DNA of 64,000 nt from Escherichia coli (GTDB lineage: Bacteria > Pseudomonadota > Gammaproteobacteria > Enterobacterales > Enterobacteriaceae). A model generated the notes under the pieces. It searched no databases. It saw only the letters and a list, made by a program, of their open reading frames with translations, and was not told the origin of the DNA. Positions 1-64,000 of the stretch are shown in pieces (positions within the stretch are counted from its first letter, which is position 1; each line of letters starts with the position of its first letter). The position numbers were made by a program, and so were the translations under genes. The DNA is taken from the NCBI RefSeq assembly GCF_016903815.1, contig NZ_CP069973.1; one strand, given 5' to 3'.

Positions 1-308
1 GTCTCATTATTTGTTGGAAAATCAGTAGCAACGCAATGGCCCAACAGAAAATAAAATCTGTGACAATAAAGGCATATAACCCGCGCAGAATAACGTATAG
101 CAAATTAAAAGTATAATTTTTATTTTGTATGTATTATCTTCAATACATTCACCAGACTTATTATCATTTCAGAAGAATTATTTGATTAAGGTTTTACTTA
201 AGGCGTAACAAATGATATTTATCGGCTAACTGAACTTCTCCTTTAGGATGCTTTCACTCCCCAAAATGGGGATGAAAAGGCAAATAAAATAACTAAAGGA
301 TTTATTCA

Positions 309-1442
309 ATGAAAAGCAAAGTACTGGCACTTTTAATTCCTGCCCTGCTCGCCGCAGGTGCTGCACATGCAGCCGAAGTTTATAATAAAGACGGCAACAA
401 ATTAGATCTGTATGGCAAAGTTGATGGCCTGCATTATTTTTCTGATAATTCAGCGAAAGATGGCGACCAGAGCTATGCGCGTCTGGGTTTTAAAGGCGAA
501 ACCCAAATTAACGATCAACTTACTGGCTACGGTCAATGGGAATACAATATTCAGGCAAACAACACTGAATCTTCAAAAAACCAGTCATGGACCCGTCTAG
601 CATTTGCCGGACTGAAATTTGCAGATTACGGTTCTTTCGATTACGGACGTAATTATGGCGTTATGTACGACATCGAAGGCTGGACCGATATGCTGCCTGA
701 ATTTGGCGGTGACTCTTATACCAATGCAGACAACTTTATGACTGGTCGAGCCAATGGCGTCGCGACTTATCGTAATACTGATTTCTTCGGTCTGGTAAAT
801 GGTCTGAACTTCGCGGTGCAGTATCAAGGTAACAACGAAGGTGCCAGTAATGGTCAGGAAGGCACCAACAACGGACGTGATGTTCGCCATGAAAACGGTG
901 ACGGCTGGGGTCTTTCCACAACATATGATTTAGGCATGGGCTTTAGCGCTGGTGCGGCATACACCTCTTCTGACCGCACCAATGACCAGGTTAACCATAC
1001 TGCGGCGGGTGGTGATAAAGCAGACGCGTGGACTGCTGGGCTAAAATACGATGCTAACAATATTTACCTGGCAACCATGTATTCAGAAACGCGTAATATG
1101 ACCCCGTTTGGCGACAGCGATTATGCTGTTGCAAACAAAACCCAGAACTTTGAAGTTACTGCACAGTACCAGTTTGATTTTGGTCTGCGTCCGGCAGTCT
1201 CTTTCCTGATGTCTAAAGGCCGTGACCTGCACGCTGCCGGTGGTGCAGACAACCCAGCAGGTGTTGATGATAAAGATCTGGTTAAATACGCCGATGTTGG
1301 CGCGACTTACTATTTCAACAAAAATATGTCCACCTACGTTGACTATAAAATCAACCTGTTGGATGAAGATGACAGCTTCTACGCTGCCAACGGCATCTCT
1401 ACCGATGATATTGTCGCTTTAGGTCTGGTTTATCAGTTCTAA
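309..1442 (+). CDS. ompN: Outer membrane porin OmpN (OmpC/OmpF family)
   Basis: 377-aa ORF with signal peptide [21 protein letters not shown], then [23 protein letters not shown] and C-terminal ...LVYQF typical of general porins; followed by a hairpin terminator. Confidence 0.85.
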
Positions 1443-1450
1443 ATCCTCCT

Positions 1451-1475
1451 GCCCGCTGTTATGGCGGGCTTTTTC
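1451..1475 (+). terminator. Rho-independent terminator after ompN
   Basis: gcccgc-tgttat-ggcgggc stem followed by ttttt. Confidence 0.6.
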
Positions 1476-1501
1476 TGCTTATTCTTCCTCCTTTGATCTA
1501 A

Positions 1502-2017
<516 letters not shown>

Positions 2018-2024
2018 CACTAAC

Positions 2025-2049
2025 GCCCGCACATTGCTGCGGGCTTTTT
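2025..2049 (+). terminator. Rho-independent terminator after uspF
   Basis: gcccgcacattgctgcgggc stem-loop followed by ttttt. Confidence 0.6.
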
Positions 2050-2506
2050 GATTCATTTCGCAAATGTGCTGACATTTTCCCCTCTAATCCGTACCATACA
2101 CGCCACAGTTTTTATATCAGATTTCTTATGCTGGGCGTTCCGGCATGACGCATACTCTTCTGATGCCATATAACGAATTGAGTCGCTTTTAAATGTCGCA
2201 AAATCAAGAAATTAGTAAGAAAGAACAATACAACCTGAACAAGTAAGGGCAAAAATCACAACTCTCTGACTCATAAGTATTTTACTTATTTTTCAATGTG
2301 TTAAATATCATCAGCGACAACAATAAGCTACGATAACCCACTCTTTTTTTGCCCCTTTTTTGCCCCTTTTGCAGCGCTTTGCCCCATTTTTGCCATCAAC
2401 AATTTTCCTCATCAAGTCATTTCAAAGCCTAATAGGTGCCCTACTTTTTTCCTCAGTACCACGTCGCCAGCAGGAAACAACCTAATCCCGGTTCGGATCT
2501 AAAATT

Positions 2507-2525
2507 GCTAATGATAATCATTTTC
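2507..2525. promoter_or_regulatory. Fur-box-like site upstream of sitA
   Basis: gctaatgataatcattttc closely resembles the Fur consensus GATAATGATAATCATTATC. Confidence 0.5.
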
Positions 2526-2547
2526 ATTTTGTATTGCTTATGCTATA

Positions 2548-2569
2548 AAACATAGCCGTTGCTATGTTT
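2548..2569. promoter_or_regulatory. MntR-box-like palindrome upstream of sitA
   Basis: Perfect inverted repeat aaacatagc-cgtt-gctatgttt immediately upstream of the sit start; matches the Mn-responsive MntR operator pattern. Confidence 0.55.
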
Positions 2570-2601
2570 GTTCTAATTTTGCTCACTATAGGTACTAAAT
2601 T

Positions 2602-3516
2602 ATGTACTCAATAAAAAAAGTAACCATGCTCTTGGGGTGCCTCGCCCTCACCTGCTCGATCGCATTTCAGGCGAGTGCAACTGAAAAATTCAAGGTCATT
2701 ACAACATTTACCATCATCGCAGATATGGCCAAAAACGTGGCTGGAGATGCTGCAGAAGTCTCATCCATAACCAAGCCCGGTGCAGAAATTCATGAGTATC
2801 AGCCTACCCCTGGCGATATTAAACGTGCGCAGGAGGCACAACTGATTCTCGCCAATGGTATGAATCTGGAATTGTGGTTCCAACGCTTTTACCAGCATCT
2901 TAATGGGGTTCCAGAAGTAATTGTCTCTTCGGGTGTGACGCCAGTAGGGATCACTGAAGGCCCCTATGAGGGCAAACCTAACCCCCATGCCTGGATGTCG
3001 CCAGATAATGCTCTGATTTACGTCGATAATATTCGTGATGCGTTGATAAAATACGATCCGGCAAATGCACAAACCTACCAACGTAATGCCGATACTTATA
3101 AAGCCAAGATTACCCAAACCCTTGCCCCCCTGCGTAAGCAGATTGCTGAACTCCCTGAGAATCAGCGATGGATGGTCACCAGTGAAGGGGCTTTTTCTTA
3201 TCTCGCACGCGATTTGGGGCTAAAAGAGCTTTATCTGTGGCCGATTAATGCCGATCAACAAGGCACGCCGCAGCAGGTACGTAAGGTTGTTGATATGGTG
3301 AAGAAAAATCATATCCCGGCAGTCTTTAGCGAGAGTACGATTTCCGATAAACCAGCGCGTCAGGTTGCGCGTGAAACCGGCGCGCACTACGGCGGTGTAC
3401 TCTATGTCGATTCCCTGAGCACAGAAAACGGCCCGGTACCTACGTATATCGACCTTCTGAAGGTTACTACCAGTACGCTGGTACAGGGAATTAAAGCCGG
3501 GAAAAGGGAGAAATAA
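2602..3516 (+). CDS. sitA: Mn/Fe ABC transporter periplasmic substrate-binding protein SitA
   Basis: 304-aa ORF with signal peptide and cluster A-1 metal-binding protein features; first gene of a 4-gene operon with overlapping stops and starts. Confidence 0.85.
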
Positions 3517-4343
3517 TGATGCAATCTGCGGGCATTGTCGTTAATGATGTTACTGTCACCTGGCGTAACGGGCACACAGCACTGCGCGATGCATCCTTCA
3601 CAGTACCAAGTGGATCTATTGCCGCTCTGGTTGGGGTAAACGGTTCCGGAAAATCGACGTTGTTTAAAGCGATTATGGGATTTGTGCGTCTGACCAGCGG
3701 AAAGATATCTGTTCTGGGTATTCCCACGCGACAGGCGCTACAGAAAAACCTGGTTGCCTACGTCCCTCAGTCAGAAGAGGTTGACTGGTCATTTCCTGTA
3801 CTAGTGGAAGATGTGGTGATGATGGGCCGCTATGGGCACATGGGTATGTTGCGTATAACCAAAAAGAGGGATCGTCAGATTGTCACCGATGCGCTGGAAC
3901 GTGTCGATATGGTGGATTTTCGCCATCGACAAATCGGCGAGCTTTCCGGTGGACAAAAGAAACGCGTCTTTCTGGCGAGAGCGATTGCACAGCAGGGTGA
4001 TGTGATCCTGCTGGATGAACCTTTTACCGGCGTTGATGTGAAAACCGAAGCGAAAATCATCAGCCTGTTGAGGGAGTTACGCGCGGAAGGCAAGACGATG
4101 CTTGTCTCAACGCACAATCTCGGCTCAGTCACGACATTTTGCGATTATACGGTCATGGTCAAAGGCACCGTCCTGGCAAGCGGGCCGACAGACACCACTT
4201 TTACAGCCGAGAACCTGGAGCTGGCTTTTAGCGGCGTACTGCGCCATGTCACACTTAACGCCTCGGAAGAAAGCATTATTACTGACGATGAACACCCTTT
4301 TGTGGCACATCGACCGTCAGCGGTGCAGAGGGAAGCAAGATGA
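3516..4343 (+). CDS. sitB: Mn/Fe ABC transporter ATP-binding protein SitB
   Basis: Walker [13 protein letters not shown] signature LSGGQKKR, Walker B ILLDEP. Confidence 0.85.
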
Positions 4344-5197
4344 ACGTGCTACTGGAACCCTTCAGCTATGAATATATGCTCAATGCGATGTGGGTCTCGG
4401 CGATGGTCGGCGGTCTCTGCGCTTTCCTGTCATGCTATCTGATGCTAAAAGGCTGGTCGCTGATTGGCGATGCGCTGTCGCACTCTATTGTCCCGGGTGT
4501 TGCGGGGGCATATATGCTGGGGCTTCCGTTTTCTCTGGGAGCCTTCTTTTCCGGCGGACTGGCAGCGGGCAGCATGCTGTTTCTTAACCAACGCACTCGC
4601 TTAAAAGAAGATGCCATCATCGGCCTGATCTTCTCCTCCTTTTTTGGCCTGGGGCTGTTTATGGTGTCATTGAACCCGACATCCGTGAACATTCAGACCA
4701 TCGTCCTAGGCAATATTCTGGCAATCGATCCGGCGGATATCCTGCAACTCACTATCATTGGCATTCTCTCGATCATCGTGCTTTTTTTCAAATGGAAAGA
4801 TCTTATGGTGACCTTTTTCGACGAGAATCACGCCCGTGCTATTGGATTGCATCCGGGCAGATTAAAAATCCTCTTCTTCACCCTGCTGTCGGTTTCGACC
4901 GTTGCGGCGCTGCAAACGGTTGGTGCCTTTCTGGTGATCTGTCTGGTGGTGACTCCCGGTGCAACAGCATGGTTGTTAACCGATCGTTTTCCCCGCCTGC
5001 TCATAATTGCTGTAACTATTGGCAGTGTAACCAGTTTCCTCGGCGCGTGGGTCAGTTACTTTCTGGACGGCGCGACAGGTGGAATCATCGTGGTGGCGCA
5101 GACACTGCTGTTTCTTTTAGCATTTGTATTTGCGCCCACCCATGGGCTTTTGGCAAATCGTCGGCGTGCGCATAAAGCGCTGGAGGATCGCTCATGA
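4340..5197 (+). CDS. sitC: Mn/Fe ABC transporter permease SitC
   Basis: 285-aa polytopic membrane protein, ABC-3 permease-like; 4-nt overlap with sitB. Confidence 0.85.
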
Positions 5198-6051
5198 TGG
5201 CATTATTACTGGAGCCACTGCAGTTCACCTTTATGAGTCACGCACTGCTGATTTCACTGGTAGTTTCCATACCCTGTGCGCTGCTGTCGGTCTTTCTGGT
5301 CCTGAAAGGTTGGGCACTGATGGGTGACGCGATGAGTCATGCGGTTTTTCCTGGCATCGTGCTTGCCTGGATTCTGGGGTTACCTCTGGCTACAGGGGCA
5401 TTTATCGCCGGAGTATTCTGCGCGGTGGCGACGGGATACCTGAAAGACAACAGCCGAATCAAGCAAGATACAGTGATGGGGATTGTTTTTTCTGGCATGT
5501 TTGCCGCAGGTCTGATCTTGTATATTGCAGTCAAACCAGACATACATCTTGACCATATTCTTTTCGGCGACATGCTCGGGGTAACCATCGGCGATATAAT
5601 CCAGACGATGATTATTGCCGGGCTGGTTACACTTGTTATTAGCGTAAAATGGCGGGATTTTTTGCTGTTCAGCTTTGATTATCAACAGGCGCAGGTAAGC
5701 GGTTTGCATACGCGATGGCTGCATTATGGGCTGCTGTGCATGGTTTCCCTGACCATTGTGGCGACGCTGAAAGCAGTAGGTATCATTCTCTCCATTTCTC
5801 TGCTCATTGCGCCTGGCGCCATTGCGGTACTCCTGACACAACGCTTTCATATTGCACTCCTACTGGCGACTGGCATATCGGTAATAGTCTCAATGACTGG
5901 TGTTTGGCTGTCCTTTTTTATCGACAGCGCACCAGCTCCGACGATTGTCGTCTTATTCGCGGTTGTGTTCATCATGACGTTTACCGTTATCAGTTTCAAC
6001 GCACGCACAAAGGGAAACGCTCATAGACAGGATCTGTTATCCCCCAATTAG
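5194..6051 (+). CDS. sitD: Mn/Fe ABC transporter permease SitD
   Basis: 285-aa membrane protein paralogous to SitC; 4-nt overlap with sitC. Confidence 0.85.
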   Translation: MMALLLEPLQFTFMSHALLISLVVSIPCALLSVFLVLKGWALMGDAMSHAVFPGIVLAWILGLPLATGAFIAGVFCAVATGYLKDNSRIKQDTVMGIVFSGMFAAGLILYIAVKPDIHLDHILFGDMLGVTIGDIIQTMIIAGLVTLVISVKWRDFLLFSFDYQQAQVSGLHTRWLHYGLLCMVSLTIVATLKAVGIILSISLLIAPGAIAVLLTQRFHIALLLATGISVIVSMTGVWLSFFIDSAPAPTIVVLFAVVFIMTFTVISFNARTKGNAHRQDLLSPN

Positions 6052-6523
6052 CACAACATCCGAGGGCAGCATTGTCCGCTAGTACACTGCAGTCCAGAAA
6101 GTCATGGGCGGACGTTGGGAGGAGGCGCTAATCCTTTCATACAAAAAATATGTAAAATCAATAACGGCTGTAAATCATTCAATACTCGCACTATCGGAAG
6201 TTCACCAGCCAGCCGCAGCACGTTCTTGCATACGACGTGTCTGCGGTTTCAACTTCACCAGTCCACCAATCACGATGGACAGTGCCAAGACAGCACTAGC
6301 AAAAACAGGAAATTAGCAGTCTCAGCAGAACACCGACCAGACGGTGAAGAAACAAAAAAGGATACGCAAAGGGGCCGCAGTTCCCGATTGATAAAAAAGC
6401 CAGCTTATGCGCTTTTTTTTCATGTATTATTAAGTATTGGTTAGCGTCTTTTTAATCAGAACTTTAAAGACAAGCCATTTGTAAGAAAACCGACAGATTC
6501 GGTTGACAAGCAGGAGTAATACT

Positions 6524-7318
6524 TTGGACATAAGAAAAGATTTGGAATCAGTAGCCCAATATATAAGTAGACTGTTATCGATAGGGTACGAATTTAGCCG
6601 TTTTGATAAAGACTGGGTCCATTTAAAAAATGAAGAGGATTTTCGTTTTATTTCAAGAATACCATTTGCAACACGGAATAAAGTGGAAGCAGTATATGCG
6701 GAAGGCAGAGATATGGCACTTTATATGTCTGATGAGTTACTATCCATTAATAGTGATTTCAGTAAATTTCCAACGTTGACAGCTATTATCGAAAGATTCA
6801 AGGACACTTGGGTTTATGGTAATTATGATTCGGAAGTGCCAAATATAGCTAAAAAAACATGCGAAGAAAATGCAGTTCAGCTTTGGTCTGTAGAACAGAT
6901 GTGTTCCTTATTCAAAAAGCAAGAACAACTATTAGCAGCAGTACGTATCACATTGCAGATGCTACAAGATAGTGACCTATACAAGATGGAGAATGGTTTA
7001 CCTCTTATGAAACAAGAAGCTAATATTCATGTCAGTGGAATTTCCGGTTCTAGTATCAATATACATTCTTCAGGTGCTACGGCAACTACTACGACAAATT
7101 ATAATGAGCCCACAATATTTAATGAAATGATTGAGGCAATAAAATCGAAAAACTTTGATGGCGCGACAGAATCACACCTTATAGATAATGTACAGGCACT
7201 GGCAGCCAGTCACCAAAGCGGCTGTTTTAAAGAAGCATATAAGGACTTTATTAATAATGTATCTGCACACATTACAGTATTTACTCCATTTCTTGCTGGC
7301 ATATCATCTTTACTATAA
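6524..7318 (+). CDS. Hypothetical protein (AT-rich cargo gene)
   Basis: ORF in clearly AT-rich DNA; probable TTG start at 6524 preceded by AGGAG, the track start at 6503 is also TTG; followed by hairpin gtgcccta-cca-tagggcac; no family recognised. Confidence 0.45.
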   Translation: MDIRKDLESVAQYISRLLSIGYEFSRFDKDWVHLKNEEDFRFISRIPFATRNKVEAVYAEGRDMALYMSDELLSINSDFSKFPTLTAIIERFKDTWVYGNYDSEVPNIAKKTCEENAVQLWSVEQMCSLFKKQEQLLAAVRITLQMLQDSDLYKMENGLPLMKQEANIHVSGISGSSINIHSSGATATTTTNYNEPTIFNEMIEAIKSKNFDGATESHLIDNVQALAASHQSGCFKEAYKDFINNVSAHITVFTPFLAGISSLL

Positions 7319-7863
7319 AATAAGTGACAGATACATTAATACATAACGAAAAATCTTTTTAGCTACTCATTCATATCAATAGTGCCCTACCATAGGGCAC
7401 ATTATTCGTGGAACTCGTTTATGACAAAAGAATTTTGATGGTCTGCCTGATGCAACAGATATAATTCTGGGAGTGTTGAGTAAGAGTATTCACCGGCGCT
7501 CAACACAAATGCCAGCAAGCACGAGAAAGAGCAGGTAAGCCTGAGTGTTCAGGAAATGTTTGAAAAGGCTAATATGTGGCTGGTTTCAGATTAAACGCCT
7601 TGAACCGTCATATTACTTAAGTACAATCCGCCTAGACTAGCAATCATTCAATAGTAGCACTATCGAGCGCTCGCCAGTCGAGCGCAATCATGCTCCTTGC
7701 ATACGGCGTGCAGCATATCACAAAACGATTACGCCATGACGGACTGCAGGCTACTCAATATCTGGCTCGATTAGCGTATTGGCATGATTTAACAGACCCC
7801 GGCGCTTATTCCCAGCAACCTGAAGCGGCACCTCTTCCTGTGTTGCGTTTACAACTCCCTTTT

Positions 7864-8172
7864 TCACCCACGATTAACCAACAGCCAGACCAGCAGACAA
7901 GCCACCACCGGCACAGAAAAATCCATCAGGCTTGCCACATCCCACACGCGCGGATCAAAACCACCCCACCACGGCATATTCATACGCTTGCCATGCCCGA
8001 ACATTTCAATCCAGCGATATTCTGCCTGGGTATGTTCACGAGCAATGAAGAACGTACAACCGGCTATCGCCCCGTAAGCCCAGTTTCCGGTAAAAAGACC
8101 AACCAGTACCTGCGCAGCCACAGCACAAAGTGCATGAAGGAAAGGTGTTATATCCATTTTCATCCTACCCAA
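7864..8172 (-). CDS. Small hydrophobic protein of unknown function
   Basis: 102-aa ORF with hydrophobic segments, on the same strand and directly downstream of the tail fiber genes; preferred over the overlapping plus-strand ORF 7690..8175. Confidence 0.4.
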   Translation of the reverse strand: MGRMKMDITPFLHALCAVAAQVLVGLFTGNWAYGAIAGCTFFIAREHTQAEYRWIEMFGHGKRMNMPWWGGFDPRVWDVASLMDFSVPVVACLLVWLLVNRG

Positions 8173-8199
8173 TAAAACGGGGCGCTCGGCCCCTTAATA

Positions 8200-9240
8200 T
8201 TATTTAGACGCAAGCGTCGCCTCAATTGCAGATAATCTTTGTTTTAATTCTGCATTTTCTTCTTCCAGTGCTGTTATTCTGTCGTCTGACTCTCTGGCTA
8301 CCTGAACAAGCAAGCCAGTAACACCAGAATAATCTACTGTGTAATAACGTTCACCTTCTTCACCTTCCGATCCGCTTGCACCGTCCTGATATTTCATTGC
8401 GGAACCTACAACTTCTGGGATTGCTTCCAGAGCTTCCTGTGCAATGACACCAGCATAGGGCATACCGTTTTCTTTAAGCGTGTATGTATAGCCGTTCATT
8501 TTACGGATGCGGTCGGTTGCATTATCGATCACCTGAATGTTGTCTTTCAGATCCCGGTCGGAATGCTGGTTAAATGCGGTGGCATGACATGCACCATTAA
8601 CGCTTAACATATAGGTGTTATCGGTATTTTTCTGCGCATAGAACATATAAGCGCCACCATCAACACCGACTTCATAAACAACAGGACGGCTGGAGTTGCC
8701 CCACAATTGAGCAGTAACACCAGCATAAGCGGTTCCCTGTGTGTTTAATGTCATGGTTGACCCATGATTGGCATATTTGATCTGTAATGTGTCGGTGTAA
8801 TCAAATTTAATAAGCGCGTTACTTCCACGCTTGCTGTATGACATAAGGCAGTTACCCATTTTGAGGTATCCGCTGTCACCGGGAAAAATCATCGTACCGC
8901 CATAAAGGTTGGTAAAGTCCCAGCAAATGTTTGTCCCGTTATCGTTCAGGTTAAGGCGCGCCATTGCGTTACCTGGACTGTCTATCCATTTTTTGAGGTA
9001 TAGTTCGCAATACGCATCCTCAACACCTGCCGTCCTGTGAGTTGAGCGGAGTTTTCTCCCAAATATAGCTCCGCTAGTTGGCAATACCTGCTGATACCAT
9101 GAAGCAGACCAGTCACCAACGATTTCATCTTTGCTGTCTACATATAATTTTGTTGCGTAGCTTCCTTGATCGTTTTTTAATTTGCTAACGTCGGATTTTA
9201 GCGTTTTGATGTCATCAGGAATTACTGTCGATGTAGCCAT
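8200..9240 (-). CDS. Tail fiber / receptor-binding protein with C-terminal intramolecular chaperone-like domain
   Basis: 346-aa ORF; C-terminus (NGYTYTLKENGMPYAGVIAQE...YYTVDYSGVTGLLVQ...ITALEEENAELKQRL) resembles the autoproteolytic chaperone domain of tail fibers and tailspikes. Confidence 0.55.
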   Translation of the reverse strand: MATSTVIPDDIKTLKSDVSKLKNDQGSYATKLYVDSKDEIVGDWSASWYQQVLPTSGAIFGRKLRSTHRTAGVEDAYCELYLKKWIDSPGNAMARLNLNDNGTNICWDFTNLYGGTMIFPGDSGYLKMGNCLMSYSKRGSNALIKFDYTDTLQIKYANHGSTMTLNTQGTAYAGVTAQLWGNSSRPVVYEVGVDGGAYMFYAQKNTDNTYMLSVNGACHATAFNQHSDRDLKDNIQVIDNATDRIRKMNGYTYTLKENGMPYAGVIAQEALEAIPEVVGSAMKYQDGASGSEGEEGERYYTVDYSGVTGLLVQVARESDDRITALEEENAELKQRLSAIEATLASK

Positions 9241-9249
9241 TTTTCTTCC

Positions 9250-9531
9250 TCACATCCAGCCACGAAGTTGATGCTCAACAGCAACCACGTATTCATCGAA
9301 TAATGACGATATTTGCGAATCATTAATGATGCGCACGTTTACAAAATATCCGTCTTCCTTAACACATACCGGTTCGCCATCTTCAGTCAGTTCTCCGGTT
9401 TCTTTGTACACGTTACCTATCACGTCAATAAGAATATCATCCTGCATCGACTCGTCATCATAATAGCCAATACTCTCCATAAAGGCCGAAAAGTCGGCCC
9501 TGTCGGCAAATTTGAGTGTTAAATCTTTCAT
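9250..9531 (-). CDS. Hypothetical acidic phage protein (possible tail fiber accessory)
   Basis: 93-aa acidic ORF between the two fiber genes; start overlaps the stop of the upstream stf-like gene. Confidence 0.4.
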   Translation of the reverse strand: MKDLTLKFADRADFSAFMESIGYYDDESMQDDILIDVIGNVYKETGELTEDGEPVCVKEDGYFVNVRIINDSQISSLFDEYVVAVEHQLRGWM

Positions 9532-11912
9532 TAGATTGACTCCCCCACCTGAGCATCAGTCAATGCCTTGTGCCATATTCTGAAATTCCTGACATGACCA
9601 AATAAATGACGTAACCCGGCTGTAGTCTGGCCTCCAATACGGATAATTGCGGTGTTCTGAATACAGGACCATGTGGTTTTTGTTTCGCTGGATATATGCC
9701 CGTTACTTACTGAGCACGTAGACTGCTCTGACTTTACACGCATCCCCATAACCATTTTTTCAAGCGATGCGTTTTCGTTTACCCGTCTGTTAGCTCCTCC
9801 AATATCGCAATAAGGAAATCCGTCGTAATCTGTTGAACGACCGAAGCCAAGAATAATAGCCGCTCCGGTTTGATGACCGCCGGTATCAAAAACACGTGGC
9901 GCTGCATTTGGCGTTTTATACCAGTTCTTATGTACCTCACAAAGAACCGTAAAAGGAAGATTATAAAGATTATTCTTAATTGGAACTGTAACTATATCGC
10001 TTGCGCGGGTCGCCGCCGTCGCTCCTGATATAATAAAAGATGATACACAAGGCCCATCTTCTACTTGTGGGGTGGCCAGATAAATATAGTCACCAGATAC
10101 GGTTGCCCCGCTCTGCTTAGGAGAATACTGTATCTGAGAGCCTATTTTTAACTCCCCATCAATTGCCTGAATTGTTGCCTCTGCAAAAATCCATCCGGTA
10201 GCTTCGTCCTTTCTGACTCTCGCTGTAATCCTTGAGGCAGCACCGCCTGTCATATTAATTTCAAGCGTTTGTGTATCAATATACGCATCACCAAGAAAAG
10301 TTGTTGCGCTACCGTCATATTTATCAAACCGGATACGCAACCTTACCTGCAGTTCTGTTTTAAAACGACATGAGGTTGTCACGTGTTTATTATCGCCTGA
10401 GACATCAACTGACTTTGTTGCAGCAATTGATGCCATATTAATGGCTGAGGTTTGCCCAATCAGAGAATCGTTGCAGACAAACTTTCCATAGGTAAAACCA
10501 AAATTATCCGTCCCTGTTTCGGGCACATCCATATTTGACGATCGCCCCCAACTGGCAGGGCTTTCCGAATTGAGCATGTAGTTTGTTCTTTGCCCCTCAA
10601 TAAGCAGGCCATCACGTTCAAATCGTGGCTCGTCAATGGCAGCCTCTGTCAGCACACCAGATTTGTTAATATAGGTTGCTTTCGATGCACGTTTAAACTT
10701 AACAACCTTGTCGCCAGGCATCGTTATTTCATCATCACCAATAACAATTTTTTTATATGATGGCGAAAAGCCCGTAATCATATCCAGCGAATCGTTAAAT
10801 GGTATCCACACATCAGGCAGCGGCTGTAAGACATATTTATACGGCTCCGCAGCCTGGCTTGCGTACTCTCTGGCTGCATCTTCGCTTGCTTTAGCTGCCG
10901 TCTGGCTTGCTGCCGATGCTTTCGCTGAGTTCGCAGCCGCTGTTTCGCTCACCTTTGCGTTGGTTTCACTGGTTTTTGCTGCTTTTTGACTGTTAGCTGA
11001 TGCAGTGGCAGAAGCAGCCGCCGCGCTTGCAGAACTGGCTGCGGCACTCTCGCTTTGGGCCGCTGCATCCTGACTGCTTTTCGCCGCAGTTTCACTGGCT
11101 TTGGCATTCGTTTCGCTGGTCTTCGCTGCCGTCTGGCTGGACTTTGCGTTAGTTTCACTCGTCTTCGCAGCTTTCTGGCTGTTAGCCGCAGCAGTTGCTG
11201 ATCCAGCTGCTGAAGTCGCAGAACCGGCTGCCGCGCTCTCGCTTTCAGCTGCTGCAGCCTGGCTGTTTTTTGCCGCAGTTTCACTGGCTTTGGCATTCGT
11301 TTCGCTGGTTTTCGCTGCCGTCTGGCTGGACTTTGCGTTGGTTTCGCTCGTCTTTGCGGCTGTCTCACTGTTTTTCGCGTTGGTTTCTGATTTTTTGGCT
11401 GCTGTCGCAGAGTTTGCCGATGCAGTCTTTGAGGTCGCTGCCGCCTGTGCACTATTAGCTGCATTCGTTTCTGAGGTTTTCGCCGCGTTCTTCGATGATG
11501 CCGCTGCAGTTTCGGATTTCTTTGCCGCCGCTGCGCTCTGAGAGGCGGCTTCGGCGTTGCGTGCCACTTCTTCCACCATTGCCTCAAAACGACGCAATGC
11601 CTCCGGCATGACATCCTCTTCCGTCATGGCACCGAGAAAATCATTCAGCGTACCTGGTCTGGAGCCTTCATAGACGGTAATGGTCCCGGCATGTGAAGGC
11701 GGAAAACCTTCAACCAGCAGGATGACGCTGTACTGGCCATGCTCAACATCCATGCTGTAACGCCCGGCTTCATCCGGATTTTCAGAGGCCACCGTGTTCA
11801 CCAGTACCGTGGTGCTGTTACGCTTTGCCTTCAGTTGAATAGTGCAGTTCTGTATTGGTTTTCCCGCACAATCTTTCAGCACACCTGAGATTTTTACTGC
11901 TGCCATATCCAC
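9531..11912 (-). CDS. stf: Side tail fiber protein (lambda Stf-like N-terminus, repetitive central region)
   Basis: 793-aa ORF; N-terminus MDMAAVKISGVLKDCAGKPIQNCTIQLKAK... like lambdoid Stf; central Ala/Ser/Thr-rich degenerate repeats (AAKTSETNAKSS...). Confidence 0.8.
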   Translation of the reverse strand: MDMAAVKISGVLKDCAGKPIQNCTIQLKAKRNSTTVLVNTVASENPDEAGRYSMDVEHGQYSVILLVEGFPPSHAGTITVYEGSRPGTLNDFLGAMTEEDVMPEALRRFEAMVEEVARNAEAASQSAAAAKKSETAAASSKNAAKTSETNAANSAQAAATSKTASANSATAAKKSETNAKNSETAAKTSETNAKSSQTAAKTSETNAKASETAAKNSQAAAAESESAAAGSATSAAGSATAAANSQKAAKTSETNAKSSQTAAKTSETNAKASETAAKSSQDAAAQSESAAASSASAAAASATASANSQKAAKTSETNAKVSETAAANSAKASAASQTAAKASEDAAREYASQAAEPYKYVLQPLPDVWIPFNDSLDMITGFSPSYKKIVIGDDEITMPGDKVVKFKRASKATYINKSGVLTEAAIDEPRFERDGLLIEGQRTNYMLNSESPASWGRSSNMDVPETGTDNFGFTYGKFVCNDSLIGQTSAINMASIAATKSVDVSGDNKHVTTSCRFKTELQVRLRIRFDKYDGSATTFLGDAYIDTQTLEINMTGGAASRITARVRKDEATGWIFAEATIQAIDGELKIGSQIQYSPKQSGATVSGDYIYLATPQVEDGPCVSSFIISGATAATRASDIVTVPIKNNLYNLPFTVLCEVHKNWYKTPNAAPRVFDTGGHQTGAAIILGFGRSTDYDGFPYCDIGGANRRVNENASLEKMVMGMRVKSEQSTCSVSNGHISSETKTTWSCIQNTAIIRIGGQTTAGLRHLFGHVRNFRIWHKALTDAQVGESI
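10850..11560. repeat. Degenerate tandem coding repeats inside stf
   Basis: Repeated gcagcc/gctgcc-rich units encoding AAKTSETNAK-type repeats; they generate spurious ORFs on the opposite strand. Confidence 0.6.
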
Positions 11913-11970
11913 TCCACAAAAAAGCCCGCCTGAACCGGCGGGCTGTCATAACACTGTGTTACCTGGCTAA

Positions 11971-12570
11971 TCAGAATTTATAACCGACACCCACGATGAA
12001 ACCGTCAGTGCGCCAGTCACCACTGCCGGAGCCTTCATAAGCAATATCAATGGCCACGGATTCGGTCGGGTTAAACTGCACGCCAGCCCCCCACGCCAGA
12101 GACGTGTTGCTGTGGCGACCGTCATCACTTCCGGTCAGCACATCGTGCGTTTTCCCCTTGCTGTCAGTTACGCGGAGATAATCCCCGGAAAAAGTTGAAA
12201 CACGGCTGTAAGCCACACCTGCCATCGCATAAGCACTGAACCATTCATTCACGCGTACAGACGGCCCCGCCATCATGCTGAACCAGCGGTTACGCACTGA
12301 ATCTTCATGCCAGCGGGTATCGCTGTAATGCGTTTTTTGCTCATCTTTGGCATTGGCATAACTGAATGACGTCACCAGCCCCAGCGTGTCCGTAAATTCA
12401 TAACGGTATTTCACGTTAATGCCCTTCAGGTCATCGTTGCCGGGCATATCAGTATGGGTCTGAAGATACCCGGCGCTTAGTGTGGACTGATGCTCTGCTG
12501 CGCTCGCTGGCGTACCAGCGGCGACCAGCCAGACTACTGTGGACAGAATAACAGCACATAATTTACGCAT
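11971..12570 (-). CDS. lom: Outer membrane protein Lom (Ail/Lom family)
   Basis: 199-aa ORF with signal peptide, beta-barrel pattern and C-terminal ...GVGYKF; position after J as in lambda. Confidence 0.85.
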   Translation of the reverse strand: MRKLCAVILSTVVWLVAAGTPASAAEHQSTLSAGYLQTHTDMPGNDDLKGINVKYRYEFTDTLGLVTSFSYANAKDEQKTHYSDTRWHEDSVRNRWFSMMAGPSVRVNEWFSAYAMAGVAYSRVSTFSGDYLRVTDSKGKTHDVLTGSDDGRHSNTSLAWGAGVQFNPTESVAIDIAYEGSGSGDWRTDGFIVGVGYKF

Positions 12571-12637
12571 AATTACCTCTCGCTTTTCTGCAATAAAAAA
12601 GGCGCCATTTCTGGCGCCCGTATCTGGGTTATAAAAT

Positions 12638-15600
12638 TCAGCTAATCGTGATGCCTGCAGTGGCTTTCTTCATCACAACAACCAGCAAATCGCTGATACT
12701 TGCTGTGGGATACCAGCCATTTACCCACCATGCTGATACAGAAAACTCCAGTGTCATTACGCCACTGCCTGCAGGCATATCAATAACACCCGTGTAAATC
12801 AGAGTATTATCCAGAGCCGTTCGGTTATAAATTTCAGCCCCGTTTTTCTTCACTATCAGGCGGCATGACGAATAAGTATCGCTATTCTCCCGTTCATGTC
12901 TGGCACCGCTGAAAGCCACCGCTGGAATAACAATTTGCCGGTCAAACGGCTGATCGTCATAAACCCTGACGGTAATGGTCCCTGATGGCCACCGCTCCGG
13001 TGCACGGGAGTCCCGGGGGAAAGCTTTGCCCACTGTTTTAACGAGATCGCCTTCAATCTGGTTCGCGGACAGTTTTCCCAGAACCCGACAGTTCTCGTTA
13101 ATCGTGACGTTGTTGAGCGTCCCGGAGTTCGCATTCACGCTACCGCTGATATCGGCATTTTTCGCCGTCAGTCGCCCGTCCGGTGTCAGGGAAAATGCCG
13201 GAGGATTACCGCCGCTGGTAATGGTGGGAGCCGTCAGATATTTCAGGAACACTTCATTCATGAATATCTGATCGCCCTGACCAACAAACATCGGCTTTGT
13301 GTTGCCATTCGCAGGATTAATCATCGCAATCCTGTCCGCCGCCAGCAGCACCTGACTCTGCATGCCGTCGGGGGTGTTCTCAATACCGGCACCGATACCC
13401 GCAATATAAAGGCGTCCGTCCTGCATCTGCTGCAGCTTCACTGCCCACATGCTGTTCAGGTTATTATTTGTATCAACCTGAACCTTCTGTATCTGCTGGA
13501 TCGCTGCACTCTGGTCTTCCAGTTTCTTATTGACGGTCTGCGTGATTTCATTGCTGACATCCGTAATGGACGTCCTGATTTCAGCCAGGTCAGGCGCAAG
13601 CTGACCGTTATCAATCTGCGTCCACAGCTCCTGAGCCAGATGGGTTTTCCCTATCTCGCCTTTGAAAAAATCCAGATAGCCGGATGCATCATCACTCGGC
13701 TGACCAACAGCCTCCACGAATGCCGATTTGCCAACGGTGTTCACACTGCGAACGTAAAAATAATAATCATGGCCCGGTTTGATATTGATACTGGCGGCTA
13801 TCCAGTACAGCCCCGTGCCAAGATAGCTGGCTGTGGTTTCAACCTGCCTGATATCGGTAATCCGCTTTTCCGAGAACCAGAACTCAAACTGTACCGTCGG
13901 GTCATAAACGGCAAGATGCGGCGTGGCGGTTATCTGAAAATACCCCGGCGTCAGCTCAATCCGCGACGGTGCTACCGGTGCGGCAATCCGGAACGATACC
14001 GACGCCGGATCGCCCTGCTGTCCCCACGCATTTACCGCCCGGACTGTCAGCGTGTACCGCCCCAGCGCCAGTTGCGTGAAGCGGTATGTGGTTTCCGTCG
14101 TCCGGGCCGTGCTGACCAGCCGCTCACTGCCGTCATCCGCTGCCACGGTCAGGCGAAGCAGGAAGCTCACGCCCTTCACCACCTTCGGCGTGTCCCAGCG
14201 CGCCAGCACCTGATATTCCCCGCTGTCTGCGGTGACTTCGGCGGTCAGGTGCTGCACCGCTGGCGGCGTGACACCATTCACCGTGCCGCTCTGGTCGCCG
14301 TCAAAGTGCGCCCCGTTATCCACGATGGCTTCTTTTTCCGGTACATGCTGCACGGCAGTGATGGCATACGTGCCGTCATCGTTCTCACGGATACTCACAC
14401 AGCGGAACAGGCGCTGGCGCAGCGTCGGCAGCTTCAGCCCCCACACACTGTATTCTGCAACGCCGTCAGGAACCCGGTTCACTTTCACCTTAAGTCCGTC
14501 GGTGACGGACTGAACCTCCACGCTGACCGGATTACCACTTCCGTCAACCAGGCTTATCAGCGTGGTACCGGAGGATGGCAGCGTGATTTCACGGTCGAGC
14601 GTCAGCGTCCGGGTCTGGCTGTTCACCGCCAGCACGCGACCACCGGTGCTGATACCGGCATAGTCATCATCACAGATTTCAATGACATCGCCCGGTACAT
14701 GGCGAAGCCCTTCGGCACCCACGCTGAAGTCCACGGTCTGCGTTTCCAGCAGTTCCGTTTTAATCAGCCACAGCCCGGCGCGGTGCGCCTGCCCCCGGCT
14801 GGTACAGCCAAAGGCATCCATCTTCGTGACGTTACGACCGTAACGGAGAATGGCCTGCGTATCTTCAACAAGCTCTGTCGCCGTCTCCCAGCCGTTATCC
14901 GGGTCAATCCAGTTCACCTCAACGGCATTATGGCGGTCCTTCAGGGCGCTGAAGCTGTAGCGGAACGGCGCGCCATCATCCGGCATCACCACATTACTGT
15001 GGTTATAGGTCCACACCTTATCCGACGGTCGGTCCTGCACGAACGTCAGCGTCTGCCCGTTCCATACCAGCATACAGCGCATCGCCGAACAGAAATCACT
15101 GAGCACATCCCACGCCTTGCGCTGTGTGGTCAGGTACGCATTACAGGTGATGCGCGGCTCCGTGCCGCCAAAGCCGTCCGGCACTGACTGGTCGCAGTAC
15201 TGGCCGATGACATACAGCGCCCATTTGTCCACATCCGCCGCACCAAGACGTTTCCCCATGCCGTAGCGTGGATGGGTCAGCATATCCCACAGACACCAGG
15301 CCATGTTATTGCTGTATGCTGGCTTAAACGTTCCGTCCCAGATACCGCTGTATTGCCGAGTCTGCGGGTTATAGTTCGATGGCACCTGCAGAATGCGCCC
15401 GCGAAGATGATAATTACGGCTCACCTGCTGGCTGCCGAACTGTTCCGAGTCCACCTGCACGCCGACCAGTGCCGTGTTCGGGTAGCACTGTTTCACATCG
15501 ATGATTTCAGTGTATGACGACCAGAGCGTTTTGTTCTGCAGCTGGTCTGTGGTGCTGTCCGGCGTCATCCTGCGCATCCGGATATTAAACGGGCGCGGCG

Positions 15601-16117
15601 GCAGGTTATCCACCACAACCGAGGCCAGATACTGTGAAGTGGTTTTACCCTTAATGGTGATGTCTTTTTCCGTCACCCAGCCACCGTTACGTTGTATCTG
15701 AACCAGCAGGCGGACTTCCGATGGATTCCTGTCCCCCTTTGAGGTGGTTTCCACCAGTGCCTGCACGCCGAAAGTAAAACGCAGACGGTCAATGTTTGCC
15801 GACGTGATGGTCCGGGTTATCGGCGTGTCATATTTCACTTCTGTACCGAGCACCGTCTCGGAGCCGGAGGATTCAAATCCCTCCGGCGGTGTCTGCTCCT
15901 GCTCACCGGCCCGGAACACCACCGTGACGCCGGATATATTGGTATTCCCCTCACTGTCCAGCACCGGCGTACTGTTCAGCAGCACGCTTTTTAATCCATC
16001 CACCGGACCTTCAACCGGCCCTTCGCTGATGGCATCGATCACACTCAGCAGCTGCGTGGACTTCAGGTTGTCCTTCGCTTCGCGCGGGGTATGCCCCTTA
16101 CTGCTGCCTTTACCCAT
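12638..16117 (-). CDS. J: Tail tip host specificity protein J
   Basis: 1159-aa ORF collinear with lambda gpJ, following I. Confidence 0.9.
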
Positions 16118-16177
16118 TCGTCATGCTCCATAAACGATAAAACCGCCCGGAGGCGGTTTCACATAAAACATTTTGCA

Positions 16178-16819
16178 TCAGCGACCAATCACCACAACCT
16201 GACCACCATCCCCTTCGTCTGCCGTGCTGATCTCCTGAGAAACCACGCGTGACCCCACGCGCATTTCACCGTACAGAACCGGCAGAACATTGCCCTGGGC
16301 AACCATGTTATCCAGTGAAGAAAAATAGGTGTTCTGTTTGCCGTTATCCGTTGTCTGTGTGCGGGGAGTTCTGGGTTTAGGGGCCAGCATCTGTGCAACA
16401 CCGCCAAGCGTCATACTGGCACCGAGAGAAAACAGCAGATTACTCGCCATAATTCCTACCCCCGGCATCCATATAGCAACCGCCATAACAGCCGCCCCCA
16501 GCACAGCCTGAAACACACCGCCACTTTTGGCTCCTGCCAGACGCGGCACGATATGGATCACGGCACCATTTTCCAGCGGCTCATTAAGACGGGCAGACAA
16601 TTCGGTTTCACCTGCATCACGCCCGGCAATGCGTACCTGGTACCAGCCGTCGCTCAGTTTCTGACGAAATGCCGGGATCTGCATGGCCAGCGCCCGGATG
16701 GCTTCGGCCCCCGTTTTCACTCGAAGGTCGATGCGGCGGCCAAATCGTTGTAAATCCCCGTAAAGGCAGATGCGTGCCATGCCCGGTGACGCCAGAGGGA
16801 GTGTGTGCGTCGCTGCCAT
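16178..16819 (-). CDS. I: Tail assembly protein I
   Basis: 213-aa ORF, lambda gpI-like, overlapping K as in lambda. Confidence 0.85.
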   Translation of the reverse strand: MAATHTLPLASPGMARICLYGDLQRFGRRIDLRVKTGAEAIRALAMQIPAFRQKLSDGWYQVRIAGRDAGETELSARLNEPLENGAVIHIVPRLAGAKSGGVFQAVLGAAVMAVAIWMPGVGIMASNLLFSLGASMTLGGVAQMLAPKPRTPRTQTTDNGKQNTYFSSLDNMVAQGNVLPVLYGEMRVGSRVVSQEISTADEGDGGQVVVIGR

Positions 16820-17460
16820 TTGTCGGTGTACCTCTCTCGTTTGCTCAGTTGTTCAGGAATATGGTGCAGCAGCTCGCTGTCACCACAGTAAATGGCGGCA
16901 TGATTCGGCACCGATGAACCAAAACAGCACAGCAGCACATCGCCCGGCTGCGCCGCTGACAGCGGCACCTGATACAGCCCTGCGGCCTCCAGATTATCCA
17001 GATAGAGATTCTGACCGTTACGCCACCAGTCATCCTCACGATGAAAATCCGGCATCTCAATCCCCGCCAGATGGTAAGCATCCCGGAACAGCGTGTAACA
17101 GTCCGTCACCCCGTGCTCAAAGAGCCGCCCGGTGAGATGCGGCACACAGCGGAATTTATGAATCGCCCCCCGGCAGACCAGCCACCACGGCAAATCACTC
17201 TGCACCTGCAACCGCCGGTCGGCCTCACTCAGCCAGGGCAGACCACCGGGATGGCTGTGCACCAGCGCCACAATCTCACCCTGCATTTCTGCCCGCAGCC
17301 AGTCCTCCGGCGACATCCGGAAATACGCCTCCGGCTCACCGGAGATATTTACGCAGGGAAGATATCTGTCTCCCTCCGGCGTTCTCACCACAAAGCCGCA
17401 CGACTCCGCTGGCGCACATCGCCGGGCGTGCGCCAGAATCGCTGATTCTGTCTCTGTCAT
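16717..17460 (-). CDS. K: Tail assembly protein K (NlpC/P60 and JAB-like)
   Basis: MTETESAILAHARRCAPAESCGFV... with HSHP motif; lambda gpK-like. Confidence 0.85.
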   Translation of the reverse strand: MTETESAILAHARRCAPAESCGFVVRTPEGDRYLPCVNISGEPEAYFRMSPEDWLRAEMQGEIVALVHSHPGGLPWLSEADRRLQVQSDLPWWLVCRGAIHKFRCVPHLTGRLFEHGVTDCYTLFRDAYHLAGIEMPDFHREDDWWRNGQNLYLDNLEAAGLYQVPLSAAQPGDVLLCCFGSSVPNHAAIYCGDSELLHHIPEQLSKRERYTDKWQRRTHSLWRHRAWHASAFTGIYNDLAAASTFE

Positions 17461-17465
17461 GGGAT

Positions 17466-18164
17466 TTACTGCGAAAGTTTGTTAATGGAAAGGAAGCCGC
17501 CAAAGTTGCCGACGTTATTGCGAAACTTACAGCCACTCAGGCATTTGCTGCATTTATCCTTCGTGATATCGGTTGTCGGCTGGTCATATTCATCCGCGAC
17601 AGCCGGACCGTGATAACCGCACTCATCACCGCGATAGGTCCAGGTGCAGGTGTTGGCCAGCATGATACGTCCCGGAAAAACAGCGCCATCCGTTTCCGTC
17701 GGCGTGGACAGTACAAAGGAGGCACTGACCGCGCTCAGTTCGCTGCACTGCTCGATGCGCCAGCGGCTGATCACCTCCTGCTCCGGATCGGCGTCGCTGT
17801 TTCCGTTGACGAAGTTCACCGCATCCAGAAAACGGGCATAAACCTTACGCCTGACCACCGTTCCGCCGACCAGACTCTGCAGGTCTTCCGCCATCCCGGT
17901 GACCATACCGTACAGGTTAGAAACCGTCAGCGTGGGGCGCGTACTGGTACCTTTGCCATTCAGTTCGAAACCACTCCCCTGAATGGGATACGCCTGATAC
18001 TGTCGCCCCTGCCAGGTGACCGGCTCACCTTTTTCGTTCTGCTCATTACAGAAAAAATAACGTTCTCCACCAACCTCTGTCAGATCGATTTCCCAGAGCA
18101 CCACGCAGGCAGACTGCTCCGCACGGGTGCATTCATTCAGTGTTTCCTGTCGGATATCCTGCAT
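17466..18164 (-). CDS. L: Minor tail protein L
   Basis: 232-aa ORF, lambda gpL-like, with Cys cluster near the C-terminus. Confidence 0.9.
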   Translation of the reverse strand: MQDIRQETLNECTRAEQSACVVLWEIDLTEVGGERYFFCNEQNEKGEPVTWQGRQYQAYPIQGSGFELNGKGTSTRPTLTVSNLYGMVTGMAEDLQSLVGGTVVRRKVYARFLDAVNFVNGNSDADPEQEVISRWRIEQCSELSAVSASFVLSTPTETDGAVFPGRIMLANTCTWTYRGDECGYHGPAVADEYDQPTTDITKDKCSKCLSGCKFRNNVGNFGGFLSINKLSQ

Positions 18165-18493
18165 CAGTTCACCACCTGTTCAAACTCTGCGCTGAACTCA
18201 ACACGCAGCATACTGACCCGCGACGACCATTTTGCGCAGGTCACCTTTATCTGCCGCCACTCATAAGGCGGCGTCCACAGAAAGGCTTTCCAGCCCCCGT
18301 GCTCTTCCAGAAACGACTCCAGTACCGTGGCCTCCTCACGGGGGACAGAAAGCGTCACGCTGTACGTTTTCAGGTTGGCATTCAGCCCGGCAGGCGCTCG
18401 CTGGGAATAGCCATCACCAAAGCGCACCTTTCTTACAGAAGGGGCCGAAGCCACATCCATACCGGGTTTCACTTTCCAGCGGAAGGTTTTCAT
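18164..18493 (-). CDS. M: Minor tail protein M
   Basis: 109-aa ORF, lambda gpM-like, between H and L. Confidence 0.9.
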   Translation of the reverse strand: MKTFRWKVKPGMDVASAPSVRKVRFGDGYSQRAPAGLNANLKTYSVTLSVPREEATVLESFLEEHGGWKAFLWTPPYEWRQIKVTCAKWSSRVSMLRVEFSAEFEQVVN

Positions 18494-21051
18494 CGTCCAC
18501 CTCCGGAGAACAGGCCACCATCACGCATCTGTGTCTGAATTTCATCACGGGCACCCTTGCGGGCCATGTCATACACTGCCTTCATCATCTGTGGACCTGG
18601 CAGACCATTCGTACCGTCGTTCTGAATCACCACGTGATTGTTCTGATTAAAATTAATGCCTTCAGCCCGCCGCATCTGCGCCGGACTTCCGGCACCGCCC
18701 ACATAACCACCTTCCGCATAGCCCCGCATCAGGCGGTACAGGTTGCCGACACCAATCCGGCTGGTTGCCTCCTTCGTGAAGACAAATTCACCACGGTGAA
18801 CAATCCCCGCTGGCTCATATTTGCCGCCGGTTCCCGTAAATCCCCCGGTCGCAAAATGGAATTTCGCCGCAGCGGCCTGAATGGCTGTACCGCCTGACGC
18901 GGATGCTCCACCACTGGCAGCACCGCCAATGGCGCTGCCGATACTCCCGACAATCCCCACCATTGCCTGCTTAAGCAGAATTTCTGTCATCATGGACAGC
19001 ACGGAACGGGTGAAGCTGCGCCAGTTCTGCTCACTGCCGGTCAGCATCGCCGCCATATTCTGTGCAATACCATCAAAGGTCTGCGTGGCTGCACTTTTAA
19101 CCTGCGACATACTGTCCGTGGCGCTCTCTTCCCACTCACTCCAGCCGGACTTCAGGCCTGCCATCCAGTTCCCGCGAAGCTGGTCTTCAGCCGCCCAGGT
19201 CTTTTTCTGCTCTGACATGACGTTATTCAGCGCCAGCGGATTATCGCCATACTGTTCCTTCAGGCGCTGTTCCGTGGCTTCCCGTTCTGCCTGCCGGTCA
19301 GTCAGCCCCCGGCTTTTCGCATCAATGGCGGCCCGTTTTGCCCGTTGCTGCTGTGCGAATTTATCCGCCTGCTGCGCCAGCGCGTTCAGGCGCTCCTGAT
19401 ACGTAACCTTGTCGCCAAGTGCAGCCAGCTGGCGTTTGTACTCCAGCGTCTCATCTTTATGCGCCAGCAGGGATTTCTCCTGTGCAGACAGCTGGCGACG
19501 TTGCGCCGCCTCCTCCAGTACCGCGAACTGACTCTCCGCCTTCCACAAATCCCGGCGCTGCTGGCTGATTTTCTCATTTGCTCCGGCATGCTTCTCCAGC
19601 GTCCGGAGTTCAGCCTGAAGCGTCAGCAGGGCAGCATGAGCATTGTCTTCCTGACGATCGCCCGCAGACACCTTCACGCCGGACTGTTTCGGCTTTTTCA
19701 GCGTCGCTTCATAATCCTTTTTCGCCGCCGCCATCAGCGTGTTGTAATCTGCCTGCAGAATTTTCCCGTCCTTCAGTGCCTTATTCAGTTCTTCCTGACG
19801 GGCGGTATATTTCTCCAGCGGCGTCTGCAGCCGTTCGTAAGCCTTCTGCGCCTCTTCGGTATATTTCAGCCGTGACGCTTCGGTATCGCTCTGCTGCTGC
19901 GCATTTTTGTCCTGTTGAGTCTGCTGCTCAGCCTTCTTTCGGGCGGCTTCAAGCGCAAGACGGGCCTTTTCACGATCATCCCAGTAACGCGCCCGCGCTT
20001 CATCGTTAACAAAATAATCATCCTTGCGCAGATTCCAGATGTCGTCTGCTTTCTTAAACGCAGCCTCTGCCTTAATCAGCATCTCCTGCGCGGTATCAGG
20101 ACGACCAATATCCAGCACCGCATCCCACATGGATTTGAATGCCCGTGCAGTCCTGTCTGCCCAGGTCTCCAGCGTGCCCATGTTCTCTTTCAGGCGGCGG
20201 GTCTGGTCATCAAACCCTTTCGTTGCGGCCTCGTTCGCTGCCTGCAATGCCCCGGCCTCATCGCCGGAACGCTGCAACTGAGCAACATACGCAATCTGCT
20301 CCGCCGTCACGTTATGGAACTGGCGCGCCATCGCCGTCAGCCCCGACGTCGGGTCTGTGGTCAGCTTCCCGAAGGCTTCAGCGACCTTGTCCACCTCCAC
20401 GCCGGATGCAGAGGAGAAACGCGCCACACTCTGGCTGATGGACGCAATCTGAGCCTCACCGCTTACTCCCGCCTTAACCAGTGCGCTGAGTGACTCGCTG
20501 GTCTGGTTAAACGTCAGCCCTGCCGCCTGCCCGGCTCTGGACAGGACCAGCATACGATCTGCCGTCAGACCCGACTGATTGCCGGAAAGGACCAGCGTTT
20601 TGTTGAAATCGGACAGGGTTGAGTTGCCCTGATACCAGGCATACGCCAGCGCACCGGTCGCCACCGCCAGCGAGGTGGCCCCGACCATCGGCAGGGTGAT
20701 CGCACCGGCAAGCCCCCGGAACATGGGGATCATCCCGCCGAAGGAGTCCTTCACCTGCCCCCCCTGTTGCAGCAGGATCAGCCACGGACTTTGCCCGCCT
20801 GCAAGCTGCGTGGCCACGTCGGTGAACTGTGCAGGCAGCATACGCATGGCGGCTTTATACTGCCCGACGGAAATCCCCGCTTTCTGTGCAGCCAGCGCCT
20901 GTCGGCTCAGCGACTGTTCAACGACTGCCGCTGTTTTTTTCGCATCACTTTCCGTACCGGAAAAATGACGCCTGACTCTGGCCATCTGCTCGTCAAATCT
21001 GGCCGCATCCAGACTTAAATCAACGACCAGATCGCCTACCGGTTCAGCCAT
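18490..21051 (-). CDS. H: Tail tape measure protein H
   Basis: 853-aa ORF, same length as lambda gpH; coiled-coil rich with a Gly-rich segment. Confidence 0.9.
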   Translation of the reverse strand: MAEPVGDLVVDLSLDAARFDEQMARVRRHFSGTESDAKKTAAVVEQSLSRQALAAQKAGISVGQYKAAMRMLPAQFTDVATQLAGGQSPWLILLQQGGQVKDSFGGMIPMFRGLAGAITLPMVGATSLAVATGALAYAWYQGNSTLSDFNKTLVLSGNQSGLTADRMLVLSRAGQAAGLTFNQTSESLSALVKAGVSGEAQIASISQSVARFSSASGVEVDKVAEAFGKLTTDPTSGLTAMARQFHNVTAEQIAYVAQLQRSGDEAGALQAANEAATKGFDDQTRRLKENMGTLETWADRTARAFKSMWDAVLDIGRPDTAQEMLIKAEAAFKKADDIWNLRKDDYFVNDEARARYWDDREKARLALEAARKKAEQQTQQDKNAQQQSDTEASRLKYTEEAQKAYERLQTPLEKYTARQEELNKALKDGKILQADYNTLMAAAKKDYEATLKKPKQSGVKVSAGDRQEDNAHAALLTLQAELRTLEKHAGANEKISQQRRDLWKAESQFAVLEEAAQRRQLSAQEKSLLAHKDETLEYKRQLAALGDKVTYQERLNALAQQADKFAQQQRAKRAAIDAKSRGLTDRQAEREATEQRLKEQYGDNPLALNNVMSEQKKTWAAEDQLRGNWMAGLKSGWSEWEESATDSMSQVKSAATQTFDGIAQNMAAMLTGSEQNWRSFTRSVLSMMTEILLKQAMVGIVGSIGSAIGGAASGGASASGGTAIQAAAAKFHFATGGFTGTGGKYEPAGIVHRGEFVFTKEATSRIGVGNLYRLMRGYAEGGYVGGAGSPAQMRRAEGINFNQNNHVVIQNDGTNGLPGPQMMKAVYDMARKGARDEIQTQMRDGGLFSGGGR

Positions 21052-21478
21052 ACCGGACTCCTCCTGCGATCCCTTCTGATACTGTCATCAGCATTACGTC
21101 ATCCTCCGTCATGTCCGCCACATCCGGGGAAGCGGGGATAACTTCATTCCCGTCCGGGCCAAAGCGGACACCTCCGGCAAGCCCTGCCGCTTTCTGCATC
21201 AGCACATCATCTTCAGGCTCTTCGTCAGCCTCACGCCGGTTCAGCAGACTGAAATCCAGCGGATGCATATCCGGATCGCTGAAAAACAGGCTGAGCACGG
21301 TGTACGTCAGCCCGGAAAAGTGCATATCCAGCAGAACATCATGAAAATAATGGGTACTGTAAAAGCGGTGCCAGTCGGCATACTCCGTGGATGACATCCC
21401 GGCAAGCATGGCACGCCAGTCGGGTCGCCCCATCTCACGCGCCAGTTTCAGGGCAAAACTCAGCTCACCGTCGAACAC
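21044..21478 (-). CDS. T: Tail assembly chaperone T-frame (expressed as G-T fusion by -1 frameshift)
   Basis: ORF in the -1 frame relative to G, overlapping the G 3' end where the GGGAAAG slippery heptamer lies. Confidence 0.75.
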   Translation of the reverse strand: MFDGELSFALKLAREMGRPDWRAMLAGMSSTEYADWHRFYSTHYFHDVLLDMHFSGLTYTVLSLFFSDPDMHPLDFSLLNRREADEEPEDDVLMQKAAGLAGGVRFGPDGNEVIPASPDVADMTEDDVMLMTVSEGIAGGVRYG

Positions 21479-21882
21479 TTTCCCGCAGAAACAGGCTCTG
21501 CGGGCCCGGCGTCCTCTGTCTGTTCAGGGGCATTATTCACCACAAACTCATACATACCAGACAGCCGGTACACCACGTTTTCAGCATGAGAAATTGCCTC
21601 CGTGGGCCAGGTGGTAAGCACTTCCTGCTCAATCTGTTTAACGGCTTCATTCATGGACGGCATCTGCGTCTTCTGCGGATGGTTATGCCACAGGGACATC
21701 GCCACCAGAAACGCGCCGGTTCTGATGGCGTCTTCCACAGTAAACTTCCGGTTGCTGTCTGACTCCGCCTGTTCTGCCTGCCGTTTCATCAGGGCGAGAT
21801 GCTCAATGCGCTGCAGGGCTGACAGTTCAGAAAGCGTGACGGTCACACCGTTATGTTCAAATGATTCGGTTTTCAGGAACAT
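21460..21882 (-). CDS. G: Tail assembly chaperone G
   Basis: 140-aa ORF MFLKTESFEHNGVTVTLSELSALQRIEHLAL..., lambda gpG-like. Confidence 0.9.
   Translation of the reverse strand: MFLKTESFEHNGVTVTLSELSALQRIEHLALMKRQAEQAESDSNRKFTVEDAIRTGAFLVAMSLWHNHPQKTQMPSMNEAVKQIEQEVLTTWPTEAISHAENVVYRLSGMYEFVVNNAPEQTEDAGPAEPVSAGKCSTVS
21476..21482 (-). other. Programmed -1 ribosomal frameshift slippery site GGGAAAG (G to G-T)
   Basis: Minus-strand GGGAAAG a few codons before the G stop, exactly as in lambda G/GT. Confidence 0.75.
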
Positions 21883-21897
21883 CGCTGACTCTCCGGA

Positions 21898-22638
21898 TTA
21901 ACTGGCGGTGACGGTAATTTCTGCAACCGCAGCAAACTCACCATTACCGGATACAACCGGAATGTTGACCTTGCCTGCAGCAACGCCGTTCACGGTGATG
22001 GTCATACCACTGACCGACACGGTGGCTTTTGTTTTATCCGCAGACACCGCACGAAAGCTCTTGTCGGTTACGCCCTCCGGCTGGAAGGCCACGGTCAGCG
22101 TGGTGCTCTGCCCTTTCACCACCGAGGTGCTGGCAGGCGTCACGGTCATGCCGGTTGCCGCTGTTACCGTGCTGCGATCTTCTGCCATCGACGGACGTCC
22201 CACATTGGTGACTTTCACCGTGCGGGTGATCACTTCCTTCGCCGTCACCGCCTTACCGATACTGCTGACCCAGCCACGGAACACATCGACCGTGCCGTTC
22301 GGGAAGCGGATTTTATAGGCACGGGTATCGCCTTCATTAAACCACGCCAGCAGCGCCTGCTGCCCCTGCTCTCCGGGCATCCACGCCAGCGTGAAGCTGG
22401 TATCTCCGGCAGATTTCTGCCCCTGCCCGGTCGCAGTCCAGTCTGCATCTTCATCATCGAGATAGCTGTCGTCATAGGACTCAGCGGTCAGTTCGCCGGG
22501 CGTCAGGTCTTTAACTTTTGCCAGACGCGACCAGTCAACGTCTGAAAGCGGATTCGCATAAGGGTCACCGCTCCCCTTATAAACCCACAGTGTGGTCCCG
22601 GCACCTTTCACCGGCATTGTTGGATTTGGTACAGGCAT
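21898..22638 (-). CDS. V: Major tail protein V
   Basis: [22 protein letters not shown]... with C-terminal Ig-like domain; start taken at the internal Met matching lambda gpV. Confidence 0.9.
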
Positions 22639-22645
22639 AGCGTCC

Positions 22646-23041
22646 TCACATTTCATAGGTAATGACATAAGTCAGATCGGCTGAACTCCACAGGCCCGCA
22701 TCATCGTCGCGCCGGTAGTCATAGCCACTGGCCACCATACTGGTGATCAAATCTGACAGTGCCGGGATATCGCTCATCACCGGATAAATCCGGGACTCCA
22801 TCCACGAATCCAGCTCTGAATCCGGCACCTGAGCAGGCAGGAAAACTTCAATATGCAGCTCCGCCTGCCAGGTATCGCTGTCCAGCTCTTCGCCCGTGTA
22901 TTCAGCGCCGGTGAGATAAACGGCAATTGCCGGAAAATCCGCCTCATCAAAAACAGCGGGGCGACCATCAAAAAGCGTCGCCCCGGTGTCATGCTTCTCC
23001 AGTGCATCCAGTACGGCTGCACGGAGTTCAGTATGTTTCAT
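22646..23041 (-). CDS. U: Tail terminator protein U
   Basis: 131-aa ORF, lambda gpU-like. Confidence 0.9.
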
Positions 23042-23616
23042 CGCTTTATTACCATTCTCAGTTGATGCTGCAGCGCATAGCCCAGCTCTTTCGGAAGACG
23101 TTCACGCCGTATCCGTTCAATATTCTGTTTAAACGCCGTGGTAAGCGGCACCGCCATCGGGATTTTCACCACATCAATGGGGTAACGGTTTTTCCCGGCC
23201 ACACGCTGCATGACATGCCACCGCCCATTTTTCAGTTGCTGAATAAACGCGCCGGGAATACGACGGTTACCCACCACAAGCACGCTGCCGCCACCTTTCA
23301 GGGATGAACGCTGCCCCTTTTTACGACGCCTGCGGCGGGACAGGACAACCCGCGCATTACCCAGCTTGATTACGGGCAAATCCCCCCGGTTAACTTTGAT
23401 TCTGGCCTGCGGGTTTTTGACCGTGGCCCTTTTCAGCCTGGCCCTTTCCTTTACCAGTTTCCGGCGTACCTTTGTCTCACGGGCAACCTGTGACGCCGAC
23501 TGCGATATCGCGGATGAAGCAACGCGGTTAATGGCCATTGCGGCGGCACCGGGCACCGCCGTTTTGCTGATACGGCTGAGGTTTTCAACGGCCTGCTCAA
23601 GACCTTTTATGGCCAT
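23038..23616 (-). CDS. Z: Tail completion protein Z
   Basis: 192-aa ORF, lambda gpZ-like. Confidence 0.9.
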   Translation of the reverse strand: MAIKGLEQAVENLSRISKTAVPGAAAMAINRVASSAISQSASQVARETKVRRKLVKERARLKRATVKNPQARIKVNRGDLPVIKLGNARVVLSRRRRRKKGQRSSLKGGGSVLVVGNRRIPGAFIQQLKNGRWHVMQRVAGKNRYPIDVVKIPMAVPLTTAFKQNIERIRRERLPKELGYALQHQLRMVIKR

Positions 23617-23627
23617 ACATCCCCCTT

Positions 23628-23981
23628 TCAGCGGCGACGGTTAACGGCAGGCGGCACGCCCCGTCCAAGCCAGAGATGACAGCTTCCGCCATCATCCGGC
23701 GAAACCCGATCTACCCAGAAATTTTCCTCACCGATGGTCAGCGTGTCTCCACGCCGCAGCTGCCGCACCTCATCAGTCCGGACAAACAGGGACGGGCTGG
23801 AGCCTTCAACGCGCACGCCCTGTCCGGCATAGCTGATATTTTCAGGGTCATCAAAAACACCACGTATCACCGCACCGGACTGCTCACCGGATGTAATGGT
23901 GGCTGACGTTCCCATGTACCCGCGTATCGTTTCATCGGCGCGGGCAATGGCAGCATCGAACAGGTTATCGAAATCAGCCAC
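23628..23981 (-). CDS. FII: Head-tail joining protein FII
   Basis: 117-aa ORF, lambda gpFII-like. Confidence 0.9.
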   Translation of the reverse strand: MADFDNLFDAAIARADETIRGYMGTSATITSGEQSGAVIRGVFDDPENISYAGQGVRVEGSSPSLFVRTDEVRQLRRGDTLTIGEENFWVDRVSPDDGGSCHLWLGRGVPPAVNRRR

Positions 23982-23992
23982 AGCGCCTCCCG

Positions 23993-24391
23993 TTATTGCA
24001 TTCTGGCCAGGCCGCGCTCTGTCATTTCGGCTGCCACACCGGCAGAGACACGAAACGCCGTTCCCGGCAGCACAAATGCCACAGCCTCATCCCGCGTGGC
24101 GTGAAGTGCATCAGTATGCAGCTTCACCAGTGCCACGACCGTGACCAGTTCAGACGTATCCAGAATCACGGTATCCGGCTGCGCTGATCCCACCTCATTT
24201 TCATGTCCGGTCAGCACATTTTCCCGGCTGAGAGGGGTGTCCTGACCGGCAGTTTCATCCGTGTCATCAAGCTCCTCTTCCAGCTCTGCCACACGGAGCG
24301 CCAGTTCTTCTTTCGTCCCCGTCAGGCTGACATCACGGTTCAGTTGTTCACCCAGCGAGCGGAGACGGGCAATCAGTTCATCTTTCGTCAT
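23993..24391 (-). CDS. FI: DNA packaging protein FI
   Basis: MTKDELIARLRSLGEQLNRDVSLTG..., lambda gpFI-like; start taken at the internal Met. Confidence 0.85.
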   Translation of the reverse strand: MTKDELIARLRSLGEQLNRDVSLTGTKEELALRVAELEEELDDTDETAGQDTPLSRENVLTGHENEVGSAQPDTVILDTSELVTVVALVKLHTDALHATRDEAVAFVLPGTAFRVSAGVAAEMTERGLARMQ

Positions 24392-24432
24392 GGACTCCTC
24401 CACAGAGAAACAATGGCCCCGAAGGGCCATGA

Positions 24433-25458
24433 TTACGCCAGTTGTACGGACACGAACTCATCAGGGTCAGCCAGCAGCATCAGCGGTGCTGACTGAATCA
24501 TGGTGAACTCACGCGCCGGATCGCCGGTGGTCACCCAGTTTTTCGGGTAACGGGCAGAGGCGTTAATGCCTTCGCGCTGTGCGTCCGCATCCTGAATGCA
24601 GCCATAGGTGCGCAGACCGCGTGCCTGAGTGTTCCCCAGCACCATCGTGTTGTCCGGCAGGAAGTTCTTTTTGACGCCGTTTTCCACGTACTGTCCGGAA
24701 TACACGACGATGGCCACATCGCCATACATCCCCTTATAGGACACCGCTTTACCTAGGTCTTTCACCGCTGTCTCCAGCTCGGAATGAGAGCCGCGACGAG
24801 TATCCAGCTTCTCCTTGACGGCTTTGAAGGAACGGAACAGCGCCCAGCCTTTCGGATCGAACACGATGATATTCACCACACCGCTGGCGTTCAGCGCGTA
24901 GGCTTCGATATCGTCGGTCGGGTCATACGTGGACTTGTCACGCTTGCTCCACTCCGTGCCGCCGGACTGCGTGATGTTATTCTCCTCACTGCGGCCCATA
25001 TCCACCTCAACCGGATCGAAGGCTTCACCGGTCATGGTGTATTTGCCCTTAAGCACGGCAGAAACTGCCTGCATCTCTTCGACCTGAGCAATGGCCAGCT
25101 CTTCGTCACGCATGTTCTGCATGATGATGCGACGGCGGCGGTAAGCCGGGTCCGCCAGATTCTGCGGATCTTCATCCGGCAGGCGACGCAGGGTCATCTG
25201 CGGATTCACTTCATGCTTCGGCTTGACATATCCCGGCGTAAATTCAGAGGTGGAGCCGCCACGGGAACGGATAACCTCACCGGAAACAATCGGCGAAACG
25301 TACAGCGCCATGTTTACCAGTCCCGGAATTTGTGAGAGATAGACTTTCTCCGTAGTGAAGGGATAGCTCTCACGGAAAAAGAGACGCAGAAACAGCGGAT
25401 CAAACTTAAATTTCTGCTCATTTGCCGCCAGCAGCTGGGCGGTTGTGTACATCGACAT
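24433..25458 (-). CDS. E: Major capsid protein E
   Basis: 341-aa ORF, same length as lambda gpE. Confidence 0.9.
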   Translation of the reverse strand: MSMYTTAQLLAANEQKFKFDPLFLRLFFRESYPFTTEKVYLSQIPGLVNMALYVSPIVSGEVIRSRGGSTSEFTPGYVKPKHEVNPQMTLRRLPDEDPQNLADPAYRRRRIIMQNMRDEELAIAQVEEMQAVSAVLKGKYTMTGEAFDPVEVDMGRSEENNITQSGGTEWSKRDKSTYDPTDDIEAYALNASGVVNIIVFDPKGWALFRSFKAVKEKLDTRRGSHSELETAVKDLGKAVSYKGMYGDVAIVVYSGQYVENGVKKNFLPDNTMVLGNTQARGLRTYGCIQDADAQREGINASARYPKNWVTTGDPAREFTMIQSAPLMLLADPDEFVSVQLA

Positions 25459-25512
25459 AAAAAAATCCCGTAAAAAAGCCGCACAGGCGGCCTTTAGTGA
25501 TGAAGGGTAAAG

Positions 25513-25845
25513 TTAAACGATGCTGATTGCCGTTCCGGCAAACGCGGTCCGTTTTTTCGTCTCGTCGCTGGCAGCCTCCGGCCAGAGCACATCCTCATAA
25601 CGGAACGAGCCGGACTTGTAGAACGTCAGTGTGGTGCTGGTCTGGTCAGCAGCAACTGCAAGAATGCCAACGGCAGCACCGTCGGTGGTGCCATCCCACG
25701 CAACCAGCTTACGGGTGGAGGTGTCCAGCATCAGCGGGGTCATTGCAGGCGCTTTCGCACTCAATCCGCCGGGCGCGGTTGCGGTATGAGCCGGGTCACT
25801 GTTGCCCAGCGGCTGGTAATGGGTAAAGGTTTCTTTGCTCGTCAT
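25513..25845 (-). CDS. D: Head decoration protein D
   Basis: [27 protein letters not shown]..., lambda gpD-like. Confidence 0.9.
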
Positions 25846-25854
25846 AAACATCCC

Positions 25855-27154
25855 TTACACTGGTGTGTTCAGCAAATCGTTAACGGCATCAGATGCCGGG
25901 TTACCTGCAGCCAGCGGTGCCGGTGCCCCCTGCATCAGACGATCCAGCGCAGTGTCACTGCGCGTCTGTGCACTCTGTGGTGCTGCGGCCAGAATACGGC
26001 GGGCCGTTTCCACGGTCATACCAGGGGTTTCGGCCAGCACGCATGCCTGTTCTTCGCGTCCGTGAGCCTCCTCACAGTTGAGGATCCCCATAATGCGACT
26101 GTTTTCTGCCGCAACCGCTGCGGTGATCTGCGCGTTCACGTCCGGCTGCGCAGCGCTGGCGTTCTCGCCCTCCGTCGCTTGCACCACGCCAGTAACGTCA
26201 GCCTGCGAAGCAGTGGCTGAAACAGTTGTTGATTGAGTCTCTTTGGTCATTCGCCCTCCTGAGAGACGGGATTTACGTGCATCCAGTGCATCACGCATGA
26301 CGGTGATCGCATCGGTACTGTTCACAAGTTCATCAGCCAGTCCGGCATCAATGGCCTCCTGACCGCTGTACACTGCAGCCTCGGTATCCAGCACAGCCTG
26401 CACGTACAGGCCGGTATATGCCGACACCTTCTGTGCAAACATCCGGCGGGTTGCATCCATCCGGGACTGCAGTGTTTCCCGGACATCATCCGGTAGATGG
26501 CTGTAGGGGTTGCCATCCACCTTATGGCTGCCGCTGTAAATCAGCGTGATTTCCACGCCCTGTTTCTCCAGCGCAGCACCGTAATTACTGTGAGCCATCA
26601 TGACGCCGATGGAGCCTGTCCGGGCGGTCTGCGTGACCAGACGCCGGGAGGCGGCGCTGGCAAGCAGCTGACCTGCACTGCAGTTCATGTCGTTGGCCAG
26701 CGCCCATACCGGTTTTATGTCTCGCACACGGGCGATGATGTCAGCACAGTCAAATGCTCCCGCCACCATCCCGCCCGGTGTGTCCATATCCAGCAGAATG
26801 CCGTCCACCATCGGATCGCTGGCAGCCTGTTGCAGACGGGCGATAATGCCGTTGTAACCGGTCATTCCCGAATACGGCTGCAGCGCCCGCGTCCGGCTGA
26901 CCAGCGTACCGGACACCGGCAGCACGGCGATGCCGTTCATGACCTGATAACTGCGGGCCTGTCGTGGTCCGTCATCATCACCGGATAACGCCAGCGCCGC
27001 GGGTGCCTCTCCGGCAATCAGGCTGTCGCCGGATACTGCATCCGTCAGGCGGCTGATCCCAAGCTGGCCTGCAAGCGCACAAAAGAAAACCCGCGCATAG
27101 GCGGGTTCAAGCATCAGCGGCTCATTAAAAGCCATGCTGGCAATATGCGGGAGA

Positions 27155-27174
<20 letters not shown>
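25855..27174 (-). CDS. C: Capsid assembly protease C (with nested scaffold Nu3 frame)
   Basis: ClpP/SppA-like serine protease; probable GTG start at 27174 giving lambda-like N-terminus TAELRNLPHIASMAF; overlaps the B 3' end by about 20 nt as in lambda. Confidence 0.8.
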
Positions 27175-30855
<3,681 letters not shown>

Positions 30856-30881
<26 letters not shown>

Positions 30882-31401
30882 TCAGCAACCCCGGTATCAG
30901 TTCATCCAGCGCGGCTGCTTTGTTCATGGCTTTGATGATATCCCGTTTCAGGAAATCAACATGTCGGTTTTCCAGTTCCGGAAAACGCCGCTGCACCGAC
31001 AGGGGGATCCCGTCGAGAATACTGGCAATTTCACCTGCGATCCGCGACAGCACGAAAGTACAGAATGCGGTTTCCACCACTTCAGCGGAGTCTCTGGCAT
31101 TTTTCAGCTCCTGTGCGTCGGCCTGTGCACGCGTAAGTCGGTGGCGTTCGTACTCAATAGTCCCTGGCTGGAGATCTGTCTCGCTGGCCTGCCGCAGTTC
31201 TTCAACTTCCCGGCGCAGCTTTTCGTTCTCAATTTCAGCATCCCTTTCGGCATACCATTTTATAACGGCGGCAGAGTCATAAAGCACCTCATTACCCTTG
31301 CCACCGCCTCGCAGAACGGGCATTCCCTGTTCCTGCCAGTTCTGAATGGTACGGATACTCGCACCGAAAATGTCAGCCAGCTGCTTTTTGTTGACTTCCA
31401 T
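30856..31401 (-). CDS. nu1: Terminase small subunit Nu1
   Basis: MEVNKKQLADIFGASIRTIQNWQEQGMPV..., 181 aa, winged-helix DNA-binding; adjacent to cos. Confidence 0.9.
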
Positions 31402-31578
31402 TGTTCATTCCACGGCCAAAAACAGAGAAAGGAAACGACAGAGGCCCAAAAGTTCGTTTTCAGCACCTGTCGTTTCCTTTCTTTTCAGGGGGTATTTTAA
31501 ATAAAAACATTAAGTTACGACGAAGAAGAACGGAAACGCCTTAAACCGGAAAATTTTCATAAATAGCGAAAACCCGCG

Positions 31579-31590
31579 AGGTCGCCGCCC
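31579..31590 (-). other. cosN 12-nt cohesive end (GGGCGGCGACCT on the minus strand) within the cos region of about 31420..31650
   Basis: Plus strand reads aggtcgccgccc; flanking sequence matches the lambda left and right ends in reverse complement (recalled from the lambda sequence). Confidence 0.8.
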
Positions 31591-31789
31591 CGTAACCTGT
31601 CGGATCACCGGAAAGGACCCGTAAAGTGATAATGATTATCATCTACATATCACAACGTGCGTGGAGGCCATCAAACCACGTCAAATAATCAATTATGACG
31701 CAGGTATCGTATTAATTGATCTGCATCAACTTAACGTAAAAACAACTTCAGACAATACAAATCAGCGACACTGAATACGGGGCAACCTC

Positions 31790-32023
31790 ATGTCAACGAA
31801 GAACAGAACCCGCAGAACAACAACCCGCAACATCCGCTTTCCTAACCAAATGATTGAACAAATTAACATCGCTCTTGAGCAAAAAGGGTCCGGGAATTTC
31901 TCAGCCTGGGTCATTGAAGCCTGCCGCCGGAGACTGTGCTCAGAAAAAAGAGTTTCTTCTGAAGCAAACAAAGAAAAGAGTGACATTACTGAATTGCTCA
32001 GAAAACAGGTCAGACCAGATTGA
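31790..32023 (+). CDS. ynfO: Small basic prophage protein, YnfO-like
   Basis: 77-aa ORF between cos and ydfO, the position of Qin ynfO; family assignment from memory. Confidence 0.55.
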   Translation: MSTKNRTRRTTTRNIRFPNQMIEQINIALEQKGSGNFSAWVIEACRRRLCSEKRVSSEANKEKSDITELLRKQVRPD

Positions 32024-32065
32024 AGCAATTTAGATAATCGTGCAGACTACGCCCCCTCATATCAC

Positions 32066-32491
32066 ATGGAAGGTTTATCTATGGATCAGGTAGTCATTTT
32101 TAAACAAATATTTGATAAAGTTCGAAACGATTTAAACTATCAATGGTTTTATTCTGAGCTAAAACGTCACAATGTCTCACATTACATTTACTATTTAGCC
32201 ACAGAGAATGTTCATATTGTATTAAAAAATGATAATACAGTGTTATTAAAGGGCCTAAAAAACATTGTGTCTGTCAAATTTTCAAAGGATAGGCATCTTA
32301 TAGAAACGACCTCTAATAAGCTGAAATCCAGAGAGATCACATTTCAGGAATACAGAAGAAACCTTGCTAAAGCAGGAGTTTTTCGGTGGGTTACAAATAT
32401 CCACGAACAAAAAAGATATTACTATACCTTTGATAATTCATTACTATTTACTGAAAGCATCCAGAAAACTACACAGATCTTACCACGCTAA
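32066..32491 (+). CDS. ydfO: DUF1398-family protein YdfO-like
   Basis: 141-aa ORF in the position of Qin ydfO. Confidence 0.65.
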
Positions 32492-32642
32492 ACCATAACG
32501 TCCGGCTTCTCTCACTCCTGAGCCGGACTGCATTGGTTTAATAAAAACCATCAACAATTGTGATTTAGATATTCGGAACCATTCAAATATAACAAAACCC
32601 CGTAAAAACGAGGTTTATGGATAAATTTTATTATTGAATACA

Positions 32643-32819
32643 TCAGATTAAATTAATCTTGACATCATAGCTTTCAAGACCCGTCATTTTTTCCCGTGCG
32701 GTAAACTGAATACTGGTAACTTCTTTCCCGGTCTTTTTCTTAAGTTCAATAATTTTTTTTGTTATATATTCAGAAATATCTGCTTCTGCTTTTGTTTTTA
32801 AGTTTTCAATATTCATCAT
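32643..32819 (-). CDS. gnsB: GnsA/GnsB-family small protein
   Basis: 58-aa minus-strand ORF not in the track: MMNIENLKTKAEADISEYITKKIIELKKKTGKEVTSIQFTAREKMTGLESYDVKINLI, matching GnsB (...FTAREKMTGLESYDVKI...). Confidence 0.7.
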   Translation of the reverse strand: MMNIENLKTKAEADISEYITKKIIELKKKTGKEVTSIQFTAREKMTGLESYDVKINLI

Positions 32820-32987
32820 TTCCTCTTTTAGTCTGTTATGACTTTCCAGTTACACAGTAAGTCGATTATATGGTGCAAACGTGTAAAAGATAAGATGAAA
32901 CATCGCAATAATCAACATACGATAGTCTAAATTTTACACAAACAGACAAAGAGAATTTTCCTGAATTATCAATGCAATAGCATCAAA

Positions 32988-33218
32988 TCAACTCAAGAGC
33001 CTTATTGCTGCTTCCAGAATTTCTTCTGAAGTAACATGTCGATCCGCGGCTACATAAATGACTTTATGATCTCCGGTCAGAGATGGAAACCCTGCGGCCA
33101 TTACAGTAAGGTGTGTTTTTTCGCCATTTGGATATTCACGCATGATGGTGTTAACTCCAGTCATCGCTGGCACTACCACTGCTGGTTCAGAGTTAAAAAA
33201 AACTATGATTTTTTTCAT
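32988..33218 (-). CDS. Hypothetical small protein (YnfN-position)
   Basis: ORF between gnsB and cspI; start taken at MKKIIVFF; no family recognised. Confidence 0.4.
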   Translation of the reverse strand: MKKIIVFFNSEPAVVVPAMTGVNTIMREYPNGEKTHLTVMAAGFPSLTGDHKVIYVAADRHVTSEEILEAAIRLLS

Positions 33219-33489
33219 GATGTTACCGTAGTATGTGAGTATCCATCGAATAGACACCAAGCAAAAAAGCTCCCGAAGGAGCCTTCATTTTCACTTTTTT
33301 AAATCCAACGACAGACGGCTGGCATTTAAGTATTGTGAAATATTATCAAATGTAATCATCATTGATTTACAAAAGATACATTTTGCCCCGAAAGGATTCA
33401 TGTCAGAAACATCAAAAGATGATGTTCTATACTGGGAACCATGACAACACGGGCATCTAAAGTGAATATGGTTTGTAATATTGTCTACC

Positions 33490-33702
33490 TCAAAGCGCCA
33501 CTACATGAACAGCGGCAGGACCTTTAGGTCCGTTCTCAATACCAAATTCAACTTCCTGATTCTCAGTTAATGTTTTGAAATCGTTGCTCTGAATTGCTGA
33601 GAAATGGACAAACACATCTTTGCTGCCATCTTTCGGCGTGATGAAACCAAAACCTTTTTCAGGGTTAAACCATTTCACTAAACCAGTCATTTTGTTAGAC
33701 AT
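33490..33702 (-). CDS. cspI: Cold shock protein CspI-like
   Basis: [23 protein letters not shown]... with RNP1 and RNP2 motifs. Confidence 0.85.
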
Positions 33703-34064
33703 AATTATTACCTTTTGAAGAAATTAGCCCTTGGGCAGAATGGTCCGAAAAAAAATATCAGAGAGAAAAACCAACAAGGAAATCTCAAGAGGTACAAATA
33801 ATAAAATTATAACAATGACTGCTTCAGATAAATTTGTAACAAACCAGAACACCATTAACGCATGATTAACCACCCATAGCAAGGATTACTTTTGTAAAGA
33901 AAAACACAGCAATGAAAGAATAGCTTTATTTATTAATAAAACGTGTCATTCTGATTAAGACCTTTTATCTTACCCTTAAGATTTCAGGAATTTTGGCTCA
34001 TGGAAGAGTCCTTTTTATTTAAATTTTACATTCCGCGATGTAAATGTTCCGATTTAATATTACC

Positions 34065-35088
<1,024 letters not shown>

Positions 35089-35092
<4 letters not shown>

Positions 35093-35400
35093 AGATATTT
35101 ATGATGAGGACGCTCGTGCTTATTGGCAGGATTTTCAATCTTAAAGGAGTACTGATGCTGCAGATAAGACTCAACTTTTTCTGACAATTTTTCTGCTACT
35201 TCCAGGAAGACTTGCCGGACGCTCCTTCTGGCTGCTGCCTCATAAAACTCCAGCGCAGCTCCTTCAACACGGTCCATGGCGACATCCAGGTCAAAAATTT
35301 CACCGTCAAAGCGTTCTTTGTCCTGTAAGGCTACAGTTACCGTAACTTTATTCTCAAAATTACGGACTCCTTTCACAACCAGTTCATAGTCTTGAGTCAT
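35089..35400 (-). CDS. ydfR: DUF1327-family prophage protein YdfR-like
   Basis: 103-aa ORF between holin and endolysin, as in Qin. Confidence 0.65.
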
Positions 35401-35404
35401 TGGA

Positions 35405-35620
35405 TTACTCTCCTCTCGCAGCCTTACGCCTGTCTTCTTTAATCTTGAAATAAAGATTTGTCAGATACGTCAGCAGGCCAAAAACCAGGCTACCCAGCAC
35501 ACCGATTGCAGCCCACTGTGACGGAGTTACTTTATCGAGTAACTGCAATGCCCAGAAACCAGCATTACCCGCCGATGTGCCATAGGCAACACCTGTTGTT
35601 AACTTATCCATTGATTTCAT
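35405..35620 (-). CDS. essQ: Pinholin (phage 21 S-like) with dual-start motif
   Basis: [28 protein letters not shown]...; two TM segments; the Met-Lys-Ser-Met start resembles a holin/antiholin dual start. Confidence 0.8.
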
Positions 35621-35836
35621 ATCCTCACCCCGATGTACACGGATGGTGCAATATGTTTGAAAAGATCGGAGTCTACGGGGTAGTTTTGACAGCACACGTT
35701 GTTCTCAACGGCGCTAAAAAAACATACACATTAAAAATGTGGGTAATTATTTTGAAAGAAAGTCATATATAAAATAATAATACGAGAAATGTTTTCATAT
35801 TTAGTGTACTGTATACGGCCATTTATACAGGAAAAG

Positions 35837-36010
35837 CCTATGTCAGAACGTAAAAACTCAAAATCACGCCGTAATTATCTCGTTAAATGTTCCTGCCCAA
35901 ACTGCACCCAAGAGTCAGAACACAGTTTTTCAAGAGTACAAAAAGGTGCCCTTTTGATCTGCCCTCATTGCAACAAAGTATTCCAGACAAATCTTAAAGC
36001 TGTAGCCTGA
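35837..36010 (+). CDS. Hypothetical small zinc-ribbon protein
   Basis: 57-aa ORF with CxxC...CxxC (CPNC...CPHC), Lys/Arg-rich N-terminus; weak RBS. Confidence 0.35.
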   Translation, partial: PMSERKNSKSRRNYLVKCSCPNCTQESEHSFSRVQKGALLICPHCNKVFQTNLKAVA

Positions 36011-36119
36011 TTGATTTTATTAGTAACAAGTATTTTTTATATTTTAATAATATATTTAAAGCAGATAAATAAATATCCTCCGGCATAGCCGGAGGTTTTT
36101 CAAATGCGCCTATAAGGCT

Positions 36120-36810
36120 CTCTTACCAGCCGCGCCCTAACAGGCGCACACGATCTGACATTTGCATCCAACTTCGTTACTTACGGCCCGTAAACGGGCT
36201 GCCCGGATAGGGAATCGATAACTGCTCTCCCATTTTATCCTCTTCAAGCTGGTGCTTTATGTAATCCTGTATCTTCGCCGTGTTCTTACCCACTGTATCG
36301 ACGTAGTACCCTCTGCACCAGAACTCCCTGTTCCTGTATTTGAATTTCAAATCACCAAACTGCTCGTAAAGCATCAGACTGCTTTTCCCTTTCAGATATC
36401 CCATAAACCCGGATACGCTCATTTTGGGCGGGATCTCCACAAGCATATGGATATGATCTGCACAGCATTCAGCTTCCAGAATCCGTACGCTTTTCCACTC
36501 ACACAGCTTTCTCAAAATACTGCCTATTGCTCTACGCTTCTCTCTGTAGAACACCTGTCTTCGGTATTTTGGCGCAAAAACTATGTGATATTTACAGTTC
36601 CATCGGGTGTGCGCTAAGCTCTTTTCGTTCCCCATTGGGACCCCCTTTTGATTTCTTGTTTGACACTTGCAGTTGCCAGACCGCAAGGTGTTTTAACAAA
36701 TCAAAAGGGGTTTTAATAACTGGCTCAAAGCTGAAAGCTTTCCGGAACCCCCAGCCTAGCTGGGGGTTTTCTGTGCACAATAAAAAACCCGCCTGAGCGG
36801 GTTTGAGATT
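36120..36810 (-). mobile_element. IS200-like insertion sequence (approximate bounds)
   Basis: 152-aa Y1 transposase with hairpins upstream (acccccagcctagctgggggtttt, aacccgcctgagcgggttt); about 0.7 kb, typical of IS200. Confidence 0.55.
36177..36635 (-). CDS. tnpA: IS200/IS605-family transposase TnpA (Y1 HUH)
   Basis: MGNEKSLAHTRWNCKYHIVFAPKYRRQ...HIHMLVEIPPK...; HUH motif (HIHML) and catalytic Tyr region. Confidence 0.85.
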   Translation of the reverse strand: MGNEKSLAHTRWNCKYHIVFAPKYRRQVFYREKRRAIGSILRKLCEWKSVRILEAECCADHIHMLVEIPPKMSVSGFMGYLKGKSSLMLYEQFGDLKFKYRNREFWCRGYYVDTVGKNTAKIQDYIKHQLEEDKMGEQLSIPYPGSPFTGRK

Positions 36811-37085
36811 GTGGTGCTTTTTGTGGGAGTCATCCACTTACGCACTTTGTTTTGCCATGCCAGCAGTTAGCTTCTGCTGTAAAACTATTCATGCAGCAAA
36901 CCTGCACTTCACCACAATGGTTAGCATACTTTTCCTGATTAAGATTTTGCCAAATATGCTAGCCATTGTTTCATGTATTGGACCTCCTTACTTTTTATTA
37001 AAGAGATCCAATATTCACTACTCTGTCCGTATCTCTACTCAGGCATCAGCCTTCTTCGTTATCGTATACAGACGAGCGATGAATT

Positions 37086-37301
37086 TTAATCAGTAATGAT
37101 GACATTTGCTGCTGCAGGACCTTTAGCACCACTCTCTATAGAGAAGGTAACCTTTTGACCTTCAAATAAGGTTCGATAATTATCATTCTGAATCGCAGAA
37201 AAATGCACAAACACATCTTTACTACCATCAACAGGAGAAATAAAGCCGAAACCTTTATCAGCGTTAAACCATTTTACTAAACCAGTCATTTTATTTGACA
37301 T
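37086..37301 (-). CDS. cspB: Cold shock protein CspB-like
   Basis: [23 protein letters not shown]..., 71 aa. Confidence 0.85.
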
Positions 37302-37601
37302 TCTACATTCCTTAACTTGAGCCTTTCGGCATAAATGGTTTGCATAACAGAAACGACTTCGTACTTAATTGGAGAGACTCAAAGAAGGAATAAGTGAATA
37401 ACACCTGAAATGAGAACTGCTTTAGTAAACTACTTCGTATATCGTCTGTTCTTCAAACCGACGCAATCATTAACGCATAGTTGAACATATGAAGCAATGT
37501 TTATTTTAGACATCCAGCCATCTTCAACCCCATCAAAAAACTATAGCTTTCTTCAGGAACGTGTGTATAGTGCGCCAAGTTATCAGTATTAAGGAATTTT
37601 T

Positions 37602-37814
37602 TTGTCCCGTAAAATGACAGGAATTGTCAAAACCTTTGACGGCAAAAGCGGCAAGGGTCTTATCACCCCATCCGATGGTCGTATCGATGTCCAGCTTCAT
37701 GTTTCAGCGCTCAATCTCCGCGATGCAGAAGAAATTACCACCGGATTACGCGTGGAATTTTGCCGGATAAATGGTCTGCGTGGCCCTTCAGCTGCCAATG
37801 TTTACCTTTCATGA
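37602..37814 (+). CDS. cspF: Cold shock-like protein CspF-like
   Basis: [23 protein letters not shown]..., 70 aa. Confidence 0.8.
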
Positions 37815-38235
37815 GCTATATTAAAGCTTTAATTTCAGGCCCCATCGGATCACACATGGAGAGTTTTTATGAATAACCCCGTCTGTCTTGATGACTGGTT
37901 GATTGGCTTTAAAAGCTTATGCTGTACTTTGGCCGTAATAGCTCTGCTAATAATATAATAAGCAGACTCATTGTGTTTAGGGACATTGTACTGGAAGAAA
38001 ACATTTTAAACATCAGGCAAATAACCAAGTCACCAGCTAAATAATAAGTTAACAGACATGAGTCCCGGGATGAGATTCAACATTACCATTGCCCCATTTA
38101 AAGCACAAAACCCGCTCATCAGCGGGTTTTCTACTTTTTCTTAACGTCGGGTATACAAAGCCCATCGTTGAAAAAATTTTATCCATATTTTTTGAAAAAT
38201 GCAAACATCATGTCGCCATCTTCAGCAAAAATCAT

Positions 38236-38988
38236 TTATCTCGTCACCTTCCTCAATTGCGCTTCCGCGTATGCTTCTTCCTGCCAGCACTTTGTTACCA
38301 GTTTACCAATGACGTCCGCATACCCCTTATACCACTGATAATCGGTCAGGTCTGGTACCAGCTTCTGGACATGACGTCGTGCCAGCGTGGTCGGTAAACG
38401 ACTAAACCGGTTTCCATTACAACGCCCACAAATCTTATATACCGGTACGCCATGAAACCGGGTTCTTTTTTCATCCAGAACAATCCCTTTACCCTTACAC
38501 CCTCTGCACGCTGTGCTGGCTTCGCCCTTACCATGGCAATGCTGACATAGTTCCTTCACCCATTCTTCCTTGATTACAGATTCCCCGCGTCTGTAGTGTT
38601 TCACCACTTCGCGCAATACATTATAAAATCCCGTACCTGAACAATGCTCACAGCGAGCCTTACTTGCCGCAGACCTGGAGTAATCAGCAAAGGCAAAACT
38701 CACGAGGTAAGGAATAATCTGTAACCGGATTTCTTCACTCAATTTGTTCAATGTCGGGTTATCCAGTGCCATCGCGTAATTTAGCAGGCCTTCAATCGCA
38801 AACTGAGGGTCCTGAACACCAACTTTTGCCAGAAATAAGGCCAACCCAAGTGGTGCTTTCGACTGCACCATCCCCTGCGCTGCCATTACATCCGTAATTG
38901 TTAAACAACCGGTGCCTGTCGCTGGAGCGTCATCGCTCAATTTTGGAGATTTTGGGGAGTAATATTTTGGTAAGGCTTCAAGGTTCAT
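38236..38988 (-). CDS. quuQ: Late gene antiterminator Q (zinc-binding)
   Basis: MNLEALPKYYSPK... with CxxC pairs (CEHCSGTG, CQHCHGKG, CRGCKGKG); positioned upstream of the lysis cassette. Confidence 0.8.
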   Translation of the reverse strand: MNLEALPKYYSPKSPKLSDDAPATGTGCLTITDVMAAQGMVQSKAPLGLALFLAKVGVQDPQFAIEGLLNYAMALDNPTLNKLSEEIRLQIIPYLVSFAFADYSRSAASKARCEHCSGTGFYNVLREVVKHYRRGESVIKEEWVKELCQHCHGKGEASTACRGCKGKGIVLDEKRTRFHGVPVYKICGRCNGNRFSRLPTTLARRHVQKLVPDLTDYQWYKGYADVIGKLVTKCWQEEAYAEAQLRKVTR

Positions 38989-39001
38989 GCTCGTTCTCCA
39001 C

Positions 39002-40090
39002 TTACGCCAGTACGCCAATTGTCAGCGCGCGATCGATAAAACGAAATATCAGCTCCAGTTGGGAGCCATACTTATCTTCAAATGCCACTGTATCCGTATG
39101 CAGCTCGTTGTGATGCTTTCTGCACAAAGGCAACACAAAGAGATCATGTGCTTTTGTTCCCATTCCGCCCTGCCCGTGACCAATCAGATGATGCGGATCG
39201 TCGGCTGGCATACCGCAGCAAGCACACGGCTGTGTCTTAACCCAACGTGTGTATTTCTCCTTAACCCAGCGGCGACGTTTAGGCAGCTTCATGAAAGATT
39301 CCGGAGACTCTGGATCAACGGTGATGCTTACCACCGTCTTTTCCTGTGGTGATTTTTGTTGCTGGTGGGCGTAAGGCAACGGTGCAAGATTTTTTGTGCG
39401 TTGTTTCAATATGCTGGTGGCGGTCTGCTCTCCCGGTACGATGTCGCTTTCGCGGTACACCGAGCAGATTTTTTCCGCTGGTAATCCCAGCGAACGACGC
39501 GATACAGCCTCAGGTAGTGCATCCACCACCTGATTGCAGACCGCCCACCAGGATAATTCAGCCAAAGATAATTCCCGCTCCTGCGTACCGCTTATTGCGT
39601 GACGGATGACGTCAATCACCCATGCTGTCAGATTTTGTTGAGCAAGCAGCTCCAGTGATTCCGATGTCTGGTCACGCAGTTGGTTGTCGCAGTGCCAGCA
39701 CAACACCATTGCGCCGGTACCATAACGGTGAATGACTGTTTCAGTGTGATGGTAATCGCCATTAGGCCACTGGCAGGATGTAACATGACGTAATAGCCAG
39801 TCGGACAATGCGCCAACGCCGCCAGCAGCACGAATCACCCGTTCGTTACTAAAAAACGGCAGCAATGTTTTGTCTTCCGCCAGCGGCTGGCGAACGGCAG
39901 GAACGACTCCGGATGGCAGATTACGCATGCTTTTTGGTTCCGGTTCCACCAGCACTCGAGGATTATGAAATATCTGTATGGATTCACGGCCCGGCTTAAG
40001 GACCACCAGCCCAAGCTCAGGCACCAGAACAGGTCTAAGTAATACCCGCACGTTACCTCCAGATCCGTTGCTGGAAAGTGCGGGACGCAC
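39002..40090 (-). CDS. ydfU: DUF968-family prophage protein YdfU-like
   Basis: 362-aa ORF with C-terminal Cys/His motifs (PCACCG...HHLIGHG...CRKHH), Qin ydfU position. Confidence 0.7.
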   Translation of the reverse strand: MRPALSSNGSGGNVRVLLRPVLVPELGLVVLKPGRESIQIFHNPRVLVEPEPKSMRNLPSGVVPAVRQPLAEDKTLLPFFSNERVIRAAGGVGALSDWLLRHVTSCQWPNGDYHHTETVIHRYGTGAMVLCWHCDNQLRDQTSESLELLAQQNLTAWVIDVIRHAISGTQERELSLAELSWWAVCNQVVDALPEAVSRRSLGLPAEKICSVYRESDIVPGEQTATSILKQRTKNLAPLPYAHQQQKSPQEKTVVSITVDPESPESFMKLPKRRRWVKEKYTRWVKTQPCACCGMPADDPHHLIGHGQGGMGTKAHDLFVLPLCRKHHNELHTDTVAFEDKYGSQLELIFRFIDRALTIGVLA

Positions 40091-40331
40091 GTGGTGGGCG
40101 TTCGGAATAAGGCAGCCTGACAGAGATTATCCAGTGCCGATAGTCGAGACTGAGAGCTTTCTTAACCTCGAACCCGCGCCTGCGGTAAGAATGAATCAGC
40201 CATTCGGCCTGTTCTGCAGTGCATGGAGGGTGCTGGAACCATTCAGACTTGAATGCGTGAGAATACCGCCCGTGCGTGCAGGCAAGAACGGGCGAATTAT
40301 CAGAATTGTAATATTTTGCGTTGCGTGCCAT
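40053..40331 (-). CDS. rem: Small prophage protein Rem-like
   Basis: 92-aa ORF downstream of the hok/rel cluster and upstream of ydfU. Confidence 0.5.
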   Translation of the reverse strand: MARNAKYYNSDNSPVLACTHGRYSHAFKSEWFQHPPCTAEQAEWLIHSYRRRGFEVKKALSLDYRHWIISVRLPYSERPPRASRTFQQRIWR

Positions 40332-40397
40332 CGGTTTTCTCCGGTGGCACGGTGTTACTCAGCGGGAGTTCAGCCCCGCGCAAGATTGTAGATGAGT

Positions 40398-40649
40398 TTA
40401 TTCTCCTGAAAAAGCAGAAAAGCCAGCTTTTATTCCGATCTCTTTCAATGCCTGTAATGAAGTGACAAACTCACCTTCGCGCAAGATAAATCCGTCCGTG
40501 ACCCGAGCATCCACAAAATTAATTAACGCAGCCCCATTCTTTCGCAAACACATAATGCGGTAATGACTAACAAGATTTCCATTTTCAACGCACACAGCAT
40601 AGAGGCCATCTTCACAAAAAATTTTACGCAGTTCTTCGATGTTCATCAT
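40398..40649 (-). CDS. Hypothetical small protein
   Basis: 83-aa ORF between hokD and rem; no family recognised. Confidence 0.4.
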   Translation of the reverse strand: MMNIEELRKIFCEDGLYAVCVENGNLVSHYRIMCLRKNGAALINFVDARVTDGFILREGEFVTSLQALKEIGIKAGFSAFSGE

Positions 40650-40865
40650 CAGAATCCTTCCGGATAATTAGCTCTCCCCTTTAAGGGACCATCCCTCTTA
40701 TCCCTGCGCGCTACTTAAGTATTTTTGATTCTATTCCGGCACCGTCCAGAACTTCAAACGCGTTGAAAATAAAAACAAAAACCCGCCGAAGCGGGTTAAG
40801 TGCGGGTGCGTTGAGGATGCCTGCCACATCAGAGGTGGCGAGGGATTTCTCCCCCGCCGGGTCTC

Positions 40866-41021
40866 TTACTCCTCAGGTTCGTAAGCTGTGAAGACAGCGA
40901 CCTCCGTCTGGCCGGTTCGGATTCGTACCTCGCAGAGGTCTTTCCTCGTTACCAGTGCCGTCACTATGACGGTTAAACAGATGACGATCAGGGCGATTAA
41001 CATCGCCTTTTGCTGCTTCAT
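40866..41021 (-). CDS. hokD: Hok-family toxin HokD (RelF)
   Basis: Minus-strand translation MKQQKAMLIALIVICLTVIVTALVTRKDLCEVRIRTGQTEVAVFTAYEPEE (51 aa), not in the ORF track. Confidence 0.85.
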   Translation of the reverse strand: MKQQKAMLIALIVICLTVIVTALVTRKDLCEVRIRTGQTEVAVFTAYEPEE

Positions 41022-41092
41022 AGCCTGCTTCTCCTGTCAACGCAAAGCAGAAGTGTCACCTTCGGTGCGAAACAGAGATGTCATGCTTTGGT

Positions 41093-41380
41093 TCAGAGAA
41101 TGCGTTTGACCGCCTCGCTATATACTTCCGAGCGTTCTCTTTTCCCAACAGAAATCACGAAAACGACAACTTTCTCGTCTATAACCTGGTATACAAGGCG
41201 ATAGCCTGAAGACCGGAGCTTAATCTTGTAACAATCAGGCATACCACGGAGCTTGTTTGCTTCAATCCGGGGTGACTCAAGTACTTCAACCAGCTTCTTT
41301 TTCAACTGTTCACGTACCGTCGAGCCCAGCTTTCGCCATTCCTTTAGTGCCCGCTCGTCAAAATCCAGAAAATACGCCAT
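41093..41380 (-). CDS. relE: mRNA interferase toxin RelE
   Basis: MAYFLDFDERALKEWRKLGSTVREQLKKKLVEVLE..., 95 aa. Confidence 0.9.
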   Translation of the reverse strand: MAYFLDFDERALKEWRKLGSTVREQLKKKLVEVLESPRIEANKLRGMPDCYKIKLRSSGYRLVYQVIDEKVVVFVISVGKRERSEVYSEAVKRIL

Positions 41381-41619
41381 CAGAGTTCATCCAGCGTCAC
41401 ACGTACTGGCTTAGGATTACGAAGCCGTTCTTTCACTATCTCCACAAGTTCAGCATCTTCATCACTCAGGAGTGTCTGTTTGAACGGCAAGCGTTCATTG
41501 TCAGCGATATACTCGAGCATGAGACGAAGCGCTTCAGAAGGAGTTACACCCATTTTTTCAAGCGCGGCGTAAGAACGCGCTTTAAGTTCATCGTCAATAC
41601 GCAGGTTAATGCTACCCAT
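41380..41619 (-). CDS. relB: Antitoxin RelB
   Basis: MGSINLRIDDELKARSYAALEKMGVTPSEALRL..., 79 aa; 1-nt overlap with relE. Confidence 0.9.
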   Translation of the reverse strand: MGSINLRIDDELKARSYAALEKMGVTPSEALRLMLEYIADNERLPFKQTLLSDEDAELVEIVKERLRNPKPVRVTLDEL

Positions 41620-41643
41620 GTCTTACACCTCTTGTAATTACAA

Positions 41644-41949
41644 ATGTCATTACAAGTATCGCACTACAACATGCTTAGGGCAAGTCACGAAGGAAGTCAG
41701 AAAGTAGTCGTAAGAACGGTGATCACTGTCCGCTTTGTGCCAGGAGCAGCCATTGCTAAGTCCATCCTGTATTGTGCAGGTCAGCTCGTTTTTAAAGAGT
41801 CCGGCCATCATCTTACTGGTACAGACACCATATACTTTGTGACGGTCAGGCTACATATGCACAACTCAACTTATTCATCTATTTTTTGCTTTAGCATGTC
41901 AGTGTTGCTTTCTCGTCGGCGGGTGAGCGGTGACCTGACCTGTCGATAA
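41644..41949 (+). CDS. ydfV: Hypothetical protein, YdfV-position
   Basis: 101-aa ORF between relB and flxA; positional assignment only. Confidence 0.4.
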   Translation: MSLQVSHYNMLRASHEGSQKVVVRTVITVRFVPGAAIAKSILYCAGQLVFKESGHHLTGTDTIYFVTVRLHMHNSTYSSIFCFSMSVLLSRRRVSGDLTCR

Positions 41950-42151
41950 AGGAACGTAACACGTTTTATGCAACACCCGCATGCGGCAGAAAATTATTGC
42001 CGAACGTTTACCCCTGTCAACAAGCTTTACTTTCTGAGGCGCGCCAGCCCGCGAGGAAAACAATCTGAACATCAAACAATTAATGACACAAGAAATACGA
42101 TTAAAGATTTTTTTGTGCATGCCGATAGTGCTTTTTTAAAAGGAGAAATCT

Positions 42152-42484
42152 ATGTCTGTCACAATTCAGGGAAATACCTCAACCGTTATTTCAAACAACT
42201 CCGCCCCGGAAGGAACATCAGAAATAGCCAAAATCACAAGACAAATTCAGGTGCTGACTGAAAAGCTTGGGAAAATCTCATCGGAAGAGGGGATGACGAC
42301 ACAGCAGAAAAAAGAAATGGCTGCATTGGTACAGAAGCAAATTGAAAGCCTCTGGGCTCAACTGGAGCAGTTGTTAAGGCAGCAGGCAGAGAAAAAGAAT
42401 GAAGACGCGACAGTTCAGCCTGATAAAAAAGAAGAGAAAAAAGACGATACAAATACCGCTGGCACCATTGATATTTACGTCTAA
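42152..42484 (+). CDS. flxA: FlxA-like protein
   Basis: 110-aa ORF MSVTIQGNTSTVISNNSAPEGTSEIAKITRQIQVLTEKL... Confidence 0.8.
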   Translation: MSVTIQGNTSTVISNNSAPEGTSEIAKITRQIQVLTEKLGKISSEEGMTTQQKKEMAALVQKQIESLWAQLEQLLRQQAEKKNEDATVQPDKKEEKKDDTNTAGTIDIYV

Positions 42485-42879
42485 GTGACAGCCGTATTGT
42501 GGCCCTCATCGGGCCACTTTTCGCCATCAGCCTTTTCTTTAAAGACATATTATCTTTGTATCATTTCTGATAGTTAACATTACAAGATATAAGTAATGGA
42601 CGCACTCCCAATTAGTCTATTTAAATCGCCACGAGTTTAACTGACAACCCATGATCAATTATGAATTGCAACTATTTCTGTAGTCACTTTTGTGGGGACA
42701 GTCCACAAAACTGCCAACTTCCGCTTCTTGCTCTTAGCGGACATTAGCATAGGCTATTTACCATAACGCCTCATTACGCGCACCGCCCAGACTGACTCAG
42801 CGCGTTTCTGGCATATCCCCGGTAAAACAAGTAACAAACCACCCGAAAATGAACACCAGAAACGCGACTTAAGAATCTA

Positions 42880-44300
42880 CCCTATGAATGGATATGCACT
42901 CAACCGAATCGATCTTGGTTTCAATCTTTTTTATCGGGATCAGGCTTCTTTTTAGGTAACTTCGGGGGCTTAACTTGCTGATGACTTTGCGTTCGGCGCG
43001 TAAGCCAGGGATGGTCAGCTTTAGGTTTAACATAGTATTTTGAGCGTAAATCAATACGGGCATTATCCACTCGTTCATGGACACTCTTTTCATCATCCAG
43101 TGGTATAGGCTCCGGGCCATCAACATACTTTTCCCAGCCCAGCGCTTTCCCGTCATACAGAACGTTAATTTCACCGTCAAAGTTCTCGCATACAGTAACA
43201 ACCGAATGCCTAAGTCGATATCCCCGGCCCTCACTGCGTACCTGAAACGCACTGCTTTTGTACTGGAAAGTGAGATTTTTAGACAGAACGCGCTTCGCCT
43301 GTAGGCTGAAGATATAACCCAGTTCCTCTTCAGAATGGTGCACATCAAGATGAGCATTATCAGTAGTACGAGGCGACGTAGCGAACCGGTTGTTATAGGC
43401 TTCAATAAAGGTCGGCAACCATGCATTTGCTGTTTCAATATCACTGATATTCTGAAGCCGCATTTCTTTGACCAGCCTGTCCTGTAGTGTCTGATTGGCG
43501 CGCTCTACCCGCCCTTTTGCCTGCGGGCTGTTGGCATGGATTGGCTCGATGCCCAGTGTCTTTATCGCACGAGTGAACTGGGTCAGCTCACCTTCCCGCT
43601 CTGGGTTATTTACCCTGAATATACTGTGTCTATCAGAGTAGAGAGCGAGCGGTACGCCATGATCATTAAGGTAACCCCGGAGGGTTTCCATGTAAGCCCG
43701 GGTTGTTTCAGCAGGCACAAAACGCAACGCCATCAACGCACTGGTGGCATCATCAATGAAAACGATCAGTGTACATCTGGGGCCTCGATTTTCAAACCAG
43801 TCATGAGGTGAGCCATCAATCTGGATCAGTTCACCGTAAGATGGTCGTCGCATGCGGCGTTGATATATACGGGCAATTTTACGACGGCGTTCACGCCATA
43901 ACCCCTCTTCTATCATCCACTTTCTGAGAGTTTCAACGGATAAAGATAAACCGTGTATCTCGCGCAATTTTTCGCACGCAAACGTAGGTCCAAAATCAGC
44001 GTAACGGCCTTTGAGGAGTGAAATTACTGTTGCTCTGAATTCAGTAGAAAAGGAATTATTAGGACGCTTTCCACGTCGGTGGGAAACCAGACCAGAAGGC
44101 CCTTCATTTCTATACCGTTGCACCAGACGTTTAACCTGCCGAATAGAAATGCCAATGCGTGCCGCAGCTTGTTCCTGAATAATCTGAAGTCGGTGGAGTT
44201 CCTTATGACTCATCGTAACAGTCTCTTTGATCATGAAAAATCCCCCAGAGAATTGTCTGGGGACATTTTAGAATGGTTCAAAGGGGACATTACAGCTTGG
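42880..44300 (-). mobile_element. IS element with rve-type DDE transposase (IS481-family-like; ends not resolved)
   Basis: Single long transposase ORF; terminal inverted repeats could not be defined by eye. Confidence 0.4.
42921..44213 (-). CDS. DDE transposase, HTH plus integrase-core (rve) domain
   Basis: MSHKELHRLQIIQEQ... N-terminal HTH, central DDE-like core, Lys/Pro-rich tail. Confidence 0.75.
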   Translation of the reverse strand: MSHKELHRLQIIQEQAAARIGISIRQVKRLVQRYRNEGPSGLVSHRRGKRPNNSFSTEFRATVISLLKGRYADFGPTFACEKLREIHGLSLSVETLRKWMIEEGLWRERRRKIARIYQRRMRRPSYGELIQIDGSPHDWFENRGPRCTLIVFIDDATSALMALRFVPAETTRAYMETLRGYLNDHGVPLALYSDRHSIFRVNNPEREGELTQFTRAIKTLGIEPIHANSPQAKGRVERANQTLQDRLVKEMRLQNISDIETANAWLPTFIEAYNNRFATSPRTTDNAHLDVHHSEEELGYIFSLQAKRVLSKNLTFQYKSSAFQVRSEGRGYRLRHSVVTVCENFDGEINVLYDGKALGWEKYVDGPEPIPLDDEKSVHERVDNARIDLRSKYYVKPKADHPWLTRRTQSHQQVKPPKLPKKKPDPDKKD

Positions 44301-44717
44301 TGTTAACAATAGCCTGCTTCTCCGTGCCTTTCGGCACGTAAGAGGCTAACCTACATGTGTCTAGCATGAAATTGGCCTCAGATTAATGTTAAGCGTCTTG
44401 CAGGACGCGTAATGTTAACTGGGGCTTTTCTCTATCTGCCTTTGGTGTTCGTGCCCGAGGCAGATAGCCTCAAGCACCCGCCGTGATTCTACAAAAACAT
44501 TACCCACCTTTCCAGCAATTCACAACAACTCCATGCAAATAGTAAGTAGAATAATAAGTTATTAGTATTAGCAATTTACTTAGTTTCTAATTTGTGCCAA
44601 TGATTTTCATTTTTGCATGAAAAATACCTTAACATTTTATATTTACTTACTATTTGTAAGCCCCATCAGTTCTTTCTGATGGCGGCTGGTATTTCAGTTC
44701 CAGATATAGTATATGCT

Positions 44718-45746
44718 TTACGCCTTAATAGGGTTAATCACATTTCCGCTATCCGTACCATAGTATTTTTTTGTAGTCATGCCTTGTTTATAATAATCAT
44801 TTAACAGTTTGAGAAAGTTTCTTCCTTGCCTCTCATCTTCTATGACTAATTTACCATGCTCATTGGTCTTAAACTCTTCGTTCTGAAACATTTTTAGCAC
44901 ATCATTCATAGCTTGAACATCATTCTTTTCCAGAACCGTATGGTTACCTTTCTCAGCGATATGAGTGAGAATTTTTCTCAGTGATGGCTTATGAAGAATA
45001 GCTTGTTCAATAACATCTAAACCTTCAATAAGATCAAGTTCTTTAATTGTATTTAATGTTTTTTGTGCAGCTTCTGTAAACTCAACCTCCAAGCCTACAA
45101 TAGCCTCAAAACTTTTCTTATGAAATACATAAAATTGATCTTTTATATAAATACAATCGATTTTGTCATCAAAATTGACTGCGCTGCCATCAAATGATCT
45201 TAACTCTTTATCTGTTTTATCAAACAAAGCGAATACGCGCTGAGTCATATTTTGTGGTTCATTTGTTGTGACTTTCCCCCTGCTGATTTTTCGGAAAGAA
45301 TAAGTGACGTCAGCCCCCTTTTGGACTTTAATACAATAGGCCCACAAATCATTCTGAACCTCAGCAAGAGAGGTAAGTACAACTGGTTTATCATTCTTTA
45401 TATCGTTATTAATAACTTTTGAAAACGATATCGCGTTATTCATAGCATAGGCATAAATTTTATTATCAATATCATCATCAATAACAGTATGCTTTTTCAT
45501 CACAATATCATCTTTCGAAGCATGAGAAATAATCTGGTTTGATAAAGTATACTTAAAAAATTTAGCAATATCTGGAGCGATTGGAGCTTTAATGATTTTA
45601 AAATCGAATTTATCAACAACTCTTGCGGTTCTACTCATACCCGCTTTAAGATGTCTAGTAATGAAATACAACGATATTTTCGCCGCATCATCATCCTTAA
45701 GTTGCTCAGCATACTCTAATAATTCTTCAAGCTTTAACATTTTCAT
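44718..45746 (-). CDS. Soluble partner protein of candidate defense operon (KwaB-like by architecture, unverified)
   Basis: 342-aa Lys/Asp-rich AT-rich ORF; start overlaps the stop of the upstream membrane-protein gene (ATGA). Confidence 0.5.
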   Translation of the reverse strand: MKMLKLEELLEYAEQLKDDDAAKISLYFITRHLKAGMSRTARVVDKFDFKIIKAPIAPDIAKFFKYTLSNQIISHASKDDIVMKKHTVIDDDIDNKIYAYAMNNAISFSKVINNDIKNDKPVVLTSLAEVQNDLWAYCIKVQKGADVTYSFRKISRGKVTTNEPQNMTQRVFALFDKTDKELRSFDGSAVNFDDKIDCIYIKDQFYVFHKKSFEAIVGLEVEFTEAAQKTLNTIKELDLIEGLDVIEQAILHKPSLRKILTHIAEKGNHTVLEKNDVQAMNDVLKMFQNEEFKTNEHGKLVIEDERQGRNFLKLLNDYYKQGMTTKKYYGTDSGNVINPIKA

Positions 45747-46357
45747 TCCTTATGGGATTCAGCATAAAAAAGTTTTGGGCCCACGTCCTCAACATCAAGA
45801 AGATCATCTTCCTCCAAATACTTTGATTTAGTCAAAACCATACCAGTGCGTTTTTTGTCGCTTTCTAAATCCAAATATGTAACTTGATATAAAGTATAAT
45901 TAATACTTATTGTAGGATTTATAAGTATCATGCTTGAATTAATATATATTAAAGCCGTTACCGTTAACAATATTGCTATAGGTATAACATTAGTTAAAGT
46001 GGATAGATCCTGAAATACAAACGGAATTATATATGTAAAAAGATAGCTTATTGATTCATTGTTTTTATTTTCAATATCTATAACTCTTACAGTTCTACCA
46101 CTAGTGGCGCATCGACGTTTTATATTTTTTAAAAAAATTGTTAATCCTACAATACCAAATAATGATAATACACCAATGACACTGACCGCGCCAAAGTATT
46201 TAAAGAAAATAGTTAATGATTCAACACTTATACCTTTCCAATTTAAATAGCTTCTATAAGTATACAATTGCACAAAACACATGATAAAGAATAGGGGAAG
46301 GTATGACACTATAAATAGCGAAACTCTAGCACCTAAATGTAGTTTATTTACTCTCAT
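45743..46357 (-). CDS. Four-helix membrane protein of candidate defense operon (KwaA-like by architecture, unverified)
   Basis: 204-aa ORF with four hydrophobic stretches (about residues 12-32, 55-76, 103-115, 124-140) and an acidic C-terminal tail. Confidence 0.5.
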   Translation of the reverse strand: MRVNKLHLGARVSLFIVSYLPLFFIMCFVQLYTYRSYLNWKGISVESLTIFFKYFGAVSVIGVLSLFGIVGLTIFLKNIKRRCATSGRTVRVIDIENKNNESISYLFTYIIPFVFQDLSTLTNVIPIAILLTVTALIYINSSMILINPTISINYTLYQVTYLDLESDKKRTGMVLTKSKYLEEDDLLDVEDVGPKLFYAESHKE

Positions 46358-46565
46358 AACTACCCCACAGCCTACACGTCTAGTATTTTATGTTATTTCG
46401 AATAATTATGCATCAGATTACCATCCTACAATTGTGCATAAAACGAGCATTTTGCTGATTTTTCTGCGGATGCCTGAGACAGACAACCTCAAGCACCCGC
46501 AGCAATTTTACTTAACTCCCGCTACCTCGCCAATATGAAATCAATAAGAAAGGTGCTCCATAAAA

Positions 46566-47252
46566 TCACTCCTTCTCTTCTTTATCGTAGTGGAGTTGAC
46601 CAATTTTGATAAGAGGGCGTCCCTGAGATTTGCGGTGTAGATTGGTATCGCGCAGAGAATACACACAGCCACAATATTCCTGCTGATAGAATTTTTCGCG
46701 CTTGCTGATTTCAATCATGCGGGACGAGCCGCCCTGCTTGCGCCAGTTATAATCCCAGTACACCATGCCCGGATAATGCGCGACGGCTCGCCGCCCACAG
46801 TCGTTAACCTGCTGCATATTTTTCCAGCGTGAAATGCCCAGTGAACTGCTGATCACACTGAAACCATTTTCAGCAGCGTACAGCGCTGTCCGCTCAAAAC
46901 GCATGTCAAAACACATGGTACAACGGATCCCCCTCTCGGGCTCCCATTCCATTCCTTTGGCACGTTCAAACCAGTTGTCTGTGTCGTAATCAGCATCAAT
47001 AAATGGCACGCCGTGTTGTTCAGCAAAGCGAATATTCTCATCCTTACGAATTAAATACTCTTTCTGAGGATGAATGTTCGGGTTGTAGAAAAAGATGGTA
47101 TAGTCGATTCTCGAGGCCTGAAGTGCCTCCATCACTTCACCGGAACATGGAGCACAGCAAGAGTGCAGTAGTAGTTTGTTTGCCCCGTTTGGGAGCTCCA
47201 ATTTAGGCCGTTTGAAATCAGCAATAGTCATAAATATTTTTATTGGGGTCAT
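46566..47252 (-). CDS. DUF208 / QueH-like protein (putative epoxyqueuosine reductase family)
   Basis: [11 protein letters not shown] and FFYNPNIHP motifs plus additional Cys (CTMC, CGC) as recalled for the QueH/DUF208 family. Confidence 0.6.
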
Positions 47253-47433
47253 AAAAATAGCACAGAGTGTGGCATCAGAGCAGGGCTATCGGGAATAGAT
47301 GTCTAAATCTGGTAATATCTGCTTTTGACGCATAGCAGACAACCACGCTAGCTCAATCCTGTGCCGTGAAAATGTCAATTCACATCTGAACTAATGCTCT
47401 TTAATCTAGTTACGTCTATAAATAACGAAAATT

Positions 47434-47832
47434 TCACTGATAAAATGCCAGTATGCGCTGCATAACTTCGCTCTTCCGGCACTCACAGCAAATTATGTTT
47501 TGGTGCCTGTCATAACGACGTATTTCTCCGTCAGGTAATGACCAGATAAGGTCCGGATCAACCACAGATGTTTTCTTCACCTTTGCCCTCGAGAGTTTTT
47601 TGCGGGCGTTTTGCCAGTCCTTACGAGCCTGTTCAGACGGGAATAACCCGTAGCCAGAGTTATATACATCACCACTGGCAACCAGCTCTCTGGCGAGAAC
47701 GCTCATCAGATATCTTGTCGCACCTGTCTTGGCTTCCAGTTGCCGTAACGTCTCGCGCCCACTCCGGCGTACTAGCTCAACAACCTGCCCCTTGATTTTT
47801 TCCCGCTCTTCTTGTGTAAAAACTTTTGCCAC
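47434..47832 (-). CDS. Hypothetical prophage protein
   Basis: 132-aa basic ORF downstream of the replication initiator, with a CCEC motif; no family recognised. Confidence 0.4.
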   Translation of the reverse strand: MAKVFTQEEREKIKGQVVELVRRSGRETLRQLEAKTGATRYLMSVLARELVASGDVYNSGYGLFPSEQARKDWQNARKKLSRAKVKKTSVVDPDLIWSLPDGEIRRYDRHQNIICCECRKSEVMQRILAFYQ

Positions 47833-47872
47833 AAGTCCCCCTTAAAATTACCTCATGACCTGAAATCAAAAC

Positions 47873-48838
47873 TTATCCTCTGAAACCAGGCGGAATTTCT
47901 GTATCCGGTTCAGAAATATGATTAACACAACGCTGTACAGGTGAACGCCCCAGGCGGATGACCAGTTCGTCCCATTTTTCGCGGAGCTTTGACGGGCTCA
48001 TGATGTTTTTTACCCAGAATGGATCCCGCTGTACCCGACCAAACATTTCACAAATTTGTCTGTGACTTCTGCCATCCAGCATCCGCATTGTGCGCACATC
48101 ATTGGCCCAGACAGTCCAGTTAGGCTCTTTTGGTCGCATGATCTCGCCATCATCACTGGCGGCCTGTTCGTAGAGACCCACGATCCGCCCCCATATCCAC
48201 TGCGCACACGCCAGATCCTCCTGGCTACCCCACTGGCGTTTTTTCGCACTAAACACAACTGCGCCAGGGTGCCGGATTAAAAAATCCTGTTCAGCCGTCT
48301 GCGGGTCCGGTTGCGAAGCTTCCGGACGAAAAGTGTTTTTATTCTCTGTAGTAATCTCTGTTGTATTCTCTGTAGGATCATCGGGCCATTTTGACCCGAT
48401 GACATTGGGTCGTTTTGAACCAATGGAGCGTTTCATTTTGACCTCTTCCATCGTGTCATTTTGACCTGATGGAGCGGCGCATTTTGAACCGATGGATTCG
48501 CTCAATTTGCCATCATCTAAAAGCTCGCTCCCATAGTTAATCGTGTAGAAATTGGTCATATCGCGCTTTGATTTATTGAGCTTTTCACAACGCAAAAGCC
48601 CCAGCGTTTTCAGACTTGCAAACGCGCGCTTTAACGTTGACTCTGACCAGAATGGGAACTGTTCCAGCCATTGTTCCGTTGTGTTGTAAATCCAGCGAAC
48701 ACCATCACATTCCATGCCGGAATTGGTATCTCTCAACCAGTAATGCAACTGCTGCAACACAATGGCTTCATTTAAGCCAATCTTCATCGCAAGCTGTGTG
48801 TTTATAACCAGTGGGCGTTCAGCAAAAAGAAGGCTCAT
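47873..48838 (-). CDS. Replication initiator (lambda O-like replisome organizer) containing ori iterons
   Basis: N-terminal replisome-organizer-like region; internal 23-bp iterons encode repeated SIGSK motifs; start uncertain (48892 or 48838). Confidence 0.65.
   Translation of the reverse strand: MSLLFAERPLVINTQLAMKIGLNEAIVLQQLHYWLRDTNSGMECDGVRWIYNTTEQWLEQFPFWSESTLKRAFASLKTLGLLRCEKLNKSKRDMTNFYTINYGSELLDDGKLSESIGSKCAAPSGQNDTMEEVKMKRSIGSKRPNVIGSKWPDDPTENTTEITTENKNTFRPEASQPDPQTAEQDFLIRHPGAVVFSAKKRQWGSQEDLACAQWIWGRIVGLYEQAASDDGEIMRPKEPNWTVWANDVRTMRMLDGRSHRQICEMFGRVQRDPFWVKNIMSPSKLREKWDELVIRLGRSPVQRCVNHISEPDTEIPPGFRG
48385..48500. repeat. Origin iterons: five direct repeats at 23-bp spacing
   Basis: Core (a/g)ttttga(c/a)c at 48388, 48412, 48435, 48458 and 48481, inside the initiator gene as in lambda ori. 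Confidence 0.65.
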
Positions 48839-49340
48839 AATTCCATCCAGCTTTTTGTTGGTATTGCTGTCGATACGCAAGCTTGAAAGCAATTGCTTTT
48901 TCTATAAGTTCGTCAGTTTCACGATCCACTACGGCAGGATCAGCAAAAAGCAGTCCGGACTCCACCACATCGCCATATTCTTTGTTTAACCCGGCGATCA
49001 TGCACGTGATGCTTTTTCCGTCAGTAATTTCACGATACAACCTGAAATCACTAATCCGGATAGCCTCCATAATCGCAGGCACTAGCGCCGTGAACTTTTC
49101 ACGCTTATCCCTGGTGTCGATAGCCTTCCAGCGTTCGAATATCTTCACTCGATTAACGCCAAGCGCTCGCTGATCAACCGCGCCACCTTCATCTGTGACA
49201 CGCTGAACATCGATGTTCGGGCGCTCTTTCAAAGCCCAGAATGCTTCAGTGATTAATATCGTCGCCTGCTCCTGTGTCATTCCTGGTCGACATATCCAGG
49301 CATCCAGAGCCTCACGAGCCTGTTCAGGAGTGATTTTCAT
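48819..49340 (-). CDS. Hypothetical early-region protein (YdaT-position)
   Basis: 173-aa ORF directly downstream of the cro-like dicC. Confidence 0.45.
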   Translation of the reverse strand: MKITPEQAREALDAWICRPGMTQEQATILITEAFWALKERPNIDVQRVTDEGGAVDQRALGVNRVKIFERWKAIDTRDKREKFTALVPAIMEAIRISDFRLYREITDGKSITCMIAGLNKEYGDVVESGLLFADPAVVDRETDELIEKAIAFKLAYRQQYQQKAGWNYEPSFC

Positions 49341-49554
49341 TGTTCAACCGCCCCGCCCGCTTCGTCTTACGATATTCATCATAAACTTTGGGATCATACT
49401 GAAGCTCCCCGCCAGATGCCTCCTGTAGACGCATCGCGCGACCTTCAGGAACCAGTATCCCCCAAGCAGCAACACTTGCCAGCCTCACTCCTGCGGCATT
49501 GGCAAGCTTTGTTTTGCTGCCAAAAAAAGTAATTGCGTCAACTTTAAGCATCAA
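49324..49554 (-). CDS. dicC: Cro-like repressor DicC
   Basis: 76-aa ORF ...FFGSKTKLANAAGVRLASVAAW...LVPEGRAMRLQEASGGELQYDPKVYDEY...; divergent from dicA. Confidence 0.85.
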   Translation of the reverse strand: MMLKVDAITFFGSKTKLANAAGVRLASVAAWGILVPEGRAMRLQEASGGELQYDPKVYDEYRKTKRAGRLNNENHS

Positions 49555-49563
49555 AGCCCCCTC

Positions 49564-49582
49564 TTGTTAGACTTTTCTAACA
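49564..49582. promoter_or_regulatory. Operator palindrome in the dicC-dicA divergent promoter region
   Basis: ttgttaga-cttt-tctaaca inverted repeat. Confidence 0.6.
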
Positions 49583-49631
49583 TTATTGTGCGCGGGATAC
49601 CTAAGTCAAGAAAAATTAGAATTACCTAACT

Positions 49632-50039
49632 ATGGATACAAGAACCCTGGGCCAGCGAGTTCTGGCGCGACGAAAAGAATTACGCTTAACACAACGAGAA
49701 GCCGCGCGCCTCGCTGGAGTTGCTCACGTCACAATTTCACAATGGGAAAGAGACGAAACCCAGCCAGTCGGAAAACGATTGTTTGCTTTAGCGGATGCTC
49801 TGAAGTGCTCACCTACATGGCTAATGTTTGGTGACGAAGACAAGGCACCAGTGCCTGCACAAGAACTTCATGTGGAAACAGAGCTAACTCCCAACCACAA
49901 AGAATTGATCGAATTATTCGATGCTCTTCCATCTTCCGAGCAGGAAGCCTTGCTGTCTGAAATGCGCGCAAGAGTAGAAAACTTCAACAAACTCTTCGAA
50001 GAAATGCTTAAAGCGCGTAAAAATAAATCAATAAAATAA
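49632..50039 (+). CDS. dicA: HTH-XRE repressor DicA
   Basis: 135-aa ORF ...LTQREAARLAGVAHVTISQWERDETQPVGKRLFALADALKCSPTWLMFGDED... Confidence 0.9.
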   Translation: MDTRTLGQRVLARRKELRLTQREAARLAGVAHVTISQWERDETQPVGKRLFALADALKCSPTWLMFGDEDKAPVPAQELHVETELTPNHKELIELFDALPSSEQEALLSEMRARVENFNKLFEEMLKARKNKSIK

Positions 50040-50074
50040 CATTCTTTTCAAGTGATTAGTTGCGTCCACCCTTT

Positions 50075-50128
50075 TTGTTAGATCAATCTAACAAAAAACA
50101 CTTGCCTCTCATGTTAGGTTATTCTAAA
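50075..50128. promoter_or_regulatory. Two operator-like palindromes at the dicB-operon promoter
   Basis: ttgttaga-tcaa-tctaacaa (50075..50094) and tgttag-gttat-tctaaa (50112..50128) between dicA and ydfA. Confidence 0.6.
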
Positions 50129-50207
50129 TTATTTTCCATCAAGACACCGCACGGTGTTCTCAGCAAACAGTTCCGCTACCCCGGCGTTAAGGGGAAATGA
50201 GGTCAGC

Positions 50208-50363
50208 ATGGATACTATCGATCTTGGCAACAACGAATCTCTGGTGTACGGCGTGTTTCCAAACCAGGACGGCACGTTCACCGCAATGACGTATACCAAA
50301 AGCAAAACGTTTAAAACCGAAAATGGTGCCCGTCGCTGGCTGGAAAGAAACTCAGGTGAGTGA
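50208..50363 (+). CDS. ydfA: Small prophage protein YdfA
   Basis: MDTIDLGNNESLVYGVFPNQDGTFTAMTYTKSKTFKTENGARRWLERNSGE (51 aa). Confidence 0.8.
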   Translation: MDTIDLGNNESLVYGVFPNQDGTFTAMTYTKSKTFKTENGARRWLERNSGE

Positions 50364-50364
50364 T

Positions 50365-50940
50365 ATGGATTTCGACACAATCATGGAAAAGGCTTACGAA
50401 GAATACTTCGAAGGCCTTGCCGAAGGCGAAGAAGCTCTCAGCTTCAGTGAGTTTAAACAGGCACTCAGAATAAGAATGTGCTCTCACAATGACGCGGAGC
50501 ACAAATATGAGAAGCAAAATCAGACCGCAGAAAATTTTGTTCTGGAACCCGGAGAAACGCTTTTCAAAATTCCCGTTACGTGCCCCATTTGCGGTTTTAC
50601 ATCAGAAGAACTTGACGACTCCTGTAACAATCAGGAAACAACCAAGTATGTCGAAGATGATACCGAGTGCGCACGAAGAACGATTATATCCACGAGTCCA
50701 AACTCCAGGACCAATAAATCTCACTTTGAGAGGGTGATTAATCCACTCCCCCAAACCAATAAAAAAGATGCCGGAGGACAAAAAACCCAATGGAACAACG
50801 GGATATCTGTCAAAAAAAGACGTTCCATTAAAGACAAACAACGCAGCGCCAACAACTGTAAGCGCTTTATACCAGTAATCAATTTTCATGTTCTTAAGCG
50901 GATTTATTGGTGGTTGCGACATTGCTTAATGAATCCTTAA
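50365..50940 (+). CDS. YdfB/YdfC-region protein, continuous 191-aa reading frame
   Basis: Starts MDFDTIMEKAYEEYFEGLAEGEE (YdfB-like); with zinc-ribbon-like CPICG and basic C-terminus. Confidence 0.5.
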   Translation: MDFDTIMEKAYEEYFEGLAEGEEALSFSEFKQALRIRMCSHNDAEHKYEKQNQTAENFVLEPGETLFKIPVTCPICGFTSEELDDSCNNQETTKYVEDDTECARRTIISTSPNSRTNKSHFERVINPLPQTNKKDAGGQKTQWNNGISVKKRRSIKDKQRSANNCKRFIPVINFHVLKRIYWWLRHCLMNP

Positions 50941-51198
50941 AACTGTGGTGATTTTAAGGATACCACCTCGCCTGACGTGGTTAAAAGCAGGCACACAACA
51001 CGAAAGCGCACGGCGAAGTTCGTCTCACTGTACGGTGTCGTTAAATTTAATTCGACCGTGCGCTTCCGGTTGTGGCAACCCGCGAAATGGCGCGGCGGTA
51101 AGTATGGCGGGGTTATTCCTTCCCCGTTGAGGACACCGAGTTGTCAGGTTGACCATACGCTTAAGTGACAACCCCGCTGCAACGCCCTCTGTTATCAA

Positions 51199-51256
51199 TT
51201 TTCTGGTGACGTTTGGCGGTATCAGTTTTACTCCGTGACTGCTCTGCCGCCGTTTT
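51199..51256 (+). ncRNA. dicF: DicF small regulatory RNA
   Basis: tttctggtgacgtttggcggtatcagttttactccgtgactgctctgccgcc followed by a T-run; matches the DicF sequence from memory. Confidence 0.8.
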
Positions 51257-51426
51257 TAAAGTGAATTTTGTGATGCGGTGAATGCGGCTAAGCGCACGCG
51301 GAACAGTTAAAACCAAAAACAGTGTTATGGGTGGATTCTCTGTATCCGGCGTTAATTGTTAACTGGTTAACGTCACCTGGAGGCACCAGGCACTGCATCA
51401 CAAAATTCATTGTTGAGGACGCGATA

Positions 51427-51615
51427 ATGAAAACGTTATTACCAAACGTTAATACGTCTGAAGGTTGTTTTGAAATTGGTGTCACTATCAGTAACCCTGT
51501 ATTTACTGAAGATGCCATTAACAAGAGAAAACAAGAACGGGAGCTATTAAATAAAATATGCATTGTTTCAATGCTGGCTCGTTTACGTCTGATGCCAAAA
51601 GGATGTGCACAATGA
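51427..51615 (+). CDS. dicB: Cell division inhibitor DicB
   Basis: MKTLLPNVNTSEGCFEIGVTISNPVFTEDAINKRKQERELLNKICIVSMLARLRLMPKGCAQ (62 aa). Confidence 0.85.
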   Translation: MKTLLPNVNTSEGCFEIGVTISNPVFTEDAINKRKQERELLNKICIVSMLARLRLMPKGCAQ

Positions 51616-51803
51616 ATTCAGCATTTGCGCTTGTTCTGACAGTTTTTCTTGTTTCCGGAGAGCCAGTTGATATTGCAGTCAGTGTTCACAGGACAATGCA
51701 GGAGTGTATGACTGCAGCAACCGAACAGAAAATTCCCGGTAACTGTTACCCGGTCGATAAAGTTATTCACCAGTATAATATCGAAATCCCGGCAGGTCTT
51801 TAA
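51612..51803 (+). CDS. ydfD: Small prophage protein YdfD
   Basis: MNSAFALVLTVFLVSGEPVDIAVSVHRTMQECM... (63 aa), overlapping the dicB stop. Confidence 0.8.
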   Translation: MNSAFALVLTVFLVSGEPVDIAVSVHRTMQECMTAATEQKIPGNCYPVDKVIHQYNIEIPAGL

Positions 51804-51896
51804 AACAGTTCCGTAATAAATATCCGGTTTCATTCTTATATGCCAGCAATGGCAGGGATTTGTTCATCCTTAAATCTGTCATGAGGTTAAAACAAA

Positions 51897-54368
51897 ATGA
51901 GTAAAGTCTTTATTTGCGCCGCTATTCCTGACGAACTGGCAACAAGGGAAGAAGGCGCTGTGGCTGTAGCCACAGCCATTGAAGCTGGCGACGAACGCCG
52001 TGCTCGAGCAAAATTTCACTGGCAATTCCTGGAACATTATCCGGCTGCTCAGGACTGCGTTTATAAATTTATTGTCTGCGAGGATAAACCTGGCATACCC
52101 CGCCCTGCCCTCGATTCATGGGATGCTGAATATATGCAGGAAAACCGCTGGGATGAGGAGTCTGCTTCTTTTGTCCCGGTTGAGACTGAATCCGATCCGA
52201 TGAACGTCACTTTTGACAAGCTGGCCCCTGAAGTACAGAACGCTGTCATGGTTAAGTTCGACACATGTGAAAACATCACCGTTGATATGGTTATTAGCGC
52301 ACAGGAATTGTTGCAGGAAGACATGGCAACATTCGACGGACATATCGTTGAAGCGTTGATGAAAATGCCAGAAGTTAACGCCATGTATCCGGAGCTTAAG
52401 TTGCACGCCATTGGGTGGGTTAAGCATAAATGTATTCCTGGTGCTAAATGGCCCGAAATTCAGGCAGAGATGCGCATCTGGAAAAAACGTCGCGAAGGTG
52501 AACGCAAGGAAACCGGAAAATACACGTCTGTTGTTGATCTCGCCCGCGCCAGAGCCAATCAACAGTACACTGAAAATTCAACAGGAAAAATCAGCCCGGT
52601 CATTGCTGCCATTCATCGCGAATACAAGCAGACATGGAAAACACTGGATGACGAACTGGCCTACGCTCTCTGGCCTGGTGATGTGGATGCCGGAAACATT
52701 GACGGCAGCATCCATCGCTGGGCAAAAAATGAAGTTATCGATAACGACCGCGAAGACTGGAAGCGTATCTCGGCATCAATGCGCAAACAGCCTGATGCCC
52801 TTCGCTACGACCGCCAAACTATTTTTGGCCTTGTCCGTGAACGTCCGATCGACATTCACAAAGATCCCGTAGCACTGAACAAATATATCTGCGAATACCT
52901 GACGACAAAGGGCGTGTTTGAGAATGAAGAAACAGACCTGGGCACTGTTGATGTTCTCCAGTCATCAGAAACACAAACTGATGCAGTGGAAACTGAGGTA
53001 TCTGATATCCCAAAAAATGAAACCGCGCCGGAAGCTGAACCATCTGTAGAGCGTGAGGGGCCGTTCTATTTCCTCTTCGCAGATAAGGACGGAGAAAAAT
53101 ACGGTCGCGCAAACAAACTTTCTGGTCTGGATAAGGCACTGGCTGCTGGCGCCACTGAAATCACAAAAGAAGAATATTTTGCCCGAAAAAATGGCACATA
53201 CACGGGCTTACCGCAAAATGTAGATACCGCTGAAGATTCAGAACAACCAGAGCCGATGAAAGTTACCGCTGACGAAGTAAACAACATTATGCAGGCAGCC
53301 AATATCATCCAGCCTGACGCCGATAAGTTGCTTGCTGCATCACGTGGTGAATTTGTTGAAGGGATTAGTGACCCGAATGATCCGAAATGGGTTAAGGGGA
53401 TCCAGACCCGCGATTCTGTGAACCAGAACCAGCATGAATCGGAACGGAACTACCAAAAAGCGGAACAAAACAGCCCAAATGCGTTACAAAACGAGCCAGA
53501 AACGAAACAGCCTGAATCAGTGGCGCAACAGGAAGTGGAAAAAGTCTGCACCGCCTGCGGTCAGACCGGCGGCGGCAACTGCCCTGATTGTGGCGCGGTA
53601 ATGGGCGACGCAACATACCAGGAAACATTCGATGAAGAGTATCAGGTTGAAGTTCAGGAAGATGATCCGGAGAAAATGGAAGGCGCTGAACATCCACACA
53701 AGGAGAACACTGGCGGCAATCAGCATCACGATAGCGATAATGAAACTGGCGAGACGGCAGATCACTCAATTAAGGTGAACGGTCATCACGAAATCACATC
53801 CACCAGCAGGACGTGTGACCATCTAATGATCGACCTTGAAACCATGGGAAAAAATCCTGATGCCCCGATCATCTCAATAGGTGCAATATTTTTCGATCCG
53901 CAAACCGGAGATATGGGACCGGAATTTAGTAAGACTATCGATCTGGAAACTGCTGGCGGAGTCATTGATCGGGACACCATTAAATGGTGGCTTAAGCAAT
54001 CACGCGAAGCGCAATCTGCCATTATGACCGATGAAATCCCGTTAGATGATGCACTGTTACAATTGCGGGAATTTATCGACGAAAACTCCGGTGAATTTTT
54101 TGTTCAGGTCTGGGGAAATGGAGCCAACTTCGACAACACGATTTTGCGCCGTTCATACGAACGGCAGGGGATCCCCTGCCCGTGGCGTTACTACAACGAT
54201 CGCGATGTACGCACAATCGTTGAGCTGGGGAAAGCCATAGACTTCGATGCCAGAACGGCTATTCAATTCGAAGGTGAGCGCCATAATGCACTTGATGACG
54301 CCCGTTACCAGGCAAAATACGTTTCAGTTATCTGGCAAAAACTGATCCCGAGTCAGGCTGATTCTTAA
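51897..54368 (+). CDS. Prophage exonuclease-family protein (YdfE-like N-terminus, DnaQ-like 3'-5' exonuclease C-terminal domain)
   Basis: 823-aa ORF; C-terminal DLETMG...[13 protein letters not shown] resembles the DEDDh exonuclease fold; acidic low-complexity middle region. Confidence 0.65.
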
Positions 54369-54440
54369 TGTTCAACTGTCGCCGGTTGTGACTGGTATTC
54401 TGCAACCGGCGCTCGTCTAATGTAAGAGATAAAGAAATCG

Positions 54441-54692
54441 ATGAGCGAAGTAATCATGATTGTCTCTCCCGGCAAATGGGTATCCGAAGAGCAGTTAATT
54501 GCGCTGAAAGGAATAAAAAAAGGTACGTTAAAAAAGGCCCGGGAAAAATCGTTTATGGAAGGAAGGGAATATAAGCATGTCGCTCATGACGGTATGCCAT
54601 GGGATAACAGTCCATGCTTTTACAACCTGGAAGAAATTGATCGCTGGATTGAGCGCCAGGCATCAGCAAGACCAAGACGTCATCTTACTTGA
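54441..54692 (+). CDS. Excisionase-like small DNA-binding protein
   Basis: 83-aa ORF immediately upstream of the integrase region; Xis-like character. Confidence 0.45.
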   Translation: MSEVIMIVSPGKWVSEEQLIALKGIKKGTLKKAREKSFMEGREYKHVAHDGMPWDNSPCFYNLEEIDRWIERQASARPRRHLT

Positions 54693-54792
54693 CTAAAAGC
54701 CACACTAACGTAACCGGCTCATTTAAACCGTCTGGTCTGTTTCCTCCGGCTCTACAAAAATAATGTCCATCATTTTTAATGGACACTATCGT

Positions 54793-55440
54793 ATGAAACA
54801 CCGGACCTGGATCACTGAAGCTTTACGTCTTCACTTTGAAGAACATTTACCCCGGGTTGTGGCCGGGCGTCGCCTGGGTGTACCAAAATCAACAGTTTGT
54901 AGTATGTTCGTGCGCTTTCGGAGAGCTGGCCTTTCGTGGCCTTTGCCCGCAGGCATGTCGGAGCAGGAACTTGATGCCTGCCTTTACGGACAATTTTCCA
55001 CGGTACCAGTCGTACGTCCTGAAAGCACCGTTATATCCGAAGCCCCCGTGGTAAAAAAACGTCCCCGGCGGCCCAACTTCCCTTATGAGTTTAAAATCGC
55101 CTTAGTGGAGCAGTCACTGCAGCCCGGAGCCTGTGTGGCGCAGATCGCCCGGGAAAACGGAATCAACGATAACCTGCTCTTCAACTGGCGCCATCAATAC
55201 CGGAAAGGTGGCCTGCTGCCTTCCGGAAAAAATATGCCGGCACTGCTTCCCGTGACGTTAACGCCGGAGCCGGATAATAAAATCCCGGCCCCCGCACAGG
55301 AACCAGAGCAGATAAATACACCGTCCGACAGTCTGTGTTGTGAGCTGGTTCTGCCGGCCGGAACTCTCAGGCTTAAAGGTAAACTGACGCCGGCGTTATT
55401 ACAGACACTTATCCGCGAAATAAAAGGGAGCAGCCACTGA
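54793..55440 (+). CDS. IS66-family accessory protein TnpA
   Basis: HTH-containing ORF with KRPRRPNFPYEFKIALVEQSL...; start uncertain (54763 or 54793). Confidence 0.7.
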   Translation: MKHRTWITEALRLHFEEHLPRVVAGRRLGVPKSTVCSMFVRFRRAGLSWPLPAGMSEQELDACLYGQFSTVPVVRPESTVISEAPVVKKRPRRPNFPYEFKIALVEQSLQPGACVAQIARENGINDNLLFNWRHQYRKGGLLPSGKNMPALLPVTLTPEPDNKIPAPAQEPEQINTPSDSLCCELVLPAGTLRLKGKLTPALLQTLIREIKGSSH

Positions 55441-55787
55441 TGATATCTCTCCCTGCAGGTTCGCGTATCTGGCTGGTTGCAGGTATCACCGATATGCGAA
55501 ATGGCTTTAACGGCCTGGCATCAAAAGTTCAGAACGTCCTGAAGGATGACCCGTTCTCCGGACACCTGTTCATCTTCCGCGGACGCCGGGGTGACCAGAT
55601 AAAAGTGTTGTGGGCTGACAGTGACGGACTGTGCCTCTTCACCAAACGCCTGGAGCGGGGCCGCTTCGTCTGGCCAGTCACCCGTGACGGCAAGGTGCAC
55701 CTTACTCCGGCTCAGTTATCCATGCTTCTTGAAGGTATCAACTGGAAGCACCCGAAACGAACGGAACGCGCTGGAATCCGCATATAA
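55440..55787 (+). CDS. IS66-family accessory protein TnpB
   Basis: 115-aa ORF MISLPAGSRIWLVAGITDMRNGFNGLA... Confidence 0.85.
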   Translation: MISLPAGSRIWLVAGITDMRNGFNGLASKVQNVLKDDPFSGHLFIFRGRRGDQIKVLWADSDGLCLFTKRLERGRFVWPVTRDGKVHLTPAQLSMLLEGINWKHPKRTERAGIRI

Positions 55788-55806
55788 CCCGTTGTAAAGT
55801 GAGGAT

Positions 55807-57378
55807 ATGGACACCTCACTTGCTCATGAGAACGCCCGCCTGCGGGCACTGTTGCAGACGCAACAGGACACCATCCGCCAGATGGCTGAATACAACCGCC
55901 TGCTCTCACAGCGGGTGGCGGCTTATGCTTCCGAAATCAACCGGCTGAAGGCGCTGGTTGCGAAACTGCAACGTATGCAGTTCGGTAAAAGCTCAGAAAA
56001 ACTTCGTGCAAAAACCGAACGGCAGATACAGGAAGCACAGGAGCGAATCAGCGCACTTCAGGAAGAAATGGCGGAAACGCTGGGTGAGCAATATGACCCG
56101 GTACTGCCATCCGCCCTGCGCCAGTCTTCAGCCCGTAAACCGTTACCGGCCTCACTTCCCCGTGAAACCCGGGTTATCCGGCCGGAAGAGGAATGCTGTC
56201 CTGCCTGTGGTGGTGAACTCAGTTCTCTGGGATGTGATGTGTCAGAGCAACTGGAGCTTATCAGCAGCGCCTTTAAGGTTATCGAAACACAACGTCCGAA
56301 ACAGGCCTGTTGCCGGTGCGACCATATCGTGCAGGCACCAGTACCTTCAAAACCCATTGCACGCAGTTATGCCGGAGCGGGGCTTCTGGCCCATGTTGTC
56401 ACCGGGAAATATGCAGACCATCTGCCGTTATACCGCCAGTCAGAAATATACCGTCGTCAGGGAGTGGAGCTGAGCCGTGCCACACTGGGGCGCTGGACAG
56501 GTGCTGTTGCTGAACTGCTGGAGCCGCTGTATGACGTCCTGCGCCAGTATGTGCTGATGCCCGGTAAAGTCCATGCTGATGATATCCCCGTCCCGGTCCA
56601 GGAGCCGGGCAGCGGTAAAACCCGGACAGCCCGGCTGTGGGTCTACGTCCGTGATGACCGTAACGCCGGTTCACAGATGCCCCCGGCGGTCTGGTTCGCG
56701 TACAGTCCGGACCGGAAAGGTATCCATCCACAAAATCACCTGGCCGGTTACAGCGGTGTGCTTCAGGCCGATGCTTACGGTGGTTACCGGGCGTTATACG
56801 AATCCGGCAGAATAACGGAAGCCGCGTGTATGGCTCATGCCCGGAGAAAAATCCACGATGTGCATGCAAGAGCGCCCACCTACATCACCACGGAAGCCCT
56901 GCAGCGTATCGGTGAACTGTATGCCATCGAGGCAGAGGTCCGGGGCTGTTCAGCAGAACAGCGTCTGGCGGCAAGAAAAGCCAGAGCCGCGCCACTGATG
57001 CAGTCACTGTATGACTGGATACAGCAACAGATGAAAACACTGTCGCGTCACTCAGATACGGCAAAAGCGTTCGCATACCTGCTGAAACAGTGGGATGCAC
57101 TGAACGTGTACTGCAGTAATGGCTGGGTGGAAATCGACAACAACATCGCAGAGAACGCCTTACGGGGAGTGGCCGTAGGCCGGAAAAACTGGATGTTCGC
57201 GGGTTCCAACAGCGGTGGTGAACATGCGGCGGTGTTGTACTCGCTGATCGGCACATGCCGTCTGAACAATGTGGAGCCAGAAAAGTGGCTGCGTTACGTC
57301 ATTGAACATATCCAGGACTGGCCGGCAAACCGGGTACGCGATCTGTTGCCCTGGAAAGTTGATCTGAGCTCTCAGTAA
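55807..57378 (+). CDS. IS66-family transposase TnpC
   Basis: 523-aa ORF with N-terminal leucine zipper, CxxC zinc-finger region and DDE core. Confidence 0.85.
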
Positions 57379-57433
57379 ATATCAATACGGTTCTGACGAG
57401 TCGCTTACACACTAACTAATGAGAGAAGTTGAA

Positions 57434-58714
57434 ATGAAATATCCGACAGGCGTGGAAAACCATGGAGGGAAATTACGTATCTGGTTTGTTTATAAAGGCG
57501 TAAGAGTCAGGGAAAACCTGGGGGTTCCTGACACAGCAAAAAACAGGCGCGTTGCAGGTGAGCTACGCGCCTCTGTTTGTTACGCAATAAAAACTGGTGT
57601 TTTCGACTATGCAAAACAGTTTCCCTCCTCACGCAATCTGGAAAAATTTGGTGAGACCCGACAAGATTTAACCATAAAAGAACTGGCTGAAAAATTTCTG
57701 GCACTGAAAGAAACTGAAGTCGCAAAAACATCACTCAACACATACCGTGCCGTCATCAAAAATATCCTGAGCATAATCGGTGAAAAAAATCTTGCCTCAT
57801 CGATTAATAAAGAAAAATTACTGGAGGTTCGTAAAGAGCTACTGACTGGATACCAGATCCCCAAAAGTAACTATATTGTTACACAACCAGGGAGATCGGC
57901 TGTAACTGTAAATAATTACATGACAAATCTTAACGCCGTGTTCCAGTTTGGTGTTGATAACGGTTACCTGGTAGATAACCCGTTTAAGGGGATCTCGCCA
58001 TTAAAGGAATCAAGAACCATTCCGGATCCTCTTTCGCGGGAGGAATTCATCCGTCTTATCGATGCGTGCAGAAATCAGCAAGCCAAAAATTTATGGTGTG
58101 TTTCTGTTTATACTGGCGTTCGCCCTGGTGAGCTGTGTGCACTTGGATGGGAGGACATAGATCTGAAAAATGGAACAATGATGATCAGGAGAAATTTAGC
58201 AAAAGACCGTTTCACGGTACCAAAAACACAGGCGGGAACCAATCGGGTCATTCATCTTATTAAGCCAGCAATCGACGCTCTCCGGAGTCAGATGACATTA
58301 ACGAGACTGAGCAAAGAGCATATCATTGATGTTCACCTCAGAGAGTATGGCAGAACAGAAAAACATAAATGCACCTTTGTTTTTCAACCTGAAGTGTCAG
58401 CGAGAGTAAAAAATTATGGTGACCATTTTACCGTTGACTCAATAAGGCAGATGTGGGACGCAGCGATAAAACGTGCCGGACTCCGCCATCGAAAATCATA
58501 TCAGTCGAGACATACTTATGCCTGCTGGTCGCTGACAGCTGGTGCTAACCCGGCATTTATAGCAAACCAGATGGGCCATGCAGATGCGCAAATGGTATTT
58601 CAGGTATACGGAAAATGGATGTCTGAAAACAATAATGCACAGGTAGCTTTGTTAAATACACAGTTAAGCGAGTTTGCCCCAACCATGCCCCATAACGAAG
58701 CAATGAAAAATTAA
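57434..58714 (+). CDS. intQ: Prophage tyrosine integrase
   Basis: MKYPTGVENHGGKLRIWFVYKGVRVRENLG... arm-binding N-terminus and C-terminal catalytic region (...HTYACW...); the IS66 element ends 25 bp upstream of the start. Confidence 0.8.
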   Translation: MKYPTGVENHGGKLRIWFVYKGVRVRENLGVPDTAKNRRVAGELRASVCYAIKTGVFDYAKQFPSSRNLEKFGETRQDLTIKELAEKFLALKETEVAKTSLNTYRAVIKNILSIIGEKNLASSINKEKLLEVRKELLTGYQIPKSNYIVTQPGRSAVTVNNYMTNLNAVFQFGVDNGYLVDNPFKGISPLKESRTIPDPLSREEFIRLIDACRNQQAKNLWCVSVYTGVRPGELCALGWEDIDLKNGTMMIRRNLAKDRFTVPKTQAGTNRVIHLIKPAIDALRSQMTLTRLSKEHIIDVHLREYGRTEKHKCTFVFQPEVSARVKNYGDHFTVDSIRQMWDAAIKRAGLRHRKSYQSRHTYACWSLTAGANPAFIANQMGHADAQMVFQVYGKWMSENNNAQVALLNTQLSEFAPTMPHNEAMKN

Positions 58715-58901
58715 TTTAATATTTATCAAATAGTTGACACGTATGACTCTTGAAATCCATAAATTCAAGCGCAGTGCCCAGCCATCCCGATACTGCTGCT
58801 TTCACCAAATCCTTAGTGCTTCTTTCGTGTTTTTCTATTGTCATAATGGTTATCTCTAAAAAAGAGGTAAGATGCGTACTACTTACTCGCCGTTATTGGT
58901 A

Positions 58902-59921
58902 TTATTCAGAAAAAGTGAGTAAGACTTTGCAGCAATGTTTTTGATCCTGTTCAAATAAACTAATGGCATCAGCAACATGCTGGAAATCAAACGTATGGGT
59001 AATTAATTTTTCTGGTTTAATTAACCCTTTACTTAACCAGTCGATAACGACCGGGAATTTATTTGCATTTAAGCGTGAAGAGAAAATAGAGAGTTCTTTT
59101 CCGGTAATTCCTTGCTGAATCACTTCAGACGGTTCACTGGAGAAGCCCATCAATACAATACGTGCCGCTGGAGAAGCCAGAGTTACGGCCTCTTTCAGGA
59201 TAGAAGGATGACAAGCCGCATCGATAATTAATGTCGGCTTTATGCCTTTTTCAGCGAAAATCTCGCCAAGCGGTGTCTGGCTGTTATTAATCGCCCAGTC
59301 AGCCCCGCTCTCTTTCGCTTTTTCCAGTCGTTCATCAATGCGATCGGCAACAATCACATTTTTAACGTTATAGACGCCTTTTAATACCTGAACGATCGTC
59401 AGGCCGATTGGACCGGCACCGTAAACCAGAACGGTATCATTTTCAGTCGGTTGACCATGACCGGTTACGTTCGCCGCAATGGTAAAAGGTTCGATCATCA
59501 CCGCATATTGATCGGCCACTGCTTCAGGAATTTTCCACGCATTTTTTGCCGGAACCACGGCATATTCACTGAAACCACCGTCAGCGTGCACACCTAATAC
59601 AGCCAGTGTTGTACAAACGTTCGGCTTACCTATAGAGCACGGATAGCAATGCCCACAGCTGACCACCGGATCGACAGCAACGCGTTCACCGACTCTGGCG
59701 CTTTCCACGCCTTCACCCACTGCATCAATGACGCCAAAAAATTCATGTCCAATGACGCGCGGATATTTCGCAAAAGGATTATGCCCACGATAAATATGGC
59801 TATCTGAACCACAAATTCCGGCAAGTTTCACTTTTACTCGTACTTCACCCGCTGACGGGGTAGGTATTTCGCGTTCGATAATTGCCAGTTGATTCGGTTT
59901 TTCAATTAAAATGCTTTTCAT
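58902..59921 (-). CDS. rspB: Starvation-sensing protein RspB (Zn-dependent alcohol dehydrogenase family)
   Basis: MKSILIEKPNQLAIIEREIPTP...GHEFFG...; overlaps the rspA stop. Confidence 0.85.
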   Translation of the reverse strand: MKSILIEKPNQLAIIEREIPTPSAGEVRVKVKLAGICGSDSHIYRGHNPFAKYPRVIGHEFFGVIDAVGEGVESARVGERVAVDPVVSCGHCYPCSIGKPNVCTTLAVLGVHADGGFSEYAVVPAKNAWKIPEAVADQYAVMIEPFTIAANVTGHGQPTENDTVLVYGAGPIGLTIVQVLKGVYNVKNVIVADRIDERLEKAKESGADWAINNSQTPLGEIFAEKGIKPTLIIDAACHPSILKEAVTLASPAARIVLMGFSSEPSEVIQQGITGKELSIFSSRLNANKFPVVIDWLSKGLIKPEKLITHTFDFQHVADAISLFEQDQKHCCKVLLTFSE

Positions 59922-59932
59922 TATCTTACTCC

Positions 59933-61147
59933 TTACCAGTTCCACAGCGTGCCATCTTCCAGACGTGCGACTGGCAGATAAGCAGGTTCATAGGGATATT
60001 TCGCCGCCAGCTTTTCATCGAATTCGATGCCAAGACCCGGTTTGTCTCCCGGATGCATATAGCCGTTATCGAAAGTCCAGTTGTGCGGGAAGACTTCGAG
60101 CATTTGTTCGGAATAACCCATGTATTCCTGGACACCGAAATTGGGGACCCACAGATCAAAGTGCAGCGCCGCAGCCATGCAGACTGGTGACAAATCGGAA
60201 GGACCGTGTGAGCCAGTACGTACCTGATACAGCGAAGCAAAATCGGCAATCCGGCGCATACCGGTAATGCCACCCGCGTGGGTCAGCGTAGTGCGGATAT
60301 AATCGATAAGTTGCTCTTCAATCAGTTGCTTGCAGTCCCAGATGCTGTTGAAGACTTCACCCACCGCGATGGGTGTGACGGTATGTTGGCGAATGAGACG
60401 GAAGCATTCCTGGTTTTCCGCAGGCGTCGGGTCTTCCATCCAGAACATGCGATAATCTTCAATGCTTTTACCAAAGCGCGCCGCTTCAATAGGCGTTAAG
60501 CGATGGTGCATGTCATGCAGCAAATGTTCATTAAAACCAAACTTGTTACGTACCGCGTCAAACAATTTCGGCATGAAATCGAGGTATTTCTCCGTCGACC
60601 ACAGCTGCTCTTCCGGCCACTGTCCTTTGGTTGCGGGTTCATAAGCCAGACCTTTGCCTTTCGACATGCCGTAGGTGGTTTTCATACCAGGGATTCCGCA
60701 CTGCACGCGGATGGCTTTGAATCCCAGCTCCTGATGACGGGCATAATCATCCAGAGCTTCATCAATACTGTGACCGGTGGTATGGCAATAAACCATCACC
60801 CCTTCACGAGACGCGCCGCCGAGTAACTGGTAAAGCGGCATGTTGGCAGCTTTGGCTTTAATATCCCACAGCGCCATATCAACCGCTGAAATGGCCGACA
60901 TCGTAACCGGACCGCGACGCCAGTAAGCACCTTTATAGAAAAACTGCCAGATATCTTCGATACGGTGCGCATCGCGACCAATAAGCTGCGGACAAAGGTG
61001 ATCCTGCAAATAAGAGGCCACGGAAAGCTCACGTCCATTGAGGGTGGCATCCCCAAGGCCCGTAATACCGTCCTCAGTGGTGATTTTTAATGTGACGAAA
61101 TTACGCCCCGGACAGGTAACAAAAACTTCAGCCTTTACGATCTTCAT
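59933..61147 (-). CDS. rspA: Starvation-sensing protein RspA (enolase superfamily, mannonate dehydratase-like)
   Basis: [40 protein letters not shown]... Confidence 0.85.
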
Positions 61148-61352
61148 GTTCGATTCCTTGCATCGCTTGTCGTGATGCATGAAATCTACGCAACTGAGCT
61201 ACTACCATACAAGTATAAAGATCAAAAAAAGCCGGAGTGATCACAAAAAAAGGCGTATATTTGCGCCGTGAATGGTTGACAAAAGATGAAATAGAATATC
61301 TTTTGTCAGCTGACACTTACTTGTATCTTATTGATAAAATGGATTTATGTCC

Positions 61353-61679
61353 TTACGCGCGCCCCCAGCCCGCAACAATGATCAACATGCCGCAAAGCGC
61401 AATCAACGCCCCCGTCCAGTCATAAAGACTCAGTTTCACGCCATCCACAACACGCAGCCAAATCAACGCCGTGCAGACATAAACGCCACCATAAGCCGCG
61501 TAAACACGCCCACTCGCCGCAGGATGCAACGTTAACAACCAGACAAACAGTGCCAGAGAAATCCCCGCCGGAAGCAACAGCCAGATACTGGCGTTTCGTT
61601 TTAACCACAACCAGGGCAGAAAGCATCCAATAATTTCACACAGCGCAGTAGCAAAAAATAGTAACGTTGTTTTAATCAT
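61353..61679 (-). CDS. ynfA: UPF0060 membrane protein YnfA
   Basis: Four-TM small membrane protein [27 protein letters not shown]... Confidence 0.8.
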
Positions 61680-61813
61680 CTTTGTCACTTATTGACATCA
61701 TGTATAGTTATAGGACGACATAATATCATCAATATAAACATCCTCCTGGTACGTTTTGCGTTCGCAGTGGATGGTGTAGAATCACCTTTAATCATTCATA
61801 CAGGGAATGAGTT

Positions 61814-62155
61814 ATGAAAATTACTCTCAGCAAACGAATTGGCCTGCTCGCTTTTCTGCTGCCTTGCGCAATGGCATTGAGCACAACTGTTCATGCCGAA
61901 ACTAACAAACTGGTGATTGAGTCTGGCGACAGTGCACAAAGCCGCCAGCACGCCGCTATGGAAAAAGAGCAATGGAATGACACGCGCAATCTGCGTCAGA
62001 AAGTGAATAAACGCACTGAAAAAGAGTGGGATAAAGCCGACGCCGCTTTTGATAACCGCGATAAATGTGAGCAAAGCGCCAACATCAATGCCTACTGGGA
62101 GCCAAATACTTTGCGCTGCCTGGACCGTCGAACTGGCCGCGTTATTACCCCCTAA
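61814..62155 (+). CDS. ynfB: Secreted protein YnfB (UPF0482)
   Basis: 113-aa ORF with signal peptide. Confidence 0.8.
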
Positions 62156-62189
62156 CCTGTTATTGATTTAAGGAATGTAAGGACACGTT

Positions 62190-62750
62190 ATGCCAAGCGC
62201 CCACAGTGTTAAGCTACGCCCGCTGGAGCGTGAAGATTTACGCTATGTACATCAACTCGACAATAACGCCAGTGTGATGCGTTACTGGTTTGAGGAACCC
62301 TACGAAGCCTTTGTTGAACTCTCTGATCTGTACGATAAGCATATTCACGATCAGAGCGAACGGCGCTTTGTGGTGGAATGTGACGGCGAAAAAGCCGGTC
62401 TGGTGGAGCTGGTGGAAATTAACCATGTTCATCGCCGCGCAGAATTTCAGATAATTATCTCCCCGGAATATCAGGGGAAAGGTCTGGCAACGCGTGCCGC
62501 AAAATTAGCAATGGACTATGGCTTCACCGTTCTTAATCTCTATAAGCTGTATCTGATCGTCGATAAAGAGAATGAAAAAGCGATTCACATTTACCGCAAG
62601 CTTGGCTTTACGGTTGAAGGTGAATTGATGCATGAGTTCTTTATTAATGGTCAATATCGGAATGCCATTCGCATGTGCATATTCCAGCATCAGTATCTGG
62701 CAGAGCACAAAACACCGGGTCAGACTCTCCTGAAGCCGACCGCACAATAG
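62190..62750 (+). CDS. speG: Spermidine N1-acetyltransferase SpeG
   Basis: 186-aa GNAT-fold [42 protein letters not shown]... Confidence 0.9.
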
Positions 62751-62752
62751 CA

Positions 62753-63463
62753 TTAATAATAATCGATAGTATTTTTGATGGTGTAAACCCGTTCGACGGC
62801 GGGTTTTACTCCTTCATCAACAATGATTAGCTGACAGTCCACCGGATTGGCGTGACTGTCATATTCACAGCTCTGTTTTACATTACCAACTCGTTGATTA
62901 TTCAGTAAAGTAACCGCTGTGTAATCTAATTTTTTGATCGGATCCGTTGATGGCGTAGCGCTAACAGATAATGTTTTGTCGTTACTTTTCGTGGTTTTAC
63001 CCAGCGGATAACCCTGATCATCATAGCGATATTCCATCTGCATCTGTTTGCTGCTGGCTTTAATCACAAAGCCATTATCATCGGTTTCCCAACTCACCCC
63101 TGCAGAAGGTAATTCTGCTAGCTGGCATTTTCCCTGCAAACGAACTCTTTTCTCCAGTGTCTGGGCATCACGGTAATAATTGGCGTCCAGTACCAGGGCA
63201 ACCACGGTATTATTTTCCAGATCCAGTAATTCGAGTGAATCAAAACAGCCTTCTTCCGACAAAGTCCCCGAAACACGTTTCGTCACTTCACCTTGCTCAT
63301 CCATTAATGTCTGAGTGAAATCTTTTACCGGACCACGCAGCGGATCAAAATCGAATTCATTAGAGAAACTGGCCATCTCAGGGGTAAATGAAAGTGTTAC
63401 CTCTGTGCGGTCACATCCTGTGAGGAATATCGCGAGTAAGCATGGCAGTAATTTGTATTTCAC
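62753..63463 (-). CDS. ynfC: Lipoprotein YnfC (UPF0257)
   Basis: Probable GTG start giving MKYKLLPCLLAIFLTGC lipobox; ORF-track start at 63499 is probably too far upstream. Confidence 0.75.
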   Translation of the reverse strand: MKYKLLPCLLAIFLTGCDRTEVTLSFTPEMASFSNEFDFDPLRGPVKDFTQTLMDEQGEVTKRVSGTLSEEGCFDSLELLDLENNTVVALVLDANYYRDAQTLEKRVRLQGKCQLAELPSAGVSWETDDNGFVIKASSKQMQMEYRYDDQGYPLGKTTKSNDKTLSVSATPSTDPIKKLDYTAVTLLNNQRVGNVKQSCEYDSHANPVDCQLIIVDEGVKPAVERVYTIKNTIDYY

Positions 63464-63567
63464 AACAGTCACCAGAGAGTAGAGATGATTCTCAATCATA
63501 GTAGCAAATACAGTACTTTACACGTTAAATGCTATGCTTAAAGAAGTTATCTTCGCGTAAGGAGCTT

Positions 63568-63876
63568 ATGATGAAACTCTCAACCTGCTGTGCCGCGCTT
63601 CTGCTCGCCCTCGCCTCACCCGCGGTACTCGCCGCGCCGGGATCCTGTGAGCGCATACAGAGCGATATATCACAGCGCATTATCAATAATGGCGTACCCG
63701 AAAGCAGCTTCACGTTAAGTATTGTACCCAATGACCAGGTTGATCAGCCTGATTCCCAGGTCGTCGGGCATTGCGCTAATGATACGCATAAAATTCTCTA
63801 CACCCGCACCACCAGCGGTAACGTCTCTGCTCCCGCGCAGTCTACCCAGGATGGCGCGCCTGCCGAACCGCAGTAA
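63568..63876 (+). CDS. ynfD: Secreted DUF1161 protein YnfD
   Basis: MMKLSTCCAALLLALASPAVLAAPGSCE... signal peptide; start taken at the internal Met. Confidence 0.75.
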   Translation: MMKLSTCCAALLLALASPAVLAAPGSCERIQSDISQRIINNGVPESSFTLSIVPNDQVDQPDSQVVGHCANDTHKILYTRTTSGNVSAPAQSTQDGAPAEPQ

Positions 63877-64000
63877 TACATTATCGACTGCACGCCGGAT
63901 ACGACACATCCGGCGATTTGAACATACAACATAATCCCACCTTATTACTCATACCCTTCTATTGATATGGATTAATAATTCTTAACCCAAAATAGGTAGA

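Follow-up and report, generated by a model that had tools for sequence, protein, structure and literature searches.

An IS200C copy recently inserted behind a host terminator in the Q-to-holin interval of a Qin-like Escherichia coli prophage

Introduction

The insertion sequence IS200 of Salmonella is a well-described close relative of the E. coli element considered here. It is 707 bp long, and it carries at nt 12-34 a left-end (LE) hairpin, which is a bidirectional terminator that shields the transposase gene tnpA from incoming transcription, and at nt 69-138 a stem-loop that sequesters the SD (PMC4513863). Its antisense sRNA art200 has 90 nt, and its sequence complements the 5'UTR together with the first three tnpA codons. 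The protection of tnpA from outside transcription rests on terminators, and the stem-loop, art200 and Hfq block its translation; a Y125F TnpA was the catalytically dead control mutant in that work (PMC4513863). IS200 has been described as essentially immobile in the recent literature (PMC12594629). Salmonella IS200 and E. coli IS200C are alike in their size of about 710 bp, in their single 152-aa Y1 HUH transposase and in their match to STnc490; they share the LE terminator hairpin, the SD-sequestering stem-loop and the right-end hairpin, and both are devoid of inverted repeats and of target duplication. Apart from the length (712 bp for the copy studied here), nothing substantive separates them. 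This copy lies in the late-regulatory region of a prophage, and its lineage has an unusually high number of identical copies (about 20).

IS608 and ISDra2 are the mechanistic models for the "peel and paste" single-strand transposition of this family. They have in common with IS200C a Y1 transposase, subterminal hairpins with a purine-rich stretch 5' of their feet (GAAAA in IS200C), and an insertion 3' of a short target without duplication. Their target, however, is a plain tetra- or pentanucleotide (TTAC and TTGAT, respectively), whereas IS200C is flanked by a T-tract, nearly always with a host hairpin before it. Bacterial group IIC introns insert just downstream of intrinsic terminator hairpins in a fixed orientation. 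This is the same niche and the same fixed orientation as those of the left ends of IS200-group elements, but the likeness is one of analogy only, since these introns move with a ribozyme and a reverse transcriptase and IS200 with an HUH transposase.

The other system to which this locus can be connected is the accessory region between Q and S of the lambdoid phages. In these phages, the PR'/tR' arrangement lies downstream of Q, and it is the model for the candidate sites that we describe below. The stx genes of the Stx phages are an example of accessory genes found between Q and S. Here, likewise, cspF, cspB and ynfU stand between Q, with its putative PR', and the holin gene, and antiterminated late transcription would cross them as in lambdoid phages. 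The cargo differs from that of the Stx phages, as it is made of cold-shock paralogues and of a small zinc protein.

The prophage and its Q-to-holin interval

We analysed a window of 64,000 nt of an E. coli genome, which contains a lambdoid, Qin-like prophage of about 52 kb. This prophage is the host of the IS200C and ynfU locus. The features that frame the insertion are the following.

38236-38988, minus strand: quuQ/ydfT, late antiterminator Q (Pfam Antiterm, 4.2e-54; RefSeq annotation)
38205-38176, minus strand: candidate late promoter TTTGCA-18-TAAAAT, just downstream of Q (consensus scan)
38130-38107, minus strand: putative tR'-like hairpin, just downstream of Q (sequence reading)
37086-37301, minus strand (37086-37462 with its 5'UTR): cspB, upstream of the target terminator (Pfam CSD, 9.8e-32); the 5'UTR, also on the minus strand, is a cspA-type thermoregulator (Rfam cspA thermoregulator, 158.8 bits)
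36785-36804, minus strand: host intrinsic terminator, AAACCCGCTCAGGCGGGTTT and T-tract (terminator scan; DNA fold z = -5.7)
36067-36778, minus strand: IS200C, complete, 712 bp (empty-site alignment against K-12 MG1655 and phage 2H10)
35840-36010, plus strand: ynfU, predicted zinc-ribbon small protein, 56 aa and stop (100% DNA identity to K-12 b4776)
35405-35620, minus strand: essQ/essD holin (Pfam Phage_holin_2_1, 1.1e-33; RefSeq annotation)

Read along the minus strand, the interval thus runs through quuQ/ydfT, cspF, cspB, IS200C, ynfU and essQ/essD, the latter being the first gene of a lysis cassette that continues with ydfR, rrrQ and rzpQ/rzoQ. This order bears out the sequence-only reading of this DNA, which had placed an insertion sequence between Q and the lysis cassette, and between the lysis genes and cspB. 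The placement of the late promoter and of tR' is a consensus-level guess, drawn from the lambdoid arrangement. The prophage carries other lesions: an IS66 separates xis from int, a fragment of an ISNCY is present, and a tail-fibre gene is truncated.

Our main reading, to which we give a probability of roughly 0.88, is that a complete and apparently functional IS200C occupies the Q-to-holin interval behind a terminator, with little polarity on the late genes, and that ynfU is older and unrelated to it. Both the IS200C copy and ynfU are already known and annotated.

Extent and identity of the IS200C copy

The alignment to the empty sites delimits an insert of 712 bp, with a register that can shift by up to 2 nt because of T residues, so that 36069-36780 is also possible. 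The other E. coli IS200C copies align over the same span (98-100% DNA identity with the annotated ones), and the insert measures 711-712 bp among copies, according to the multi-copy and empty-site comparisons. The element announced by the sequence-only reading is hence real, but the limit proposed at 36810 takes in the host hairpin at 36785-36804, and the end is at 36778, give or take the 2 nt of register. We considered whether this hairpin could be a part of the IS and rejected the idea, because the empty sites have it too and the flanking hairpins differ between copies. An Rfam Trp_leader match at 36779-36863 was disregarded as well (21.7 bits against 41, E 0.69), for it is merely the host terminator hairpin.

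Comparisons of filled and empty sites at Qin, carB-caiF and rplS-yfiB reveal neither terminal inverted repeats nor a target-site duplication in IS200C, with only 1-2 nt of ambiguity in A/T runs. For the aroG-gpmA copy, the empty-site comparison found the exact flank to be absent from K-12. The window holds no second IS200 copy.

The transposase gene is the sole ORF of the element, and no tnpB ORF is found inside the 712 bp.

36177-36635, minus strand: tnpA, Y1 (HUH) single-strand DNA transposase, 152 aa (Pfam Y1_Tnp, 3.8e-38)

RefSeq/PGAP labels the product "IS200/IS605-like element IS200C family transposase". It scores 147.7 bits against NCBIfam transpos_IS200 (NF033573; cutoff 55), it is also matched by a PHROG transposase family, and it has the HUH motif at residues 61-63 and the catalytic Tyr125. 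These profile matches and motifs confirm the Y1 transposase that had been proposed from the letters of the sequence.

Terminal hairpins and RNA structures

The structures by which IS200 controls its own expression can be recognized in this copy.

36746-36768, minus strand: LE hairpin, IS nt 11-33 (10-bp GC-rich stem, RNA and DNA folds)
36641-36710, minus strand: 5'UTR stem-loop hiding the ribosome-binding site (RNA fold; Rfam STnc490)
36627-36716, plus strand: predicted art200 antisense sRNA (homology only)
36077-36095, minus strand: right-end subterminal hairpin CCTCCGGCTATGCCGGAGG, IS nt 684-702 (DNA fold; both-strand terminator scan)

The Rfam family STnc490 matches 36645-36768, that is, IS nt 11-134, with 146.4 bits (gathering score 56) and E 6.4e-31, and the LE hairpin corresponds to its positions 1-23. 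The RNA fold upstream of tnpA has z = -5.0, and the minimum-free-energy fold reproduces the SD-occluding stem-loop. The region of the predicted art200 is near-identical to the Rfam consensus. At the other extremity, the right-end hairpin is followed by ATATTTATT(T) up to the IS end, and it is conserved throughout the 15 E. coli copies that were compared. Read on the plus strand, it is terminator-like, with TTTTTC, and lies 67 nt past the ynfU stop codon. The LE and right-end hairpins are both stable as ssDNA in the DNA folds, and the LE hairpin is likely the subterminal hairpin bound by TnpA. The upstream hairpins taken as an IS200 hallmark in the sequence-only reading are therefore found, as the LE hairpin and the 5'UTR stem-loop, and the folds and Rfam give the element IS200 terminal structures at both ends.

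The insertion event and its spread

The K-12 Qin prophage and the sequenced phage 2H10 both have the same site without IS200C. Compared with K-12 Qin, the flanks show 100% identity in the aligned region and about 99.8-99.97% over the wider flanks of 5-6 kb. Among 5,426 complete E. coli genomes, 58 have the filled site, with 100% identity. Since the flanks match K-12 Qin and the filled site is shared at this identity by 58 complete genomes, these features are not due to chance. IS200C itself reaches a coverage of at least 80% in 2,063 genomes, where the median number of places is 2; in the listed carrier strains, about 18-31 places match IS200C, and their lineage has undergone an expansion to about 20 identical copies. 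One of them, strain 7/2, has a second copy elsewhere that is 100% identical.

The insertion is thus recent and lineage-specific, as follows from the empty sites of K-12 and 2H10 and from the 100% identity to copies of the same strain. This filled/empty polymorphism argues for a mobility of IS200C in the carrier lineage, which would be at odds with the immobility attributed to IS200 (PMC12594629). The element would have arrived by the single-strand "peel and paste" route of its family, at a point immediately 3' of the T-tract that belongs to the terminator following cspB. Landing there would fix the orientation of the IS so that it matches that of the late operon.

Left ends and host terminators

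The host terminator at 36785-36804 lies about 280 nt downstream of cspB, and IS200C starts right after its T-rich tail (TTTTTTATT). It is unchanged at the empty sites of K-12 and phage 2H10, and at carB and rplS, likewise, the empty sites of K-12 already have the host hairpin.

The left ends of other copies were also compared. By eye, those of E. coli IS200C stand against a host intrinsic terminator in 15 of 15 cases, and 13 of these 15 pass a strict hairpin test, against a background of 2-3%. In distant bacteria, at least 67 of the 89 unique left-end flanks of IS200-group elements pass the strict test, against 2.8-5.1% of the controls.

The junction falls within a few nt of the foot of the hairpin, and always in one orientation. 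Some copies are in tandem, directly after the right-end hairpin of another copy (L007 in E. coli; L127, L128 and L130 in other bacteria). A purine-rich GAAAA stands 5' of the feet of both IS hairpins and could pair with T-rich cleavage sites. This adjacency of left ends and terminators suggests terminator-directed targeting. In the searchable literature, terminator targeting by IS200 or IS1541 appears only in a 2026 preprint, which reports a statistical enrichment of terminators at IS200 sites and so covers the adjacency only in part, and in an incidental note on pheL. A mechanism of structural mimicry and its near-universality across phyla were not found there, older subscription papers lying outside this search.

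We tentatively propose, with somewhat less than even confidence, that the IS200-group elements are terminator-homing transposons, whose target would be a single-stranded intrinsic terminator that mimics their own right end. The target would take the form of a GC-rich hairpin and then a T-rich tail of 6-10 nt, as does the IS right end with its hairpin and ATATTTATT, and it would be chosen because of this resemblance; the GAAAA 5' of the IS hairpins would pair with the target T-tract. Such homing would explain the exact place of this copy at the terminator downstream of cspB, the orientation that it shares with the late operon, the silence and harmlessness of IS200, and the tandem copies at right ends. 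The same pattern could arise by survivorship, if IS200 inserted at any T-rich pentanucleotide and only the copies in harmless, transcription-free spots lasted. Sites downstream of terminators are indeed neutral, and insertions within genes do occur, the inv::IS1541 of Yersinia pestis being an example; the 2026 preprint, moreover, interprets terminators located upstream as a niche in which the expression of the transposase is kept in check. We nonetheless consider survivorship unlikely. The hairpin is found at 3.8% of T[TC]NTT sites and at 5.1% of the ends of runs of at least 5 T, against at least 75% of the IS flanks, and neither the few nt between junction and hairpin foot, nor the single orientation, nor the tandem copies that directly follow a right-end hairpin speak for it. 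In Yersinia, furthermore, pheL and pheA have an IS1541 between them, and this interval, which includes the attenuator terminator of pheL, is not neutral (PMC3082878).

YnfU, the neighbour of the insertion

The small ORF with two CxxC motifs that the sequence-only reading had seen next to the element is real, and it is a named gene. It encodes the 56 aa of YnfU of K-12 from 35840, and its translation has been detected in K-12 by Weaver et al. (bioRxiv 10.1101/511675). The start, MSERK, is that of RefSeq and of most homologues, and 35789, where the sequence-only reading had begun, is an upstream in-frame ATG that would give an ORF of 73 aa. YnfU scores 107.3 bits against Pfam PF23499 (cutoff 27) and 79.4 bits against NCBIfam NF038384 (cutoff 36). 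Its CxxC motifs are CPNC at residue 19 and CPHC at residue 41. Among 25 homologues, S26, E27, H28, S29 and F30 (the SEHSF core) are invariant together with P20, C22 and P42, and conservation is at least 90% for C17, C19 and C44. It does not differ from the described family (PF23499, NF038384, b4776), as it has the identical sequence, the same Qin position and the same two CPxC zinc knuckles.

Within the prophage, ynfU is an accessory gene whose transcription diverges from that of the holin gene. E. coli phage 2H10 and a Klebsiella phage have conserved it beside the holin gene and on the strand opposite to it. A candidate promoter can be proposed for it.

35752-35781, plus strand: sigma-70-like promoter candidate of ynfU, TTGAAA-18-AATAAT, 10/12 matches (consensus scan only)

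The AF2 model of YnfU is of moderate confidence (pLDDT 68), and Foldseek finds no significant structural neighbour for it in the PDB; the resemblances to archaeal small ribosome-associated zinc fingers (E >= 0.9) and to the PhnA-like PA0128 are weak and non-significant. PHROGs has no family for YnfU. We also considered a DNL-type zinc finger (Tim15/Zim17/Hep1) and rejected it: the sequence match is weak (Tim15, E 0.013), the HLIADNL-like tail is not conserved, Pfam gives no zf-DNL match, and the Foldseek list does not include Tim15. Altogether, ynfU belongs to the older accessory genes of this phage group and has no relation to the IS; its protein, a predicted zinc ribbon, is made in lysogens.

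Consequences for late transcription

The sequence-only reading had suggested a possible polar effect of the insertion on late transcription. On transcription of the ordinary kind, polarity is classical for IS200. Here, the effect on the late genes is probably small and, in a prophage with other lesions, unlikely to matter. Being behind one terminator and carrying its own, IS200C would be transcriptionally insulated and nearly neutral. From the putative placement of the promoter, we infer that late transcripts reaching the holin gene must already be termination-resistant, because the host terminator precedes the IS and is also present in the IS-free phage 2H10. As the Q-modified RNA polymerase must already override this adjacent terminator, it should read through IS200C as well, with a small polarity expected on the late genes; a partial attenuation of the late transcripts may occur.

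A strongly polar IS200, which would reduce or abolish the Q-dependent transcription of lysis and morphogenesis genes and help to make the prophage defective, appears improbable to us. The element does lie between Q and the holin gene, co-oriented with the late operon, in a prophage with other signs of decay; its right-end hairpin is terminator-like on the late strand too, and the LE hairpin is the published bidirectional terminator (PMC4513863). Yet the insertion point abuts a strong host terminator that is present in IS-free K-12 and phage 2H10, where antitermination would already be needed if the late promoter is just downstream of Q. Lambdoid Q complexes ignore intrinsic terminators. The connection could also work in reverse, with induction leading Q to read through the host and LE terminators and to flood the cell with tnpA and 5'tnpA RNA, so that the IS200 copy or its sRNAs would be activated. 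The element has the same orientation as the late operon and is placed downstream of the putative PR', phage replication would supply single-stranded DNA, the carrier lineage has expanded to about 20 identical copies, and the protection of tnpA is normally terminator-dependent (PMC4513863). We hold this scenario to be very improbable, as it is entirely inferential, as the stem-loop, art200 and Hfq would still keep tnpA from being translated (PMC4513863), and as the expansion may be unrelated to a prophage copy that may itself be non-inducible. It is just as improbable that the insertion matters mainly for ynfU, by giving it a new plus-strand terminator that would alter the 3' end, the stability or the level of its mRNA. 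The plus-strand hairpin CCTCCGGCATAGCCGGAGG with its TTTTTC does lie past the ynfU stop codon, and the next plus-strand hairpin in K-12 has a poor T-tail; neither the coding sequence of ynfU nor its promoter region, however, differs from K-12.

Concluding remarks

The reading that we favour, that of a complete IS200C behind a terminator with little effect on the late genes, gives little weight to this locus taken alone: the copy is routine and annotated, the prophage around it is decaying, the small-protein gene beside it is catalogued, and this gene, ynfU, is a conserved accessory gene that stands next to the holin gene in lambdoid phages. The copy is nevertheless a clean natural example of an IS200C that moved recently in some E. 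coli lineages, and its landing precisely behind a host terminator limits the harm to the host and to the phage. If terminator homing is mechanistic, it would provide a simple and testable account of the target choice of the IS200 group and of its long-term persistence.

The prophage locus and its IS200 element

A Qin-like lambdoid prophage of E. coli carries the insertion in its late-regulatory part. The gene order there was established from the ORF list, from Pfam and from how RefSeq annotates identical genomes; on the minus strand it reads as follows, together with the cold-shock leaders:

38236-38988 (-): quuQ/ydfT, the antiterminator Q
between Q and cspB (+): cspF (ORF list, Pfam and RefSeq)
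37086-37301 (-): cspB, with a cspA-type thermoregulator leader
37070-37462 (-): thermoregulator 5'UTR of cspB (RF01766, 158.8 bits)
36177-36635 (-): transposase ORF
35840-36010 (+): ynfU, a small ORF between the transposase ORF and the lysis cassette
35405-35620: essQ/essD holin, opening the lysis cassette, then ydfR, rrrQ and rzpQ/rzoQ
33463-33848 (-): thermoregulator 5'UTR of cspI (RF01766, 112.8 bits)

Each of the two cold-shock genes of the prophage, cspB and cspI, has a full-length 5'UTR of the cspA thermoregulator type (Rfam RF01766). On both sides of the IS, identity to K-12 Qin is 99.8-99.97%, and strain 7/2 (NZ_CP023820.1) is 99.99% identical to the window across 41 kb, an extra IS1 aside.

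The sequence-only reading had placed an IS200 insertion and a zinc-ribbon mini-ORF in the interval from Q to the lysis genes, and both are indeed there. The IS200-type identity is borne out by the Y1 transposase with its HUH and Tyr125 motifs, by a match to STnc490 and by hairpins at both ends. The 152-aa transposase matches Pfam Y1_Tnp (3.8e-38), NCBIfam transpos_IS200 (147.7 bits, cutoff 55) and PHROG transposase families, and it carries the HUH motif (H61-I-H63) and Tyr125, the same tyrosine that was mutated by Ellis et al. to make a catalytically dead control (PMC4513863). Rfam STnc490 (IS200 5' region) matches 36645-36768 (-) with 146.4 bits (gathering score 56), and the RNA fold of 36610-36810 (-) reaches -79.3 kcal/mol (z = -5.0). 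This fold agrees with the layout published for Salmonella IS200: a 10-bp GC-rich left-end hairpin at IS nt 11-33, whose Salmonella counterpart (nt 12-34) is a bidirectional terminator, and a long 5' stem-loop whose 3' arm masks the Shine-Dalgarno AAAAGGGGGU directly before the ATG at IS nt 144 (PMC4513863 for Salmonella). At the right end, a terminator scan and DNA fold find the hairpin CCTCCGGCTATGCCGGAGG followed by ATATTTATT(T).

A recent insertion into Qin

Aligned with K-12 MG1655, the window holds 712 extra bases at 36067-36778 between flanks that are 100% identical, with a 2-nt (AA) ambiguity in register and no target duplication. At unrelated loci, 14 further IS200C copies of E. coli have exactly the same span, and the empty K-12 sites carB-caiF and rplS-yfiB confirm the ends of two other copies to within one T. 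The Qin site is also empty in phage 2H10 (NC_049950), which keeps the Q-cspF-cspB-ynfU-holin layout at 96% identity. It is filled in 58 of 5,426 complete E. coli genomes, always at 100% identity. IS200C itself occurs in 2,063 genomes (at least 80% coverage), in which the number of matching places has a median of 2 and a maximum of 35; the listed strains with 100% identical copies, several of them carrying the Qin insertion, have 18-31 places, and in strain 7/2 a second copy elsewhere is 100% identical. The empty sites in K-12 and 2H10, the 58 filled ones and the identical copies in carriers argue that the known element IS200C transposed into Qin recently, in a lineage-specific event. Such an event is noteworthy solely given the literature view of IS200, which is described in recent papers as essentially immobile (PMC12594629). 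Copy number is very uneven, suggesting that this element, usually called immobile, has recently gone through a burst.

Effect on late transcription

The insertion had also been proposed to polarise late transcription, an idea that we regard as weak speculation. Directly downstream of Q, a consensus scan and reading of the sequence found a promoter-like site (38205-38176) and a terminator-like hairpin (38130-38107), which by the usual lambdoid arrangement would be candidate PR'/tR' (38205-38107). About 2.5 kb of accessory genes separate this candidate late promoter from the holin. On the path of the late transcript stands a strong intrinsic terminator at 36804-36785 (8-bp stem and T6, DNA fold z = -5.7), also present in K-12 and in the IS-free phage 2H10, and the IS starts immediately past it. 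Since this terminator would be passable solely by Q-modified, termination-resistant polymerase, the anatomy argues that the IS should have a small effect. In Q antitermination, the modified polymerase should likewise ignore the two additional IS hairpins. The opposite effect is equally conceivable, if speculative: on induction, antiterminated read-through might defeat the shielding of the IS and raise the output of tnpA or 5'tnpA RNA.

Other lesions of the prophage also count toward IS polarity mattering little:

~54760-57380 (39364-41979 in compared locus L017; also L020): ISCro1 (IS66 family: tnpA, tnpB, transposase), between xis and int, adjoining rspB
~43190-46360 (L017 27792-30958): early-region stretch with an ISNCY transposase fragment and the two genes after it, where K-12 Qin runs on towards dicC

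ISCro1 probably uncouples xis and int, and a tail-fibre gene is truncated. Further IS are found in some strains, such as the IS1 of strain 7/2. In four genomes (NZ_CP023960.1 and three others), the 2-kb region around the IS200C site matches in two pieces spanning 3.3 kb, with an IS3-family transposase insertion inside it; the prophage region therefore tolerates repeated IS hits. After the ISNCY fragment come a gene annotated with a Kiwa KwaB-like anti-phage domain and a hypothetical gene.

The ynfU gene

The mini-ORF is ynfU, b4776 of K-12, with identical DNA. The proposed CxxC...CxxC ORF is thus real; the start assigned to it at 35789 is an upstream in-frame ATG, and MSERK is the annotated start and that of most homologues. 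YnfU matches Pfam PF23499 (107 bits, cutoff 27) and NCBIfam NF038384 (79 bits, cutoff 36), and its knuckles are CPNC and CPHC. The gene was discovered through ribosome profiling of initiation complexes by Weaver et al.; tagged YnfU ranked first in abundance among their new small proteins, and they noted its zinc knuckles and modest PA0128 resemblance (bioRxiv 10.1101/511675).

The family is small, with 49 matches, all in Enterobacteriaceae. Eight deposited phage records hold ynfU (seven Escherichia, one Klebsiella). E. coli phage 2H10 and a Klebsiella phage both have the gene immediately upstream of the holin gene and on the strand opposite to it. In phages 2H10 (L018 3501-3668) and Tritos it is present (98% identity) without annotation; the remaining records call it merely a 'hypothetical protein'.

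Matches to PDB sequences are marginal (Tim15, E 0.013; PA0128, E 0.11), and a DNL-type (Tim15-like) assignment was rejected because the DNL-like tail is not conserved across homologues. The AF2 model is a generic zinc ribbon (pLDDT 68), with which Foldseek returned no neighbour below E 0.9. Our best guess, held with low confidence, is that YnfU would be a lysogen-expressed accessory protein whose zinc ribbon may bind nucleic acid or a partner protein.

IS200-group left ends mostly adjoin terminators

Each of the 15 E. coli copies has its left end (GTGCACAGAAAACCCCC...) against a GC-rich hairpin and T-run, always in the same orientation; at Qin this flank is 36779-36810. Of the 15 copies, 13 have a co-directional gene directly upstream; these genes include rplS, wzzB, lom, dmlA, aroG, icd, carB and luxS, and cspB at Qin. 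A strict test was passed by 13/15 copies; it asked for a perfect outer stem of 6 bp, with G/C at 4 positions or more, that stops a few nt short of the junction. As background, 2.9% of the T[TC]NTT sites in the window pass it, and 1.8% of positions drawn at random. Scanning one genome per species with the 17-nt left-end hairpin core CCCCAGCTAGGCTGGGG gave 120 loci (L022-L141) in a wide variety of bacteria, among them Vibrio, Brenneria, Oxalobacter, Mailhella/Desulfovibrio, Peptococcaceae and Bacillota MAGs. At least 67 of the 89 unique left-end flanks passed the strict test and most others have imperfect hairpins, while in the controls the rate was 2.8% for random positions, 3.8% for T[TC]NTT sites and 5.1% for the places where a run of at least 5 T ends.

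The exact core is common to elements of Gammaproteobacteria, Betaproteobacteria, Desulfovibrionales and several Bacillota MAGs, which implies that the hairpin is under strong constraint and that horizontal spread has been wide. Many core matches are at the ends of contigs, suggesting that they belong to multi-copy repeats. At five loci (L041, L042, L083, L102, L101), the hairpin sequence occurs in ~45-nt units made of a left-end-like start, the hairpin and a right-end-like ATrTTTATTT tail (in Dickeya, a long perfect palindrome instead), with no transposase between the two end-like parts; these units may be miniature IS200-derived elements.

The terminator adjacency may reflect structural target choice or survivorship. 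The right end of the IS has the same shape (hairpin and ATATTTATT), and in tandem IS200 copies (L007, on plasmid pNMBU-W05E18_02, L127, L128 and L130) the second copy begins 0-2 T residues from the right end of the first, a placement that fits the right end acting as an insertion target. GAAAA precedes both IS hairpins and could pair with T-rich cleavage sites, like the guide sequences of IS608. On K-12 coordinates, the top strand of the IS would be the lagging-strand template of a counter-clockwise fork; the IS200/IS605 family prefers the lagging-strand template. In Yersinia, IS1541 lies between pheL and pheA, an interval that holds the pheL attenuator terminator (PMC3082878). A 2026 preprint reports that the enrichment of upstream terminator-like sequences is strongest for IS200/IS605 elements, and reads these terminators as limiting transposase expression (10.1101/2025.07.22.666184); the pattern is thus already known, at least in part. 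IS200C and ynfU are both already known and annotated, and the sole lead of wider interest is this possible terminator-homing behaviour of IS200-group elements.

Follow-up and report, generated by a model that had tools for sequence, protein, structure and literature searches.

The window, a stretch of 64,000 nucleotides of Escherichia coli DNA (contig NZ_CP069973.1), contains on its minus strand a gene for a 51-aa Hok toxin adjoining relB and relE. An earlier sequence-only reading had noticed this neighbourhood, which was confirmed by the matches to HOK_GEF, RelB and ParE_toxin. The features of the region, by increasing coordinate, are the following.

40398..40649, minus strand: rem, an 83-aa lambdoid prophage backbone gene (RefSeq "protein Rem"; PHROG 340, 4.4e-21)
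40780..40797, minus strand: intrinsic terminator, originally of hok mRNA and at present of relBEF (AACCCGCTTCGGCGGGTT followed by a T-run; same sequence in the intact relative L003)
40804..40816, minus strand: fbi (fold-back) element CCTCAACGCACCC in the hokD 3' UTR, whose pairing partner is now gone
40866..41021, minus strand: hokD (relF) ORF, 51 aa (Pfam HOK_GEF, 1.2e-23; PHROG 251, 2.8e-33)
41093..41380, minus strand: relE, ribosome-dependent mRNA interferase toxin (Pfam ParE_toxin, 2.2e-13; RefSeq name relE)
41380..41619, minus strand: relB antitoxin (Pfam RelB, 1e-32)
41631..41656, minus strand: palindrome CTTGTAATGACATTTGTAATTACAAG, putative operator of the relBE promoter (from reading of the sequence)

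With 82.9 bits for HOK_GEF against a cutoff of 22, the 51-aa ORF encodes a Hok/Gef toxin, and its product is identical to WP_000813254.1; RelB and RelE are identical to WP_000534858.1 and WP_000323025.1, respectively. The relB stop codon overlaps the relE start (ATGA), and this arrangement, with RelB followed by a toxin of the RelE/ParE fold, identifies a type II module. The palindrome is presumably the relBE operator, an assignment that we base on the established knowledge of relBE autoregulation in K-12; a consensus promoter scan did not call the relBE promoter at this site. Identical DNA in RefSeq corresponds to rem, hokD, relE and relB of the Qin prophage; indeed, positions 39000-43105 of the window are 99.98% identical to a K-12-type record of relBEF (where relF is hokD), with the same RelB, RelE, HokD and Rem proteins and the same spacer of 71 nt between relE and hokD. 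According to northern analysis, relB, relE and relF share one mRNA, which is lost when the relBE promoter is deleted (PMC3598666). Thus, hokD is the third cistron of the relBE transcript, i.e. of the known relBEF operon, the co-transcription being taken from the literature (PMC3598666).

The 83-aa ORF, in which no family had been recognised, is present at 40398-40649 but has a name, rem, and a family, PF27490 and PHROG 340. Rem gave no match in the local copy of Pfam; 138 homologues were found, and PF27490 is the precomputed hit in all 120 listed. Among the matches listed, the homologues come only from prophages of Escherichia, Shigella or E. albertii and, because of this confinement, the Rem alignment has low diversity; an AlphaFold2 model obtained from 26 aligned sequences had a mean pLDDT of 48 and a pTM of 0.29, too poor for a fold search. 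Pfam and NCBIfam returned nothing meaningful for Rem, a 92-aa ORF and ydfV, and a SocB match (E = 0.0099, 14.9 bits) was dismissed, the cutoff being 210. In L003 rem comes after hok; it belongs to neither toxin-antitoxin module and is an unrelated prophage gene downstream of the hok terminator.

A sok-like antisense RNA and a mok frame, expected upstream of hok, could not be delineated next to hokD by the first reading, and rightly so: no Rfam match to sok was found in 39500-43000 at E <= 1, and the homology with intact hok stops at 41035, 14 nt upstream of the hokD ATG. Around hokD, a permissive threshold yielded sub-threshold Rfam matches to isrK and rsmX, which correspond to the hairpins of the hok 3' UTR and to the terminator, not to sok. 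The consensus scan found no promoter-like site on either strand between relE and hokD, no mok-type upstream frame is coupled to hokD in the adjacent region, and neither a sok gene nor a structured leader lies directly upstream of hokD on the same transcript, both being 3.3 kb away. Folding of the relE-hokD junction revealed no significant structure (z = -1.48), and no claim on occlusion of the Shine-Dalgarno sequence is made either way. The fbi element is complementary to the 5' end of the hok mRNA (GGGTGCTTGAGG, at 44479), a partner that lies outside the relBEF transcript; the long-range tac-fbi pairing was seen only in the intact L003 mRNA, whose minimum free energy fold closes the 5' end onto fbi (-175.1 kcal/mol, z = -7.7). 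Judged by its sequence, hokD is the 3' half only of a type I locus, comprising the ORF, fbi and the terminator.

The 5' half of the hok locus, with promoter, leader and sok-overlapped region, was found at 44309-44514, 3.3 kb upstream of hokD.

44309..44479, minus strand: orphan hok mRNA leader, with the 5' end (tac), an in-frame upstream ATG at 44367 and the sok-overlapped region (Rfam RF01794)
44486..44514, minus strand: hok promoter-like site (TGGAAA, 17-nt spacer, TAGAAT), with a start near 44479
44324..44432, plus strand: putative sok gene, with -35 GTGCCT at 44324-44329 and -10 TAACCT at 44347-44352

The full RF01794 model ("sok") matches 44308-44479 with 105.6 bits (gathering threshold 59; E = 1.5e-24), and the hok transcription start predicted near 44479 agrees with the first base of this match; compared with intact L003, the stretch with the orphan leader has one mismatch in 412 nt. 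The sok RNA, of some 70 nt, would extend from about 44359 to a T-run at 44421-44432, a placement modelled on where sok lies in plasmid R1 and how it is built there. The -35 hexamer carries a T-to-G change in the window. The consensus scan did not call the putative sok promoter.

The two halves are separated by a transposon, delimited by inverted repeats and by a perfect direct repeat of 15 nt.

41035..44308, minus strand: whole transposon, 3,274 bp, ISEsa1-type (IS1202-family), defined by inverted repeats and 15-bp duplication
41020..41034, minus strand: target-site duplication copy 2, GGAGAAGCAGGCTAT (hok Shine-Dalgarno and AT of ATG), perfect 15-nt direct repeat
44309..44323, minus strand: target-site duplication copy 1, GGAGAAGCAGGCTAT, perfect 15-nt direct repeat
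41035..41060, minus strand: right terminal inverted repeat (...GGTGACACTTCTGCTTTGCGTTGACA), 19/26 match to the left repeat
44283..44308, minus strand: left terminal inverted repeat, TGTTAACACCAAGCTGTAATGTCCCC
41035..41746, minus strand: conserved right-end module (relBE promoter, relB, relE, right repeat), common to all cargo variants
41747..42715, no strand assigned: variable cargo, in the window copy flxA and most of the ydfV ORF
42152-42484, plus strand: flxA (Pfam FlxA, 2.3e-14)
41644-41949, plus strand: ydfV ORF, no family match
42921..44234, minus strand: IS1202-family (ISEsa1-like) transposase, 437 aa (NCBIfam transpos_ISNCY_2)

For transpos_ISNCY_2 the transposase reaches 456 bits (cutoff 250), and its RefSeq name is "IS1202-like element ISEsa1 family transposase"; the assignment to ISEsa1 combines this naming with a table in PMC10132070. 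The terminal repeats are imperfect, with 16 of 22 and 19 of 26 bases matching between 44308-44283 and 41035-41060, and both ends have a second ATGTC motif in subterminal position. A hairpin covers the transposase ribosome-binding site (44263-44242); it argues against the hok promoter driving the transposase by simple read-through. Compared with plasmid copies, among them one of 3,301 bp with a full-length transposase, the window transposase has a 27-bp in-frame deletion, corresponding to nine residues near the N-terminus, which may have made this copy immobile.

In-silico deletion of 3,289 bp from the window leaves a 1,052-nt intact hok/sok sequence, which can be aligned in one piece and without gaps to E. 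coli 746 (13 mismatches), at the place where hokD lies between a KwaB-like gene and rem. This uninterrupted arrangement is found in 39 E. coli genomes with 97.5-98.8% identity; moreover, 39000-41035 and 44309-50721 of the window are collinear with the prophage of the intact relative. One could still regard the fragment at 44309-44479 and hokD as remnants of two different hok loci sharing a conserved ribosome-binding site, as these regions are alike across the family (R1-type loci have GGAGAAGAAGGCCAT); however, the gapless rejoining into a locus contiguous in those 39 genomes, the collinear prophage genes on both flanks and the exactness of a repeat bounded by matching inverted repeats make this extremely improbable. 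The tandem toxin-antitoxin modules of the first reading stand in so far as hokD and relBE are intact and adjacent, but they are not two self-contained modules, the 5' half of hokD being displaced. That two complete modules exist, with mok and sok of hokD hidden in the relE-hokD spacer or within relE, is hardly tenable: the Hok ORF is intact, with a good Shine-Dalgarno sequence, and a 55-aa ORF with a TTG start (40873-41040) overlaps it in the frame used by R1 mok, but this mok-like frame is closed by a TAG in the intact relative, whose upstream ATG is in frame with hok and opens an ORF of 70 codons; the spacer is the right end of the transposon, identical on unrelated plasmids, the hok homology ends before it, and neither sok matches nor promoter-like sites are present, as reported above.

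Thus, the Qin relB-relE-hokD operon was very probably formed by an IS1202-family transposon that split an ancestral hok/sok locus, and the same element would recurrently target the start region of hok genes. What comparison of genomes has shown is the anatomy of the locus, its duplications, the existence of empty sites and that the insertion recurs; all of this evidence is comparative. The ancestral prophage locus would have sat between the KwaB-like gene and rem, where the 3,274-bp element (left repeat, transposase, flxA/ydfV cargo, relB, relE and right repeat) would have entered it by a 15-bp staggered cut spanning the Shine-Dalgarno sequence of hok plus the AT of its start codon; therefore, both halves would bear GGAGAAGCAGGCTAT. 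By this event hokD would have kept the ribosome-binding site and the start codon and, on its 3' side, the fold-back element and the terminator; its own promoter, the 5' leader, the upstream (mok-equivalent) start and the Sok target would have been lost. It would now be transcribed only as the third cistron from the relBE promoter, an outward-facing promoter within the transposon that RelB/RelE autorepress; 3.3 kb upstream, the promoter of hok would be left with the leader and the sok region, pointing into the transposase gene. The absence of mok and sok from the region adjacent to hok had been coupled, in the first reading, to a hok that cannot be translated; the former is observed, but the latter does not follow, since the target duplication has kept the Shine-Dalgarno sequence and the ATG of hokD.

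In plasmid R1, the upstream ATG opens a separate, overlapping mok frame, at variance with the lineage of the window, where it is in frame with hok. The window locus resembles R1 hok/sok (parB) and the canonical hok loci in the Hok/Gef ORF, the Rfam-recognised leader, the terminator and, in the intact relative, the tac-fbi pairing; unlike R1 hok/sok, it is split at the start codon, and no promoter, leader or sok adjoins hokD. K-12 lacks the segment corresponding to 43106-49060 of the window and, with it, the first two-thirds of the transposase gene as well as the left repeat, the orphan leader of hok with the sok region and the KwaB-like gene; the ydfW gene of K-12 is a C-terminal stub of the transposase. 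The origin of the relBEF operon can therefore be seen in the window and not in K-12, where a further deletion of 5.96 kb would have taken away the 5' half; this would be the reason why hokD has been called merely "rearranged" there.

The exact 26-mer of the left repeat, used as a query, recovered 91 further loci. At least nine different hok targets carry this element, always at one position and in one orientation, and each time the result is a relB-relE-hok operon; at least nine distinct target sequences of 15-16 bp were identified, exact on both sides where both ends are in the contig. The orientation of the insertions is constant and the junction always follows ..AT or ..ATG of the start codon. 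The duplication is a perfect 15 bp in the window, in an Enterobacter IncF plasmid (L004), in a Salmonella IncI plasmid (L005) and in a Phytobacter plasmid (L099), and 16 bp in some metagenome loci; L004 has its own duplication on both sides, which differs from those of the other insertions, L005 has TGGAGGGGCTATGAT on both sides, and L099 has GGAGAAGTCAGCTAT. In these three loci, the same right end adjoins hok. In L099 the element measures 12,843 bp, with about 10.5 kb of ncr/chr metal-resistance genes in place of the flxA/ydfV segment; the right-end module is nevertheless 98.5-98.9% identical in L007 and L099, despite the other cargo differing. A motif of L006 and L008, CGTTTGGTTGACG, was considered as the right repeat of a short IS of 1.6 kb and rejected, as L099 shows that it is the start of the 10.5-kb ncr/chr cargo, the true right end and the duplication lying 12.8 kb away; a shorter autonomous form of ISEsa1 may exist.

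Of 33 distinct left flanks that were scored, 23 are hok-leader-like; this count includes L007, matched only through a hok-type 15-mer, which is a tandem junction of right repeat, 15-mer and left repeat. Hok-type sequence is also found beside the junction in L055 (another tandem junction), L027 and L040. Seven left flanks (L008, L011, L023, L033, L039, L049 and L058) are not hok-like, and in L058 the duplication is 6 bp at best; therefore, the targeting of hok appears to be a strong preference, or some of the non-hok flanks may have been rearranged later.

Exact empty sites are known for three targets. Besides the hokD locus, the reconstructed IncI site is matched in one piece with 100% identity over 500 nt, e.g. 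in plasmid NC_002122, and at least 80% of its sequence is present in 1,792 plasmids; 3 plasmids contain the reconstructed Phytobacter site with 98.4% identity. These sites bear on whether the element is hok-specific at all, as it could have entered a hok gene once and then spread by homologous recombination between hok flanks. On plasmids of Enterobacter, Salmonella and E. coli its copies indeed share 99.4-99.8% identity, the hok loci so common on plasmids would offer homology for recombination, and the hybrid L092 combines a pnd-type left flank with a hokD-type right flank. However, recombination would not give at least nine target sequences duplicated exactly on both sides, and the hok genes that were hit (hokD, R1-like hok and pndA-like) differ greatly in their flanks; together with the exact empty sites, this renders such common descent improbable.

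A different question is whether the Qin insert was acquired by direct transposition or by recombination with a hokD-type locus that already bore the element, e.g. in a related prophage. The latter is possible, although we consider it the less likely course: several hokD-type left-flank variants (cacGGAG, caaGGAG and two others) share the insertion, which fits with a spread among related prophages. This would alter only the history of the Qin copy, however, and neither the anatomy nor the mechanism, and the hokD-specific duplication places the primary insertion in a hokD-type locus in either case.

Returning to splitting of hok by transposition, left and right modules with different cargo between them would target the hok translation-initiation region, generating relBE-hok hybrid operons repeatedly. 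In more general terms, it is rather likely that ISEsa1-type elements of the IS1202 family are site- and orientation-specific transposons that prefer the start regions of hok-family genes and have an outward-reading relBE end. Their insertion would uncouple hok from Sok, leave an orphan sok and put the toxin ORF under RelB/RelE repression, swapping type I for type II addiction on plasmids and prophages; the element possibly reads a small hairpin (TGCC-GAAA-GGCA) ending 16-17 bp ahead of the junction, the relBEF operon of K-12 would represent a decayed scar, and the published lack of target-site duplication would result from a mis-delimited right end.

The IS1202 family, which includes the ISAjo2 group, ISKpn21 and ISEsa1, has imperfect terminal repeats of about 22-26 bp and inserts orientation-specifically beside a short conserved site; passenger genes travel with some members (transporter IS), one subgroup produces duplications of 16-17 bp, and the published members target dif/pdif sites (PMC10132070). 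For ISEsa1, that paper quotes from ISfinder a length of 1,609 bp, no detectable duplication and no known target (PMC10132070). The element of the window is similar to the family in its transposase (ISNCY_2), in the imperfect terminal repeats and in the orientation-specific insertion; it differs from the published ISEsa1 in that the mobile unit reaches a distal repeat beyond relBE (3.3 to 12.8 kb), in the duplications of 15-16 bp and in the preference for hok starts.

The inactive chromosomal hok loci of K-12, hokA, hokC and hokE, are associated with IS elements (PMC12214031). As in the present case, type I toxin loci are disrupted there by mobile elements. These belong to other IS families, and none of them is known to bring along a type II module or to place hok in a different operon.

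The integration of relBE into hokD was already published in 2016, as cited in PMC6379469: according to Ramisetty and Santhosh (FEMS Microbiol Lett 363:fnv238), as cited there, an ancestral hokD ORF of ~70 codons was reduced to 51 codons by integration of a plasmid-derived relBE. As far as this citation goes, the account agrees with the 70-codon ORF of the intact relative; the citing text makes no mention of an IS1202-family transposase, inverted repeats, a 15-bp duplication, a surviving sok half or recurrent targeting of hok. Nothing describing this transposon, its duplication or its hok preference was found in the literature searched.

These results give a mechanical explanation to the union of relBE and hokD, textbook toxin genes whose joining was so far an unexplained "rearrangement", and show that it recurs. 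They provide the ISEsa1 subgroup, for which the literature gives neither, with a target and a duplication length, and show the element as a vehicle by which nickel/chromate resistance cargo passes from plasmid to plasmid in Enterobacter, Phytobacter, Salmonella and E. coli. Studies on relBE deletion or expression in K-12 also touch hokD, and the presence of the orphan sok varies between strains. A mobile element that seeks the starts of type I toxins, disarming them without deleting them and bringing its own type II module, represents one addiction system displacing another.

The minus strand of the window carries, in order, relB, relE, a short spacer, hokD, an intrinsic terminator and an 83-aa ORF:

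41619-41380 (-), relB ORF; Pfam RelB, 1e-32
41380-41093 (-), relE ORF; Pfam RelE/ParE, 2.2e-13
between 41093 and 41021 (-), relE-hokD spacer, 71 nt
41021-40866 (-), hokD ORF; Pfam Hok/Gef, 1.2e-23
40797-40780 (-), intrinsic terminator after hokD
40649-40398 (-), the 83-aa ORF

Many E. coli genomes have this block, identical in DNA sequence, in their Qin prophage, where RefSeq names the genes relB, relE, hokD and rem; at least 80% of it is present in about 1,100 of 5,426 complete genomes. The ORFs, the Pfam matches and this annotation bear out the sequence-only reading, which had placed a Hok-family toxin next to relB-relE; its genes are already known and were correctly spotted. The 83-aa ORF, in which that reading recognised no family, is also present as described and is rem, which matches PHROG 340 (function unknown, 4.4e-21) and has 138 homologues, found only in Escherichia, Shigella or E. 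albertii prophages, with PF27490 carried by all 120 among the matches listed. The gene has the hok terminator on one side and ydfU-ydfT (Q antiterminator) on the other and, since it still follows hok in prophages devoid of relBE, rem is a backbone gene of the lambdoid prophage and belongs to neither toxin module; its predicted structure was of too low a quality for use (pLDDT 48). Between rem and ydfU, a DUF968 gene whose start it overlaps, there is a 92-aa ORF (40053-40331, -), annotated as hypothetical only and matching PHROG 1212 (1.7e-35, function unknown). Elsewhere in the prophage, Rfam also gave above-threshold matches for two cspA thermoregulator leaders, STnc490 and DicF (together at 33463-33848, 36645-36768 and 37070-37462, -, and 51201-51252, +).

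The same reading had expected a sok-like antisense RNA and a mok frame upstream of hok, which it could not delineate. Indeed, no sok was found beside hokD by Rfam at E <= 1 across 39500-43000, and the scanned relE-hokD spacer has no promoter-like site; the missing elements have an exact structural answer, located outside the interval first considered. An isrK-like match over the hokD 3′ UTR hairpins and terminator (40776-40857, -; 25 bits, threshold 50) is most likely a structural resemblance only. In the whole-window Rfam scan, RF01794 (“sok”) gave a full-length match on the hokD strand at 44479-44308, scoring 105.6 bits (threshold 59). The consensus of this family spans from the 5′-end of the hok mRNA (GGGUGCUUGAGG) to the hok AUG; the match is therefore the hok leader, the region overlapped antisense by sok. 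Immediately before the match, as far as 44486, lies a promoter-like site (TGGAAA, 17-nt spacer, TAGAAT). The 3′-end of the match, ...GGAGAAGCAGGCTAT, is identical to the 15 nt located directly before the G of the hokD ATG, 3,289 bp away (repeat D4). The hok promoter, leader, upstream ATG (44367) and sok region are stranded at 44309-44514; what hokD has kept is its ORF, together with the terminator and the fbi element (40804-40816). By analogy with R1, we take the sok promoter to have its -35 at 44324-44329 and its -10 at 44347-44352. The orphan 5′ half departs from the intact relative L003 at a single position (1 of 412 nt), which sits in this presumed -35, GTGCCT here and TTGCCT in L003 (44324-44329, +).

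Joining 44720-44309 to 41019-40380 in silico gave a 1,052-nt product with a single gapless match in 39 E. coli genomes (97.5-98.8% identity), where the loci are annotated KwaB-like / hokD / rem; against E. coli 746, with whose prophage the window is collinear on both sides of the insert, it has 13 mismatches and no indels. In the intact locus, the folded hok mRNA pairs its 5′-end with a 3′ element (CCTCAACGCACCC; -175 kcal/mol, z = -7.7), which is the classical tac-fbi architecture, and an upstream ATG in frame with hok opens a 70-codon ORF. Judged from these alignments, the orphan leader at 44309-44514 and hokD are one hok locus, divided by an insertion. The insert is organised as follows:

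44308-41035 (-), whole insert, 3,274 bp between the repeat copies, starting TGTTAACACCAAGCTGTAATGTCCCC and finishing GGTGACACTTCTGCTTTGCGTTGACA
44234-42921 (-), transposase, 437 aa; NCBIfam ISNCY_2, 456 bits; RefSeq “IS1202-like element ISEsa1 family”
after the transposase (+, opposite strand), flxA and ydfV
towards the right end (-), relBE promoter, relB and relE, reading outward through that end

Its inverted-repeat ends agree at 19 of 26 positions, with a second, subterminal ATGTC motif at each end. The transposase ribosome-binding site, just before the ATG, is overlapped by a hairpin and its trailing T-run (TCCCCAGACAATTCTCTGGGGG ATTTTT; 44242-44263, -), which could block expression by read-through from outside, e.g., from the hok promoter. 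The ydfV ORF (41644-41949, +), probably no true gene, runs antisense across the relB promoter, is only partly within the conserved right module, and has no match in Pfam, NCBIfam or PHROGs. Plasmids of Enterobacter asburiae, E. roggenkampii, E. cloacae, E. kobei, Salmonella enterica and E. coli carry the whole unit at 99.4-99.8% identity; the copy in locus L004 differs from that of the window by five substitutions and one 27-bp indel. This indel (about 44178, element position 131), relative to the plasmid copies, is an in-frame deletion in the window transposase that removes nine residues (SINRHITQE) near the N-terminus, and the Qin copy may be inactive; both length classes, 3,274 and 3,301 bp, occur in metagenomes.

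The same junctions recur at other hok loci, each with its duplication of 15 bp on both sides of the element:

window, Qin prophage, hokD; duplication GGAGAAGCAGGCTAT; element 3,274 bp
L004, Enterobacter IncF plasmid, R1-like hok; 15-bp duplication GGAGAAGAAGGCCAT; 3,301 bp
L005, Salmonella IncI plasmid, pndA-like hok; 15-bp duplication TGGAGGGGCTATGAT; 3,301 bp
L099, Phytobacter IncF plasmid, hok; 15-bp duplication GGAGAAGTCAGCTAT; 12,843 bp

In all four, the hok leader lies against the left end and the hok ORF against the right, the junction falling after the AT, sometimes the ATG, of the start codon. L099 (NZ_AP018757, 516-13358) has the same transposase on its left and, on its right, relBE and the right repeat, equal to window 41746-41035; between them lie ncrYCBA (nickel) and chrBA (chromate) resistance and other genes. 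For the IncI target, the reconstructed empty site is matched at 100% identity over 500 nt by plasmids such as NC_002122, at least 80% of it being present in 1,792 plasmids, and the empty Phytobacter site is 98.4% identical to three plasmids. Exact-match scans of genomes, metagenomes and viral contigs with the 26-nt left end yielded 91 further loci. Taken together, the loci have 33 distinct left flanks, 23 of them scored as hok-leader-like, including L007, a tandem right-repeat/15-mer/left-repeat junction counted solely by its hok-type 15-mer; seven are apparently unrelated to hok. L055 is a second tandem junction, and L027 and L040 have hok-type sequence beside the junction. At least nine distinct hok-type targets were found, and the 15-mer is exactly repeated in 36 of the 40 cases with the right end in the same contig. 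Three kinds of cargo start after the conserved 1.6-kb left module, which in no copy was seen directly followed by the right repeat.

In L007 (2183-2257) and L055 only a 15-mer lies between the right end and the left end of a second copy; insertion into the restored target seems to have taken place again, producing tandem arrays. L092, with a pnd-type left and a hokD-type right flank, seems to derive from recombination between two occupied hok loci, and L058 is a full-length element at a non-hok site with a duplication of at most 6 bp (CGCCTT). Among the L004-L097 flanks, most targets have a small hairpin (TGCC-GAAA-GGCA or equivalent; window 44325-44336) whose end is 16-17 nt short of the junction; in L008, which is not a hok target, CGCCC-gct-GGGCG sits exactly 16 nt from it. 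This hairpin recalls the dif palindromes that serve other IS1202-family members as targets; it may be the feature recognised by the transposase, and is only a lead.

The paper defining the IS1202 family, which shows dif sites to be the targets of ISAjo2 relatives and makes no mention of hok, lists ISEsa1 in a separate subgroup, with a length of 1,609 bp, 15 of 22 positions shared between its terminal repeats and “no TSD detected” (PMC10132070). Our comparisons point to a mobile unit that usually reaches as far as a distal repeat beyond relBE, which would explain why the published ISEsa1 lacks a duplication. The bare fact of relBE integration into hokD is already published, at least as cited in PMC6379469: according to Ramisetty and Santhosh (2016), plasmid-derived relBE integrated into an ancestral hokD of about 70 codons and shortened it to 51. 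An older view had hokD inactivated “by genomic rearrangements” (summary in PMC12214031). A full-text literature search found no link of IS1202, ISNCY or ISEsa1 to hok.

K-12-type records, including the derivatives J53 and ET12567, match window 39000-43105 and resume at 49061. Unlike the window, K-12 lacks the left repeat, two thirds of the transposase gene, the orphan hok leader with the sok region, and the KwaB-like gene; because of this loss, the origin of relBEF is invisible there, and K-12 “ydfW” is the C-terminus of the transposase. The KwaB-like gene (44718-45746, -; 342 aa, low GC; NCBIfam KwaB 1.1e-15, under the model cutoff) is directly upstream of the orphan leader. In the intact relative, a 204-aa hypothetical protein, possibly KwaA, is encoded before it; the two make up a Kiwa-like pair of defence genes beside hok/sok in the prophage, deleted in K-12.

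The split locus reveals a family of hok-targeting, relBE-tailed transposons, no description of which was found in the searchable literature. The junctions show that an IS1202-family DDE transposon inserted by way of a cut, staggered by 15 bp, that spanned the hok sequence from Shine-Dalgarno to ATG. After duplication hokD has GGAG separated from ATG by a 9-nt spacer; the only promoter upstream on its strand is that of relBE, inside the element, and its transcript can end at the hok terminator. relB, relE and hokD are known to form a single stress-induced transcript autorepressed by RelB/RelE: relB, relE and relF probes detect one transcript in northern blots, which is gone upon deletion of the relBE promoter, and its relF portion accumulates after toxin cleavage (PMC3598666); RelF/HokD is toxic when over-expressed (bioRxiv 10.1101/2025.08.07.668861). 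HokD translation would be freed from mok coupling, Sok and the tac-fbi switch, and set by the amount of relBEF mRNA; sok would still be transcribed, devoid of its hokD target. For the element, hok loci would mark plasmids and prophages, and insertion at this exact point would silence the resident killer rather than unleash it, with relBE taking over the addiction function.

Follow-up and report, generated by a model that had tools for sequence, protein, structure and literature searches.

The window analysed here, a 64,000-nucleotide stretch of Escherichia coli DNA, carries on its minus strand a pair of coupled genes that can be assigned, with a probability of about 0.9, to a two-gene Kiwa defence operon residing as cargo in a cryptic Qin-like lambdoid prophage. 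The operon lies within an AT-rich insertion, both ends of which are marked by the promoter -10 region and 5' end of the prophage hokD (hok/sok) transcript. The cassette is an already-known system in an instructive context: the sequence-only reading had suspected Kiwa from the arrangement of the two genes, a suspicion confirmed by HMM and fold matches of both proteins, and its further suggestion that the system may be undescribed falls away, exactly this cassette being recognised already by RefSeq and PADLOC.

Both minus-strand open reading frames reported previously were present, 45743..46357 encoding 204 residues (kwaA) and 44718..45746 encoding 342 residues (kwaB), and the ATGA stop/start overlap at 45743..45746 could be read directly. 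Judged on sequence comparison, the ATG at 45740, giving a KwaB of 340 residues (44718..45740), is a likelier start than that at 45746, because it is the one used by RefSeq, because almost all homologues consist of 339–340 residues, and because an AAGGA Shine-Dalgarno motif lies 6 nt 5' of it, the same motif directly abutting the alternative ATG at 45746. With either start the kwaA stop codon overlaps the kwaB start or lies 0–3 nt from it, and the adjacent, co-oriented and tightly coupled genes have the Kiwa layout of kwaA followed by kwaB in one operon. Kyte-Doolittle analysis of KwaA revealed three strong hydrophobic segments (residues 8–34, 48–79 and 118–147) plus a weaker fourth (~101–117), and the AF2 model contains the four helices claimed earlier for this protein and, after them, a C-terminal beta domain; KwaB, which carries the DUF4868/KwaB domain, is indeed soluble and Lys/Asp-rich (K 12%, D 8.8%). 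The reported AT-richness of the cassette was equally evident, the GC content being 0.28–0.34 over 44600–46399 as against 0.45–0.51 in the flanks. The genes are bordered on the same strand by a non-coding stretch 5' of kwaA (46358..46470) specific to this cassette lineage, and by another 3' of kwaB (44493..44717) in which a terminator scan detected no intrinsic terminator; Kiwa cassettes located in other contexts share DNA homology with this one only as far as ~46360–46365 on the former side and ~44725–44742 on the latter.

Kiwa, the KwaA/KwaB defence system reportedly described by Doron et al. in 2018, is represented in several profile collections, and matches to these and to solved structures establish the membership of both proteins in the family. 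KwaA matched PADLOC PDLC00212 (1.3e-101) and KwaB matched PDLC00223 (5.1e-158), each over its full length, and KwaB additionally carries Pfam PF16162 (KwaB-like, formerly DUF4868; 2.4e-16). The precomputed annotation of a 100%-identical database cluster assigns KwaA to Pfam PF28043, itself named KwaA, while our own Pfam scan of the protein, with a library lacking PF28043, gave only a weak LrgA match. Scores with the NCBIfam models fell short of equivalog level, at 81.1 bits for KwaA (NF041622; curated cut-off 100) and 57.6 bits for KwaB (NF041623; curated cut-off 200), and these values show a divergent clade rather than non-membership. Searches of the PDB with profiles returned only KwaA and KwaB, that for KwaA at 8.8e-8. 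The AF2 models (pLDDT 81 for KwaA, 79 for KwaB) likewise found among PDB entries no significant fold other than solved KwaA and KwaB, which they matched over their full length: the best match of the KwaA model was 9mrx_A (E 1.6e-9; TM 0.76/0.79) and that of the KwaB model 9mrx_D (E 2.1e-14; TM 0.61/0.65 over 345 columns), the TM values for KwaB against solved KwaB structures ranging from 0.61 to 0.67. The solved Kiwa entries are 9mrx, 9mrg, 9mrr, 9mtn and 9nyu, and sequence identity to the solved O55:H7 proteins is only 17–23%. Of the DNA contacts known from the solved KwaB, three of the four that could be aligned are retained (D169/D193, K187/K211 and R233/R257); R167 is not conserved and aligns to N191, and N134 and R142 of the solved protein fall outside the reliably aligned region. 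Residue D193 (D191 in the 340-residue numbering) proved invariant across 39 homologues.

In the work of Zhang, Todeschini et al. on the Kiwa systems of E. coli O55:H7 RM12579 and ECOR strains (PMC11785009), five diverse Kiwa operons each gave protection in experiments with E. coli, a mechanism was described, and the family was divided into three deep clusters that differ in phage specificity. The ECOR49 system is close to that of O55:H7, and hence does not belong to the present clade. By analogy with these characterised systems, the present operon would be expected to confer defence: KwaA would form a membrane tetramer that senses the disturbed envelope during phage attachment, DNA injection or conjugation, and KwaB dimers docked on it would use the DUF4868 domain to bind the incoming DNA, thereby stalling phage replication and late transcription without DNA degradation. 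The details of sensing and specificity may differ from those of solved Kiwa, because of the low identity and the NCBIfam scores below cut-off. These same two features, together with the replacement of the DNA-channel residue R167 by N and the distinct specificities of the three deep clusters (PMC11785009), could be taken further to suggest that the pair, while of the Kiwa family, works differently, with another trigger or effector, or acts mainly as a superinfection-exclusion or anti-plasmid barrier. Such a divergence of mechanism is judged improbable, given the full-length superposition on the solved structures and on nothing else in the PDB, the conservation of three of the four alignable DNA contacts, and the protection afforded by every diverse Kiwa so far tested (PMC11785009).

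With respect to the ends of the cassette, the 21-bp direct repeats described as bracketing it were found in the window only at 44461..44481 and 46480..46500, none being expected by chance, and proved to be longer than first described: the two copies extend over 41 nt (44452–44492 and 46471–46511) with 80% identity, and share a 14-bp identical core, CCTCAAGCACCCGC. These repeats are the promoter -10 region and 5' end of the hokD transcript. Empty sites, each with a single repeat copy, are present in 741 genomes, and in alignment with the empty site homology breaks precisely at the core. The right copy (46471..46511, minus strand; core 46487–46500) comprises the -10 element of the resident hok promoter and hok nucleotides +1 to +14; on the right side of the core its sequence is the same as that of the empty site, and on the left side it diverges and continues into a foreign, truncated arm resembling a hok leader over only ~30 nt. 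The left copy (44452..44492, minus strand; core 44468–44481) matches the empty site exactly on the left side of the core and diverges on the right side; it is made up of an arm that belongs to the cassette and contains a -10-like TAGAAT, and then of the 5' end of the resident hok leader. The arms of the two copies are laid out like attL and attR. Junction alignments against locus L002 and the start-to-start spacing of the repeats both define an inserted segment of 2019 bp (44482..46500, minus strand), its register arbitrary within the 14-bp core, and the proposal that the repeats delimit the cassette was upheld relative to the 741 empty-site genomes. The boundaries are fixed by these alignments; as to the route, the AT-rich foreign cassette would have entered precisely where transcription of the prophage hokD locus starts, by recombination across the 14-bp core with its diverged hok-like arms, duplicating the hok 5' end as it did so. 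When GTDB representative genomes were scanned for exact matches to the right junction, nothing was returned, so that no donor of the foreign hok arm emerged. The same cassette adjoins intact hokD in locus L006 and, with both repeat copies but another upstream neighbour, occurs in a different prophage in locus L004, abutting an intact Hok gene in each case.

The hairpin noted to the left of the left repeat is present, and is the first stem-loop of the hok mRNA leader. The complete leader, inclusive of the sok/mok region, was located at 44308..44479 (minus strand) by Rfam RF01794 with 105.6 bits (gathering score 59) over model positions 1–157, and shares 97–99% identity with the leader in intact hokD loci, although the final AUG of the model here reads AUU; the right repeat copy is too short to be detected with this model. 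In this strain the leader is orphaned, the hok toxin ORF not following immediately downstream in the window and lying instead 3.3 kb away beyond a transposon-like unit. A promoter scan placed the resident hok promoter (TTGGCG-17-TAAAAT; 46505..46533, minus strand) ~150 nt upstream of kwaA and on the same strand, at the correct distance from the Rfam-defined 5' end of hok mRNA, and this promoter is conserved in all hok loci compared. A second, cassette-borne site (TGGAAA-17-TAGAAT; 44486..44514, minus strand), promoter-like by consensus match only, stands in the place of the hok promoter before the downstream leader; the promoter-like sites found in the region numbered 13 as against 11.4 expected, and were not above chance. 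Kiwa insertion at the hok transcription start probably captured the hok promoter, which would have been left pointing into kwaA and would now drive kwaAB, while the downstream hok leader would have received a substitute promoter from the cassette.

As described earlier, flxA, a transposase gene and replication genes lie nearby, but the implied connection of the cassette with the transposase was not sustained, since that gene is part of the separate transposon-like unit. The latter carries relBE, ydfV and flxA and splits hokD from its leader, and the relBE-hokD arrangement of K-12 is seen to result from its insertion. A transposase target-site duplication was rejected as the origin of the repeats, the copies being only 80% identical, the cassette ends having no inverted repeats, and the cassette occurring in L006 and L004 without the transposon unit. 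The slot itself is variable, as had been supposed: in related prophages the interval from hokD to DUF977 is a cargo hotspot containing other defence-type genes (AbiH, AIPR, DUF4209 and R-M). The idea that one hok-core boundary served all of these cargos was discarded, AbiH, DUF4209 and AIPR leaving ~75 nt of hok upstream sequence intact.

It is conceivable, albeit unlikely, that the repeats are att-like sites, and that the cassette moves site-specifically at the hok 5' end with a recombinase supplied in trans; the circular junction expected in that case is TGCCTGAGACAGACAACCTCAAGCACCCGCCGTGATTCTAC. The disposition of the arms, exactly that of attL and attR around an identical 14-bp core, would suit such movement, as would the presence of the cassette and both repeat copies in the second prophage backbone of L004 with its different upstream neighbour. 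Yet no recombinase gene was found in or beside the cassette, nor any inverted repeats at its ends, features that would have marked it as a mobile cassette. Every E. coli copy is near-identical and adjoins a hok leader, which fits one insertion event with later homologous exchange among prophages; cassettes with 80–83% identity occur in other contexts without the core, the other cargos of the slot use a different boundary, and the diverged hok fragment at the right end can more simply be seen as left over from recombination between two hok loci.

Surveys of other genomes showed the identical 2-kb cassette in 155 of 5,426 complete E. coli genomes, in each as a single copy with intact ORFs and an interior identity of at least 99.6%, the strain backgrounds sampled including human, bovine, poultry and wastewater. 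The RefSeq labels encountered in these genomes are KwaA family and KwaB-like (WP_001265627.1 and WP_000915483.1 / WP_251301666.1, essentially the same as the PADLOC subfamily members), but PGAP still names kwaA a hypothetical protein in most of the 155, and its naming of the proteins comes through rules other than the NCBIfam equivalogs. The nearest relatives occur in Klebsiella, Aeromonas, Vibrio and Shewanella, orthologues with 80–87% identity being spread across many genera, and some have defence-type surroundings; the Klebsiella relative occupies an island between PemK/MazE and DarTG, and that of V. cholerae a prophage in which it adjoins an SduA_C gene. In DNA searches with the cassette interior, no match was obtained in the phage collection and only a partial Vibrio match (68%) among plasmids, and a literature search for the combination of Kiwa with the Qin prophage found nothing.

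That the cassette is an inert passenger of a decaying prophage, unexpressed or nonfunctional and kept by clonal inheritance, is very unlikely. The host prophage is cryptic, defective and rich in IS elements (IS200, IS66 and an ISNCY-type unit), the 155 near-identical copies could reflect recent clonal spread, and the scans yielded no terminator and no independently validated promoter; on the other hand, neither ORF is disrupted in any of the contexts sampled, among them two distinct prophage backbones and several backgrounds of strain, the orthologues have been maintained across many genera, and the conserved hok promoter lies directly upstream of the cassette genes. That the repeats have no connection with the cassette, and represent either a ubiquitous REP-like element or a match by chance, has negligible probability and is refuted: although hok/sok leaders, of which the core is part, form a multicopy family in E. 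coli, and the query flanks matched 4,321 genomes at a median of 2 places each, both copies are attributable to hok leader sequence, with only two in the 64-kb window, the left one inside the 105.6-bit Rfam match, exactly one at each empty site, and homology breaking precisely at the core.

The Kiwa operon at the hokD locus is of interest less for the family, the structure and mechanism of which are already published and which is catalogued in RefSeq and PADLOC, than for its setting, a base-pair-resolved example of a cryptic prophage gathering defence cargo. A clade some 20% identical to solved Kiwa that retains both folds should also be useful for comparisons aimed at the essential features of the system, and it is one that the NCBIfam equivalog models used by PGAP miss. 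Rather speculatively, and with the odds clearly against it, the hok/sok 5' end (-10 plus the first 14 nt) might serve as a recombination landing pad for defence cassettes. If so, a cassette with a diverged hok 5' fragment at either end could move from one hok locus to another among lambdoid prophages, capturing the constitutive hok promoter and handing the toxin locus a substitute, and defence would become linked to an addiction module both physically and in its transcription.

Temperate phages and their satellites have defence or moron hotspots, such as the lambdoid nin-region morons, and those of P2 and P4 were reportedly described by Rousset et al. in 2022, a study cited in PMC11785009. Like these, the interval between hokD and the DUF977/replication genes holds alternative cargos, Kiwa having its own insertion point at the hok transcription start and a duplicated core, while the boundary shared by other cargos lies ~75 nt upstream. 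Compared with the intact hokD of the Qin prophage (RF01794), with which the repeats share the -10 region and first transcript nucleotides, the left copy in the window heads a complete leader whereas the right copy is a short diverged fragment. The proteins are essentially those of the PADLOC PDLC00212/PDLC00223 subfamily and RefSeq, with no substantive difference. They resemble O55:H7 and ECOR Kiwa in the kwaA-kwaB operon, in full-length matches to both folds (a KwaA of ~200 residues with four transmembrane helices and a C-terminal beta domain, and a KwaB of ~320–340 residues with an N-terminal domain plus DUF4868), in the retention of some DNA-channel residues and in their association with prophages and defence islands, and differ from the O55:H7 system in a KwaB some 25 residues longer with N in place of R167.

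Both minus-strand open reading frames of the proposed membrane-plus-soluble-protein operon were confirmed at the coordinates given in the sequence-only reading, kwaA at 45743..46357 (204 aa) and kwaB at 44718..45746 (342 aa when the first ATG is used), and the ATGA overlap between them is present in the sequence. The likelier start of kwaB is, however, a second ATG at 45740, 6 nt 3' of that in the overlap, because an AAGGA Shine-Dalgarno that abuts the overlap ATG is properly spaced to it, RefSeq uses it, and nearly all kwaB homologues are 339–340 aa long, which fits this start. The GC content of the cassette is 0.28–0.34 against 0.45–0.51 in its flanks.

The suspicion that the pair might be Kiwa was supported. 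KwaA and KwaB gave full-length matches to the PADLOC models PDLC00212 (1.3e-101) and PDLC00223 (5.1e-158) respectively, PF16162 (KwaB-like, formerly DUF4868) was found in KwaB, and PF28043 (named KwaA) is assigned to a database cluster identical to KwaA. Structures predicted on alignments of 38–39 homologues (pLDDT 79 for KwaB and 81 for KwaA) were compared with the PDB using Foldseek, and for both models the only significant matches were solved Kiwa structures, aligned over the full length: 9mrx_D was the best match for KwaB (E 2.1e-14, TM 0.61/0.65, 17% identity) and 9mrx_A for KwaA (E 1.6e-9, TM 0.76/0.79, 22% identity). The KwaA model contains four helices and a C-terminal beta domain, matching the description of KwaA. 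Six KwaB residues have been shown to contact DNA (PMC11785009); four could be reliably aligned and three of these (D169, K187, R233) are kept, whereas R167 of the solved KwaB aligns to N. Taken together, the profile and Foldseek matches established both proteins as members of Kiwa.

The repeats bracketing the cassette proved real but longer than the 21 bp first proposed. The 21-mers occur at just their two positions in the 64 kb, with none expected by chance, and form part of a 41-nt repeat (44452-44492 and 46471-46511) whose copies share 80% identity and an identical 14-bp core, CCTCAAGCACCCGC. A full-length match to the Rfam hok/sok family RF01794 (105.6 bits) runs along the minus strand from 44479 to 44308; the model reads in the same direction as the hok mRNA, from the 5' end of the transcript (GGGUGCUUGAGG...) to the hok AUG. 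Since the model begins at the hok mRNA 5' end, the core is the opening 14 nt of a hok transcript, and the hairpin noted beside the left copy is the first stem-loop of the hok leader. To the right of the core lies the arm AGCAATTTTAC, the reverse complement of which, GTAAAATTGCT, is the -10 of the hok promoter, found as TTGGCG-17-TAAAAT in a consensus-type promoter scan.

A chimeric flank query located the empty site in 741 genomes, in each of which queH lies directly beside an intact hokD locus, the whole matching as one continuous piece at 95–99% identity and carrying one copy of the repeat site. Junction alignments resolved the left copy into resident left arm, core and foreign right arm, and the right copy into foreign left arm, core and resident right arm; the cassette is thus a 2019-bp insertion with an attL/attR-type arrangement of arms. 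Such an arrangement is what an att-like site-specific mechanism may have produced, and neither inverted repeats at the cassette ends nor a recombinase near the cassette was found. Strain TKEC21-59 carries the same cassette with both repeat copies beside an intact Hok gene, while in a different lambdoid prophage (comparison locus L004) cassette and both copies have a DUF551 gene rather than queH as upstream neighbour, and hok-upstream homology stops about 18 nt beyond the core. The most economical reading is that the resident hok 5' end recombined with a diverged hok 5' fragment already flanking Kiwa in the donor, after which the cassette would have spread among prophages through flanking homology. 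Following such recombination between hok 5' ends, the resident hok promoter (46533->46505) would now be directed into kwaA from about 150 nt upstream; the hok leader 3' of kwaB is itself preceded by a cassette-borne promoter-like match, TGGAAA-17-TAGAAT, in the promoter scan.

That the cassette occupies a variable slot was borne out by a survey with the contiguous empty arrangement as query, the hokD-to-DUF977 interval being a cargo hotspot in Qin-like and lambdoid prophages (examples at comparison loci L016:2400-5480, L017:3300-5830, L019:2480-5070 and L018:1790-3990). Its cargos include queH, AbiH with a partner (a 463-aa hypothetical protein), DUF4209, an AIPR protein, a deaminase, DUF5677, methyltransferases and an NgoMIV-type R-M pair. 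Most non-Kiwa cargos leave about 75 nt of sequence before the hok transcription start intact, so that they share a boundary at the position of queH and not at the core; only Kiwa interrupts the locus right where hok transcription begins, with the core duplicated. Beside hokD the slot is most often filled by queH (epoxyqueuosine reductase, DUF208; 46566-47252, minus strand), a tRNA-queuosine enzyme as prophage cargo. In strain FDAARGOS_144 (L003:6225-6610) and several others, an additional, unannotated stretch of about 375 bp lies between queH and the hok promoter region.

The cassette resides in a cryptic, Qin-like prophage that contains cspI/cspB/cspF, rem, hokD, relBE, flxA, dicC/dicB, DicF and ydfA-D. 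Rfam matches typical of Qin, namely two cspA-type thermoregulator leaders (cspB/cspI-type genes), the STnc490 sRNA and DicF, were recorded at 33463-33848, 36645-36768, 37070-37462 and 51201-51252. The transposase adjoining the cassette, earlier placed in its context, is unconnected with it and belongs to a separate transposon-like unit of 3274 bp (41035-44308), bounded by 28-bp imperfect terminal inverted repeats (TGT...ACA, 21/28 matching; 0 of 20,000 random pairs matched equally well) and flanked by a perfect 15-bp direct repeat, ATAGCCTGCTTCTCC (41020-41034 and 44309-44323), a target-site-like duplication present as a single copy in empty sites. The unit encodes a full-length ISNCY/IS1202-type transposase (42921..44234, minus strand, 437 aa) with relE, relB, ydfV and flxA as passengers. 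The repeats, transposase and passengers together agree with the published account of the IS1202 family (PMC10132070). Having entered at the ribosome-binding site and start codon of hokD, the unit splits the hokD ORF (40866..41021) from its leader/sok, now the immediate neighbour of kwaB. Earlier work had already recorded that relBE integrated into hokD (PMC6379469); no description of the TIR/TSD boundaries of the relBE-flxA unit was found in the literature. The full unit occurs in about 759 genomes, and K-12 retains only its left 63%, ydfW being the transposase C-terminus.

Of 5,426 complete E. coli genomes, 155 carry the cassette interior, always on the chromosome, in a single copy and ≥99.6% identical; it is absent from the deposited phage and plasmid collections. 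RefSeq names the KwaB there 'Kiwa anti-phage protein KwaB-like domain-containing protein'; PGAP calls kwaA (L001:13444-14058 and equivalents) 'KwaA family protein' in a few of the 155 genomes and 'hypothetical protein' in the majority, and this clade escapes the NCBIfam equivalog cut-offs for KwaA and KwaB. Orthologues of 70–87% identity are present in Klebsiella, Citrobacter, Enterobacter, Yersinia, Pectobacterium, Aeromonas, Vibrio, Shewanella and Edwardsiella, in contexts typical of defence genes: between early and lysis genes of a V. cholerae lambdoid prophage, beside an SduA_C (Shedu-like) gene (L007:4384-7590); between PemK/MazE and DarTG (DarT/DarG) in a Klebsiella island (L014:2108-7622); and, in an E. 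coli island, beside hlyE and a 1282-aa Integrase_2 protein (L010:1290-9023). Nucleotide homology to these cassettes covers the two ORFs only (about 44725-46365).

We infer a defence phenotype for this clade, with a mode of action taken by homology from PMC11785009. KwaA tetramers in the inner membrane would probably assemble with KwaB dimers into a supercomplex, probably activated by membrane disturbance at a phage attachment site or during DNA injection or conjugation; activated KwaB would then probably bind entering DNA non-specifically via its DUF4868 channel, and DNA-bound KwaB probably stall replication forks and so block late transcription. KwaB is open to inhibition by the phage DNA mimic Gam, and all five diverse Kiwa operons tested gave protection, each with a different specificity (PMC11785009). 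The alternative that the pair might be an undescribed system was rejected: PADLOC and RefSeq catalogue it, the structure and mechanism of the family are published, and the system is thus already known. What the locus adds is an insertion history at hokD resolved to the base pair, and a pair greatly diverged from the solved Kiwa: NCBIfam equivalog scores fall under their cut-offs (KwaA 81 vs 100; KwaB 57.6 vs 200) and sequence searches of the PDB matched Kiwa KwaA and KwaB alone, with weak E-values (1e-6 for single sequences, 1e-8 to 1e-9 for profiles), so that, as judged by sequence, it forms a divergent clade of Kiwa.

Follow-up and report, generated by a model that had tools for sequence, protein, structure and literature searches.

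The window analysed here, a stretch of 64,000 nucleotides of Escherichia coli DNA, carries within a lambdoid prophage a gene for QueH, which is most likely a captured phage auxiliary gene whose product, judging by its sequence and modelled structure, would convert epoxyqueuosine (oQ) to queuosine (Q) in host tRNA without B12. We give odds of roughly three in four to the full reading, namely that the protein is a functional canonical QueH, captured from an Enterobacterales chromosome, carried as cargo and making Q without B12. The identification as QueH is not in itself new, since the RefSeq name is already correct, and the enzyme itself is ordinary. What appears to be undescribed is the occurrence of queH on phages and, with them, in about a fifth of E. 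coli genomes: literature searches combining QueH or epoxyqueuosine reductase with phage or prophage returned no report of a phage-borne QueH.

The open reading frame of 228 amino acids at 46566..47252 on the minus strand, from which the original prediction of a QueH-like (DUF208) protein was made, is real, and its translation contains both of the motifs on which that prediction relied, an 11-residue motif at residues 27-37 and FFYNPNIHP at residues 54-62. Apart from one IS1, the window is 99.99% identical to the record of E. coli strain 7/2 (NZ_CP023820.1), where PGAP gives the product the name "epoxyqueuosine reductase QueH" (WP_021523102.1) and places its start at the second in-frame ATG, Met8, corresponding to window position 47231. 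The coding sequence counted from this codon has 221 amino acids (46566..47231, minus strand) and is identified by the ORF, the Pfam and PDB matches, the AF2 model and the PGAP name, while the alternative in-frame start at 47252 yields the 228-residue version. Since no obvious Shine-Dalgarno sequence precedes either ATG, and homologues begin to align with the 228-residue ORF at about residue 10-14, the start may be at 47231 or at 47252. None of the NCBIfam models matched the prophage QueH, and the PGAP name must therefore derive from another rule. The IS1 that distinguishes the two records lies between ydfO and gnsB in strain 7/2 (1822243-1822940 of NZ_CP023820.1) and is absent from the window (at about 32650), so that the window belongs to a very near relative of strain 7/2 and not to that strain.

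The same gene is found, in the same gene order, in the isolated E. coli phage HannyBb (PP925841), where it is labelled 'hypothetical protein'. The corresponding PHROGs family, phrog_3217 (188 positions), bears the label 'unknown function' and matches the ORF only from Met41 onwards (residues 41-228, window 46566-47132); an SD-like sequence, GGTGAAGTG, precedes this methionine. In phage annotations of queH the start is probably set at an internal Met, which leaves out the CCAPC metal-binding motif; the protein itself would not be truncated.

The assignment to the QueH/DUF208 family has been upheld by the Pfam profile, by sequence similarity to a protein of known structure, by the cysteine ligands and by the predicted fold. 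Pfam-A yields a single match, to QueH (PF02677), with an i-Evalue of 4e-65 and a score of 219.6, in which residues 27-201 of the query cover positions 1-174 of the 175 in the model, and phmmer against the PDB retrieves Thermotoga maritima QueH (7lc5) at E=2.8e-22. The conservation of the Fe-S ligands was examined in an alignment of the prophage protein with T. maritima QueH and 85 diverse cluster representatives, which were taken from a search of a library of 1.84 billion proteins with 4,727 matches at E≤0.001. In it Cys32, Cys33, Cys111, Cys114, Cys194 and Cys196 of the prophage protein (228-residue numbering) align with Cys9, Cys10, Cys87, Cys90, Cys169 and Cys171 of the T. maritima enzyme, and the QueH Cys columns are invariant in an alignment of 40 sequences. 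At the seventh ligand position T. maritima QueH has Asp13, and the E. coli prophage protein has a cysteine, Cys36. We considered this substitution as the mark of a divergent subfamily and rejected the idea: cysteine is the norm of the family, being found in 70 of the 74 sequences without a gap at this column, and the sole Asp is that of T. maritima, the outlier. PDB entries of QueH are named as C9S and D13N mutants, which indicates that both residues were targeted by the depositors.

An AF2 model of the prophage protein, built on the 40-sequence alignment, has a pLDDT of 95.4 and a pTM of 0.91 and displays the adenine-nucleotide alpha-hydrolase-like core of the QueH fold. Its five best matches in the PDB are all T. 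maritima QueH (rmsd 1.3-2.0 Å, target TM 0.90-0.92), and the next-best folds, those of TtuA-type PP-loop enzymes, are weaker by 10 orders of magnitude. With the structurally characterised T. maritima QueH (7lc5, 7lc7, 9deu) the prophage protein thus shares the fold (rmsd 1.3 Å, TM 0.92), 30% identity and six cysteines; it differs, beyond the seventh ligand position, in having about 20 extra residues at each end. As far as alignments and a predicted structure can tell, every hallmark of QueH that is testable in silico is present in the prophage protein.

What could be the source of this gene? The closest proteins in a search of 5.8 billion sequences are the QueH proteins of Erwinia, Gibbsiella, Providencia, Proteus, Photorhabdus, Pantoea, Rahnella, Serratia and other Enterobacterales, and the three relatives that were compared, those of Erwinia, Providencia and Photorhabdus, are 79-85% identical to the prophage protein over the full length. 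These chromosomal proteins (DUF208, PF02677, COG1636; Erwinia sp. P7711, Providencia rettgeri, Photorhabdus spp.) have the same Cys motifs and the same N- and C-terminal extensions, and the prophage protein has no added domain in comparison with them. The two groups differ in genomic setting: the chromosomal genes occupy housekeeping neighbourhoods, between purL and glrK-glrR-glnB in Erwinia, between tmcA and an ABC transporter with purC in Providencia, and adjoining benE in Photorhabdus, whereas the prophage gene lies between a Ren-like/DUF977 gene and hok/sok. The simplest reading of these similarities is that a phage captured a housekeeping queH from the chromosome of some other Enterobacterales bacterium; a lambdoid lineage would have taken up the gene and would now carry it, in early-right orientation, as a module of about 880 bp between the Ren-like gene and hok/sok. 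The idea that the gene brought its native promoter along was rejected, the prophage leader showing no similarity to the DNA upstream of queH in Erwinia, Providencia or Photorhabdus. Several 'phage' records with QueH matches have the look of contaminating host DNA or of wrongly binned assemblies and not of a gene truly carried by a phage; among them are the 328-379 kb 'Acinetobacter phage MD-2021a' records (QueH 78.5% identical) and the 283-kb 'Staphylococcus phage SA 1306 Kay'.

The host element of queH is a Qin-like lambdoid prophage. One of its sides contains head, tail and lysis genes, csp genes, homologues of ydfT and ydfU, rem, hokD, relBE and flxA, and the other contains a Cro-like regulator, YdaT, an O-like replication protein, the Ren-like/DUF977 gene, dicB, DicF, an exonuclease and an integrase. 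Having the early-right gene orientation, queH is situated directly downstream of the early-right genes, after the Ren-like/DUF977 gene (47434..47832, minus strand; phrog_142 at 4.4e-44, DUF977 in PGAP), the regular left-hand neighbour of queH in lambdoid prophages, which is not part of the QueH function. Flank alignments of the window with four other contexts delimit the module on both sides. Its 5' edge is a conserved leader of about 115 nt (47232..47346, minus strand), which is kept even in HannyBb, whose DNA further upstream is unrelated, and its 3' edge is a conserved trailer of about 95 nt (46470..46565, minus strand), which ends in an 8-bp hairpin at about 46472-46494 without a U-run. 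Beyond this hairpin the sequence diverges at once and continues, depending on the genome, into Kiwa, hok/sok or a restriction-modification (R-M) system. By these alignments queH is a self-contained cargo module of about 880 bp that borders a variable slot rich in defence systems. In HannyBb the Ren-like gene and queH are separated by an ORF of 68 amino acids annotated as 'DNA methyltransferase' (HannyBb 4762-4968), which marks where recombination has bounded the QueH module on its 5' side; it looks like the remnant of a full SAM-dependent methyltransferase that fills the slot in other E. coli prophages.

The candidate defence cassette that had been noticed beside queH is, by PADLOC profiles, unambiguously Kiwa, with KwaA at 45743-46357 (minus strand; PDLC00212, E=1.3e-101) and KwaB at 44718-45746 (minus strand; PDLC00223, E=5.1e-158). 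A functional link between queH and this cassette is contradicted by the data. Most genomes with queH are devoid of Kiwa, the joint arrangement (at least 80% cover of a 4.5-kb query) occurring in 153 complete E. coli genomes versus 1,094 with queH, and the GC content differs sharply, at 0.317 in Kiwa and 0.48 in queH, with 0.48-0.55 in the prophage and 0.53 in the host. The possibility that queH is a component of Kiwa was accordingly rejected on co-occurrence, composition and module boundaries. The GC content of the Kiwa genes and their high proportion of U-ending Asn, Asp, His and Tyr (NAU) codons, which reaches 86% (0.857), are both far from the values of prophage and host, which suggests that Kiwa was recently acquired from a distant AT-rich source.

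The layout of the slot was further scored in viral contigs from IMG/VR, using the best 80 of the 163 with a relative. DUF977 lies upstream of queH in 72 of these 80, and among the 69 of them with enough downstream sequence the element directly 3' of queH is hok/sok in 54, Dcm/NgoMIV in 9 and Kiwa in 6. Bacterial genomes present the same alternatives: hokD directly follows queH in JJ1887 and OSUCMP42NDM, and a Dcm methyltransferase with an NgoMIV-family endonuclease follows it in O157:H7 Z570 and O103:H2 strain 129. On this comparison of arrangements, Kiwa and the Dcm/NgoMIV R-M system are separate insertions between queH and hok/sok. The slot after DUF977 in genomes without queH is filled by retron Ec67, AIPR, DUF4209, methyltransferases, an alpha/beta hydrolase or other cargo. 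The whole interval from Ren-like/DUF977 to hok/sok/DUF968 (window 44400-47433) is a cargo hotspot in lambdoid prophages, which also holds, by genome, Kiwa, Dcm with NgoMIV R-M, DUF5677, an sce7726-family protein or SAM methyltransferases.

What would such an enzyme contribute to a cell which already possesses one? E. coli's own enzyme for the reduction of oQ is indeed QueG, as had been presumed: at a threshold of at least 95% identity, 5,425 of 5,426 complete genomes have queG, among them that of the matching host strain 7/2, where it is intact and lies beside nnr-tsaE-amiB-mutL. The full Q pathway is present in E. coli (PMC9508795; PMC5372724), and its QueG (YjeS) performs the same reaction under the same EC number as QueH, from oQ-tRNA to Q-tRNA (PMC5372724). 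QueH is a non-orthologous alternative to QueG (PMC6461909; PMC5372724); the E. coli QueG is not homologous to it and is cobamide-dependent (PMC11841063), and queG is a core gene whereas queH is accessory. Deletion of queG left growth unchanged in the one condition reported (PMC11841063).

The prophage QueH, as an iron-sulfur and, by family, cobalamin-independent enzyme, would convert oQ to Q at position 34 of the host tRNA-Asn, tRNA-Asp, tRNA-His and tRNA-Tyr and, because the host QueG needs a cobamide, would let a lysogen or an infected cell complete Q without B12. E. coli is not known to synthesise cobamides, B12 included, de novo, and oQ accumulates when B12 is missing. DUF208 genes reportedly complement an E. 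coli queG mutant, in work ascribed to Zallot and colleagues in 2017, who are also said to have found no cobalamin in the recombinant protein and to have judged that few organisms possess both enzymes. The argument for a selective benefit would be weakened by the usual availability of cobamides in the gut, and we know of no phenotype that distinguishes oQ from Q in E. coli.

The presence of queH on a prophage, which the original prediction held to be unexpected, is confirmed as such but is less of a surprise, as 1,094 of 5,426 complete E. coli genomes (about 20%) carry queH and RefSeq already names QueH. The carriers include O157:H7, O103:H2 and ExPEC isolates. Nei-Gojobori estimates of dN/dS for the allele of the window are 0.063 against the common allele WP_000150294.1 (dS 0.107) and 0.067 against the queH of HannyBb (dS 0.229). 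The ORF is intact in 79 of the 80 best contigs among the 163 from IMG/VR, and the gene is retained across differing replication modules and differing downstream cargo. Prophage queH is maintained under purifying selection.

These observations bear directly on the idea that queH is a non-functional passenger, kept through linkage to a successful prophage backbone. Redundancy with the core gene queG and the lack of a phenotype known to us would agree with a passenger, but a dN/dS of about 0.06 at appreciable dS, the almost uniformly intact reading frames among the best 80 of 163 viral contigs and the persistence of the gene in changing surroundings make this quite improbable. A role of the enzyme in defence or counter-defence is a further reading: the state of Q-family modification of tRNA could protect from, or sensitise to, tRNA-targeting nucleases, or QueH could cooperate with adjacent defence systems, and the gene does sit at the edge of a slot holding Kiwa, Dcm/NgoMIV R-M, retron Ec67, AIPR, DUF4209 and methyltransferases. 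PADLOC, however, has no match for QueH itself; 54 of 69 viral contigs (among the best 80 of 163) go straight from queH to hok/sok with no defence system; and QueH looks like an orthologue of a housekeeping enzyme, copied unmodified and lacking any extra domain. Kiwa, for its part, is complete as a two-gene system without queH, and both occur together in just 153 of the 1,094 queH genomes, so that we regard a defensive role as unlikely. The original prediction had also allowed for an action of QueH on 7-deazaguanine in DNA, serving modification of the phage genome or its self-protection. Phages do use enzymes of the Q pathway for DNA modification, yet homologues of QueA, QueG and QueH were absent from the viruses analysed in a survey of viral Q-pathway genes (PMC6884629). 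Such a role would need a DpdA/TGT-like transglycosylase and genes for preQ0 synthesis, and PGAP, in the record that is 99.99% identical to the window, annotates no DpdA/TGT-like protein, QueC, QueD, QueE or FolE anywhere in the prophage, which leaves the DNA role unsupported. The phage clusters for 7-deazaguanine DNA modification (DpdA with FolE, QueD, QueE, QueC and others) are likewise made of phage-borne genes of the queuosine/archaeosine pathway, but they act before insertion of the base and on DNA, whereas queH encodes the last, tRNA-specific step and stands alone. We know of no occurrence of oQ in DNA and consider an action of QueH there to be extremely improbable.

A different question is whether the same enzyme serves the lytic cycle rather than the lysogen. 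After induction, queH would be transcribed as part of the early-right operon (cro, YdaT, O, Ren, QueH), and the conversion of oQ to Q would tune the translation of phage or cargo genes; we view this as possible, though on the doubtful side. The gene directly follows the replication genes, downstream and in their orientation, and no promoter or terminator is predicted to separate it from them: a scan of the minus strand between DUF977 and queH found no sigma-70 consensus promoter, and a terminator scan found no terminator there and did not report the trailer hairpin. The consensus scans for promoters and terminators yielded sites no more numerous than in shuffled sequence. On the other hand, the conserved 115-nt leader could hold a promoter of queH's own, and a candidate extended -10 element, TGcTATTTT, was spotted by eye just upstream of the two ATGs. 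Transcription may come from pR read-through, which would mean expression on induction, or from a weak promoter of its own, which would mean expression in the lysogen. The leader is not unusually structured (folding z-score -1.2), and no upstream riboswitch (preQ1, cobalamin) or other structured RNA was found, Rfam in E-value mode over 44300-49700 returning sok alone. A parallel for the lytic role is offered by a 2026 preprint on Shewanella, where phage infection induces queG and Q rises at the expense of oQ; this response was, however, read as a benefit to the host (10.64898/2026.03.05.709803). By analogy from a different organism, the Shewanella result shows that the step from oQ to Q can be regulated during infection. 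As to the translational effect itself, the AT-rich Kiwa cargo next door is very rich in NAU codons (0.857), but the late structural genes of the prophage are barely enriched relative to 42 host genes (0.553 versus 0.522, the early genes having 0.566), and any benefit through codon usage would therefore be weak. A codon-usage rationale for queH was set aside, the NAU excess over host genes being too small to argue from.

Whichever phase of the phage life cycle it serves, a captured QueH would have consequences for its hosts. Provided that QueH is active, the final step of queuosine synthesis is covered by two non-homologous enzymes in about 20% of E. coli strains, and neither a queG knockout nor B12 starvation would give oQ accumulation of the K-12 type in strains with queH, which would affect studies of oQ and Q in natural isolates. 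The prophage would also be a clear case of a temperate phage with an auxiliary gene for tRNA modification, and HannyBb with and without queH would provide a simple genetic handle on the physiological difference between oQ and Q. One may go further and suppose that lambdoid phages control the final maturation of queuosine, uncoupling the Q status of tRNA from the cobamide supply in about one-fifth of strains, with oQ versus Q thereby becoming a trait that phages manipulate, that varies among strains and that affects fitness or immunity; this is a long shot in our estimation. If it were true, phage control of Q could be of consequence in cells that have lost the BtuB receptor or that live where cobamides are scarce, and it could alter the translation of NAU-rich acquired genes, such as the Kiwa cargo (86% NAU), as well as susceptibility to tRNA-targeting toxins.

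Several smaller features of the prophage were recorded alongside. Immediately downstream of KwaB, the sok antisense RNA of the hok/sok locus was located, as a full-length match, at 44308..44479 on the minus strand (Rfam RF01794, 105.6 bits). No intact hok ORF was found beside this match, and the locus appears to have been cut by the adjacent ISNCY element (ORF 42921-44234, minus strand); a second hokD, which is intact, lies at 40866-41021 beside relBE. Further Rfam matches above the gathering threshold comprise two cspA-type thermoregulator leaders of the cspI and cspB homologues (33463-33848 and 37070-37462, both on the minus strand), the STnc490 sRNA (36645-36768, minus strand) and DicF (51201-51252, plus strand), all of which are typical features of the Qin prophage.

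Follow-up and report, generated by a model that had tools for sequence, protein, structure and literature searches.

Neither of the two proteins that flank the initiator in this E. coli prophage is a helicase loader. The replication module is of the initiator-only type, and complete genomes of isolated phages are in the same state. The explanation that we consider probable combines flanking proteins that are not loaders, an initiator-only module, and use of the host DnaB-DnaC complex mediated by a tail at the end of the initiator. Phage replication modules of the initiator-only ('initiator-solo') kind were reportedly classified by Weigel & Seitz in 2006, in a review that PMC9144972 cites. Such modules encode an initiator and an origin but neither a helicase nor a loader, and hence have to recruit the host machinery. 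The module described here shows no essential difference from that class and is a member of it.

The window, by which we mean the whole 64,000-nucleotide stretch of DNA analysed, contains the module as the early-right operon of a lambdoid E. coli prophage of the Qin/Rac type. The operon runs from a Cro-like DicC to a 173-residue YdaT-type CII analogue, the O-type initiator with its internal origin, a DUF977 protein, and the accessory genes QueH and Kiwa. It is headed by the DicC/Cro-like regulator of 76 residues (49324..49554, minus strand; NF007282 DicC, E 1.9e-49; PF14549 P22_Cro, E 5e-12), whose gene overlaps that of the 173-residue protein downstream by 17 nt. A DicA-type immunity repressor of 135 residues (49632..50039, plus strand; NCBIfam NF007257 DicA, E 2.7e-67; Pfam HTH_3) is encoded divergently from the operon. 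The two ORFs that had been proposed to flank the initiator are real, and their positions in the RefSeq annotation of NZ_CP023820.1 are identical. The original prediction had called both unassigned, a label that no longer applies because each falls in a named family (YdaT and DUF977).

The prophage is situated at Qin, a locus that is defective in K-12, and IS1, IS200, IS66, and ISNCY elements are annotated in it by RefSeq. This IS-bearing prophage may itself be replication-incompetent. The module is present at a coverage of at least 80% in 522 complete E. coli genomes as well as in sequenced phages; its region is 100% conserved across many genomes, and every ORF of the module is intact. HannyBb, a complete phage isolated from faeces (45,272 bp, 90 CDS), contains the same module at 96% identity. 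The order of initiator followed by DUF977 is also found in phages mEp460_ev081, Tritos, and 606R7, and PhiR42_1 is a further isolated phage with the loader-less order.

The 173-residue protein (WP_000705355, 'toxin YdaT family protein'; 48819..49340, minus strand, ATG start) occupies the cII slot and, judged by its sequence matches, is a transcription regulator of the YdaT/CII type belonging to the lysis-lysogeny switch. Residues 1–155 match phrog_163 'CII-like transcriptional activator' (E 2.6e-40), and the PF06254 score is 23.9 bits at a cut-off of 21. Comparison with a YdaT alignment using hhalign gave a match of 96% (E 3.9e-9) over residues 1–94, the DNA-binding domain, and weak sequence matches in the PDB were to the YdaT structures 3c4r and 8bt1 (E 0.07 for 8bt1). 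The slot between the cro-like gene and the initiator is filled by a YdaT of 141 or 173 residues in 68 related loci, the longer form being the rarer variant. Relatives of YdaT have been shown experimentally to be DNA-binding regulators, and YdaT of prophage CP-933P binds as a tetramer to the inverted-repeat operator TTGATTN6AATCAA (PMC9986795). The 173-residue protein shares its family and genomic slot with CP-933P YdaT (PDB 8BT1; PMC9986795), and the alignment spans the POU-type DNA-binding domain, but its C-terminal half is longer and the pairwise similarity is weak. The CP-933P operator is not above chance in the window (4 sites with two mismatches against 4.8 expected, with none in the immunity region), so the DNA specificity of the 173-residue protein probably differs.

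On the other side of the initiator lies the 132-residue protein (WP_001151242, 'DUF977 family protein'; 47434..47832, minus strand, GTG start), predicted to be a small winged-helix protein. In the AF2 model, residues 1–86 have a pLDDT above 90 and the fold matches are winged helices of the GntR/MarR type. Because the homologue search returned close relatives only (at least 91% identity), the alignment behind the model is shallow and residues 87–113 are unreliable. PF06163 covers residues 1–132 (E 8.1e-29), and the match to phrog_142 'Ren-like exclusion protein' has an E value of 4.4e-44; the PHROGs category is host-takeover/exclusion. In bacteriophage lambda, ren provides escape from Rex exclusion, and no rexAB was seen in the window. 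The protein is collinear with lambda Ren, with an overall identity of only ~24%, and follows the replication genes as lambda ren does. The two share the C-terminal motif N-I-I-x-x-ECRxSxxMxRxLAxY (50% identity over 20 residues, E 1e-5). A search with lambda Ren itself recovered 155 proteins, a narrow family from which the word index did not lead on to DUF977, and the Ren link therefore rests on three things: the phrog_142 match, the collinearity of the alignment, and the motif at the C terminus. This putative kinship thus depends in part on PHROG clustering. PADLOC gave no defence-system match for either the 173- or the 132-residue protein.

The statement that the module has no lambda P or DnaC-like loader was borne out for the window by tblastn, by the RefSeq annotation, and by a Walker-A scan. 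When E. coli DnaC, Rac YdaV, lambda P, and DnaT were compared with the 64-kb window, nothing was found at E ≤ 1e-5; the sole tblastn match in the window was that of lambda O to the initiator. RefSeq annotates no helicase, loader, or primase anywhere in the prophage. The Walker-A scan of the window picked out SitB and one spurious antisense ORF, and neither flanking protein. There was no Pfam, NCBIfam, or PHROG match of either flanking protein to the DnaC/IstB AAA+ family (PF01695), and no Pfam match of either to the lambda P family (PF06992). The DUF977 protein does not resemble DnaC, P, DciA, or DnaD and contains no ATPase fold or motif. The suggestion that one of the two ORFs acts as the loader is not supported by these results, as both show clear homology to other, non-replication families. 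The HannyBb genome has no annotated helicase, loader, or primase, tblastn with DnaC, YdaV, and P was negative, and its sole Walker-A/P-loop protein is the terminase.

The central gene encodes a lambda-O-type initiator of a sub-kind without P. The protein of 321 residues (WP_000054487; 47873..48838, minus strand) matches phrog_391 'replication initiation O-like' (E 3.5e-92). The ORF as called mechanically spans 47873..48892, and the likely start is the ATG at 48838. It consists of a winged-helix origin-binding domain (residues 1–110), a linker encoded by the origin, a lambda-O-like C-terminal domain (residues ~147–294), and a DnaT-like tail. Residues 147–294 are 34% identical to residues 135–270 of lambda O (E 3e-27). 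A homologue search recovered close relatives only (at least 68% identity), and in the AF2 model the pLDDT is above 90 for the N-terminal domain and 50–80 for the C-terminal domain. Foldseek matches to this model were obtained for the N-terminal domain only, the best PDB folds being the N-terminal domains of plasmid initiators (4PQL/4PT7/5KBJ), and the C-terminal domain gave nothing usable. PF04492 has no match in the initiator, whose N-terminal winged helix is of another type than that of lambda O.

The origin lies inside the initiator gene. Its iterons (48379..48517) are tandem 23-bp units with the core GGTCAAAATG and inverted symmetry (repeat families D1/D2, spacing 23–24 bp), and the peptide (S/V)IGSK recurs in their translation. 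A search for CATCGGNNCAAAATGNCCCGATG with at most three mismatches located 4 sites, where 0 were expected. Adjoining the iterons is an A+T-rich repeated stretch of TACAGAGAAT-type units (48335..48378; repeat D4), presumed to be the unwinding region. This layout of iterons followed by an A+T-rich stretch within the O gene is that of ori-lambda in the lambda annotation. A cognate P was not found immediately downstream of the initiator, where the next gene is DUF977, nor anywhere in the window.

The last 20 codons of the initiator (47876..47935, minus strand) encode the tail QRCVNHISEPDTEIPPGFRG, which is common to the C terminus of host DnaT. Fourteen of the 20 residues are identical to DnaT residues 160–179 (pairwise E 1e-7), and the tail also matched NCBIfam DnaT and the PDB DnaT chains 2ru8/6aep/9zbt. 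It is predicted to be disordered (AF2 pLDDT 30–40). The consensus ending is ...VSEPDxxIPPGFRG, in which IPPGFRG is invariant among relatives, and the 17 codon variants observed are all synonymous. The whole O-like C-terminal domain was considered as a remote homologue of the DnaT domain and rejected, as profile-sequence hhalign and a PDB-sequence profile search aligned the tail only; hhalign of the C-terminal domain profile with DnaT covered 16 tail residues. The DnaT domain PF17948 has no match in the initiator, and DnaT itself matches at E 3.7e-21. The name 'Primosomal protein I' in some phage records is an over-annotation. In related phages the tail is found on at least six unrelated initiator scaffolds, and one phage initiator contains the full DnaT C-terminal domain (64% identity to DnaT residues 86–179). 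Searches of the available literature for the tail motif and for the function of DnaT residues 154–179 found nothing.

Which gene follows the tail varies among relatives. In counts made on IMG/VR viral contigs, which are highly redundant E. coli prophages and not independent events, 59 tail-bearing initiators from DUF977-anchored loci comprise 40 with a DnaC-like gene next and 19 without, and a tail-anchored scan gives a DnaC-like gene next in 37 cases, neither a DnaC-like gene nor lambda P in 28, and lambda P in none. Both states are found with the same initiator types. Among initiators with an O-like C-terminal domain, those with lambda-like tips (P0136, P0261, P0212, and lambda) are followed by PF06992 lambda P, whereas those with GFRG tips (P0129, P0131, P0134, and P0252) are followed by a DnaC-like gene or by nothing. 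A simple rule that the tail means no loader was discarded, because the tail is equally present where a DnaC paralogue comes next. It is unchanged in modules with their own DnaC paralogue and is hence not specific to the loader-less state.

The two states also have characteristic junctions. In loader-containing modules, 6–8 nt separate the stop codon of the tail from the ATG of the DnaC-like gene, and the dnaT-dnaC operon of E. coli has the same arrangement of tail codons, a few nucleotides, and a DnaC-type gene. The signature of the loader-less configuration is a 40-nt spacer (47833..47872) with a Shine-Dalgarno-like AGGGGG before the GTG of DUF977. Three different initiator types (L008, L016, and L070) have this same spacer behind them. 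At one locus (L156) the DnaC-like gene is truncated. DUF977 lies downstream of the replication genes regardless of whether a DnaC-like loader is present, which means that it does not stand in for the loader.

The gene order and logic are those of lambda cro-cII-O-P-ren, with an origin of iterons and an A+T-rich stretch inside the initiator gene and a putative Ren homologue as the last gene. Unlike lambda, the window has no P, an unrelated YdaT-type regulator fills the cII slot, and the initiator ends in the DnaT-like ...IPPGFRG where lambda O ends in ...DLTNTDWIYGVDL. The ydaS-ydaT-ydaU-ydaV-ydaW genes of Rac in E. coli K-12 and their phage relatives share the Cro-like protein, YdaT, an initiator ending in ...IPPGFRG (YdaU in Rac), and, in complete versions, DUF977 as the last gene. 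They differ in that YdaV, a DnaC paralogue, and DUF1627 separate the initiator from DUF977; neither is in the window, and the scaffold of the Rac initiator is YdaU/DUF1376 whereas that of the window is O-like. The likeness to E. coli DnaT is in the last 20 residues; the initiator has no PF17948 DNA-binding domain, DnaT N-terminal domain, or acidic linker. An O-like protein with the C-terminal motif of DnaT has already been noted in DopC of Cellvibrionales/Oceanospirillales (Brezellec et al. 2017, PMC5509034). In contrast to the present initiator, DopC is a domesticated chromosomal gene that is paired with the P-like DopE and has no iterons, and in the contexts examined here no initiator with the tail is paired with P.

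In the mechanism that we propose, the N-terminal winged helix of the initiator would bind the 23-bp iterons and open the adjoining A+T-rich stretch. The C-terminal region would then bring in the host DnaB-DnaC complex directly, and the most likely contact element would be the flexible tail, near-identical to the DnaT C terminus. In relatives with a DnaC paralogue right after the tail codons, the paralogue would replace host DnaC, an arrangement that mirrors the host dnaT-dnaC operon. We infer direct use of host DnaB-DnaC via the tail as the best reading because the tail is found on many scaffolds and the next gene is a DnaC paralogue or no loader, never P, whereas lambda-type tips are followed by P. 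The earlier proposal that the initiator recruits host DnaC directly is thus the best supported one, through the loader-less isolated phages, the same initiators with and without a DnaC-like gene, and the DnaT tail; the protein contact is the part that we infer.

Some observations argue against this reading. In lambda, the C-terminal domain of O binds P, and the homologous domain here has no P partner. In a 2026 preprimosome cryo-EM paper, the C-terminal domain of DnaT sits on PriA, and the N-terminal domain, not the tail, is speculated to recruit DnaB-DnaC; the role of the tail could accordingly relate to PriA or ssDNA. In that case it might dock the initiator on host PriA (or PriA-PriB) as DnaT does, and the PriA-dependent restart primosome would load DnaB at the opened origin with no direct DnaB-DnaC contact. 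The tail is indeed the most DnaT-like part of the initiator, the C-terminal region is reportedly the most conserved part of DnaT, and the same cryo-EM structures place that region on PriA through a conserved hydrophobic interface, the tail core IPPGF being hydrophobic as well. We nevertheless find docking on PriA unlikely: the text of the papers does not name residues 160–179 as the PriA interface, what accompanies the tail in phage genomes is a DnaC paralogue and not a PriA-like gene, and the route is longer as host DnaT is still required.

That a loader gene was lost and replication of the prophage is dead, so that there is no mechanism to explain, seems improbable. The IS elements, the location at a locus defective in K-12, the related modules with a cassette of DnaC-like and DUF1627 genes between the initiator and DUF977, and the truncated gene at L156 would fit such a deletion. 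However, the loader-less order occurs in the isolated phages named above (HannyBb, mEp460_ev081, PhiR42_1, Tritos, and 606R7), and three initiator types share at the junction a conserved spacer that supplies a separate ribosome-binding site and GTG start. Moreover, tblastn detected no DnaC fragment in the window, and the module is intact and conserved. Still less probable is the first alternative of the original prediction, in the form that DUF977 (or, with lower likelihood, the YdaT-like protein) couples the initiator to DnaB as an unconventional adaptor. DUF977/Ren always closes the replication cluster (lambda O-P-ren; here initiator-DUF977), and lambda Ren and DUF977 have a conserved C-terminal motif in common. 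Yet it stands alongside P in lambda and alongside DnaC-like loaders in about two-thirds of related modules and hence takes the place of neither, and several loader-less tail-bearing initiators have no adjacent DUF977 (P0131 and P0134). The predicted winged helix without ATPase fold or loader similarity and the PHROGs category also speak against an adaptor, and the experimentally studied relatives of YdaT are DNA-binding regulators (PMC9986795).

For the original observation itself little changes, as both proteins belong to described families and modules with only an initiator form a recognised class. What this analysis adds is the DnaT-like tail, which might serve to recruit the host machinery. 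The annotations 'toxin YdaT' and 'Primosomal protein I' are misleading for these phage genes and initiators, respectively. More tentatively than direct use of the host complex, we suggest that R-x-V-N-x-(I/V)-S-x-P-D-x-x-I-P-P-G-F-R-G might be a portable docking motif for a DnaC-type loader with DnaB, grafted onto unrelated scaffolds, so that an initiator could work with host DnaC or with a DnaC paralogue of the phage and a phage loader would be dispensable. Host DnaT might in that case derive by domestication from the C-terminal part of such a phage initiator, still paired with its DnaC, and the tail would be the contact of DnaT to DnaB-DnaC. The tail is a testable candidate for the capture of the host helicase by loader-less phages, and likewise for the connection from DnaT to DnaB-DnaC, which is listed as unknown in the replication-restart literature.

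The replication module lies in a region of the window that is 100% identical to the prophage at the Qin locus (adjoining rspB) of E. coli strain 7/2, and many further human isolates match this region at 100% identity. For a 2.8-kb stretch around the module, matches occur in 4613 of the 5426 complete E. coli genomes, and coverage reaches 80% or more in 522 of these genomes. The original prediction placed the two ORFs flanking the initiator gene correctly, since RefSeq annotates both in the same frames at exactly 48819–49340 (-), as "toxin YdaT family protein," and 47434–47832 (-), as "DUF977 family protein." The initiator gene between them (47873–48838, -; 966 nt, ATG at 48838) is labeled "hypothetical protein." The module belongs both to the Rac/Qin-type lambdoid replication family and to the initiator-only class (Weigel and Seitz, 2006). 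The early-left operon carries the DicF antisense sRNA (51201–51252, +; RF00039, 72.5 bits) upstream of dicB/ydfD, which fits a Qin-type prophage. Conserved in phages HannyBb and mEp460_ev081 is an 823-aa "exonuclease" (51897–54368, +), whose family match is limited to residues 642–813 (Rv2179c-like 3'-5' exoribonuclease, E 3.1e-67); its long acidic N-terminal 640 residues include a CxxC...CxxC stretch and show no family match.

That no helicase loader is evident was borne out. A tblastn search of all 64 kb with E. coli DnaC, Rac YdaV, lambda P, and DnaT gave no match, lambda O alone matching the initiator, and the annotated prophage contains no helicase, loader, or primase. The same four genes occur at 95–96% identity in HannyBb, mEp460_ev081, and PhiR42_1, and in phages Tritos and 606R7 a different initiator is followed directly by DUF977. 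HannyBb was isolated on E. coli; in its complete genome (45,272 bp) a loader is neither annotated nor detectable, and the terminase is the only P-loop protein. A loader is thus absent both in the window and in isolated phages, so that its lack is no private defect of this prophage.

Just downstream of the module is a complete Kiwa anti-phage system (44718–46357, -), consisting of KwaA (45743–46357, -; PADLOC E 1.3e-101) and KwaB (44718–45746, -; PADLOC E 5.1e-158, Pfam KwaB E 2.4e-16). HannyBb and mEp460_ev081 lack this system at the equivalent position. Immediately behind DUF977, at the site of nin-region genes in other phages, lies a homologue of the epoxyqueuosine reductase QueH (46566–47252, -; PF02677 E 3.4e-65; phrog_3217, function unknown), an unusual solitary queuosine-pathway enzyme in a prophage. 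A sok antitoxin RNA match (44308–44479, -; RF01794, 105.6 bits) is located between an ISNCY transposase and kwaB, and the annotated hokD is elsewhere in the prophage.

The central gene encodes a real O-type initiator. Its product falls into "replication initiation O-like" families (phrog_391, E 3.5e-92); modeling of the first 110 residues gives a winged helix at very high confidence, with plasmid initiator N-terminal domains (4PQL, 4PT7, and 5KBJ) as the best structural matches, and residues 147–294 share 34% identity with the lambda O C-terminal domain (E 3e-27). The origin is situated in the linker-coding part of the gene, where tandemly arranged iterons of 23 bp show inverted symmetry (core GGTCAAAATG; the consensus is matched by four copies, against none expected by chance) and are followed by an A+T-rich repeated stretch, as in the ori-lambda arrangement inside its initiator gene. 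The A+T-rich part (48335–48378) encodes a TENTTE-type peptide repeat, the copy number of which varies among otherwise near-identical initiators (321 aa versus 329 aa in the viral contig L009:3971–4960), so that the presumed unwinding region is polymorphic in length.

Neither flanking protein is unassigned, contrary to what had been proposed. Residues 1–155 of the 173-aa protein match phrog_163, "CII-like transcriptional activator" (E 2.6e-40), and the protein exceeds the curated Pfam threshold for PF06254 YdaT (23.9 versus 21 bits). With hhalign, residues 1–94 align to YdaT from related loci and Rac (96% probability, E 3.9e-9), corresponding to the DNA-binding domain of CP-933P YdaT, residues 1–96 (PMC9986795). 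The weak PDB sequence matches are the YdaT structures 3c4r and 8bt1, and across 68 related phage loci either a 141-aa YdaT or the 173-aa variant separates the cro-like gene from the initiator. YdaT has been reported to be functionally equivalent to lambda CII (PMC9986795, PMC8630535), and the 173-aa protein is a regulator rather than a replication protein. The CP-933P YdaT operator sequence does not occur above chance in the window, so the 173-aa protein probably recognizes another DNA target.

DUF977 (PF06163, E 8.1e-29) covers the 132-aa protein over its full length, and the protein also matches phrog_142, "Ren-like exclusion protein" (E 4.4e-44). It is collinear with lambda Ren, with which it shares an N-terminal helix-turn-helix region and a C-terminal motif, N-(I/L)-(I/V)-x-x-E-C-R-x-S-x-x-M-x-R-(I/V)-L-A-x-Y, with 50% identity over 20 residues, and lambda ren likewise follows the replication genes. 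AlphaFold2 models residues 1–86 (pLDDT >90) as a winged helix and a long helix, closest to GntR/MarR-type DNA-binding domains among solved folds. A motif scan found no P-loop, nor does the protein resemble DnaC, P, or any defense family. The suggestion that one of the flanking proteins is the loader is therefore not supported for either. The window DUF977 ends in ...AFYQ (47434–47460), and most relatives (140–141 aa) have 8–9 extra C-terminal residues. The start codon of DUF977 is GTG (47830–47832 in the window) for the loader-less loci examined and ATG for loci in which DUF1627 precedes it.

The initiator ends in a 20-residue tail, QRCVNHISEPDTEIPPGFRG, of which 14 residues are identical to the C terminus of host DnaT (pairwise E 1e-7). 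Outside this tail no DnaT resemblance was found in the initiator (no PF17948 match; profile comparison aligns the tail only), and the tail is predicted to be disordered (pLDDT 30–40). Its end, IPPGFRG, is invariant in related loci, and all 17 codon variants are synonymous, which suggests that the peptide, not the DNA, is under selection. No mention of the tail sequence was found in the literature searched; DopC, an O-like protein, was previously reported to carry a DnaT C-terminal motif (PMC5509034). The initiator of viral contig L099 (about 6180–7003, +; 274-aa ORF ending at 7003; IMG/VR 2770939623_000004) has a phage-type N-terminal domain, and its C-terminal 94 residues share 64% identity with E. 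coli DnaT 86–179 (E 1e-41), as also seen in L116. This suggests that host DnaT and such phage initiators have a recent origin in common.

Among 80 viral contigs encoding DUF977, 67 loci had enough upstream sequence, and the module runs cro, YdaT, initiator, DUF977, with a DnaC paralogue plus DUF1627 optionally placed ahead of DUF977. The initiator bears the tail in 59 of the 67, and the next gene is DnaC-like in 40 of these and not in 19 (15 run straight into DUF977 as in the window, 4 into DUF1627); these counts, like those of the tail-based scan below, come from redundant E. coli prophage sequences and record the presence or absence of configurations and not frequencies. The same initiator types occur with and without the DnaC-like gene. 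The loader-less junction has a conserved 40-nt spacer, common to three different initiator types, with its own ribosome-binding site and the GTG start of DUF977. In loader-containing loci the DnaC-like gene begins 6–8 nt past the tail stop codon, much as host dnaC begins just past that of dnaT.

Scanning viral contigs for the back-translated tail identified 79 tail-bearing proteins in 13 clusters, with O-like, DUF1376/YdaU-like, replisome-organizer-like, and other scaffolds. The following gene is DnaC-like in 37 cases, lambda P in none, and neither in 28, 19 of which are DUF977. The tail is thus portable and is associated with a DnaC-type loader or with none. Among diverse initiators sharing the O-like C-terminal domain, ...GFRG tips precede a DnaC-like gene (P0129) or no loader (P0131, P0134, and P0252), and the lambda-type tip (D-W-x-x-T-x-W) precedes lambda P in 3 of 3 cases examined, as in lambda itself. 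The kind of loader tracks the extreme C terminus, not the preceding domain. A third, acidic tip (...FEALDCxDWRDD) occurs in this module family (L026:2711–3727, L030:2613–3737, and L052:2612–3736); a DnaC-like gene is absent there, and the roughly 480 nt ahead of DUF1627 contain no ORF of 80 aa or more.

Both flanking proteins are thus identified, and the origin lies inside the initiator gene. We infer that the initiator would bring host DnaB-DnaC to the opened origin, and that the tail would be the contact. The link between DnaT and DnaB-DnaC is itself reported as unresolved in the replication-restart literature surveyed. The newest structures place the DnaT C-terminal domain on PriA, with a role of the N-terminal domain speculated, and a PriA-directed role of the tail therefore stays a serious rival to delivery of DnaB-DnaC. 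The two flanking ORFs and the loader-less module are as such ordinary; the correlation between tail and loader is a modest new lead.
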